Source: an uncultured archaeon (GTDB taxonomy: Archaea > Asgardarchaeota > Thorarchaeia > Thorarchaeales > Thorarchaeaceae). Taken from it: a stretch of DNA of 23,618 bases. The translations under genes were made by a program, and so were the position numbers. How positions within the stretch are numbered: the first letter of the stretch is position 1; the number at the start of each line of letters is the position of its first letter. Where the stretch lies: NCBI GenBank assembly GCA_964473825.1, contig CAYYQL010000037.1, positions 1 through 23,618 of the forward strand, in the 5' to 3' direction. This document shows positions 1 through 23,618 of this stretch, piece after piece. The notes below the pieces were generated by a model. The model ran no database searches, was not told the DNA's origin, and worked only from the letters and a program-made list of their open reading frames with translations.

Positions 1-1384
1 AGGCTCCAAAGAATAGCCTTCGTGCTCTCCGCCGACGTTCTTCCTCGCTCTCGTCGGATTCTGGCGGGGGCGGGGGAGGAGGAGTCTTTGCTTCCTTTGA
101 TTCGGAGAGCTCCGTTTCGTCCGCTTCTTCTTCCTCCTCGGACTCATCATAATCCTCAGAGTCAACGGTCGAAGGCTCGTCATAAGGAGTCCAAAGGCTG
201 GGCTCTTCCGATTCAACCTCTTCCGCAGTGACTTCTGTCGAATCGGGAGGCTTCAAATCGTCTTCGTCGACATGACCTCTATGTGGTCCTTCGTCGACCT
301 CAGTATCTTCATCAGGGGGCTCAACCTCATCCGTTTCTGGTATCACCGATCGTTCATAGTCACGCCATGTGAATGAGTCAGAATCATCCGCCGAGTCCTC
401 AGATGTTTCCTCTTCAGCGGTCTCGACATCGGCCTTCACCTCGTCAGTGAACTCGTCCTCTTCAGATGGATGAGGCGATATCTCAACCCCATATGATGAG
501 AAAGCACGCTCCAGTTGATCAAGGGCTCCTGAAAGCCGCGAATCTTCTCCCTCTGCTGGCTCTTCAGCGTCAGTCTCGTCCCATTCAACCCTGGGGGACT
601 CGGCCTCAGAAGAGGCGGATTCGACATCTACTTGAAAAGAGGCCTCATCTTCAGTCTCAGGCGTGTCAGGTTCGTCCGGCACAGGCACCACGGCAGACTC
701 TGCATCCGAGTCGTGTTCTGCATCTTCAATAATCAGATCATGGGGTTCAGATAGCTCGAACTCCTCGGAGAAGTCCCGTTCTGCATCGAACTCTGGCTCT
801 CGATCCATATCTCCAGATGCTCTTTCCATGTGGTCGATTGATGCAGACTCAACATCATCGAAGTCAGGTTCGGTTCCCTCCTCTGCTCCCGCGTCTTCAG
901 AGTCATCGTGAAGAAGGGGGGTGTCGAGAAGCTCCGCATCATCAGGGACAACATAGTCGTCTTCAAGCGGTGCCTCAGTAGCAGAATCATCTGCAGGGCG
1001 AGTTTCCTCAGTGTACAAGTCGCCAGGGTCTGTGAGTGTTCGTGCAAGGGGAGAGTCCTCTACCATCGACTCTGTCTTTTCGAAGAAGTCTACTCCAGAA
1101 CCTTCCTTACGTGATGGCTCCTCCTCTCCTTGAGAGGAGAACTGGATACCCAATGCGTGACTAAGGCATGACTCACATCGCTTGGCCGCTGCTATGAGAG
1201 CCTCGTGCATGAACTGGTCGAGGGGCTTTGCCTTGTTTGGATTTCTGCTTCTCCACTTCAGGAAACTATCAATCATACGCAACGCGTCACGTACTCCGAG
1301 CCAGTACGACTCGTCCTTACTACTGAAACTCAACTGGAACACCAACACTGAGATGTCGGAATCGGAGAAAAGGCTTTCCGTCAT
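1..1384 (-). CDS. Hypothetical protein, >=461 aa: short folded N-terminal domain (CxxC), long Asp/Glu-rich disordered region, polyproline run and basic C-terminal helix; stop codon lies at or beyond the window edge
   Basis: Manual translation from ATG 1384 (alternative TTG 1333) stays open to position 2: MTESLFSDS..SKDESYWLGVRDALRMIDSFLKW..AAKRCESCLSHALG..(D/E-rich)..KTPPPPPPPESDESEEERRRRARRLFFGA. Absent from the ORF track because no stop falls inside the window; the next codon begins with T. Confidence 0.85.
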   Translation of the reverse strand, partial: MTESLFSDSDISVLVFQLSFSSKDESYWLGVRDALRMIDSFLKWRSRNPNKAKPLDQFMHEALIAAAKRCESCLSHALGIQFSSQGEEEPSRKEGSGVDFFEKTESMVEDSPLARTLTDPGDLYTEETRPADDSATEAPLEDDYVVPDDAELLDTPLLHDDSEDAGAEEGTEPDFDDVESASIDHMERASGDMDREPEFDAERDFSEEFELSEPHDLIIEDAEHDSDAESAVVPVPDEPDTPETEDEASFQVDVESASSEAESPRVEWDETDAEEPAEGEDSRLSGALDQLERAFSSYGVEISPHPSEEDEFTDEVKADVETAEEETSEDSADDSDSFTWRDYERSVIPETDEVEPPDEDTEVDEGPHRGHVDEDDLKPPDSTEVTAEEVESEEPSLWTPYDEPSTVDSEDYDESEEEEEADETELSESKEAKTPPPPPPPESDESEEERRRRARRLFFGA

Positions 1385-1402
1385 GAAATGGTGTGAACAT
1401 AG

Positions 1403-1840
1403 TCATTTCTGTCTTTGTTCAAGCATCTCCCCGACCAAGTCCCTGAAGACCTCTGCCAGCTCAGAGCACTTTCTCTGGTCCAAGCGACCGTCGGCCGTGA
1501 AGACCCGAGTCGGGTATCTTTCACCCAGGTTCTCACGCACCTCATTCCTGTACTTTGTCTCTAGCTCGGGCCTAGACTCGGGGAGTACAATCAAAGCTGC
1601 AGTTGCGCCCTTGTAGCTCAAAGAAAAAAGCAGATTCATTGCAGTGTCTTTAGGGGACATGATGAGCGCACGTACATCAGAACCCAGACCTTTCATGTCT
1701 GCCGAGCCTATTCGTATACCATCAACGGCAATCGTCTGATCCATTAGAGCTGTAAGGACTCCCTCCAGTAGTTCATCATCAGGACCGACTATAGTTATCT
1801 TAAACGAATACCTCGATTTCTTCGCGGGCATGCTCATCAC
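1403..1840 (-). CDS. Degenerate small GTPase (Rab/Ras-like fold) lacking a P-loop
   Basis: YSFKITIVG (Rab beta1), KDTA..SYKGATAALIV (cf. WDTAG..YYRGAxGALLV) and C-terminal LAEVFRDLVGEML, but no GxxxxGK[ST] or NKxD. Confidence 0.6.
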   Translation of the reverse strand: MMSMPAKKSRYSFKITIVGPDDELLEGVLTALMDQTIAVDGIRIGSADMKGLGSDVRALIMSPKDTAMNLLFSLSYKGATAALIVLPESRPELETKYRNEVRENLGERYPTRVFTADGRLDQRKCSELAEVFRDLVGEMLEQRQK

Positions 1841-1985
1841 CTGTTCATACTCTTTGCGGAAGCGATAGATAGTTAGAGCTGACGAAACTGTTGATATGTC
1901 TTGTGACTACCTCAACCAGGGCAGGGAAGCATGCAGCCATAGATTATTAAGAAAAGGGCAAGGGGCTTGATTCTAAGGGATTAGG

Positions 1986-2333
1986 TTGACGACAAAGGCA
2001 GAAGTGTTCAAAGCGTTAGAACCCGTTCAAGACCCTGAACACCCGGTATCCATCACAGACCCAAGGATGGCAATAGTCACTCTGGACTACATCAACATCG
2101 ATGATGATACTATCAAAGTGGATTTCAAACCAACGGTTCCCTACTGTCCCATGGGCGGGCTGATTGGGATTCTTATCAGGCACAGACTAGAAGAAGTCTA
2201 TCCTGATGCAGAGATCGAGGTCAGGGTTTTGCCGGGATCTCACACTCAGGAAGAGGCAGTCAATAGCATGATCAATGACAACGAGAAGTATCAGAACGTC
2301 GTGGAACAAATGAAGCAACGAGACATGCTGTAG
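1986..2333 (+). CDS. MIP18/DUF59 (SufT/CIA2-like) Fe-S cluster assembly protein
   Basis: DPEHPVSI, FKPTVPYCPMGGLIG and PGSHTQEEAVNSMIND match the DPE / PTxxxC / PGxH..VNxxxxD pattern of FAM96/CIA2; TTG start. Confidence 0.88.
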   Translation: MTTKAEVFKALEPVQDPEHPVSITDPRMAIVTLDYINIDDDTIKVDFKPTVPYCPMGGLIGILIRHRLEEVYPDAEIEVRVLPGSHTQEEAVNSMINDNEKYQNVVEQMKQRDML

Positions 2334-2345
2334 AGAACTGCGGAG

Positions 2346-2699
2346 GTGTCAACAATGAAGACCTCCGATTACATACTCTGGGCCGGAGGCGTTCTGCTCA
2401 TCATCGGAACAATCCTAGTGGCACTTGCTGGATGGCAAGGAGAGAGTTTCATCATTCTGTTCCCCTTTTTCATCGTTGGAGACTTAGGCCCAACTGTTGC
2501 GGTCTTCGTGGTTATCAGTCTACTACTGCCCCTGATGCTTTTCGTACTGTTTCTGAGAAACGTTTCACACGTGACTGGAAGCTCAGTTCCTGGTTGGCGG
2601 GAGAAGATATGCCCCAGCTGTGGAGCTGGTCTTCCACAACAGGCAGAATACTGTTACAGGTGCGGACGGCCTCTAGCCGAGAATCAGGATATGCGCTGA
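2346..2699 (+). CDS. Small membrane protein with C-terminal zinc ribbon
   Basis: Two to three hydrophobic segments followed by CPSC..YCYRC. Confidence 0.8.
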   Translation: MSTMKTSDYILWAGGVLLIIGTILVALAGWQGESFIILFPFFIVGDLGPTVAVFVVISLLLPLMLFVLFLRNVSHVTGSSVPGWREKICPSCGAGLPQQAEYCYRCGRPLAENQDMR

Positions 2700-2724
2700 C
2701 AAGTCATCAGCTAGACACCTTTGA

Positions 2725-3195
2725 GTGTGCAAAGCCTTGAAACGAGAGATACGACCTCTAGACCCTTCAGATTTGGAAGATGTGAAGAGAATAGAGAGCT
2801 CGGCATTTCCTGAACCGTGGGACTTCGAGATTTTTGAGATTCTGGCGTCGTACCACGGAAGGGCGATGAAGAGAGGGGGCGAGAAACTATACATGTATGT
2901 GCTGGAAGAGGACGTCGTGACGGGATATGTGGTCTGGGAAGAATCTGCAAACGAAGGACATATTCTGAACTTAGCAGTTCGAGAAGACAAGAGAAACAGT
3001 GGTCGGGGAAAGGGACTCCTTCTCTTCGCCCTCAGAAGACAAGATCTTAGCGGAATGACCTCCTGCATCCTCGAATGTAGAGACAACAATACAATTGCAC
3101 GACGTTTCTATGAGAGCATTGGGATGACCGAGGTAGGTCGTGTCGTAGGATACTACGGAAATCAAGACGCCATCATCTATAGATGGGACTTCTAG
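2725..3195 (+). CDS. rimI: RimI/Ard1-type GNAT N-terminal acetyltransferase
   Basis: IESSAFPEPW, GHILNLAV, KRNSGRGKGLL (acetyl-CoA motif), LECRDNN..ARRFYE, GYY..DAII; the true start may be TTG 2737. Confidence 0.9.
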   Translation: MCKALKREIRPLDPSDLEDVKRIESSAFPEPWDFEIFEILASYHGRAMKRGGEKLYMYVLEEDVVTGYVVWEESANEGHILNLAVREDKRNSGRGKGLLLFALRRQDLSGMTSCILECRDNNTIARRFYESIGMTEVGRVVGYYGNQDAIIYRWDF

Positions 3196-6100
3196 CTGCG
3201 TCTTGATTCGACCAGACGCGGTCCGAGTACATCATGATACAGCGTCAGATAGGCGGGATCGGATGAAACCAACGCAACTGGACGACCACTGTCTGTGGAA
3301 CCACCTAGGAGTAACTCCTTCTGGTCACATAATGCCATATCATACGGGTGGGCGGTCTCCCAGATTCTCCAACCGGCAAGATTCTTGAGAGCAGCGGGTT
3401 GTTCCTCCGACCTGGGAACCACTAGAACTTTTCTTCGCGGAGTATTCACCTTCGAGAGCTTCTTAAGATCCAATCCCTCAACGTCGACCACAGATAAGAG
3501 TACGGATTCCTCTGCGCGCTCAGCCATGTCTACCATGTGAGCATATATCTCGTCTGCACCTGACACATACCAGGTCTTCTTGCTCGGCAGAGCCTGCACA
3601 GACTTGCTTGCTGTGTGGATTGCGTCCAGAACGTCCATAGTATTCGTTGCGAGTTCCTTCATTGTGTTGACGCTCTCCTCGATTTTCTGCTTGAGTTCTT
3701 TGCCGTCCTTTCTTATTGACGAAAGCAAGTTCTTTGCTGACTTGTCAGTGTCACTCTCAAACGAGTTGAGCAGATCATTGCGTTTCTCTGTCAAGGTTGA
3801 AGTCTTAGTAGAAGCGTCGCCATTGGCCTTGGTGACAACCTCCCTCAGCTCCGAGCCTCTTACACCCAGTTCGTTCCGCATCTCCTCAACAAGCTGATAC
3901 GCATCATTGCTCAGCTTAGTCTTAAGTTCAAGAGCGATATTCTCAAACCTTCGAGATGCTGTCAGATTCGAGGACACAACTGTTTCGCGTGTCTTCTCAA
4001 AGAGATCTTCACGGCGCCGATCTATCCTATTTGAGGCGTTCTCGACCAAGGATGTGTAGTCTGTTGTCAAAGACTCAACAGAATCCAAGTACTCCTCTCT
4101 GTCAGAAGTGAGAGACTCGATAATGTCGGACTTTCTCTGCTCTGTCCAAGTACCCGCATCTTCGATGTTTGCTTCAACCGCAGCTGTCAGTTTCTTTTCA
4201 AGGTTGGATACTGACTCTGTTCCTGTTCTCAAGCGAGTCTTCGTGGCTTGCTGGAATTCATTGAGTCTGGCCTTGAATGACGAGCCTGTCTTTTCCAATA
4301 AGGCGTTCACTGACTTCTCGAATTGCTCCACTGTATGCTCGCCTCGATCATTGATACCCTCCGAGACCTCTTCTGATGCTTTGGTTAGATTCTGGCTTGC
4401 AAGCTGGATATCCTCGGTCAGTTTGTTTCCCAAGGCATCCGAGGAGGTAGACACATTGTCCAGTGCATTCTCAACCCATTGCGCGGCTGCATCGAACGCT
4501 TCGTTAGCCTCGTCCCTTCGTTGCTCAATGGCTGCAGATATATCATCGTTCACATCCCTGCGGATATCAATAATCTCCTTTTCACGCGCAACGAGCTGTT
4601 CCTGATATGACTCCATACTTTCGATAGACCTATTGCTGACCTCAGTTGATAATTTGTCAAGCTTCTTGGTTGTATCTGCAAGCAGACGCTGTTTCTCGTC
4701 AGCCTGCTCTGAGGCGTAGTTATCCACAGTTGACCGCATGCTGGCTGAAGTGCGAGCAAAAGAATTCTTGACTGACTCCCGAGTACCTGCGACTCTGTCG
4801 TGGAAGTTTGTCTGGGCACCCGCGACTGATGTTTCGAACTCTCGAGAGGTCTGGACAAGGCTTTCGCCCATTTGTTTTATCGTGCCATGTCGTATCTGAT
4901 CAAGATTGTCCTCTACAGCCTGGAGATTGGACTCGATCATTGAATGGGTACTGGCAAGTTTCTCAGATAGTTGAGCCTGTTTCTCGACACTGAAGTCATT
5001 GAGACTCTTTCGCATCATGCTAACAGAGTCTACAATCTCGTCAATACGGAGAGCAATCTCTGAAGTATACTCCTGCTGCAGCTTGAGGGAGTCTTCTTGA
5101 AGTGCTTCAATCTCTGTCTTGATAGAATTCTTGAATTCGGTATGAGTAGAGCTGATGAGGTCGCGTGATTCCATCGTCTGGCTTGTGATGAGACCATTAA
5201 ACGTTGATTCAAGGCTCTGTGTCAAGGCAATGAACTGACGAGTCATCTCCTCGAGATTGAGATGAAACTCGCCTCGAATCTCCTCGCCCTGACGGTCGAT
5301 GCGTTGAACTTGGTCAGTGATGGTCGAATCAACCTCTTCTTGCACTCTGCCGACCTCAGAAGCCAGGGTTGATACGCTCTGTACTAGCCTGTCATCTAAT
5401 TGGGAGTTAAGTGTCTTGTACAGTTCCTTTGTGTCCTTGATGTTCTTCTGGATCTTCGAACTGATCTCTGTGACAGTCTCTTCGAGCGTCTTGCCGAACC
5501 CGCTCTCCAAATCGTTGACAAAGCGTGATACACCCGACAGGACTGTCTCATTCTTTGTTTTCACCGAACTCTGTATCGTTCCGAATGAGGACTTGAGTCT
5601 GTCACTCATATTGCTCGTCAAGGACTTGAGCTCATCAGTCTGAACAGACAGAGTTTCATTGACATCGTTGATAACACCTTCCAGATCGGAGTAGACATCT
5701 TTTTCGCCTTCTTCCGCCCAAGAATCGAGTTTGGCCTGCAGATTCGCTCTGACCTCCTCGATGCTCGCTTGCTCCGAAGCATTCTGCTCATCGAGTAGTC
5801 TGATCACTTCAGCACGAGCTTCTGTAACATGTGTTCCAAACCTGCTCTGCATACCGGCGACCAAGGTCTTTAGTTCATCATGATTCTCTGAAATCATAGA
5901 CGCAAGGCGTTCGAGATGACTACTCAGTGCATTCTTGATGTCTTCCAAGTAGGCCACGTCGGTGGCCTTAATCTGCTCAAACTGTGCAGCTATCGACTGA
6001 GTCGAGGCGGCCATGTCATCCCCGACTTCATCCTTCCATTTCTCAATCTCATCAACAAGCTCGCCCGTCAAGGTCGCCGTAGTACCTATTTTGTTCCCAG

Positions 6101-7088
6101 CCAAACTGGCATACTCTTGAAAGAGATCCCTGTTCATGTCAACAAGTTCACTCAACGACTTCTGCGAACTGACCTGTTTATTGCCGATCTCCTCTGAAAT
6201 ATTCTCAACAACTTGGACCAGACCTTCATCTACAGAGCCCAGGCTTTCAGTTGTACGGGAAACGGAATCCTCTATGGAGGATTGAATATTTGCAGACATC
6301 TTCTCTAGAACACTCTGCAATGCCACCTGAGAATCATCTATGGCCTTTTCAACCACTTCCTTGGCCTGATCAACCAAGGCTACCGCGCTTGTTCTGAATT
6401 GAGAAGCATTCTCTGATGCACTTGCCTTGTCCTTGTCCAGTGTCTCTGAAAATGAAGAGCCGATTTCTTCGAGAGAGGCATTCATCGACCCCTGAATGGA
6501 ATCTAGCTCATTCTGCAGCGTGGAGAGCTGCTCGCCCAGGTCACTATCCAGAGTGGCACCCATGGTATCCAATACGGACTCTACTCGCTCGGAGAAGCCT
6601 GTCAAGACCTTGTCAGCAACACTGCCAACGATCTCAATCTGGGATTGTACGTTGTCAAGCATCTCGTCTTCATAGACATCGAGTTCCTCCTTCAAATCGG
6701 CAAAAGCGGATTTCCTGCGCTCCATGAAGTCCGTAGAGGTCTCTTTGGCCTGCCCCAGTTGCTTGTCAATCGTATTTTGTACTTGTTCTTGGAGAGAACT
6801 GGTCCTTTCAACAAAAGATGACAGAGCATCCCCGACAGCCAAGTTAGGCGAAATGGCCTGATAGACGGGCACAATCCCCTCAATCTCTGCAACAAGTCCC
6901 TTCTTCACCAATCGACTTAGCGTTCTCTTGACGCTGCCGAGGGTGTCCCCAGTTATCACTGAGAGAGCTCCGGCCGTCATGTTGCCACCAACGTAGACTG
7001 GTAACAGCACTTCAGCCTCTTTCTTCGTTACTCCCAGATTCTTCTCTATCGTCGACATTTGTTTCTCCAATGCTGTATCTCCACTCAT
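3192..7088 (-). CDS. Giant TrmB-like protein: N-terminal winged HTH, ~1,080-aa amphipathic helical rod, C-terminal TrmB effector/PLD-like domain
   Basis: N-term LGVTKKEAEVLLPV..MTAGALS..TLSRLVKKGLV..PVYQAISP is TrmB wHTH-like. C-term TWYVSGADEIYAHMVDMAERAEESVLLSV..MALCDQKELLLG..ALVSSDP is TrmB C-domain-like. The middle is essentially Pro-free and helical. ATG 7088 follows GGAGTG; the ORF track starts at GTG 7100. Confidence 0.8.
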   Translation of the reverse strand: MSGDTALEKQMSTIEKNLGVTKKEAEVLLPVYVGGNMTAGALSVITGDTLGSVKRTLSRLVKKGLVAEIEGIVPVYQAISPNLAVGDALSSFVERTSSLQEQVQNTIDKQLGQAKETSTDFMERRKSAFADLKEELDVYEDEMLDNVQSQIEIVGSVADKVLTGFSERVESVLDTMGATLDSDLGEQLSTLQNELDSIQGSMNASLEEIGSSFSETLDKDKASASENASQFRTSAVALVDQAKEVVEKAIDDSQVALQSVLEKMSANIQSSIEDSVSRTTESLGSVDEGLVQVVENISEEIGNKQVSSQKSLSELVDMNRDLFQEYASLAGNKIGTTATLTGELVDEIEKWKDEVGDDMAASTQSIAAQFEQIKATDVAYLEDIKNALSSHLERLASMISENHDELKTLVAGMQSRFGTHVTEARAEVIRLLDEQNASEQASIEEVRANLQAKLDSWAEEGEKDVYSDLEGVINDVNETLSVQTDELKSLTSNMSDRLKSSFGTIQSSVKTKNETVLSGVSRFVNDLESGFGKTLEETVTEISSKIQKNIKDTKELYKTLNSQLDDRLVQSVSTLASEVGRVQEEVDSTITDQVQRIDRQGEEIRGEFHLNLEEMTRQFIALTQSLESTFNGLITSQTMESRDLISSTHTEFKNSIKTEIEALQEDSLKLQQEYTSEIALRIDEIVDSVSMMRKSLNDFSVEKQAQLSEKLASTHSMIESNLQAVEDNLDQIRHGTIKQMGESLVQTSREFETSVAGAQTNFHDRVAGTRESVKNSFARTSASMRSTVDNYASEQADEKQRLLADTTKKLDKLSTEVSNRSIESMESYQEQLVAREKEIIDIRRDVNDDISAAIEQRRDEANEAFDAAAQWVENALDNVSTSSDALGNKLTEDIQLASQNLTKASEEVSEGINDRGEHTVEQFEKSVNALLEKTGSSFKARLNEFQQATKTRLRTGTESVSNLEKKLTAAVEANIEDAGTWTEQRKSDIIESLTSDREEYLDSVESLTTDYTSLVENASNRIDRRREDLFEKTRETVVSSNLTASRRFENIALELKTKLSNDAYQLVEEMRNELGVRGSELREVVTKANGDASTKTSTLTEKRNDLLNSFESDTDKSAKNLLSSIRKDGKELKQKIEESVNTMKELATNTMDVLDAIHTASKSVQALPSKKTWYVSGADEIYAHMVDMAERAEESVLLSVVDVEGLDLKKLSKVNTPRRKVLVVPRSEEQPAALKNLAGWRIWETAHPYDMALCDQKELLLGGSTDSGRPVALVSSDPAYLTLYHDVLGPRLVESRRS

Positions 7089-7123
7089 ACTGCACTCCAC
7101 TCCATTACTCAGAACGTATTGTT

Positions 7124-7939
7124 CTACCCGCTTGACTTCTCTCCAACTGCTTCAGAGATCTTCACAAAGACTCTAGCAAGAACGCCCGTTTCAATCGATT
7201 TGTCGGGCCCTTCGCTTATCGTTTCGACGATCACATGTGTGCTGTCATCTAAGCGCTGCACAACGAAACTCTCGAAATGCGACTCCAGGATCTCACCAAG
7301 CTCCTTCTCGATGTCGGAGGGATGCACATCTCCCGCATTGATGCCCAACTCCCACCAGTTGATTGTAAGATCAGTACACTCTGCTTCCAAGTCGTAATAT
7401 CGTGCAAATAGGTCCACATACATACGGAATGTGTCATAATCGTCGATAGCATATTCCTCAGGATTGAGAACAACAATTCCACGAGAGAAATCGAAATGGA
7501 ACAACAGGTCATCTCCCATGATAAGGAAGAGGTTATTTGCTCTCACTCGGGCCATTCGACTCCATATCTTGGTGAATCTCGAGGTGAATTGCCTTATCGA
7601 ACTCATCCGTAGCGCAGAAAGCATGTCCTTGATGGGAAGACGTCTGTCACTCATACGACGCCCCTTTCGCTCAAGAATGTACCTTCGCAACTGTCCAAGG
7701 TATTGTGAATAGCAGAATGACGGCAAATCCTGAGTTTCTACGCCGAGTTCGATGAACATGTTCAAGAGGTTTCTGTCCTTGCAGGATGGCCGAACCGTAC
7801 AGCTCAGCCTATCTTCTTGGCAAGCCTTACATTTCTCCTCGTAAAGGGAGATCAGCTCAGCAGCTAGCTCGTTGTCTGCCGACTTACCAAGGAGTCTAAC
7901 GCGTTCAGCTAGTTCGTCTTTATGCTGTTTAAGCTGCAT
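7124..7939 (-). CDS. Hypothetical protein with N-terminal Cys cluster (C-x2-C-x6-C-x5-C plus a later Cys), possible Fe-S or Zn site
   Basis: CKACQEDRLSCTVRPSC..PSFCY; 271-aa ORF co-oriented and closely spaced with the giant gene. Confidence 0.75.
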   Translation of the reverse strand: MQLKQHKDELAERVRLLGKSADNELAAELISLYEEKCKACQEDRLSCTVRPSCKDRNLLNMFIELGVETQDLPSFCYSQYLGQLRRYILERKGRRMSDRRLPIKDMLSALRMSSIRQFTSRFTKIWSRMARVRANNLFLIMGDDLLFHFDFSRGIVVLNPEEYAIDDYDTFRMYVDLFARYYDLEAECTDLTINWWELGINAGDVHPSDIEKELGEILESHFESFVVQRLDDSTHVIVETISEGPDKSIETGVLARVFVKISEAVGEKSSG

Positions 7940-8034
7940 CTATTCTCAACTCAGGACTGTTTGATGACACATACAAATGCTCTTGAAAGAGTGTTGTAGC
8001 ACAATACCTAAGGTCTTGTGGTCAATCTCTAAAT

Positions 8035-8049
8035 GATGATTATATCATC
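8035..8049. promoter_or_regulatory. Perfect inverted repeat GATGAT-TAT-ATCATC, possible transcription factor site
   Basis: 6-3-6 palindrome in the AT-rich gap 7940-8076. Confidence 0.3.
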
Positions 8050-8076
8050 GAAGAGATAAATCTATGGACATGTAGG

Positions 8077-9093
8077 CTACTCGTCACTGACCTCTTTCAG
8101 TTTTGTACTCCATGCGCGTATGTCCTTGTTCAATCTTGCAATGTCATTCTCATTCAACGTAGCAGTAGGCGGATATGACTTCAGCTCTCTTGCCACTTTC
8201 CCGACCTGATGTAAGACAGGCGTGTGCATTGAAATTAGCTCTGTTAGTTCATCACGCACCCGTTCAAGAGCAGCACCCATATCTCTGGCCTCAGTCTTCG
8301 AATCTACTTTCTTCAGAAGGGTCCCCATGAGTTCATCAACTGTTGATTCTGAGACCACCTTGCTCGGCTCTACGGGCTCCTTGGTGCTCTTCTTCTTTGC
8401 CTTAGACTTTTTTCCAGACTCTAGCGGTGATGACTCTGTAGAGTCGGCAAGTTGTTGAACAGAGGAGATCACTTCATCAATCTTGTCAAGAGACTTGTTG
8501 TACTTCCTCTCGAGATCATCAAGCTGACGGACGAGAATTCCAACGATCTCTTTCGTATCTGCTTGCGCACTGGCCAAATCCTTCACTCTCTCTTCCAGAG
8601 TGGAGAGGCTGGCCACATATTGCTGCAGATCATCGATCTTCTTCCCCAACACTTCCGAGTCTTTGCTCTCGCTGATCTCCTCAATACTTGATTGCATCTC
8701 TTTTAGAAACTCGCTCATGCCCTCAATCTTTGCCTCAACATCGACGAGTTGTTTCTGGGTCTGATCCTCTGCCATCTTGGTGAGGACACTCTGGAGCGAT
8801 GATGTCACTTCATTAACTTTTTCATCCAGCTTTTCAATCTCCTTAGAGTTGTCCAGAGATGGAAGACTCCTGTCGAACTCCTTCATATTGTCCAGAAGTT
8901 CATCCATTTTCGAGAGAGCTGCTACTTCCTTCTGTATCGCCTTGACCTCATCTGTCAGGGAATCAACAGTCTTGCTCATATCAGCGATGTCCGATAGTGG
9001 TTTGAGTTCTTTGGATATCTTGTCTACTTCTTCAGACAGCTTGTCGACTTTTTTCTCGAGATTGTCCATTTGCTTTGACTGGTCTGTCGACAT
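8077..9093 (-). CDS. Coiled-coil protein with Lys-rich linker and C-terminal four-helix domain (Vps28-CTD-like by eye)
   Basis: Heptad-rich first ~215 aa, KKSKAKKKSTKEP linker, then an ~85-aa helical domain ending LKSYPPTATLNENDIARLNKDIRAW; GAGG SD upstream. Confidence 0.75.
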   Translation of the reverse strand: MSTDQSKQMDNLEKKVDKLSEEVDKISKELKPLSDIADMSKTVDSLTDEVKAIQKEVAALSKMDELLDNMKEFDRSLPSLDNSKEIEKLDEKVNEVTSSLQSVLTKMAEDQTQKQLVDVEAKIEGMSEFLKEMQSSIEEISESKDSEVLGKKIDDLQQYVASLSTLEERVKDLASAQADTKEIVGILVRQLDDLERKYNKSLDKIDEVISSVQQLADSTESSPLESGKKSKAKKKSTKEPVEPSKVVSESTVDELMGTLLKKVDSKTEARDMGAALERVRDELTELISMHTPVLHQVGKVARELKSYPPTATLNENDIARLNKDIRAWSTKLKEVSDE

Positions 9094-9206
9094 CGTTTCC
9101 CCTCATTTCTGTGGAGCCAGTCTGAGAATGAACAAGAGTCAGTATTTAGCCTTTCGGGAGTTGTTATGCGAAATGGAAAGACAATTGATATTGCAGGAAG
9201 TGAGTG

Positions 9207-10055
9207 TCACCCCTCCCGGATGACTTCAATACCCAACTGTTCTAGCATCGGCACGAATGTATCACGTTGCTTCGCATTCGTTCCCTTCCAGTCAACTACG
9301 GCGGCAGTCACCTTCTCTGCGGACCGATGAATCATCTGATTCACGACCTCCTCTGTTATACCGTCCAGAGCGTACTTAGGAGCCATGTGGCCAATCCTGT
9401 ACTCCTCTGAGAGAACTAGTTTATTGAACTTGCTAGCGTAGTGAGTACCCCCGAATCCTATCACGCTCTCCGCCCCAATGGGAGCATTCGCACACTTCAT
9501 CACAGCCTCTGCAACGATACTTGCCCCAATTTCATGCGTCCAGTAGTGTTCATCACTACCCAGCTCCACAAAGAGCATTGGCGTGTCAAGTGCGGTAGGC
9601 CCGTGATGAGTTACCTCAAGTGACACATCGAAATCTGAGAGATTGCGATCGTTTCTCTCGTGGTAAAGAGTCCGGAGTGCCACTGAAACCAAAGATGCAA
9701 CTGAAACCGATAGCGAATAGGAACTGCCTCCAAATGCAGCCTCAGCTCCAAGATTACCGGTGCTGTGAACGAGCAGAGATGGTTTGCCAGATTCAGACCG
9801 ATGACGAGAGCAGAAGATGAAGACCTCTGCTTCCAGGTCTCCCTCAAGATGGTCGGAGTAGATGAGATCGCGGTTCGACGTGACAAGCTGAACTGAGTCA
9901 TTGTGAGCCATGACAGGATGGCCGTCGAATTCACTCTCTGTCTCAGTGAAACCATGTTCCTCTATGAGAGCCTGTCTTATTGTCTGGCTGGCAAGGTCAT
10001 GCTCAGACGTCACGAGTATCCTCAGAACCAACACCTTCAGGTAAGTTAACGACAC
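9207..10055 (-). CDS. dtdA: D-aminoacyl-tRNA deacylase (DTD2/GEK1 family)
   Basis: FCSRHRS, LVHSTGN, EVTHHGPT, FVELGS, IGFGGTHYA, GHMAPKY; the real start is probably GTG/TTG at ~10034/10031. Confidence 0.95.
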   Translation of the reverse strand: MSLTYLKVLVLRILVTSEHDLASQTIRQALIEEHGFTETESEFDGHPVMAHNDSVQLVTSNRDLIYSDHLEGDLEAEVFIFCSRHRSESGKPSLLVHSTGNLGAEAAFGGSSYSLSVSVASLVSVALRTLYHERNDRNLSDFDVSLEVTHHGPTALDTPMLFVELGSDEHYWTHEIGASIVAEAVMKCANAPIGAESVIGFGGTHYASKFNKLVLSEEYRIGHMAPKYALDGITEEVVNQMIHRSAEKVTAAVVDWKGTNAKQRDTFVPMLEQLGIEVIREG

Positions 10056-11280
10056 ATTCCTTGAGGAGAGGCTGCAAAGTCACACCCAAATCAATCGTGA
10101 CTTTCTTGCCCAGATTCTTGGCTATCTCAGCCTCAATGCGCTTCTTGAAGTCCTCAGCCTTTTCCAGCTGTTTCTTGATGTCATCTCGAATTCGAAGCAG
10201 GTCGTTGTTGTGATATTGAACATTCTTCTCTGCCTCTCGGACCATTCCCTCAAGCTCCTCGGTCCTACGGTATATCTCAGACCCGGCATACTCCTTCCTC
10301 TTGCGGTCTATCTCCTTGGCCTTATCCTGATACTCCTGCAGCTCGCCTTTCTTGATGATCTCTATCTCCTCGATGGCCCTTCTTGCCAATCGATCCTTCA
10401 ATGGGAACGCATCACGCTCGATGGCGGTTTCCATCGCCTCCAAACCCTCCAGCAATCCCGGACAGCCGTTGGGTTCCTCGACGATAGCCTCGAACGGATC
10501 CTCGAAATAGTCTGTCAGGGCCTTCTGGCCGGATGGGCTCACTCGGACGCCAGTATCGTGCTGCAGAAATTTCTTGATAGGCTTCTTGAGTGTGTTCAGC
10601 TTCATCCTTAGAACACTGCCAATATGCTCCGACTCTTCATCAAGATTGAGAACCTCAGAAACATTTGACTCATTCTTGAACTCCTCCAGTTCTTTCTTTG
10701 CGGCCAGATAGTCCTCTTCGGCCTGCCTGATCTTCATTTTCGTCTGACGTATGTCTTCTTGGATGATGTCCTTGCTGAAGGTAAGTTCGCGCAGCGTCTG
10801 GATACGTTCAGCGGTGCGTTCCAGATCTTGCACCCAGTTGTATTCATACAGGAGCTTCCCAATGATCTTCAGTTCCTTGCTCAGCTCCTTCATGTAATCG
10901 TCCAGCTGCTTTATGGTGCCCTTGTGTTTCTTGTCCATACGCTTGATCCAGCGAGCACCAGCCCCCCAGAGTTCTTGGATGAAGTGTTGAATCTCCTCCA
11001 TCATCTGCTCAGTACTCTCATATGATATCTCTTGGCTGACGTCAAAATCCTCAACTACATTGTCAATCTTCAGGGCAAAACGTACCGCTATGCCCACTGA
11101 CTCTTGATCTTCATCTTCGGCACTTGCTTCTCTCAGTTCTGTTGCAACAGCCTGAACGTCCTTAAGGGCCCGGTCAACATTGCGGTAACTCCTTTCAGCC
11201 TTCTTCCTGAAGTCCTGCGACTTCTTCTCCAGTTCTATATTGTACCATAATTCCAGCTGCGCAAGAGTCAGTTCTGTCAT
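10003..11280 (-). CDS. Archaeal all-helical/coiled-coil protein with a central globular insert; no ATPase motifs
   Basis: E/K-rich helices flank LKKPIKKFL..YFEDPFEAIVEEPNG; no Walker A or B. Confidence 0.75.
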   Translation of the reverse strand: MTELTLAQLELWYNIELEKKSQDFRKKAERSYRNVDRALKDVQAVATELREASAEDEDQESVGIAVRFALKIDNVVEDFDVSQEISYESTEQMMEEIQHFIQELWGAGARWIKRMDKKHKGTIKQLDDYMKELSKELKIIGKLLYEYNWVQDLERTAERIQTLRELTFSKDIIQEDIRQTKMKIRQAEEDYLAAKKELEEFKNESNVSEVLNLDEESEHIGSVLRMKLNTLKKPIKKFLQHDTGVRVSPSGQKALTDYFEDPFEAIVEEPNGCPGLLEGLEAMETAIERDAFPLKDRLARRAIEEIEIIKKGELQEYQDKAKEIDRKRKEYAGSEIYRRTEELEGMVREAEKNVQYHNNDLLRIRDDIKKQLEKAEDFKKRIEAEIAKNLGKKVTIDLGVTLQPLLKECVVNLPEGVGSEDTRDV

Positions 11281-11396
11281 TCCCTAAGACACCTAGACAA
11301 GTAGTCGCCTTCTGTGTGATTTATCAACTTTGCGAACTACTCAACTGCGCACCGGACTCCGACGTGCACATAACGTTATTCATACCACGGATTACG

Positions 11397-11403
11397 TTTA
11401 TAA
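11397..11403 (+). promoter_or_regulatory. TATA box (TTTATAA) for the candidate selenoprotein gene
   Basis: Canonical archaeal TATA ~45 nt upstream of ATG 11448. Confidence 0.55.
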
Positions 11404-11447
11404 CGCCCGAGAAGAAGGGATGGCCAGTAAATGAAACGTGGTCTCTA

Positions 11448-12251
11448 ATGACAGAAATCATGGAAACTGGCCGACGCTTCCCGCGACTGGATATTGCGTA
11501 TGCAATCGAATGCATGTCATGAGGCAAAGGTCGCACAGGTTTCTACATCAAGAGGCTGAGTTACATAGACTCCGATTCAATGGAACAATTGCTCCTCAAG
11601 AATCCAGCTGATAATCAGAGTGGGTTCTGGGTGTCATACAAATACAATGGTCAGCTAACCAGGGTGAGTTCCACAGAGACCGAGTGCTTCTCAGATGTCA
11701 AGACGGCACCCGACGGCGAGAAGCTCATCGTGACCATGGACCACACCCCTCTCGATTCGGTCGAGAGAGTCATGCGATTCAAAATCGAGCTCTGGAGCTT
11801 CGAGAAGCCCATGCTATTCATCAAGCACACATCGACGAACATGAGTAAGGCTCCTATCGAAGATCTGAAGCTCTTCAATCTCATGGACTTCGACCTTGGG
11901 GGACCAACTAGCTACAAAGATGACATGGGAGCATTCGATGCCAAAAGCGGAGTCATGCGGGTCTGTGATGACACACCACTGTGCGTTGCTCTGACATCTA
12001 GACCCACTCCCGATGGCTGGGAGCTCTCGGCCCCAACGAAACTGCGACTCACCCAAACTGACCGCGAACTCAAGAATAATCTTGAGCTTGGCCCACAAGA
12101 CGTTGCCACAGGGTTGCAATGGAACTTGGGCAACATCGATGCAGGCGAATCGAAATCAGTGTCCCTGGTGATAACGGTCGGACAGAATACTGAAGAGGCG
12201 GATAAGCTCCTTCCAAAGGCTTGGGAGGAGTTCGACACGAAGATACGATGA
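11448..12251 (+). CDS. Candidate selenoprotein (267 aa; CxxU with Sec at TGA 11520-11522), probable beta-sandwich (mutarotase/glucoamylase N-domain-like) fold
   Basis: MTEIMETGRRFPRLDIAYAIECMS-TGA-GKGRTGFYIKRLSYIDSDS joins in frame to the 11580-12251 ORF; upstream TATA and downstream SECIS-like hairpin. The 11580-12251 portion is clearly coding either way. Confidence 0.72.
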
Positions 12252-12285
12252 CGTCGCTGCGTAAAGCACTGCAGCACCGACTGAG
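12248..12285 (+). ncRNA. Eukaryote/Asgard-type SECIS-like cis element
   Basis: ATGA(12248-51)-11 nt-AAA(12263-65)...TGAG(12282-85); stem GTC/GAC plus GCTGC/GCAGC; flanking GAAGAT(12239-44)/ATCTTC(12303-08). Confidence 0.6.
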
Positions 12286-12328
12286 AAAGGGAAGCCCCCT
12301 TTATCTTCTACGCGTGCGCCCGCTGGAG

Positions 12329-12366
12329 AAAAAAGCCAAGACGGGGATTCAGAAGACTCCCCGTCT
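12329..12366 (-). terminator. Hairpin plus T-run terminator of the wHTH gene
   Basis: AGACGGGGA/TCCCCGTCT 9-bp stem (12339-47/12358-66) followed on the minus strand by GGCTTTTTT, just after the stop at 12371. Confidence 0.6.
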
Positions 12367-12370
12367 CAGT

Positions 12371-12796
12371 TCACTTGCTGTGTTGCATTTCAAGGTGATG
12401 CACCAAGAGTCGTGCAGAAGAGCTTAGTTCAGCTCTACGCCCTCTGTTCTCGGAATCACCACCATCCAACAGCCCCAAGTCCATTAGCGACCGCAAGTTC
12501 CACTTCGTAGTGGAGTACGGCACATCCGTTCTCCTTGAGACCATGTCAGCCAAGGCCGTCACTGTCACATCATGATGACGTAACAGTGAGGCACTGACTC
12601 TCAGAACCAGTTTCTGAGTGTCGCTCAACCTGGCTTCTGCTAGCTTGAAGAACGAAGCTACAACACTCTCGAAGGAAGGCATCTGATAGAAATAGCTGTC
12701 TCCTAAGACCTCACGGTCACTGGAGAACACATTCACCTCTGGGGTGAATTTCATACTCACCGTTTCGGTCGCTGACCCGACACTGATGGGCATCAT
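12371..12796 (-). CDS. Winged helix-turn-helix DNA-binding protein; start uncertain (12796, GTG 12730 or ATG 12682)
   Basis: LSDTQKLVL..TVTALADMVSRRTDVPYSTTKWNLRSLMDLGLL..AELSSSARLL wHTH pattern. Confidence 0.8.
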   Translation of the reverse strand: MMPISVGSATETVSMKFTPEVNVFSSDREVLGDSYFYQMPSFESVVASFFKLAEARLSDTQKLVLRVSASLLRHHDVTVTALADMVSRRTDVPYSTTKWNLRSLMDLGLLDGGDSENRGRRAELSSSARLLVHHLEMQHSK

Positions 12797-12815
12797 CTGC
12801 TGAATTGTTACCCAT
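12717..12815 (-). CDS. Possible 32-aa upstream ORF/leader peptide
   Basis: GAGGTGA SD (12825-31) 9 nt before the ATG; MGNNSADDAHQCRVSDRNGEYEIHPRGECVLQ*; out of frame with the wHTH gene. Confidence 0.35.
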   Translation of the reverse strand: MGNNSADDAHQCRVSDRNGEYEIHPRGECVLQ

Positions 12816-12902
12816 TTCGCTTTTTCACCTCATTTTCTTATTTGGGTCAGGTCAAGTCTTGCAAAACTCTCACTTAAACGTTGAGGGGTAGAGTACGCAA
12901 CA

Positions 12903-13397
12903 TCAAGTCATCTCTTCGGGAATCTCAAGACCTAGACTCTTGAGTTTGGCGAAACCCTTGCTGTAGAGGCTCATATGGTGGCGAATGTCTTCCTCAGTGT
13001 CTGCGATGGCTTCAAGTGCACCTGCAATGTTGTCAAGTCCTCCAGCCCGGTAGTCCTCCATCATCTCGGCAACAATGTCACTCATTTTCAGCATTGCATC
13101 CTGTATCACTCCGCTCAGGCTGATCATCGACTGCACCGTTTCACGGGTAGATGGGTCTGGCATATATGGGACGAAATCCTCAAGCGCGATGCTTGCCTTT
13201 TTGCAACTCTCAATCCTGCCAGGTATCAGTTCTTCCTGCATCTTCTGCATCCATCCGAGCCGCTCTTCACTGGTCAAGTCACGAAGATTGGCCGGAGAGA
13301 AATATGCAGTCCAAGGGCCAAACTCCTCGGTCTCATAGTAGATCCAGTTGTCAAAGGCTGACAGCACTGTCTTCCATCCTACAGACATCTCAGACAT
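12903..13397 (-). CDS. Hypothetical acidic helical protein
   Basis: 164-aa ORF with protein-like composition; TATA at 13428-13434. Confidence 0.75.
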   Translation of the reverse strand: MSEMSVGWKTVLSAFDNWIYYETEEFGPWTAYFSPANLRDLTSEERLGWMQKMQEELIPGRIESCKKASIALEDFVPYMPDPSTRETVQSMISLSGVIQDAMLKMSDIVAEMMEDYRAGGLDNIAGALEAIADTEEDIRHHMSLYSKGFAKLKSLGLEIPEEMT

Positions 13398-13427
13398 TTT
13401 CGTTCACATACTGGTATTTGCTTCATG

Positions 13428-13434
13428 TTTTAAA
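13428..13434. promoter_or_regulatory. TATA box (TTTTAAA) between divergent genes
   Basis: Only AT-run in the short divergent gap. Confidence 0.45.
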
Positions 13435-13448
13435 GTAACGTGGAGGAC

Positions 13449-14129
13449 ATGAGTTATGACATGAACGACACAATTCAGCACATCCTAGGAATGTTAAAGG
13501 AGAGTAAGGACCGAGATGCAGTCCTCCTTGCAGATCCTGTAGATATCAGGTTGCTCCAAAAGCTGGGTGTGAGCAATCTGGATGATGGACAGTGGATTGT
13601 GAAAAGGGAAGAGCGGATTGACCTTGCCACGGTAGCGGTCTCACATGGTGTCGATATGGAGAGGGTTGTGAAAGTGATGAGTTGGAAAGACTTCGAGGGC
13701 TTCGTGGGGAGGGTCTTGGACGAGAATGGCTACAAATACACAGAGAGCTTCAGAAAGAGGGGAACAGGCGAGACCGAAGGGATGGAGATTGATGTCGTAG
13801 GAGTGAAGGGCAAAAGAATCCTCTCATTAGATGCGAAGATGTGGGGAGACCGGTCAGGCAAGACCTCAGCCCTTGTAGCTGCAGCAGAGAAACAGGCAAC
13901 ACGAACCAGCAGACTGGGGAATGAACTGGAGCGGCTTCAGAAGAAGATCGGGGTCTTGAGACCAGGTGAATACAATCTCTTGCCTGCAATCGTGACCTGG
14001 CTTGTTGAAGACATTCAGTTTCATGAGGGAGTGCCTATCGTACCGATATTCAAGCTCAATGCATTCCTTCTCGAGCTTGATAATTTCGCCCATTCGATGA
14101 TCAGCTACAAGATCAAAGTGGGCTCATAG
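13449..14129 (+). CDS. PD-(D/E)xK restriction-endonuclease-fold protein (Mrr-cat-like)
   Basis: SWKDFEGFVGRVLDENGY..EIDVVG..LSLDAKMW; ATG 13449 follows GGAGG (ORF track starts at GTG 13440). Confidence 0.85.
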   Translation: MSYDMNDTIQHILGMLKESKDRDAVLLADPVDIRLLQKLGVSNLDDGQWIVKREERIDLATVAVSHGVDMERVVKVMSWKDFEGFVGRVLDENGYKYTESFRKRGTGETEGMEIDVVGVKGKRILSLDAKMWGDRSGKTSALVAAAEKQATRTSRLGNELERLQKKIGVLRPGEYNLLPAIVTWLVEDIQFHEGVPIVPIFKLNAFLLELDNFAHSMISYKIKVGS

Positions 14130-15173
14130 ATTGAGTCTTTTTGCCTTTTCAGGAAGAAGCAGCGTATTCTTCACCGTATCCAAGAGAAGCACGGTGGCAA
14201 ACATGTCAATCCCTGCTTCAAGTCCCTTACTCATAGAGGGATAGCTATAGAGATTTCTTTTTGTTGCCTCTGCCAAAGATTCCACACGTTTCTCAGGACA
14301 ATCAGGAAGCTCCTTTTCAAGTGCAGAAGCATCATGTGCAAGTCGCTTGATTACCTTGCCCAGTATCGGGTCATTGACCGACTCTGCGGTCATGCATGCC
14401 TTCCCAGCACCACAGGCCGGACCATCACAGTCAAAGCTACCATGAGCAAAGATGAGCACGCTCCTATCTTGAGGGATCTCTTCCAGCCAGACTTCGAAGA
14501 AGGAGTCCAACTGCTGGGTCTCATCAGGTCTACCTGTGTACTGCGGGATGTGCCCACCGAGCGACTCGATAGCCATAGGCAGTCCGTCTGGTGTGGGAGG
14601 CGGCTCGACACGAGAATCAGAACAGACTGTCGCCAATACCTTTGAGTCGATGTCTCTTGGTCGTTTCGTTTTGGCAGCAAGCTCGGCCTCCAACGAGAGG
14701 TCGCGGAGAGCCTCGTGGTCCAAAGCCTCGACAAATCCGTTGGTATAGTCAGCACTGAAGCAGACAATCGGGATATTCTGAGCACCTGGATGGCGGACGA
14801 GGTTCCTCACGGACTCGTCACAGATTGATGGGTCTTCATTCTTGTCAAATGTCATGATGATAGCACGATGACGCGGGAAACCACTGTTATAGGCAACAGG
14901 CCCACCGTAGAGGAAAAGAGAGTCCTCCACGGGAAGAAGGGGAAATCCAGGTACACGCGTTCCATGGAATGCATCGCCCTGTAACATGGAAAGAAGCTCC
15001 AAGTCCTGCAGGCTGTGAGTGATGGGAGATATCAGCATATACTCGGGCGACTGGCCTAGTCTCGCAGCATTCATCCTACGGACATATTCGGGATCAGAGA
15101 GCTTCTTCTGCAGCTCTCGGTCTGCAATGGCCAGAATATCGTTAATCATGATGCTGCACCGAGATGCACGCAT
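14124..15173 (-). CDS. Divergent two-domain beta-class carbonic anhydrase-like protein
   Basis: C-terminal half has CSDSRV and AHGSFDCDGPACGA Zn ligands; N-terminal half LGQSPEYMLIS..QGDAF..R resembles a beta-CA without ligands. Confidence 0.65.
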   Translation of the reverse strand: MRASRCSIMINDILAIADRELQKKLSDPEYVRRMNAARLGQSPEYMLISPITHSLQDLELLSMLQGDAFHGTRVPGFPLLPVEDSLFLYGGPVAYNSGFPRHRAIIMTFDKNEDPSICDESVRNLVRHPGAQNIPIVCFSADYTNGFVEALDHEALRDLSLEAELAAKTKRPRDIDSKVLATVCSDSRVEPPPTPDGLPMAIESLGGHIPQYTGRPDETQQLDSFFEVWLEEIPQDRSVLIFAHGSFDCDGPACGAGKACMTAESVNDPILGKVIKRLAHDASALEKELPDCPEKRVESLAEATKRNLYSYPSMSKGLEAGIDMFATVLLLDTVKNTLLLPEKAKRLNL

Positions 15174-15268
15174 ACAGTGCCTGACTTAACCGTTGCGCCT
15201 CAGCAACATGTTCTTATGCCGCGTCTGGAGTAAAACTCCAGATTAGAGCATCCACAAGGTGATGAACA

Positions 15269-16156
15269 ATGTTCCTGGGTATCAGCTATCATGAGAACAT
15301 CAACAACTGGGCGACAAAGACTTTGTTGGAGGCAATGAAGGCCAAGGGTCATGAGGTAATGGCATTCAGGCTGCCCGATGTGGCTGCAGAGATACCCAAC
15401 AGGTTCACTCACCTCGAAGACGAAGACATAACCCACATGGATGGATTGATTGTTCGCACGGTGGGATTTGGAACAGGAGACCAGATAACTTTCCGCATAA
15501 GCCTCCTGGAGCACTTTGAGGATGCGGGCATCTACGTGATGAACCCGGCTTACTCGTTCAGGAGAGCCAAGGACAAGTATGCAACACTTACTACTCTCAA
15601 TAAGGCGGGTATCAGGGTACCAAGGACGTACATCGGCGAAAACCTAGAGGCGGCTATTGAATTCGTGGAAGATGTTGAAGATGTTGTCATCAAGCCTTTG
15701 ATAGGTGCTAGAGGATTGGGAGCGATAAGGGCGCAACAAGAGGAGCTCACATATCGTGCAATGAAGTTCATTCATCAGCTCGGGCAGGTCTTGTATGTGC
15801 AAGAGATGATTGAGAAACCTGACCGGGACATTCGGGCGTTTGTGATAGGCGATCAAATGGTTGGAGCGATGTATCGGTATCTCCCTGAGGGGGTTGAAGA
15901 TGAATGGCGAACCAACGTTCATGGCGGGGGGCGCGCAGAACCGGCTGACCTCGATGATGAATACATCGAGTGTGCAATCAAGACTGCCAAAGTGATGAAT
16001 CTGGACTACACTGGTGTAGACATCATAGAATCACCCGATGGTCCATGTGTCATAGAAGCAAACGCAGCTCCTTCATGGAGTGCGTTATCGAGGGTTACAG
16101 ACTTGGACATAGCCTCGATGATTGTGGACAGATTGGTAGAACAGTGCAAGAGATGA
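15269..16156 (+). CDS. RimK-family ATP-grasp alpha-L-glutamate ligase (MptN/CofF-like)
   Basis: DQITFRISLL, VMNP..AKDKY, VIKPLIGARGLG, YVQEMI, DIRAFVIG, WRTNVHGG, YTGVDII, EANAAP; AGGTGA SD. Confidence 0.9.
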   Translation: MFLGISYHENINNWATKTLLEAMKAKGHEVMAFRLPDVAAEIPNRFTHLEDEDITHMDGLIVRTVGFGTGDQITFRISLLEHFEDAGIYVMNPAYSFRRAKDKYATLTTLNKAGIRVPRTYIGENLEAAIEFVEDVEDVVIKPLIGARGLGAIRAQQEELTYRAMKFIHQLGQVLYVQEMIEKPDRDIRAFVIGDQMVGAMYRYLPEGVEDEWRTNVHGGGRAEPADLDDEYIECAIKTAKVMNLDYTGVDIIESPDGPCVIEANAAPSWSALSRVTDLDIASMIVDRLVEQCKR

Positions 16157-16179
16157 TTCTACTTAATCTCTAGAAAGTT

Positions 16180-16935
16180 CTATTCTGCCTTATTGGCAGC
16201 CGGGTCGCCTTTCTTGACAAGTGCATCTACCTCATCGTCAGGCAGGATGCGGAATCTCATCTCTTCTGAATCGATTAGTCCAACTTCGATTTGTGTGCCT
16301 GAGTCTTCATCAGAAGCAGAGCGGTCGCCTGAAGCCTTCCTTATGCCTGCCAGAGCAAGATCAACTGCCTGATTCAGCTTCATCTTCTTCTTGTACTTGT
16401 CCTTGAAGAAATCGCGAACCATATCAGAGTCCTTGCCGATGGCGGTCGCCTTCCAGCCCCAGAATGATCCGGAGGGGTCTGTAGTGTACAGCTGTGGCCC
16501 GTTATCGTCTATACCACCGACAATCAATGAAACACCAAATGGCCTGACACCACCGTATTGTGTGTGAATCTGTTTGGTGTCACAGATGTCAACAACGAGT
16601 GAATGGATCGATATAGGCTCATCATAACTCAAGCGGTTGATCTGAGACTGTACACGTGCCTGATCAATGAGTTTTCTCGCGTCAGCATGCAGGCCTGCAA
16701 TTCCTGTACCAACGTGGTCATCAATGATAAGAATCTTCTTCAGCGTGTCCAAATCAACCAGTGAATGGGGCGAGCGCTTCTCGCCTGCGAGTACAACTCC
16801 GTCTACAGCCTTCACACCAACAGCAAGAGGACCATGACGCACTGCCTCTGTTGCATATTCGACTTGGTAGAGTCGACCCTCAGGACTGAAAACTGTGATT
16901 GCTCTATCGTATCCCATACTCTGTTGTGGAAACAT
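16180..16935 (-). CDS. psmA: Proteasome subunit alpha
   Basis: MGYDRAITVFSPEGRLYQVEYA, GVRPFGVSL, TDPSG, ATAIG. Confidence 0.98.
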   Translation of the reverse strand: MFPQQSMGYDRAITVFSPEGRLYQVEYATEAVRHGPLAVGVKAVDGVVLAGEKRSPHSLVDLDTLKKILIIDDHVGTGIAGLHADARKLIDQARVQSQINRLSYDEPISIHSLVVDICDTKQIHTQYGGVRPFGVSLIVGGIDDNGPQLYTTDPSGSFWGWKATAIGKDSDMVRDFFKDKYKKKMKLNQAVDLALAGIRKASGDRSASDEDSGTQIEVGLIDSEEMRFRILPDDEVDALVKKGDPAANKAE

Positions 16936-17005
16936 GCGTAAACATCACTCCAAGAGTGTCTAGCCTTCTGGCTGACTTGGTCAAAGAAAGGACAAGTGCA
17001 GGCAG

Positions 17006-17012
17006 TTTAAAA
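17006..17012 (-). promoter_or_regulatory. TATA box of psmA (TTTTAAA)
   Basis: Minus strand ACAACC-TTTTAAA ~70 nt upstream of the ATG; GGAGTGA SD. Confidence 0.5.
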
Positions 17013-17046
17013 GGTTGTCTGTGTGTTTGTTCGACAGTCAGGGACT

Positions 17047-17742
17047 CTATCGCCACTCAAGTCTGACTTCGATTCCAGAGGGCGCCGAAGACACGACCGA
17101 ATCCAGCTCTTCTACATTGGGAGCTGTGAAATCTCTGACCTCTTCGGGCCGAGTGCCATCAGAAGCCCGGTAGTTCTGGACCAAGTACGTCCCCTCGAAG
17201 CCCATGGATGAGAGCGTTTCCATGATTTCCGCGATGTCTTCGGGGCTCATCAAGGTACCGACATAAGTTGTTCGAGGCCAGAAGGCTACATCGGCATCCA
17301 TGAGCAGGCCGATGCTCTTCTTCACCCTTGGCCATGGATCCCCTCGGGTTCTAGCAATCGCTTGATACTTCTGAGGTACAGTCTTGAAATCAAGCCACAC
17401 AGAATCGAGATAGGGCAAAGATCTCTCAAGGACAGACGGAACTGATCCCTGAGTGTTGAGATTGATATGCTTCCCAGCATCCAGTGCCAGAATCTTGAGC
17501 AGGTCAGGTAGATCCTTGTATATGGTTGGCTCTCCTCCTGTTATGCAGTACCCATCAGTTAGGTGTCCTTGAGCCTCGGCAGCAATCTGTTCGGGAGTTC
17601 TCTCAACACCGGAGTCAAGAGGTATCAGCTCTGCATTCTGGCAGTAAGGACAGTCAAAATTGCATCCTGCCGTGAAGATGACCGTAACCGGGATATGGGG
17701 AACATCTACCAGGCTAATGTCTATCACCGTCCCCAGTCTCAT
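17047..17742 (-). CDS. nrdG: Radical SAM activase, anaerobic ribonucleotide reductase activating protein type
   Basis: ISLVDVP..VIFTAGCNFDCPYCQN, ITGGEPT, LNTQGS, WLDFK, RTT, LVQNYR; ATG 17742 follows GGGTG (the track's extension to 17808 is unlikely). Confidence 0.85.
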   Translation of the reverse strand: MRLGTVIDISLVDVPHIPVTVIFTAGCNFDCPYCQNAELIPLDSGVERTPEQIAAEAQGHLTDGYCITGGEPTIYKDLPDLLKILALDAGKHINLNTQGSVPSVLERSLPYLDSVWLDFKTVPQKYQAIARTRGDPWPRVKKSIGLLMDADVAFWPRTTYVGTLMSPEDIAEIMETLSSMGFEGTYLVQNYRASDGTRPEEVRDFTAPNVEELDSVVSSAPSGIEVRLEWR

Positions 17743-17765
17743 AGAATCAACACCCGCTATTGGAG

Positions 17766-17934
17766 CCTTCATATGGTGGCATTTATCTTCCGTGGTATGG
17801 TCGAGCAACCCAACTGCTCACTAGTGGCGTATTCCGGATATTGCGTCTTGGCATGTTAGCGAGTGACTCTATTGCTGTATCATATTCCAAAATATTGTGG
17901 TATTTCGGTTTTATTGATGGTCACCATATGAAGG
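17766..17934. repeat. 13-bp perfect inverted repeat pair CCTTCATATGGTG / CACCATATGAAGG, with an NrdR-box-like motif between the arms
   Basis: Arms at 17766-17778 and 17922-17934; CCACAATATTTTGGAA on the minus strand at 17885-17900. Confidence 0.6.
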
Positions 17935-17954
17935 AACGCTTCGAAGCGCCAATA

Positions 17955-17972
17955 TATGAGTAGTAACTCATA
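17955..17972. promoter_or_regulatory. Palindrome TATGAGT-N4-ACTCATA, probable operator
   Basis: Perfect 7-4-7 inverted repeat upstream of ORF 18010. Confidence 0.45.
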
Positions 17973-18009
17973 GGAGATATTCGGTCAATCTTACTAGAAT
18001 ACTTAACTA

Positions 18010-18312
18010 ATGCCCTCTAGGTATCGTTGGTTGGGACCAGAAATGGAAAGTGTTGCTATAAACAGAGATCAGATCCTCAAGAGTACCTTGTTTCATATCC
18101 AGATCAAACGATGCGAATACATCGATGATTTCCCCGAGGCTGTCACGTCAATCTTCCAGAAAATGATTGATGAGAATGGTATCAAGGAATACAAGGATAT
18201 GAAGCGTAGACTGTATCGAATCGATACCAACTTCTTCAAGATCAACCAAGACAAGGTGAAGAAGAAGGGCTTCTTTGAGAGCCTCTATAATCGGATAGCT
18301 AAGGCAATCTAG
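18010..18312 (+). CDS. Small hypothetical protein with C-terminal amphipathic helix
   Basis: 100-aa ORF (alternative start 18043) ending KKKGFFESLYNRIAKAI. Confidence 0.55.
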   Translation: MPSRYRWLGPEMESVAINRDQILKSTLFHIQIKRCEYIDDFPEAVTSIFQKMIDENGIKEYKDMKRRLYRIDTNFFKINQDKVKKKGFFESLYNRIAKAI

Positions 18313-18501
18313 ATAAGACATCCAAAATCTCTTGTACACAATAGGTACAAGGCTTTGATTTTTTAGCTCGGATGCTAGCCGTAGAGGGAATCGGTACTCA
18401 CGTCCAAGTTACTGAATGGCATACCGCTGTCATGGGAAAATAGCAAGACTAAACTTCTAGACCTGTTCCAAATAGGTTGTATCCCGCGGAGTGTTCTCTC
18501 T

Positions 18502-20115
18502 GTGCATAGTCACTTGGTAGTATTCGAACCTAAAGGAATCAGAGTCTCTGTCCAAGATGGGGTCACTGTGCTCGAAGCAGCAAGGCAAACAGGACTTCAA
18601 CTGGAATCACAATGTGGAGGAAGGGGGACGTGTGGCAAATGCAGAGTATTCCTGAACCCAGCAGGGAACCCGAGTGATACAGAGATTTCCATGCTGAGCA
18701 GACAAGAACTCGATCAAGGTATGCGACTGGCATGTATTCACGAGATACACAGTGATATGCGCGTCGTGTTTCCCCAGGTACTTGAAAAGGCCAAGATACT
18801 CACAGAGTCCACCGGATTGGATGCCCATGATCTCCGACCAGATGGAAAGAGAGGGGAGTATGGTATCGCCATTGACTTGGGAACAACCACCGTCGTGTGT
18901 TATCTTGTGGACCTCCACGAGGGCACTCAACTCGGACAGATAGCTTGCCTCAATCCTCAGATAATCTATGGCGAGGACGTGATGTCGAGGATAACCTACT
19001 CTCTCGAGAATGATGATGGGGGAAGGCAACTCCAACAGCGGGTTGCCAAGAGAATAGACCAGATGATCGGAGATCTCTGCCAAGAGACCTCTGTGCTGCC
19101 CCAGTCCGTGACCCGACTTGCAGTAGTTGGTAACACTGCGATGCATCATCTCTTCCTGGGGATAGACACCAAGACTCTTGGATTCTCACCCTATGTACCT
19201 GCTGTCTACGATGCTGTGCAGACGTCTGCCTCGGAGTTAGGAATCACAACACTCGGTGCAGCAAGTGTATACTGCCCCCCGAACATCGCAGGCTTCGTTG
19301 GCGGAGACACAGTATCCTTCATACTCTCCCAGAGGTTCGACCAGCATGAAGGACACATAGTCGGTATCGATATTGGCACCAACGGAGAGATCGTGATTGT
19401 GAATGAGGGAGATATCTACTGCTGTTCTGCAGCTGCCGGGTCGGCGTTCGAGGGTGCCACCATATACCAGGGAATGAGAGGACAGGAGGGAGCCATAGAA
19501 CACGTCAAGATCAAAAATCCTGATGATGCTCCTGAGATAGCAACGATTGGACGAACCCATCCACGGGGCATCTGTGGTTCTGCAATCGTAGACATTGTGG
19601 CAGAGATGAGGCTTGCCTCGTTGCTTGATGAGAGCGGGAGATTCCAGAAATCCCAGAGGATCGAGCAGGTCAAGACCTTCGGCCGAGTCTATGTTGTTGC
19701 AGATGCAGGCGAGAATGGTGCAGAAGAGCGAATCGTGTTCACACAGAAGGATGTCAGGCAGGTTCAGCTAGCTAAGGCAGCCATCCAGGCCGGGACTAAG
19801 ATCGGCTTGGCTACTGCAAGCGTAAGCCCGAAAGATATCGACATGGTCGTCCTTGCAGGTGCCTTCGGCAACTACATCCACCCCGAGAGTGCCATCGAGA
19901 TAGGGCTCATCCCCTCTCTCCCTCAGCAGAGAATCTTACCAGTGGGGAATGCGGCGGGAGACGGTGCTCGGAGGATGACACTCTCTCACAAACAGAGAAG
20001 GATTGCTGAGAGAATCGCCAAAGGAGTGCAGTACATCGAACTGGCTGGAAGAGAAGGATTCCAAGAAGAATTTCTGGCCTCAACGGTGCTGAGACCTTGG
20101 GTGCTTAGCAGCTAA
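18502..20115 (+). CDS. ASKHA-domain [2Fe-2S] ATP-dependent reductive activator of corrinoid proteins (RACo/AcsV, DUF4445)
   Basis: CGGRGTCGKC..RLAC, AIDLGTTT, YGEDVMSRI, GNTAMHH, FVGGD, DIGTNGE, SAFEG, GICGS, TQKDVRQVQLAKAAI, LAGAFGNY. Confidence 0.95.
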   Translation: MHSHLVVFEPKGIRVSVQDGVTVLEAARQTGLQLESQCGGRGTCGKCRVFLNPAGNPSDTEISMLSRQELDQGMRLACIHEIHSDMRVVFPQVLEKAKILTESTGLDAHDLRPDGKRGEYGIAIDLGTTTVVCYLVDLHEGTQLGQIACLNPQIIYGEDVMSRITYSLENDDGGRQLQQRVAKRIDQMIGDLCQETSVLPQSVTRLAVVGNTAMHHLFLGIDTKTLGFSPYVPAVYDAVQTSASELGITTLGAASVYCPPNIAGFVGGDTVSFILSQRFDQHEGHIVGIDIGTNGEIVIVNEGDIYCCSAAAGSAFEGATIYQGMRGQEGAIEHVKIKNPDDAPEIATIGRTHPRGICGSAIVDIVAEMRLASLLDESGRFQKSQRIEQVKTFGRVYVVADAGENGAEERIVFTQKDVRQVQLAKAAIQAGTKIGLATASVSPKDIDMVVLAGAFGNYIHPESAIEIGLIPSLPQQRILPVGNAAGDGARRMTLSHKQRRIAERIAKGVQYIELAGREGFQEEFLASTVLRPWVLSS

Positions 20116-20133
20116 AGAGAAGCAAGACAGCCT

Positions 20134-21219
20134 CTAGGGCTCAATACCGTGAAGTGGAAAGACCAGCCTCTTCAATAGAGAGACATTCGTCCGTACTATG
20201 TCCCAGGTCTCCTCGTCATCGTGTTCGAAGGGAGGGGTCTGTATTGGGGGAACATAGTCATTGCCAGTCAGTACTGCCAAAATTACACATGCGCCCCACG
20301 CGAGAGAGTCAGGATCATATCCGCCACCAGAGAGTACGCCCAGCCGTCCGTCAGAGTATCGATGGGCAAAGTAGTGAATCTGCTCAGCGACATACCTGAT
20401 TGTGTCCATAGTGAGATTCATGTGCGTCAGAGGGTCCCGATAGTGGGCGTCAAACCCTGGAAGGAATAGTATGAAATCGGGCCGGAATGAATCAACGAGA
20501 GGCGGCACGAGTTCGTCAAAGGCAAACCTGTAGACTTCGTCACCTGAATCCATCGGGAACCACATGTTGACATTGTGGCCTGCGCCCGCGCCCACACCAA
20601 TATCCTCGATATGTCCATCGTGGGGGTACATCCACTCGGGGTCTTCATGAAACGAGATCTGCATGACATTGGGTGAATCGTAGTAGTAGGTCTGTGTACC
20701 GTTTCCATGATGTGCATCGAAGTCTGCGATGAATATCCTCTGGAATCCGTTTGAAGTGAGTTCGTGGACAGCAGCTGCAATATCATTGAAGACACAGAAA
20801 CCGCCACCAGCGTCATATGTCGCGTGATGGAATCCTCCGGTTGGTGAGAAGAAGTGGTCGATAGAGCCGGACAGGATAGCCCTGACTCCCCAGACGGTGG
20901 CACCAGATACACTGAGTGCGTTCTTATAGACACCTCTGAACCCGGGGGTATCGACGGCTATGTCCTCCACTCCTGACGCCGATATCTCTTTCACACGGGC
21001 GATATACTCAAGGGAGTGAACAGCCTCTAGAGTGTCCTGTGGCAGTGTATCAGTTTCGATGAATTCAACACGTGAGGGGTCAAGACATCCCTCCTCCTCT
21101 GCACTCTCCTTGATGTAGGTGAAGCGATTCTTACTGATGGGGTGGCGTCGCCCATAATCGTGTTTGTCAAACATAGGAGACCAAAGAAAGCCGGTCCTAC
21201 AGCTGCCTCTACCTTTCAT
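20134..21219 (-). CDS. Histone deacetylase family (AcuC/class I-like) Zn-dependent deacetylase
   Basis: HP..RF, GGFHHA, GFCVFND, DFDAHHGNGTQ, SFHE, GFDAHYRDPL, GGGY; start placed at ATG 21219, ~23 nt downstream of TATAAG (21247-21242), consistent with a leaderless mRNA. Confidence 0.93.
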   Translation of the reverse strand: MKGRGSCRTGFLWSPMFDKHDYGRRHPISKNRFTYIKESAEEEGCLDPSRVEFIETDTLPQDTLEAVHSLEYIARVKEISASGVEDIAVDTPGFRGVYKNALSVSGATVWGVRAILSGSIDHFFSPTGGFHHATYDAGGGFCVFNDIAAAVHELTSNGFQRIFIADFDAHHGNGTQTYYYDSPNVMQISFHEDPEWMYPHDGHIEDIGVGAGAGHNVNMWFPMDSGDEVYRFAFDELVPPLVDSFRPDFILFLPGFDAHYRDPLTHMNLTMDTIRYVAEQIHYFAHRYSDGRLGVLSGGGYDPDSLAWGACVILAVLTGNDYVPPIQTPPFEHDDEETWDIVRTNVSLLKRLVFPLHGIEP

Positions 21220-21381
21220 CGCGGGGTATTCCATGAGCCGTCTTATATCGGTTGACTTGTAGTCGACCAGGCGAGTGAGGAACCTCAGAGGACGTGTCGG
21301 ACCATATGACCTTTGACAATCCTTTTCTCTCTCTGCGGTAGAAGTACACCATGCTGGTTGCAGTATACGAGAGGATGCCAC

Positions 21382-22185
21382 ATGGATGAACGGACAGCAC
21401 AGGAAAAGTTTGATGCAGTACGGGACATGCTCCGAGGGAAGAGAGTTGTCGTTGCATTCAGCGGAGGGGTCGACAGTACGGTACTGGCACACATTGCACG
21501 ACAGGCTGCAGCTGAAACCCTTCTCCTCACGGTTGATATGCAGACAGTCCCCCAGTTTGAGATTGAACAGGCCGTTGAGGTGGTCCAACGTCTTGGAATA
21601 GAACATAGGGTCATCAGATTTGACTGGACAGCAGACACATCTCTGTCAGCCAATCCACCAGACAGGTGCTATCACTGCAAGAGAAGTCTCGCTCGACTCT
21701 GGTTGGAAGTCAGAGATGAGCGAGGGATGGATATGGTGGTGGAGGGAACCAATGCGAGTGACCTCAAGGGACACCGACCGGGCCTGCAAGCACTGGAAGA
21801 GATGGGAGTGTCTTCACCATTTCTCGAAGTAGGAATTGGAAAAGGGGATATCCGAGCTTACGCACGTGAACATGACCTCGGCATAGCAGAGAAACCACCT
21901 CAAGCATGCCTGGCCACCAGGTTTCCACCTACCGTCGAGATAACAGAGGAGCGCCTCGCGATGATTGAGGCAGTGGAGAACACGATACGAGAGCTGTACG
22001 AACTAGACTGTGTTCGTGCACGCTACCACGGAGAACTTGTAAGAATCGAGGTGCCTCCAGAATACATCTCTAAGTTCGGATCTGACTCAGAGCTGGATCA
22101 GCTAGTTCAAGCGGCCAAAGAGACAGGTTTCAAGTATGTGACATTGGACCTAGAGGGCTATCGTTCGGGGTCAACCAGCGTCTAG
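21382..22185 (+). CDS. larE: LarE-family ATP-dependent sulfur transferase (PP-loop)
   Basis: VAFSGGVDS, DRCYHCK, EGTNASD..HRPG, ACLATRFP, RARYHG..RIEV, GFKYVTLDLEGYRSGS; ATG 21382 follows GAGG. Confidence 0.93.
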   Translation: MDERTAQEKFDAVRDMLRGKRVVVAFSGGVDSTVLAHIARQAAAETLLLTVDMQTVPQFEIEQAVEVVQRLGIEHRVIRFDWTADTSLSANPPDRCYHCKRSLARLWLEVRDERGMDMVVEGTNASDLKGHRPGLQALEEMGVSSPFLEVGIGKGDIRAYAREHDLGIAEKPPQACLATRFPPTVEITEERLAMIEAVENTIRELYELDCVRARYHGELVRIEVPPEYISKFGSDSELDQLVQAAKETGFKYVTLDLEGYRSGSTSV

Positions 22186-22200
22186 CGGTCTTCATCCGGG

Positions 22201-22362
22201 TCATTCAGAGCTGACTTCTTCCTCCTCGGTCCAGCGCTTCACCATGCCGTAGAGGAGGTCTATCTGTTCATCAGAAAGCAGCGGAAGTTTTGACACAATC
22301 ATATTCCGCTTAATCTTGTTTGACACAAACCTTTCGCGTAGCTGTCTTCCTCGGCCAGTCAT
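22201..22362 (-). CDS. Small hypothetical protein (53 aa), below the ORF-track cutoff
   Basis: GGGGTGA SD, then MTGRGRQLRERFVSNKIKRNMIVSKLPLLSDEQIDLLYGMVKRWTEEEEVSSE*; fills the gap 15 nt downstream of the peptidase stop. Confidence 0.7.
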   Translation of the reverse strand: MTGRGRQLRERFVSNKIKRNMIVSKLPLLSDEQIDLLYGMVKRWTEEEEVSSE

Positions 22363-22377
22363 TCTGTCACCCCAATT

Positions 22378-23574
22378 CTATTCTATGCATATCAGTTCCG
22401 TCTGAGGATGAGAGAGAAACTCGCATCCGTCTGAAGTCACGACAATATCTTCTTCAAGACTCACTTGGCCATAGTTCTCTGTGGTGACATAGAGCTCCAG
22501 CGTAAAGACATTACCTTTCTCAAGAACACCCTTCGGGCTATCACCATAGCGATCCCAGAGAGGGCCCAGCAACGTGCCACCGTCATGAGCCTGTCGTCCA
22601 ACTTGGTGCCCCAAGCCGTGTTTGTATCCGTCATACCCTTGGTCTTGGACATAACCACGAGCTATGGCATCAACCTCATGCCCGACTTTGCCTGGTGCAA
22701 TGAAGCGTGCTGCCGATTGGATAGCATCCCTTACTGTCTCAAAGGCGGTTTCTACCTCTTCAGGAACGTCCTTTGGATTCCCAAAGAAGAACATTCGCTG
22801 AATGTCCGAACAGTAATCATTCCATCGCACACCAAAATCGAAGTGTAACAGATGACCTGCCTTCGTCTTGTTCTCGGTGGGTCCCGAATGCCCGAACTCT
22901 TTGTTTGGGCCAGCGTCTACCGCAGGATTGTGATCAGGATTCCAAGCGCTGGAAACGCCGTGAGTTTCCATTGCAGCGTGGAACATATCGTATATCTCGA
23001 GTTCGGTCATGCCGATACGAACCTTCTCCCTCATCTCATCGTAAATCGACTCAGTGGTCTCGACGGCCGTTCTAATACGCTCTAGTTCTGATGTGGTCTT
23101 TCGACCACGGAGCTTGCTGACAAGCTCCTCAGCACTGACTAGACGATTACCCATCAGTGCTTCTGATAGGTAGCCCTTCAGAATCTGAAACATCCCCACC
23201 GTGAGTCCATCAGCGGCCACATCATTTTTGCTGTAGTTGACTGCAATCTCCTTGGGATTGAGGCGTTTCAGTTCCTCGATGAGTGGTGCCCCAACGGACT
23301 CCACGTAAGGAACTACTCTGTCGAATAGGTTCTTTGACCGTATTGCATCTGCATCGAAGCTTCCGACGACTGCCACCTTCTCACCTTCCTTGGTGAAAAG
23401 CAAGCCCGACTGCCAGACCAGATCGCAGTCCACGACCAGTGGCAGGACAGGGTCTTTGATCTGAGAGGTCTCGCGCACCCATATCAGCCAAGCATCAAGT
23501 CCCAGCTCTTTCAGTATATCGCAGGTCTGATTGACCTTCTCACTCTCTATACTCGCCATTACCGGATCACTCAC
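22378..23574 (-). CDS. M24B Xaa-Pro aminopeptidase/prolidase family
   Basis: LRGRKT..EL, HFDFG..YCSDIQR, HGLGHQVG..AHD, FTLE, SLEEDIVVT metal ligands. Confidence 0.95.
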   Translation of the reverse strand: MSDPVMASIESEKVNQTCDILKELGLDAWLIWVRETSQIKDPVLPLVVDCDLVWQSGLLFTKEGEKVAVVGSFDADAIRSKNLFDRVVPYVESVGAPLIEELKRLNPKEIAVNYSKNDVAADGLTVGMFQILKGYLSEALMGNRLVSAEELVSKLRGRKTTSELERIRTAVETTESIYDEMREKVRIGMTELEIYDMFHAAMETHGVSSAWNPDHNPAVDAGPNKEFGHSGPTENKTKAGHLLHFDFGVRWNDYCSDIQRMFFFGNPKDVPEEVETAFETVRDAIQSAARFIAPGKVGHEVDAIARGYVQDQGYDGYKHGLGHQVGRQAHDGGTLLGPLWDRYGDSPKGVLEKGNVFTLELYVTTENYGQVSLEEDIVVTSDGCEFLSHPQTELICIE

Positions 23575-23618
23575 TCCATCTGAGAGATGAACTCTCTGAA
23601 TAATCTTCTCGAATAGAA
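23571..23618 (-). CDS. Possible 3' end of an upstream gene (..FYSRRLFREFISQME*)
   Basis: Open frame whose TGA overlaps the peptidase GTG (GTGA overlap); other frames are also open over these 48 nt. Confidence 0.3.
   Translation of the reverse strand, partial: FYSRRLFREFISQME

Follow-up and report, generated by a model that had tools for sequence, protein, structure and literature searches.

Introduction

Proteins of the TrmB family are 264–340 aa long (PMC4158304). In TrmB of Pyrococcus furiosus and Thermococcus litoralis (PDB 3qph, 2f5t) a winged helix-turn-helix domain (wHTH) is followed by an amphipathic helix of about 25 residues, which runs antiparallel to its partner about a dyad so that i+j is constant, and by an effector domain that binds sugar and has a second subdomain; the compact dimer binds palindromic operators. 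TrmBL2 (TK0471/PF0496), a nucleoid protein of the Thermococcales with 264 aa, has the N-terminal TrmB wHTH joined by one helix of a few turns to a PLD-like C-domain, and the ∼70 aa carrying the sugar-binding domain are missing from its C-terminus (PMC4158304). On DNA it assembles into stiff filaments, and at domain boundaries it brings Smc-ScpAB to a stall (PMC11840125; PMC4158304). The chromatin proteins Sso10a1 and Sso10a2 of Sulfolobus (1rj7, 4wh0), of about 10 kDa and outside the TrmB family, have an antiparallel coiled-coil rod, a few nm long, with wHTHs at its opposite ends, carry no C-terminal domain, and bend and bridge DNA or make filaments (PMC4941522).

Long paired helices are also found in other systems. 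The peripheral stalk (E-G) of A/V-type rotary ATPases is a rigid strut made of a two-stranded, right-handed hendecad coiled coil, a parallel heterodimer of about 100 residues that has no DNA-binding head (PMC3293630, PMC6131620). The arms of SMC, Rad50 and MukB are long antiparallel coiled coils, dominated by heptads and matched in length, that link a DNA-touching ABC ATPase head to a conserved apex with a hinge or zinc hook. The cytoplasmic hairpins of chemoreceptors (2ch7, 3g67, 1qu7) form heptad-based four-helix bundles of about 20–30 nm. In methyl-accepting chemoreceptors the tip is the most conserved part, and lengths fall into discrete classes with symmetric indels. Apolipoproteins A-I, A-IV and E (PF01442) are secreted proteins of Pro-punctuated 22-mers with an 11/22 amphipathic period, and their helices pair antiparallel in solved forms.

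The protein described here is a relative of TrmBL2 in which the pairing helix has been lengthened from short to about 1,080 residues. It has the domain order of TrmBL2 and likewise no sugar-binding subdomain, but differs from it in the length of the helix and in carrying K/R for Y50/D51, and with 1,298 aa it is far outside the size range of the family.

Results

The Gene Is Intact and Has Full-Length Orthologues

In the window, a stretch of 23,618 nucleotides from an uncultured archaeon, positions 3192–7088 on the minus strand form one open reading frame, with an ATG start at 7088 and a GTG in the same frame at 7100. The lineage is Asgard (Thorarchaeota). The translated protein consists of three parts: a TrmB-type winged helix, a proline-free hendecad helix and a C-domain. 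The features of the gene are as follows.

3192..7088 (-): whole rod gene by ORF call and translation, 1,298 aa plus stop (stop codon 3192–3194)
6825..7046 (-): TrmB-type winged helix-turn-helix, aa 15–88 (PF01978, NCBIfam TrmB, PDB 3qph)
5241..6824 (-): N-arm of the rod with hendecad repeat, aa 89–616, 528 residues with net charge -55, helix length about 78 nm
5232..5240 (-): break of the helix predicted by AlphaFold2 at aa 617–619, where arm pairing has its symmetry centre (i+j about 1240)
5133..5279 (-): conserved rod centre, aa 604–652 (conservation profile and alignment)
3594..5231 (-): C-arm of the rod with the periodicity and phase of the N-arm, aa 620–1165, 546 residues with net charge -31, helix length about 81 nm
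3195..3593 (-): C-terminal alpha/beta domain, aa 1166–1298, TrmBL2-like PLD fold without HKD motif

The protein matches one protein on record at 100% and has 15 full-length relatives there, and more than 40 full-length orthologues were found overall. We found no paper on this rod family in the literature. The preliminary description of the locus had named an assembly chimera as a possible flaw. This is rejected, as contigs from another sample and year tile the entire gene without indel or joint and full-length homologues exist.

Both Ends Are Related to the TrmB Family

As the preliminary description had proposed for the first ∼90 aa, the N-terminus is a TrmB-type wHTH. Pfam TrmB (PF01978) matches aa 17–81 with 26.7 bits (gathering score 25.6) and is present in 16 of 16 relatives; the NCBIfam TrmB model matches with E 1.7e-6. 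The window's own N-domain aligns with P. furiosus TrmB (3qph) without gaps, aa 15–88 to 11–84, at E 4.2e-5 (E 1.6e-5 by profile). The DNA-contacting Tyr50 and Asp51 of the TrmB recognition helix are not kept in this alignment, where K54 and R55 take their places; the family consensus at this position is V-x-R.

The C-domain was recognised by its fold. An AlphaFold model of aa 1140–1298 (pLDDT 84.5) gave TrmBL2 chains (5bpd/5bpi/5bqt/5box) as the top PDB matches in Foldseek, with E 1.6e-8 and TM 0.56–0.63, followed by PLD-fold proteins and by TrmB (2f5t, 3qph). PF11495 matches the C-domains of 18 of 29 orthologues (best E 3.4e-5). It does not match the window's own C-domain sequence at E≤1, and for this protein the sequence similarity of the C-domain to TrmBL2 is below detection. 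The HKD motif (H.K....D) is absent from the protein. The domain, 133 aa long, ends after the PLD-like subdomain, and the second effector subdomain of TrmB with its sugar-binding residues is absent. Judged by the predicted fold, the C-domain is thus PLD-like, of the TrmB type and most like TrmBL2, in agreement with the initial assignment of the last ∼125 aa.

The Rod Has a Sharp Hendecad Period

Proline is absent between P81 and P1168, a stretch of 1,086 residues, and the helix between the two domains comprises ∼1,077 residues. The hydropathy Fourier spectrum of aa 91–1170 has a single sharp peak at 3.66 residues (11/3) with a normalised power of 89.8, against a maximum of 12.7 in 200 shuffles, and the power at 3.5 is about nil. 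The hendecad phase is almost unchanging from aa ∼100 to ∼1122. Genome-wide, among 1,551 open reading frames of at least 250 aa, the rod gene and one paralogue are the only outliers in 11/3 power (69 and 74; the next 13.9). These results uphold the earlier claims of an essentially Pro-free middle and of an 11/22 spacing of hydrophobics with a period of 3.67 and not 3.5. The sequence strings cited in support were also found in the protein, with F751/F762 11 residues apart and F923/F945 22 apart. Folding of the middle as compact bundles had been named as an outcome that would overturn the initial reading; the middle is not built that way.

At 3 to 4 of 11 positions, the hydrophobic stripe is as narrow as that of two-stranded coiled coils. 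The net charge of the rod is -86 and the head is about neutral. The only Cys of the protein is C1254. A Walker A pattern is absent, and neither Pfam nor NCBIfam assigns the protein to an ATPase family, so that it is indeed not an SMC. Its apex has neither a hinge domain nor a CxxC zinc hook, the centre being helical and without Cys. A hydrophobic N-terminal segment, signal or membrane segment was not found either, the maximum 19-aa hydropathy (1.53) lying inside the wHTH.

The Length of the Rod Is Fixed

No indels were found in the rods of 43 orthologues with 21–90% rod identity. From aa 4 to 1166 the alignment is free of indels in 29 further species, and likewise in the 15 database relatives, so that rod length is unchanged to one residue despite divergence to about 30% identity. 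Three distant families (f2, f7 and f19) have an equal net rod length. The natural length variants are confined to the rod centre: in the G155 orthologue 232 aa are duplicated in tandem with the centre at ∼620–631, and deletions of 22, 29 and 114 aa occur in the paralogue family, all of them near the midpoint of that family's rod. Outside the centre none was seen in more than 60 sequences from two families.

The Two Arms Pair Antiparallel

Covariation between rod positions was measured as MI-APC in the 43 orthologues (effective number 22). A band at i+j=1237–1243 stands out with a windowed z of 11.6, compared with maxima of 4.46 in 100 column permutations, 4.56 on all other antidiagonals and 5.45 at parallel offsets. 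It is seen in all separation bins, out to 900–1100 residues, and its symmetry centre is 618.5–621.5. When arm labels were permuted, z at 1240 was 3.7±1.2 (maximum 6.4) vs 11.0 observed. Conservation is mirrored about the same centre, with conserved patches at 184–199/1041–1056, 351–380/857–890, 480–513/729–758 and 564–577/663–671; the ten top sums all fall within 1232–1243.

The centre itself (aa 604–652) has the rod's strongest conservation (I604, E607-F608-H609, T616-x-Q618-F619, E627, F630-N631-G632, Q637, E640 and F652) and its highest glycine density (G603, G625, G632). AlphaFold2 run on aa 500–740 with a 30-sequence alignment predicted helices at 501–616 and 620–739 (pLDDT 81.8, only about 60 at the predicted turn), and the best fold matches of this model are long antiparallel hairpins, namely chemoreceptor and Smc arm fragments. 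There is no Gly or Pro at residues 617–619, and the hydrophobic 4-3-4 pattern is unbroken across aa 608–634.

From the covariation, the mirrored conservation, the AlphaFold break and the centre-only indels we conclude that the rod halves pair antiparallel along their whole length, residue i with ∼1240-i. The paired arms make a nearly straight rod of two helices that is strongly acidic and has a residue-exact length. Pairing at i+j≈1240 also reproduces, within or between chains alike, the TrmB-family trait of a joining helix that lies antiparallel about a dyad.

A Five-Cysteine Protein Is Encoded Directly Upstream

Two co-oriented genes lie upstream of the rod gene.

7124..7939 (-): five-cysteine partner gene, 271 aa, directly upstream of the rod gene
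8077..9093 (-): co-oriented gene for a 338-aa coiled-coil protein, synteny within the Thor order only

The partner protein has an invariant C-x2-C-x6-C-x3-P-x-C motif plus a fifth Cys. A spacer of 35 nt with GGAG-like sites separates the end of its gene from the rod ATG, and the gene adjoins the rod gene in 28 of 28 Thor loci. It is also adjacent to rod genes in families f2, f3, f7, f8, f15 and f21, and in seven Asgard families overall. By its gene adjacency, the five-cysteine protein is a candidate partner of the rod protein. The linkage of the 338-aa coiled-coil gene to the rod gene is weak.

Discussion

Pairing at i+j≈1240 leaves therefore either an ∼80 nm fold-back or an ∼160 nm antiparallel rod of two chains. 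The initial estimate of a rod of up to ∼160 nm does not hold for a free single or parallel helix, since residue i pairs with ∼1240-i; that length stands only if the protein is an antiparallel dimer. The explanation that best accounts for the data jointly, and in which we place moderate confidence, is a TrmBL2-type protein with an expanded hendecad helix that forms an ∼80 nm fold-back hairpin and serves as a DNA-anchored strut. The short helix for dimerisation, which joins winged helix and PLD-like C-domain, would have grown to about 1,077 hendecad residues, and a single chain would fold back at the conserved, glycine-flanked centre (aa ∼617–619). The wHTH and C-domain together would make a TrmBL2-like head at one end, with the conserved tip at the other. 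With the head on DNA, the acidic rod may project outward as a strut or spacer of fixed length, and the tip may be a site of docking or self-association, perhaps for the putatively co-transcribed five-cysteine protein. The distance between chromatin and another structure or DNA segment would then be fixed. In particular, the coincidence of peak glycine density and peak conservation at the rod centre favours the fold-back.

A less probable but serious contender is a domain-swapped antiparallel homodimer of continuous ∼1,077-residue helices with a dyad at residue ∼620, in effect a giant TrmB dimer or Sso10a. Each end of this ∼160 nm strut would carry a composite head, the wHTH of one chain and the C-domain of the other, and the strut could bridge two DNAs at a fixed distance or polymerise head-to-head. 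The coiled-coil helix of TrmB pairs in this way between subunits (F81/I91', F84/L88', L88/F84', I91/F81'), an arrangement termed a domain swap of the DNA-binding domains (PMC4158304), and the rod starts exactly where the TrmB dimer helix aligns. Sso10a, with its wHTHs placed at opposite ends as they would be here, is a solved precedent that bridges DNA (PMC4941522). The hendecad core and phase run through the centre, which lacks Gly and Pro at 617–619, and covariation, mirrored conservation and the centre-only indels and duplication fit equally well. The AlphaFold hairpin is weak evidence, because a monomer run satisfies such couplings only by folding back. However, glycine density and conservation at the centre are more in keeping with a turn or tip than with plain coiled coil, and AlphaFold places a helix break at this point. 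Each head would have a single wHTH, and for a periodic helix of 1,000 residues zipping up within one chain should be kinetically far easier than for two chains to find their exact register. Monomer modelling and covariation thus fit both arrangements alike, and we slightly favour the fold-back. We consider a parallel in-register homodimer (or a free helix on its own) of ∼160 nm, in which the two wHTHs and the two C-domains would lie at opposite ends, very unlikely. Parallel pairing is common among long rods of hendecads or heptads, and it would make the wHTH a dimer at one end, but the parallel-offset control has no signal comparable to the antidiagonal at 1240, conservation is mirrored about the centre, and 11-residue indels would be tolerated anywhere, whereas the two families have none off-centre. 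The Pfam Apolipoprotein family PF01442 matches the rod in 9 stretches with 111.5 bits (cut-off 90), the rod profile matches ApoA-IV, ApoA-I and ApoE chains, and the period of the rod is 11/3. This would suit an amphipathic 11-mer coat on lipid or membrane surfaces, of the apolipoprotein, perilipin or LEA-like kind and anchored by the TrmB domains. We regard such a coat as highly improbable given the lack of Pro punctuation, the narrow hydrophobic stripe, the co-varying arms, a residue-exact length unexpected of a coat, the DNA-binding-type end domains and the absence of a signal or membrane segment. The PF01442 match is best explained by common periodicity and composition, and the resemblance most likely reflects these and not descent. 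The end domains do come from a regulator family, but an ordinary sequence-specific TrmB-type regulator, with the insert as passive linker or compact helical bundles, is the most improbable reading of all: a period that stays in phase for ∼1,000 residues leaves no room for loops of arbitrary length, the insert length is kept to the residue, and the Y50/D51 recognition residues and the sugar-binding subdomain are both gone.

In the preferred fold-back reading the protein resembles SMC, Rad50 and MukB in its putative DNA-touching head, long antiparallel coiled coil, length-matched arms and conserved apex, but it has none of their ATPase, hinge or zinc hook parts, and its arms are uninterrupted and hendecad-based. 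It shares the long antiparallel helical hairpin with chemoreceptors; the MCP signal domain was not found in it by Pfam, and it is not membrane-bound. The peripheral stalk is alike in its two-stranded hendecad coiled coil.

The preliminary description had not included the strict conservation of length, the conserved stretch at the centre, the paralogue or the conserved gene of the five-cysteine partner, and the antiparallel pairing of the rod halves around residue ∼620 is new here. The rod protein may function as a DNA-anchored strut, spacer or tether, with putative DNA binding by its head, and may, as first suggested, bridge DNA or form filaments. A more specific proposal, which we offer as doubtful, is that these proteins are DNA-anchored rulers, in which a TrmBL2-like head on chromatin and a fixed acidic strut (about 80 nm, or 160 nm if swapped) space or link the nucleoid via the tip and the five-cysteine partner; at the far end there could be the membrane, the cytoskeleton or a further DNA segment. 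Should the PLD-like heads pair as well, the swapped form could assemble into a DNA-binding filament that repeats every 160 nm. If true, the ruler would give Asgard archaea, of all lineages the closest to eukaryotes, a chromosome scaffold of their own that works without an ATPase.

The Rod Protein Is TrmBL2-Like at Both Ends

The rod gene is a single open reading frame, and GGAG-like sites are found 10–15 nt 5′ of its ATG.

Window 3192–7088, (−) strand: rod gene, 1,298 codons, ATG at 7088

The preliminary description had proposed a TrmB-type winged helix-turn-helix (wHTH) at the N-terminus and a TrmB/PLD-like domain at the C-terminus, and both assignments hold. Pfam detects the TrmB wHTH (PF01978) at aa 17–81 with 26.7 bits (cut-off 25.6), and an NCBIfam TrmB model matches aa 11–174. 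The N-domain alone aligns gap-free with Pyrococcus furiosus TrmB (3qph), aa 15–88 on 11–84, with an E-value of 4.2e-5; in this alignment the DNA-contact residues Y50/D51 of TrmB correspond to K54/R55 of the rod protein. For the C-domain, searches of PDB sequences with the single sequence and with a profile gave no match, and fold search alone was informative. An AlphaFold2 model of aa 1140–1298, built from a 29-sequence alignment (pLDDT 84.5, pTM 0.73), shows a single helix leading into an alpha/beta domain. When this model was compared with the PDB using Foldseek, the top matches were seven TrmBL2 chains (5bpd, 5bpi, 5bqt, 5box; E 1.6e-8 to 3.8e-7), followed by the PLD-fold proteins PLD3, NucT, Zucchini and Nuc and then by TrmB (2f5t, 3qph). 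The Pfam model Regulator_TrmB (PF11495) matches the C-domains of 18 of the 29 orthologues; the window's own C-domain is unmatched.

The rod protein contains neither an HKD motif, nor a Walker A motif, nor a membrane segment. Because of the end-domain matches and the missing HKD and Walker A motifs, we define the protein as TrmBL2-like at both ends and neither an SMC nor an active PLD enzyme. An SMC-like identity, already denied in the preliminary description, is rejected as there is no ATPase, and an active PLD nuclease is rejected as the HKD motif is absent. The rod has a net charge of −86 and both end domains are approximately neutral. There is one cysteine in the whole protein.

The Rod Has a Hendecad Period

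The region between the end domains, described earlier as essentially Pro-free, contains no proline after P81 and before P1168. Its hydropathy spectrum (aa 91–1170) shows one sharp line at 3.66 residues with a power of 89.8, where shuffled sequences reach at most 12.7, and no signal at a period of 3.5 residues. This is far beyond chance and bears out the proposed hendecad-type helix. The line is sharper in the family-mean hydropathy, with a power of 94 at 3.667 vs 3.0–5.9 at 3.60–3.70. In 66-residue windows the 11/3 phase hardly changes over aa ~100 to ~1122, apart from a single drift by roughly one residue at about aa 300–400. Three to four positions per eleven are hydrophobic, in 4-3-4 spacing, and Pfam reads nine stretches of the protein as apolipoprotein A1/A4/E repeats (111.5 bits, cut-off 90).

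Among the 1,551 ORFs of at least 250 aa in the 3.27 Mb assembly, only the rod gene and one paralogue are outliers in 11/3 power (69 and 74; the next value is 13.9). The paralogue lies on another contig of the same genome.

Contig C8:27461–30901 (locus L003:5462–8905), (+) strand: paralogue gene, 1,147 aa, TTG start

It repeats the architecture of the rod protein: an N-tail of acidic character precedes a wHTH whose end reads YQAVPP, and then come ~874 residues of hendecad rod (11/3 power 74) and a C-domain of TrmB-like type. Its identity to the window's protein is 19–23%. It is found in 25 of 60 genomes of the Thorarchaeal family.

Rod Length Is Conserved to the Residue

Sixteen database relatives, mostly labeled Thorarchaeota, are 1,296–1,308 aa long and 26–90% identical to the rod protein. 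In a search of 201 Asgard genomes, full-length matches were found in 41 of the 43 genomes of the same family. Alignment with 29 orthologues (31–36% identity) shows no insertion or deletion at all between aa 4 and 1166, and the same holds for the database relatives. The rods of three other Asgard families (f2, f7, f19; 13–18% identity) have the same net length as the window's rod; at this distance MAFFT adds compensating gaps and motif-based rod boundaries are unreliable, so that only net length is comparable. Conservation of length to the residue would imply a ruler-like or register-locked function.

The preliminary description had raised the possibility of an assembly chimera. We reject it, since the whole gene is tiled, with neither indel nor joint, by contigs that stem from another sample and another year, and full-length orthologues exist. 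One orthologue, at L079 (G152:C3:838695–842559), is split at about aa 356 into ORFs of 394 and 973 codons, which a frameshift, a stop or an error in sequencing could explain.

The family extends well beyond the Thorarchaeal lineage. A single query with the rod protein gave matches in 149 of the 201 sampled Asgard genomes, and hendecad rods were verified in ten Asgard families, with 11/3 power of 25–101 in the rods sampled. Of 1.84 billion cluster representatives, a profile search with the C-domain retrieved only 145. All of those of at least 527 aa have their strongest hydropathy period at 3.63–3.69, with two exceptions, of 568 and 583 aa, that lack a clear period. The representatives fall into length classes of ~620, 712–763, 803–853, 929–936, 999–1007, 1087–1123, 1229–1245, 1288–1316 (the largest, with 26 representatives), 1392–1408, 1537 and 1732–1794 aa. 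Cultured Asgard strains carry shorter members of ~750 aa.

The Two Arms of the Rod Very Probably Pair Antiparallel

Covariation, taken as mutual information (MI) with APC correction, was computed from 43 non-redundant orthologues, with an effective number of 22, and added up along antidiagonals. A peak is seen at i+j = 1237–1243, pairing the N-arm (aa 89–616) with the C-arm (aa 620–1165), with a windowed z of 11.6. The controls reach at most 4.46 (100 column permutations), 4.56 (all other antidiagonals) and 5.45 (parallel offsets). The excess is present in each separation bin, including that of 900–1100 residues; thus, the pairing extends from the centre to the heads. In a stricter control, in which the partners of N-arm and C-arm were permuted, z at 1240 remained at 3.7 ± 1.2 (maximum 6.4) vs 11.0 observed. 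The signal is therefore in part mirrored variability and in larger part true covariation. The top individual MI pairs are noisy, with 6 of 60 on the band vs 1.4 expected, and the register is resolved no better than i+j = 1231–1247. Coupling between the N-domain and the C-domain is weak, with a block ~3 sd above controls. A predicted complex of the N-part (aa 1–200) with the C-part (aa 1040–1298) scored 0.23 vs a mark of 0.32, which speaks neither for nor against their contact.

Conserved patches are mirrored about the same centre (184–199/1041–1056, 351–380/857–890, 480–513/729–758 and 564–577/663–671), and the ten best mirrored-conservation sums all fall within 1232–1243. Near-invariant glycines of the family are found at aa 185 and 1052 (nt 6534–6536 and 3933–3935), which sum to 1237, the strongest antidiagonal; at 1052 the protein of this window carries Ala instead. 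The glycine pair suggests a paired discontinuity, possibly a joint ~100 residues from the head.

Natural length variants point to the same centre. An orthologue in genome G155 (genus g10; L078:1930–6651, G155:C115) lies in a 1,574-aa open frame, of which ~1,530 aa align to the family. The extra length is due to a 232-aa tandem duplication in its rod with copies 66% identical; the unit corresponds to query positions ~504/516–736/747, centred at ~620–631, and the central motif is thus present twice. The 24 sequences of the paralogue family likewise have an indel-free rod, three variants excepted; these have deletions of 22, 7+22 and 114 residues, none more than ~20 residues away from the predicted midpoint (loci L064, L061, L065, L066 and L069). 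The 114-residue form marks genus g14. Antiparallel pairing predicts just such a restriction of indels to the symmetry centre, whereas in a parallel dimer they would be accepted anywhere along the rod. We hold antiparallel pairing of the arms, as such, to be very probable.

Hairpin or Swapped Dimer

Antiparallel arms can be realized within one chain, as a fold-back hairpin of ~80 nm with one head, or between two chains, as a swapped dimer of ~160 nm with a composite head at either end. Covariation, mirrored conservation and centre-only indels fit both equally. AlphaFold2 on aa 500–740 also speaks for antiparallel arms, with predicted helices at 501–616 and 620–739 and a break at 617–619 (pLDDT 81.8, ~60 at the break), although a monomer run can satisfy the couplings by fold-back only. 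The best fold matches of this model, chemoreceptor cytoplasmic domains and arm fragments of Smc/Smc5-6, are long hairpins with antiparallel helices; their E-values are weak, with probabilities of up to 0.97–0.99. Conservation along the rod is highest at aa 604–652 (I604, E607, F608, H609, T616, Q618, F619, E627, F630, N631, G632, Q637, E640, F652), and so is glycine density, with G603 in 63%, G625 in 72% and G632 in 95% of the sequences. The hydrophobic 4-3-4 pattern runs unbroken through the centre, and residues 617–619 include no Gly or Pro. Three things lead us to favor the hairpin slightly, at about even confidence: the centre is rich in Gly and highly conserved, AlphaFold breaks the helix there, and zippering within one chain would, as we infer, be kinetically easier.

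For the swapped dimer speaks the homologous helix of P. furiosus TrmB, which follows the wHTH and pairs F81/I91′, F84/L88′, L88/F84′ and I91/F81′, antiparallel and between subunits, in what has been described as a domain swap (PMC4158304). The rod begins exactly where this pairing helix aligns. We regard the swapped dimer as a serious but less probable arrangement. Since the TrmB dimer helix aligns at the rod start, the simplest origin of the rod would be growth of a TrmB-type helix through duplications centred on its dyad, as exemplified by the G155 duplication, which shows such growth happening.

A Five-Cysteine Gene Accompanies the Rod Gene

The rod gene is flanked by the following genes.

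Window 2725–3195, (+) strand: GNAT acetyltransferase gene, converging on the rod gene with a 4-nt overlap with its stop codon
Window 7124–7939, (−) strand: five-cysteine gene, 271 aa, 35 nt 5′ of the rod gene on the same strand
Window 8077–11280, (−) strand: co-oriented genes further upstream, encoding a coiled-coil protein of 338 aa, DtdA (archaeal D-aminoacyl-tRNA deacylase; dtdA) and a helical protein of 425 aa

All of these neighbors are syntenic in 28 of 28 Thorarchaeal loci. The 338-aa protein has DUF948-like matches below the cut-off. A histone-deacetylase-family gene (window 20134–21606, (−) strand) lies 13 kb from the rod gene.

Synteny of the 338-aa, dtdA and 425-aa genes with the rod gene is confined to the Thorarchaeal order, and outside it only the five-cysteine gene keeps its adjacency, next to rod genes of 824–1,300 aa in families f2, f3, f7, f8, f15 and f21. 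It is not adjacent to rod genes in the f9, f12 and f19 genomes checked and is absent beside the C8 paralogue. The five-cysteine family occurs in 142 of the 201 Asgard genomes, in single copy in nearly all, and within the Thorarchaeal lineage its identity is 43–62% vs 31–36% for the rod. Invariant in its protein are the motif C-x2-C-x6-C-x3-P-x-C...R, one further Cys and an N-P; the five invariant cysteines are C37, C40, C47, C53 and C76. No family or structure match was found in Pfam or among PDB sequences, and the best ESM Atlas match (PsiA, 0.79) is below the useful range.

Discussion

What the preliminary description had observed was confirmed. Its interpretation, a DNA-binding head on a rod of up to ~160 nm if fully extended, is supported in part only: a bridge stays within the functional frame given here, and the full length belongs to the less probable swapped dimer. 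The antiparallel pairing of the rod halves is new in this analysis. TrmBL2 forms stiff DNA filaments and stalls Smc-ScpAB at chromosome-domain boundaries (PMC11840125), and Sso10a shows that DNA can be bridged by wHTH domains mounted on an antiparallel coiled coil (PMC4941522). Given these precedents, the most plausible function of the rod protein would be that of a DNA-anchored, fixed-length strut, spacer or bridge.

Full-text literature searches found no paper on a TrmB-headed hendecad rod protein. Taken together, the rod protein represents an architectural variant that is new to the TrmB/TrmBL2 family, marked by an antiparallel hendecad rod, a length kept exact to the residue and a partner gene that is likewise conserved. 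We know of no longer uninterrupted hendecad coiled coil than the rod of this TrmB-headed family.

No known lineage is more closely related to eukaryotes than the Asgard archaea, in which the organization of chromosome and cell interior has, to our knowledge, hardly been described. Here, a family widespread among them joins a chromatin-protein head to a very long hendecad coiled coil, whose length is kept to the residue across lineages less than 20% identical (as net length at such distance). In this family nature supplies a clean model of how centre-symmetric duplication can lengthen a short antiparallel dimer helix.

Follow-up and report, generated by a model that had tools for sequence, protein, structure and literature searches.

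An in-frame UGA and a stop-overlapping SECIS element in a predicted super-beta-sandwich protein family of Asgard archaea

When an open reading frame closes at a TGA and resumes in the same frame a short distance downstream, does the TGA end one protein or encode selenocysteine (Sec, U) within a longer one? The question arises in the window, by which we mean the whole stretch of 23,618 nucleotides that was analysed. Here, an ORF at 11316..11522, closed by the TGA at 11520-11522, and an ORF at 11580..12251 lie in one frame, with no stop in the 19 codons (11523-11579) that separate them. A sequence-only reading had joined the two into a 267-residue protein carrying Cys22 and Sec25, and we recovered both the stop-free gap and the joined translation as it had described them. 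From ATG 11448, with TGA as U, the product runs ...ECMS-U-GKGRTGFYIKRLSY..., the residues that follow Sec being GKGR. Gene callers retain only 11580-12251, annotated as a 223-residue hypothetical protein. The open stretch is unremarkable by itself, with a chance expectation of about 0.4 at 3 stops per 64 codons; what exceeds chance is not its openness but the conservation of the TGA at codon 25.

Conservation of the reading frame across the TGA

A six-frame search of 60 relatives, 36 of them of the same family, found the gene in 29 of the 36 same-family genomes, and every full-length match crossed one in-frame TGA. The matches began at residues 40-45 of the longer query, a position that corresponds to ATG 11448. 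Scanning at one genome per species yielded 42 loci; Candidatus Thorarchaeota is the label of nearly all of them, which makes the organism a Thorarchaeia-type Asgard archaeon. The orthologues are uniform in length (266-268 aa, with Sec at 25, in 19 orthologues), and codon 25 was TGA in every orthologous sequence compared (Table 1). The proposed promoter is also widespread: the TATA box that had been placed at 11397 is present, and 34 of 40 orthologues have a TATA-like hexamer 38-62 nt before the start codon, mostly at -49 to -53. An SD-like GTGATC precedes the ATG in most of them.

The nucleotide pattern on both sides of the TGA was that of coding sequence. Mean pairwise identity at codon positions 1, 2 and 3 was 0.71, 0.85 and 0.44 before the TGA, and 0.72, 0.82 and 0.53 from the TGA to the annotated ATG; low third-position against high first- and second-position identity is the signature of translated sequence. 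In the alignment of 19 orthologues, the N-terminal 45 residues were among the best conserved, holding 12 of the 36 invariant columns, and the Met at 11580 (Met45) was confined to the genus and not conserved beyond it. Down to about 40% identity, 20 translated loci conserved the pattern M-x-E-x-L-E-T-G…P-R-L-D-x-x-Y-x-V-E-C-x-S-U-G-x-G-R-x-G-F-Y-x-K-R-L-S-L-I-D across the TGA. Cys22 and Sec25 are the sole invariant Cys/Sec positions of the Thor-type protein; in one further Thor orthologue (L074), Ile replaces Cys22.

Table 1. Features of the locus, in coordinates of the window
Feature	Position	Strand	Remarks
TATA-like box TTTATAA	11397..11403	+	51 nt upstream of ATG 11448; sequence only, no transcript data
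Full selenoprotein CDS, as inferred	11448..12251	+	267 codons plus stop (TGA 12249-12251); start aligned in 19 orthologues
Cys22 codon (first residue of CxxU)	11511..11513	+	Invariant in 19 Thorarchaeota-type orthologues
In-frame UGA, inferred selenocysteine codon (residue 25)	11520..11522	+	TGA in 39/39 orthologues; TGA/Cys in distant homologues
Whole SECIS (helix I, core, helix II, apical loop, second hairpin)	12239..12308	+	43-sequence alignment
Proposed helix I	12239-12244 with 12303-12308	+	Weakest part, 69% paired
SECIS core AUGA	12248..12251	+	UGA doubles as the gene's stop; TGA end in 43/44 loci
Helix II and apical loop GUAAAGC-ACU-GCA	12253..12281	+	12253-12260 with 12274-12281; C.C mismatch 12257/12277
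3' GA of core (kink-turn partner of UGA)	12283..12284	+	A, G columns invariant, 43 sequences
Second hairpin, stem AAAGGG/CCCUUU, loop AAGCC	12286..12302	+	Between core GA and 3' strand of helix I

The SECIS element at the stop codon and the decoding machinery

A SECIS element overlapping the stop codon had gone unseen in the sequence-only reading. Across 43 sequences, 81.8% of the cells of the whole structure were paired, compared with 67.5% in shuffles and 40-50% with slid partners; covariation scored 0.465, more than in shuffles (0.205) or with slid partners (0.10-0.19). Helix II showed compensatory changes in all 8 pairs, with 92.4% of cells paired. The apical loop across the family is GUAAAGC-NNN-GCA, followed by N-G-A, in which AAA is invariant or nearly so, and a possible 2-bp ministem after the GUAAAGC loop was 90.8% paired. 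The base before the terminal TGA, at which all of the first 20 orthologues stop, is A in 37 of the 44 loci and G in 4. The second hairpin, of the GGG-NAGCN-CCC type, had 76.7% of cells paired and both-side changes in 4 of 5 pairs; an equivalent hairpin follows the VhuU SECIS and is also present 3' of the genes in the Loki-type and Sigynarchaeum-type loci. Past this hairpin comes a CUUC(U) run that is complementary to GAAGA, the conserved Lys-Lys codons ahead of the stop; their pairing as helix I would give a three-way junction. We considered whether the terminal TGA might encode a second Sec and rejected this because the downstream sequence is conserved as RNA structure and not as protein.

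The form of the element matches that of a known selenoprotein gene. In VhuU of this genome (YDC-U-LSCGAH), the SECIS agrees in form, in its GUAAAG loop and in overlapping the stop, so the family's element is of a type that an established selenoprotein gene of this organism employs. Loki-type orthologues share the layout with a Loki AAAAA loop, and the element fits the Asgard eSECIS-like general model (Huang 2024), which has an [A/G]UGA_GA core, an upper stem and unpaired A's that lie either at the top (type I) or ahead of a ministem (type II). The lokiSECIS genes (VhuU/FrhA, HdrA-VhuD, SelD and Prx-like; PMC4989117, PMC11227280) likewise carry a 3' SECIS with unpaired loop A's, a helix of roughly 8 bp and an AUGA...GA core. 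The G-U-A-A-A with which the family's loop starts is also reported for the Thorarchaeia frhA SECIS in PMC11227280, and AUGA as a stop codon is reported for Loki VhuU.1 in PMC4989117. Unlike the lokiSECIS genes, the family encodes a protein outside the seven published Asgard selenoprotein families, and its overlap of stop codon with SECIS is fixed, occurring in 43 of 44 loci; the second hairpin, lying between the core GA and helix I, may be a further difference.

An Rfam scan of 12150-12420 at E up to 10 returned no SECIS family, including SECIS_1 (RF00031), and gave chance matches only; according to Mariotti et al. (PMC4989117), Rfam-type SECIS models miss Loki SECIS. Single-sequence folding of the window SECIS (z -0.88) did not recover the structure, so its support is comparative only. 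Our core SECIS model R1, whose search scored only 150 of 658 first-look candidates, recovered the gene's element and one other (on contig C9) and missed the VhuU SECIS. Two matches to a small ORF on C9 (L118 and L119) were weak and in the wrong frame and were discarded as spurious. A hand-written AUGA-stem-AAA-GA scan gave 38 matches compared with 18 in reversed-sequence controls and is thus not specific; only its four GUAAAG-loop matches were used.

The genome also holds the Sec machinery on whose presence the sequence-only reading had depended. We found a tRNA-Sec at contig 35:13550-13636 (61 bits; ARAGORN SeC(tca)), SepSecS (472 bits) and SelB (288 bits) adjacent on contig 3 and above cut-off, and SelD (404 bits, above cut-off). 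A PSTK-like gene adjoins the tRNA-Sec and scored 132 bits, under the NCBIfam cut-off of 290. We propose that transcription would begin downstream of the TATA box at 11397 and that the ribosome would initiate at ATG 11448. As the AUGA core overlaps the end of the CDS, the ribosome would melt the SECIS on reaching the UGA at 12249-12251, and this second UGA is inferred to terminate translation because the SECIS is already unwound there. That a SECIS too near a UGA cannot recode that UGA has been argued previously (PMC4989117).

Distribution and predicted fold of the family

A profile was searched against 1.84 billion representatives and returned 113 proteins. The close members among them were all N-terminally truncated, and family entries with a name were called hypothetical protein. 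Distant full-length proteins from Asgard ('Promethearchaeota') MAGs had CxxC or CxxCxxC aligned at the Sec site; CxxC was aligned there in P0021, P0023, P0030, P0050, P0052 and P0095 and in two loci (L086, L091) of the lineage that we call f29, and P0021, P0050, P0030 and P0095 form a CxxCxxC group. The expectation that homologues would show TGA or Cys at position 25 with conservation on both sides was borne out.

We sampled the occurrence of the family over 400 genomes of the phylum. It was present in 77 of 85 Thor-type genomes (f1), where the full-length matches listed all run through the TGA, and in 124 of 135 genomes of f9, identified as Lokiarchaeota/Lokiarchaeia by labels in source names, as well as in f29 (11/14), f30 (3/4) and f16 (5/5). 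Among 27 Loki-type loci read, 24 had TGA, within [A/I/L]-[T/I/A/L]-U-[N/D]-x-x-G-Y, and 3 had AGA (Arg) at the Sec site with the upstream frame closed, which indicates that the Sec segment is dispensable. The motif at the site is CTIU or CSIU in f30 (Sigynarchaeum-type), C-S-K-U in f16 and C-V-N-C in f29. An alignment of 20 sequences, which share 19-51% identity with the window protein, left only 7 columns invariant, among them the Sec/Cys column. The forms in f9, f29 and f30 have a C-terminal extension of about 40 residues ending in Cys (..EDCK, ..EWCKD, ..KYEC), which the Thor forms are without. Cys22 is missing in 7 of 8 aligned Loki forms, all 8 of which end in ..DC-x; the Thor type and the CxxCxxC group have Cys22 and no tail Cys.

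The Cys form in f29 cannot be put down to loss of the Sec trait, since five f29 genomes carry a tRNA-Sec above cut-off. No tRNA-Sec above the Rfam cut-off was found in one f16 genome carrying the CxxU form. The f29 lineage includes closed genomes of 4.3-6.0 Mb. Syntenic neighbours over about 40 loci were proteins of 425, 141 and 164 aa, all without a Pfam match, together with a D-aminoacyl-tRNA-deacylase-like protein and an Mrr-like protein. None of these indicates a pathway, and as the synteny may be simple inheritance, we set the neighbours aside as a functional clue.

Seven Asgard selenoprotein families have been published, namely SelD, FrhA/VhuU, HdrA, FrhD/VhuD, Prx-like, AhpF-N and DsbA-like (PMC11227280), in a catalogue built by homology to known selenoproteins; AhpF-N and DsbA-like were added for Asgard only in the two latest surveys (PMC11227280 and the 2026 review PMC13188914). 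Pfam and NCBIfam showed no homology of the present family to any of the seven, and its predicted fold is unrelated to theirs. The family is absent from the surveys of Mariotti 2016 (PMC4989117), Sun 2021 and Huang 2024 (PMC11227280) and from the review PMC13188914, which does not exclude other papers. With the truncated database entries, this absence supports the earlier suggestion of an unrecognised family that annotation shortens.

We ran AlphaFold2 on the 19-sequence alignment. The predicted model (pLDDT 87.5, pTM 0.88) has 18 strands and one C-terminal helix. Within residues 1-44 it places three sandwich strands (2-5, 13-20 and 32-40), and Sec25 falls in a low-confidence loop between the second and third of these; the CxxU loop (22-24) is the only place where pLDDT stays below 50 over at least 3 residues. 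With Foldseek and VIA-align, the entire protein matched the N-terminal super-beta-sandwich of GH15 glucodextranase and glucoamylase (Z 23.7 and 23.0), the best match being the glucodextranase N-domain 1ug9 (residues 19-258; Z 23.7, rmsd 2.5 A, 226 residues). Further matches were dextran dextrinase and GH94, GH116 and GH149 enzymes. Overall, residues 1-267 superposed on the galactose-mutarotase-like N-domains of GH15, GH94, GH65 and GH116 enzymes (1ug9, 1lf6, 4zlf) with Z 21-24 and rmsd 2.5-2.9 A over 226-238 residues, in line with the sequence-only guess of a carbohydrate-enzyme beta-sandwich rather than a thioredoxin fold.

In contrast to the GH15 and GH94 N-domains, the protein has no Pfam match, shows only 8-16% identity to them and has no catalytic (alpha/alpha)6 domain attached. 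Neither Pfam (E<=1) nor NCBIfam assigned a family to the joined protein, and the 223-residue ORF gave only a weak Pfam match (DUF11, E 0.15). On the predicted model, the protein is a stand-alone super-beta-sandwich as in the GH15/GH94/GH65 N-domains. This likeness does not show a carbohydrate function, and we know of no Sec or CxxC in N-domains of the GH15/GH94 type. Remote matches to residues ~104-262 sit within large proteins containing transglutaminase, PKD or CarboxypepD_reg domains; they show a common beta-sandwich module, not a function.

Reading of the TGA, possible chemistry and significance

The gene-caller output corresponds to two products, namely a 24-residue ORF (11448-11522) closed by a true stop and a 223-residue protein from ATG 11580. 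Database starts at residues 34-49, a 46-aa upstream piece recorded separately (P0113) and the three Loki-type loci that seem to work without the N-terminal segment are all compatible with such a split. However, the starts vary with the annotator and Met45 is not conserved, the 19 codons from the TGA to Met45 are conserved as protein, the three predicted strands of residues 1-44 align from residue 1 to solved N-domains, the Cys homologues are continuous through the site, and a SECIS is present. We consider two products very improbable, and conservation starting only at Met 11580, which would have overturned the joined reading, is contradicted by the conserved N-terminal 45 residues. Decoding of the UGA as a standard amino acid, whether by near-cognate Trp, Cys or Arg insertion or by a lineage-wide code change, is even harder to credit. 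A single 'W' record (P0012) points that way, and it proved to be a TGA translated by one pipeline with code 4 (TGA=W); the homologues otherwise have TGA or Cys, the usual counterpart of Sec, and no genuine Trp. In this genome TGA terminates 554 of 1371 long frames (~40%), so the code is not reassigned, and the Sec machinery and a 3' element shaped like the VhuU SECIS of the same genome are also against this account. The genome is only a metagenome-assembled draft (103 contigs, 4.4% contamination), which leaves room in principle for a TGA that arose as a sequencing or assembly artefact or through decay into a pseudogene. That explanation is effectively refuted, because dozens of assemblies produced independently in different studies share the TGA and purifying selection acts on the sequence to either side of it; we give such an artefact next to no weight.

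These results make it almost certain that selenocysteine is inserted at the TGA 11520-11522, although no mass spectrometry, 75Se or read data are available. That a single gene at 11448-12251 gives one 267-residue cytoplasmic selenoprotein is highly probable, with the reservation that there is no protein-level evidence. Further points against it are the C.C mismatch in the window's helix II, the failure of single-sequence folding and of Rfam models to recover the SECIS, the PSTK score below cut-off, the three Loki-type loci with Arg at the site, the f16 genome without a tRNA-Sec above cut-off and the presence of tRNA-Sec in the Cys-form lineage f29.

Given a real Sec, its role can only be inferred. 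A CxxU that directly follows a beta-strand and precedes Gly, and that is replaced by CxxC in Cys homologues, is the classic redox-selenoprotein signature, and the family shares all of these traits with the thioredoxin-fold CxxU proteins (SelW/Rdx, SelT, SelH and SelM/Sep15). It differs from SelW/Rdx-like proteins in its predicted all-beta super-sandwich and in the lack of the first Cys in most Loki-type members. Sec25 may cycle, as a redox or nucleophilic centre, with a resolving cysteine: Cys22 in the Thor-type CxxU and the C-terminal tail Cys in Loki-type forms without Cys22. This inference rests on the complementary pattern of Cys22 and tail Cys. Resolution of Sec by a distant or tail Cys is known from thioredoxin reductase, with its flexible GCUG tail, and from MsrB1; by analogy, we suggest that Sec here pairs with one Cys, either adjacent or on the terminal tail. 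Those families and folds are unrelated to the present one, in which Sec is N-terminal and the Cys is on the tail. Against a redox centre, no redox chemistry is known for the fold family and one Thor orthologue is without Cys22. With no direct support, we put the chance that Sec25 is such a centre at about even, with a slight lean in its favour. The CxxU loop could instead be a knuckle that binds Zn, Fe, Ni or a soft metal, possibly at the contact of two subunits, in what would still be a selenoprotein. The C-x-x-U-G segment, which the model places in a loop flanked by two strands, is reminiscent of the CxxC-G metal knuckles of zinc ribbons and rubredoxin, and the three clustered cysteines of the CxxCxxC homologues would suit a metal site. 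However, position -3 lacks a Cys in 7 of the 8 aligned Loki-type forms, which offer only the remote one in the tail, and the Thor-type protein has no third or fourth conserved ligand, which leaves a metal site possible but rather unlikely.

We conclude that the locus represents a new selenoprotein family, with a new fold for Sec, a known decoding mechanism and a family-fixed overlap of stop codon and SECIS. A much broader interpretation is speculative and in our view unlikely to hold as a whole: that this is a major lineage-specific Asgard family and the first selenoenzyme on a GH-type super-beta-sandwich, with an exchangeable resolving Cys (CxxU or tail), a sandwich-bound and possibly sugar-derived or glycan substrate, and a kink-turn, three-way-junction SECIS with a functional second hairpin.

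The presence of the family in most Thorarchaeia-type and Lokiarchaeia-type genomes sampled means that homology-based counts of the Asgard selenoproteome are too low, and gene callers systematically shorten its protein. The CxxU motif is now found on a non-thioredoxin fold too, and the natural Sec, Cys and Arg variants provide material for asking why selenium is used. Asgard SECIS elements are regarded as ancestral to the eukaryotic SECIS, and the approximately 40 covariation-rich sequences of this family bear on the rules of Asgard SECIS; their fixed overlap with the stop codon makes the minimal-distance rule testable. If the closed genomes of the Cys-form lineage f29 are those of cultured Lokiarchaeia, as we infer, the function of the protein would be testable in culture.

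Variants of the selenocysteine site and the SECIS element

Among the 27 Lokiarchaeia-type orthologues of the selenoprotein gene, TGA was replaced by AGA (Arg) in three (loci L089, L092, and L097, from genomes G264, G235, and G273, respectively) and was retained in the others. In these three loci the upstream frame was closed, and an element resembling the Lokiarchaeia-type SECIS was still present downstream; the selenocysteine segment looks to have been lost recently. The orthologue from Thorarchaeota isolate A361 (locus L074) carried Ile in place of Cys22, and its SECIS core read GUGA and lay out of frame, so that its stop codon was instead the UAA within the apical loop GUAAAG.

For the VhuU gene of the genome itself, the stop codon was the UGA within the AUGA core of the gene's SECIS. 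The loop of this SECIS read GUAAAG, and a second hairpin lay 3′ of the GA. Contig C40 carried the VhuU-region sequence of contig C19 a second time, at its end, suggesting either that the assembled contigs overlap or that the region is duplicated.

Gene neighbourhood and flanking signals

Synteny across the seven-gene block around the selenoprotein gene (window 8077-15173 and loci L038-L079) held in most of the 44 loci examined, with individual genes of the block recovered in 19 to 40 of them. A short 5′ leader (window 11424-11447 and its equivalents in loci L038-L079) was conserved among the more distant orthologues with the pattern …GCATAGG…GTGATCGGTC-ATG. Judged from sequence alone, its GTGATC resembles a Shine-Dalgarno complement; in the window itself the leader has GTGGTC, a weaker match than GTGATC.

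Downstream of the selenoprotein gene, a strong GC hairpin followed an A-run (a T-run when the minus strand is read), and a similar arrangement of A-run and hairpin was found at orthologous loci. This hairpin resembles a terminator that would serve the minus-strand 141-aa gene and perhaps both convergent genes.

Features of the window and of its genome of origin (GCA_964473825.1; C, contig)
Feature	Location	Strand	Remarks
VhuU selenoprotein gene	C19, about 36250-36450	+	…YDC-U-LSCGAH…GGG-stop
SelD match	C8:32609-33535	-	404 bits
Small ORF with in-frame TGA	C9:25151-25411 (= locus L035:1565-1828)	-	87 codons
SECIS of the small ORF	C9:25084-25124	-	42.4 bits to the in-house SECIS model
GC hairpin	window 12340-12365		GACGGGG…CCCCGTC; between two convergent genes
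Block gene, 338 aa			Pfam matches weak, below cut-off
Block gene, 282 aa			D-aminoacyl-tRNA-deacylase-like
Block gene, 425 aa
Block genes, 141 aa and 164 aa			No Pfam match
Block gene, 229 aa			Mrr_cat-like
Block gene, 349 aa

Selenocysteine machinery and a second candidate selenoprotein

No in-frame stop was found in the SelD match of the genome, which sat within an open frame of 749 codons; this SelD may therefore be of the Cys type or a fused form. If so, it differs from the SelD of most Asgard archaea, which has been reported to contain selenocysteine (PMC11227280). Genome G349 (family f16; 100% complete, 8 contigs) carried the C-S-K-U form of the selenoprotein, and no tRNA-Sec reached the Rfam cut-off in it (best score, 39 bits). 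Its tRNA-Sec is either unusual or unassembled; unusual tRNA-Sec has been reported for some Asgard classes.

The small ORF on contig C9 began with a hydrophobic stretch that, read by eye, is apparently membrane-spanning. Its single in-frame TGA fell within the motif P-D-N-R-T-U-[E/D]-x-Y-E-Y-I-D-H, which was conserved both before and after the TGA in the three genomes of this genus, and 24 nt past the ORF lay a SECIS whose form matched that of the main selenoprotein gene. This ORF is a candidate for a second, unlisted small selenoprotein.

Follow-up and report, generated by a model that had tools for sequence, protein, structure and literature searches.

A candidate selenoprotein gene of Thorarchaeia carries, at its stop codon, a probable eukaryote-like SECIS element with a predicted three-way junction

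Results

A probable SECIS element at the end of an incompletely annotated gene

We analyzed a stretch of 23,618 nucleotides (hereafter the window). It corresponds to contig C37 of a Thorarchaeia (Asgard) genome, a metagenome assembly of 3.27 Mb. Positions 12235-12319 of the window very probably constitute the SECIS element of the gene at 11448-12251, a Thorarchaeia selenoprotein gene of which gene callers annotate only a part. On comparative sequence grounds, the hairpin at 12239-12308 is almost certainly a genuine SECIS element, of the eukaryote-like kind known from Asgard archaea, and by its sequence features it classes as type I, as described for Asgard archaea. What is new is the host gene family, predicted to occur in selenocysteine form only, and a three-way-junction layout that is backed by covariation. 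The features are collected in Table 1.

Table 1. Predicted features of the gene and its element, with further loci; positions are those of the window unless a genome or locus is named
Feature	Position	Strand	Remarks
Predicted selenoprotein gene, 267 codons plus stop	11448-12251	+	Translation with TGA as U; 28 full-length orthologues
In-frame UGA, predicted to be read as selenocysteine (U25), motif C-M-S-U-G	11520-11522	+	Same codon in orthologues; both flanks conserved
Closing (C) helix, 5' strand GAAGAU	12239-12244	+	In the last sense codons; pairs with 12303-12308
SECIS core AUGA	12248-12251	+	UGA 12249-12251 is the stop of ORF 11448-12251
Helix II, 5' arm GUCGCUGC	12253-12260	+	All 8 pairs with compensatory changes
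Apical loop GUAAAGCACUGCA, 13 nt	12261-12273	+	Conserved adenines; possible 2-bp ministem GC/GC
Helix II, 3' arm GCACCGAC	12274-12281	+	C12277 opposite C12257 is the single mismatch
3' GA of the core quartet	12283-12284	+	GA in 23 of 28 orthologues
Side hairpin (third helix): AAAGGG 12286-12291, loop AAGCC, CCCUUU 12297-12302	12286-12302	+	Covariation; equivalent in vhuU
Closing helix, 3' strand AUCUUC	12303-12308	+	Covariation
Second candidate selenoprotein gene with element	G000:C9:25053-25411 (locus L029:1554-1912)	-	In-frame TGA; R1 match
Distant homologue loci	L127, L128, L141-L150		Genomes G044, G054, G065, G073, G074, G100, G115, G148, G163, G205

The host gene and its predicted protein

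The ORF that begins at ATG 11448 contains a single internal TGA (11520-11522) when TGA is read as U, and gene callers shorten it to a 223-aa ORF starting at 11580. The gene is isolated between one divergent and one convergent gene, its neighbours are uninformative, and the element lies in the gap to the convergent gene, which measures 119 nt. DNA contigs of four runs were compared with this stretch: the likely source run was identical, and among the differences listed none fell at the TGA or in 12239-12308, except for a G inserted behind 12303 in one relative. No RNA run was listed for the stretch.

AlphaFold, given a 27-sequence alignment, returned a model with a mean pLDDT of 89.3, in which an all-beta fold is followed by a C-terminal helix and U25 is placed in the turn of the first beta hairpin. 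Foldseek matched the model to the N-terminal beta-sandwich domains of GH94, GH149, GH161 and GH15 enzymes and of GalM-like proteins (TM 0.6-0.7, E about 1e-8). The predicted fold is not that of thioredoxin. Searches of Pfam and NCBIfam with the host protein found no family, and a database of 5.8 billion proteins held only truncated forms labelled 'hypothetical protein', covering at most 88% of the query. A full-length Cys orthologue was found neither in 201 Asgard genomes nor in that database. Thus the element cannot be equally present behind Cys forms, an outcome that the initial annotation of this DNA had named as contrary to its reading of the element.

Layout of the element

Read from 5' to 3', positions 12239-12308 run GAAGAU, ACG, AUGA, C, GUCGCUGC, the loop GUAAAGCACUGCA, GCACCGAC, U, GA, G, AAAGGG, AAGCC, CCCUUU and AUCUUC. 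The spacing that the initial annotation had given for the motif (AUGA, 11 nt, AAA, 17 nt, GA) is exact, with AUGA at 12248-12251, the AAA of the loop at 12263-12265 and GA at 12283-12284. The folding energy of this 70-nt stretch was -19.5 kcal/mol (z = -2.61), and 3 of 200 shuffled sequences folded equally well. In the host genome helix II is continuous over 8 bp with one C-C mismatch at 12257/12277; the same position is a G-C pair in a 96%-identical relative, and in G002 the helix is free of mismatches. Because the side hairpin follows the 3' GA and the closing helix pairs the last codons with sequence beyond that hairpin, the base of the element would form a three-way junction. The side hairpin AAAGGG/CCCTTT and the closing helix GAAGAT/ATCTTC, which had been proposed as a possible branched base, are both present in the sequence and both covary across orthologues.

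Two further observations concern the sequence around the element. Readthrough of the terminal UGA would add 10 codons before a second stop, UGA 12282-12284, in which the 3' GA of the core is embedded; since the base preceding that GA varies among orthologues, the second stop has not been conserved. Between the SECIS and the stop codon of the convergent gene (12371-12373), at window positions 12340-12365, lies an 8-bp GC-rich hairpin (GACGGGGA/TCCCCGTC) with a 10-nt loop, which may be a shared 3'-end signal.

Conservation and covariation across Thorarchaeia orthologues

A six-frame search of 60 relatives recovered full-length orthologues in 28 genomes of the same family, with protein identities ranging from 96% to 34%. 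Exactly one in-frame TGA is present in each of the 28; it falls at the same codon in the 27 orthologues aligned from the start, and in the remaining one, whose alignment begins at residue 10, it is in register. The flanks of the TGA are conserved (consensus ..PRLD..Y.VEC.S-U-G.GR.GFY..), as is a start codon 24 codons upstream of it. The 3' element was found at the same place in all 28 orthologues. Conservation of the motif behind TGA-containing orthologues, a lack of which the initial annotation had named as refuting, is therefore complete (28/28), and it is accompanied by compensatory changes.

The covariation check that had been suggested for the orthologue 3' ends gave a clear outcome for helix II: RNAalifold recovered the 8-bp helix unaided, and compensatory changes occur in each of its eight pairs. 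Helix II was paired in 90.6% of alignment cells, compared with 22-49% when the strands were slid against each other. For the three-helix structure the corresponding values were 81.4% and 40-49%, and its covariation score of 0.577, compared with at most 0.17 for slid partners, was reached by none of 500 shuffles; these covariation controls leave part of the phylogenetic dependence in place. The side hairpin is paired in 79% of cells, with changes on both strands in four of its five modelled pairs; for the closing helix the corresponding figures are 70.8% and four of six. The inner pairing GCUGC/GCAGC of the initial annotation did not hold up, being paired in only 53% across orthologues vs 90.6% for the continuous helix; shifting it by 3 columns restores the continuous helix, which pairs better. 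The GCUGC/GCAGC pairing is peculiar to the host genome, in which the C-C mismatch at 12257/12277 weakens the real helix. The alternative register once offered, with GA at 12279-80, would place both bases inside the 3' arm of the helix and is unsupported.

At the level of single positions, [A/G]UGA is invariant among orthologues (24 ATGA, 4 GTGA) and serves as the stop codon in 27 of the 28. The 3' core site reads GA in 23, UA in 3 and AA in 2, and the A and G that follow are invariant. The loop opens with GUAAAGC in 19/28 orthologues, and the AA of its AAA is invariant. The GC/GC ministem in the loop is paired in 89% and barely covaries.

Two orthologous loci depart from this pattern. In G006:C21 (locus L058:1412-1497, minus strand) the tail is frameshifted, and the GUGA core no longer lies in frame; the ORF runs on for four codons beyond its usual end, to a UAA inside the GUAAAG loop, and the element is intact. 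The same orthologue has Ile in place of the Cys of the CxxU motif. At G007:C8:20044-20515 only residues 1-82 and 218-261 match, on adjacent stretches, which suggests that this orthologue has an internal deletion; the SECIS behind it is intact and scores 66 bits.

Rarity in the genome and association with in-frame TGA codons

The loose published pattern for Asgard SECIS elements matches 12 times in the 23.6-kb window and at 1417 start sites in the genome; it is so common that matching it means little. A strict descriptor, by contrast, is rare. It asks for [AG]TGA, N, an 8-bp helix in which no more than one mismatch is tolerated, a 12-14 nt loop whose first bases are [GC]TAAAG, and finally N and GA. 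It has four matches in the 3.27-Mb genome vs none in 10 simulated genomes, and the four are the host element, two vhuU copies and C9:25123.

A covariance model built from the element (R1) matched two places in its own genome, the host site (77.9 bits) and C9:25053-25136 (49.2 bits). In 40 relatives, R1 matches with E below 0.001 comprised the orthologue 3' ends, one site in G023:C471 and four C9-type sites, and nothing else. The C9 ORF comprises 87 codons and encodes a membrane helix at its N terminus; its single in-frame TGA (..DNRT-U-ELYEYID..) is kept in four relatives (..DNRT-U-[DE]xYEYID..). The ORF ends in a TAG stop 27 nt before its element (27-33 nt in relatives), and the R1 scores for C9-type elements range from 49 to 62 bits. 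A search of NCBIfam with the C9 ORF found no family, and the ORF is unrelated to the host gene. The strongest functional argument is thus that one and the same RNA follows two ORFs that are unrelated and have nothing in common but a conserved in-frame UGA, and the association of the element with in-frame-TGA genes is exclusive among the placed genes.

The site in G023 (G023:C471:3451-3535, locus L125) matched R1 at 50 bits. No ORF of at least 60 codons with an in-frame TGA ends within 150 nt upstream of it, and the site may belong to a third gene family. A generalised three-way-junction descriptor, run over the whole genome, returned vhuU twice, the host element and C14:16131; it is weaker evidence, because it was written after both families had been seen. 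The C14:16131 match was rejected as a SECIS, as it lies inside an ordinary coding region.

Selenocysteine machinery and known selenoproteins of the host genome

The host genome encodes a tRNA-Sec (61 bits), which ARAGORN confirms. Adjoining it is a PSTK-like gene, whose match lies below the curated cut-off at an E-value of 2e-38. Genes for SepSecS and SelB are located on contig C3, that for SelB in the region of C3:97201-98109 and that for SepSecS next to a gene for an Asgard-only protein, and the SelD gene is at C8:32609-33535. In the host genome no in-frame TGA was found in SelD, in eight FlpD/VhuD matches or in the HdrA matches (on C3, C56, C43 and C30). Thus, of the known families, only vhuU is available as a comparator. 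As a separate observation, the selenoproteome of the host genome appears to consist of vhuU (two copies) and two unlisted families, a small set to justify a whole Sec machinery.

Distant homologues in other Asgard families

A phylum-wide search of 201 genomes revealed weaker homologues in three other Asgard families. The ORF could be placed in ten distant loci. In all of them the nearest stop upstream of the matched ORF is a TGA, and conserved coding sequence precedes it (contexts include ..NNICIT-U-DNRGY.. and ..RMLCSK-U-ITEADL..); both observations rule out a reading of these homologues as TGA-less. Because TGA was found in every distant locus placed, selenocysteine is predicted to be kept across the whole superfamily, with no Cys form in the genomes searched.

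In the family that we denote f9, seven homologues were examined. Five of them have a TAA stop, followed 13-32 nt downstream by a separate element composed of AUGA-U, 8-10 bp, an A-rich loop and then U-GA or U-AA, like the published lokiSECIS. By eye, the remaining two f9 homologues have a similar element. In the two other distant families, a simple scan found no element within 200 nt. Together, the f9 arrangement and the out-of-frame core of G006 indicate that AUGA need not overlap the stop codon, and that the overlap represents an economy of the Thorarchaeia branch.

Alternative explanations

We considered three other accounts of these data. An improbable one is that the conserved 3' structure has another role, such as 3'-end formation, mRNA stability or an L7Ae-type kink-turn, and that UGA 11520 is otherwise decoded or the gene is split. 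The element does lie in the 119-nt gap between convergent genes, where terminators or stabilising hairpins are expected, no Rfam or vhuU SECIS model scores it, and kink-turns serve many uses in archaea. A terminator or stabiliser, however, needs no invariant [A/G]UGA, GA and loop adenines; the GC hairpin at 12340-12365 is the better terminator candidate; and the element occurs only behind conserved in-frame-TGA ORFs, in two unrelated families and in vhuU.

Still less probable is a leftover, non-functional SECIS copied from another selenoprotein gene, with the upstream ORF a pseudogene split by a stop. That the closest relative of the element in the genome stands behind a different ORF (C9) does suggest copying of SECIS elements, and G007 keeps its element behind a gene with an internal deletion. 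A dead gene, however, would not keep its TGA, coding flanks, start codon and element down to 34% identity with compensatory changes in the RNA, and the predicted fold is confident across the TGA. The least likely account, in which AUGA, AAA and GA come together in a hairpin by chance, can draw on how often the loose pattern occurs (12 times in the window) and on the match of the generalised descriptor to ordinary coding sequence at C14:16131. Against it stand the four genome matches of the strict descriptor, compared with 0 in 10 simulated genomes, and the conservation and covariation of the element across 28 genomes; the comparative data already refute it.

Discussion

Proposed mechanism

In the mechanism that we propose, the two GA dinucleotides would pair in sheared fashion to build the core of a kink-turn, and the folded element would recruit the archaeal SelB-GTP-Sec-tRNA(Sec) complex to ribosomes on the host mRNA, so that UGA 11520, which lies 726 nt upstream, would be read as selenocysteine. 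The terminal UGA would be read as stop, since no ribosome can arrive there without first unwinding the closing helix and the core. Mariotti et al. (PMC4989117) likewise propose that a UGA too close to the element acts as a stop, because the structure cannot form under the ribosome. The claim of the initial annotation that this element recodes TGA 11520 gains support from the 28/28 conservation of the TGA, from the covariation and from the Sec machinery of the genome; binding of the element, its kink-turn geometry and the recoding itself we infer from these sequence data. The further claim that the terminal TGA serves both as stop and as kink-turn core fits the sequence, with the kink-turn fold a prediction, and it has a published precedent in the overlap of AUGA with the UGA stop of Lokiarchaeota VhuU.1 (PMC4989117).

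Novelty and significance

Published surveys describe seven Asgard selenoprotein families, all identified through homology to known families (PMC4989117, PMC11227280). Neither the host gene family nor the second small family is listed among Asgard selenoproteins in the portions of these surveys available to us, which include a 2026 review, and the same portions of the literature contain no side hairpin or three-way junction as a conserved, covarying part of a SECIS element. Already published are the SECIS class, the G[U/G]AAA variant of Thorarchaeia, the lower-stem pairs and the AUGA/stop overlap (PMC4989117, PMC11227280).

These data indicate that a search that starts from the SECIS element uncovers more selenoproteins than surveys by homology. 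Here it yielded a 267-residue protein, modelled as a beta-sandwich, with selenocysteine predicted in every homologue examined and no cysteine form seen, and it brought up a further candidate selenoprotein, which is small and has a membrane anchor. In public annotations every member of the main family is truncated. Furthermore, the covariation-backed three-way junction provides a sharper search model for Thorarchaeia, and the element offers a concrete RNA with which to address how archaea without SBP2 recognise eukaryote-like SECIS elements, a question that bears on the origin of the eukaryotic selenocysteine system.

Comparison with known SECIS elements and kink-turn RNAs

The type I model of PMC11227280 comprises a core 5'-[A/G]UGA ... 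[G/A]A-3' with one nucleotide between each half and the stem; a stem of 7-15 bp with at most two mismatches; a loop of 8-20 nt that carries conserved adenines close to where it begins; and a location between -30 and +600 nt relative to the 3' end of a gene that has a UGA in frame, together with a fold below -5 kcal/mol. The host element has the core ATGA-C ... T-GA, a stem of 8 bp with 1 mismatch and a 13-nt loop, GUAAAGCACUGCA, in which AA is invariant; it overlaps the stop of a TGA-containing ORF and folds at -19.5 kcal/mol. The Sec machinery that accompanies the class is also present, as tRNA-Sec, a PSTK-like gene, SepSecS, SelB and SelD. Like the Asgard type I elements of both papers (PMC4989117, PMC11227280), it has AUGA and GA flanking the stem, an A-rich loop and a place directly behind the gene, and the start of its loop fits the G[U/G]AAA reported for Thorarchaeia frhA/vhuU (PMC11227280). 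Where the lower part is concerned, pairs in the lower stem of frhA/vhuU elements have been published, and these papers model a lower stem and an internal loop, whereas the host element has a side hairpin and a three-way junction (PMC4989117, PMC11227280).

Within the host genome the likeness to the SECIS of the known selenoprotein, a comparison that the initial annotation had called for, is borne out: the host element resembles vhuU in its core and geometry, in a loop that starts GUAAAG, in the overlap of AUGA with the stop codon and in its branched base. We collected vhuU elements from 19 Thorarchaeia genomes (the host copies are at C19:36412 and C40:22125). The vhuU SECIS follows the same plan as the host element. 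In both, AUGA is the stop codon and a spacer of one nucleotide leads to a helix of 7-9 bp, capped by a loop of 12-14 nt with (G)UAAA(G). N-GA-S-A comes next (N-GA-C-A in vhuU), and then a side hairpin whose loop measures 5 nt; the closing helix, 6-8 bp long (8 bp in vhuU), takes its 5' strand from the coding sequence. The vhuU structure is paired in 93% vs 26-48% when slid, and in the host genome the vhuU loop and the loop of the host element both begin with GUAAAG. The two differ in the loop of the side hairpin, which is GCAAG in vhuU and mostly AGCAC in the host-gene family.

The sequences are so different that the two covariance models do not detect each other. The vhuU model (R2) scored the host element at 12.6 bits (E 0.21) in the wrong register, and R1 scored vhuU at 7.6 bits; the likeness to the vhuU SECIS thus rests on the shared descriptor and layout, which were partly defined post hoc. 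Family-specific sequence, coding bases included, dominates both models, and for that reason this failed cross-detection neither supports nor refutes the assignment. In the window no Rfam family reached the gathering score, and within 11300-12500 no SECIS family matched even at E up to 10. SECISearch3, like the eukaryotic and archaeal SECIS models, is reported to miss all Asgard SECIS elements (PMC4989117, PMC11227280); since the same failure is published for the whole group, we read the Rfam and cross-model results as uninformative and not as negative.

The eukaryotic SECIS (SECIS_1, bound by SBP2) shares with the host element the AUGA...GA quartet, the unpaired adenines at the top, the position in the 3' UTR and a presumed action on a distant upstream UGA. 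The stem of the host element is shorter, however, and a predicted three-way junction takes the place of helix I and the internal loop. SBP2 was not detected in Asgard archaea according to PMC4989117 and PMC11227280. An assignment to the euryarchaeal GAA_A SECIS, which has a lower stem, a 5'-GAA/A-3' bulge and a short GC-rich upper stem, was rejected: its loose pattern touches only the side hairpin, with G-U pairs and one mismatch, and the conserved structure has no bulge of this kind.

Kink-turns are defined by tandem sheared G-A pairs beside a three-nucleotide loop, and a k-junction is a kink-turn that includes a third helix. The base of the element invites comparison with the k-junction of the TPP riboswitch (PMC4005666), which likewise has a C helix, a loop and G-A on one strand, with a third helix in the other, non-bulged strand just after the GA. 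The likeness is one of strand topology read from secondary structure, with which the sequence and helix topology of the host element are compatible. We therefore put forward tentatively, as an idea that we consider rather doubtful at present, that the SECIS elements of Thorarchaeia are k-junctions; that the third hairpin, with its three G-C pairs and conserved 5-nt loop, and the coding-strand closing helix have been selected in at least three gene families; that the third hairpin is a second recognition site for SelB or an Asgard SECIS-binding factor; and that the host gene belongs to a Sec-only family across Asgard archaea. If this were true, the k-junction architecture would be a structural intermediate between euryarchaeal and eukaryotic elements.
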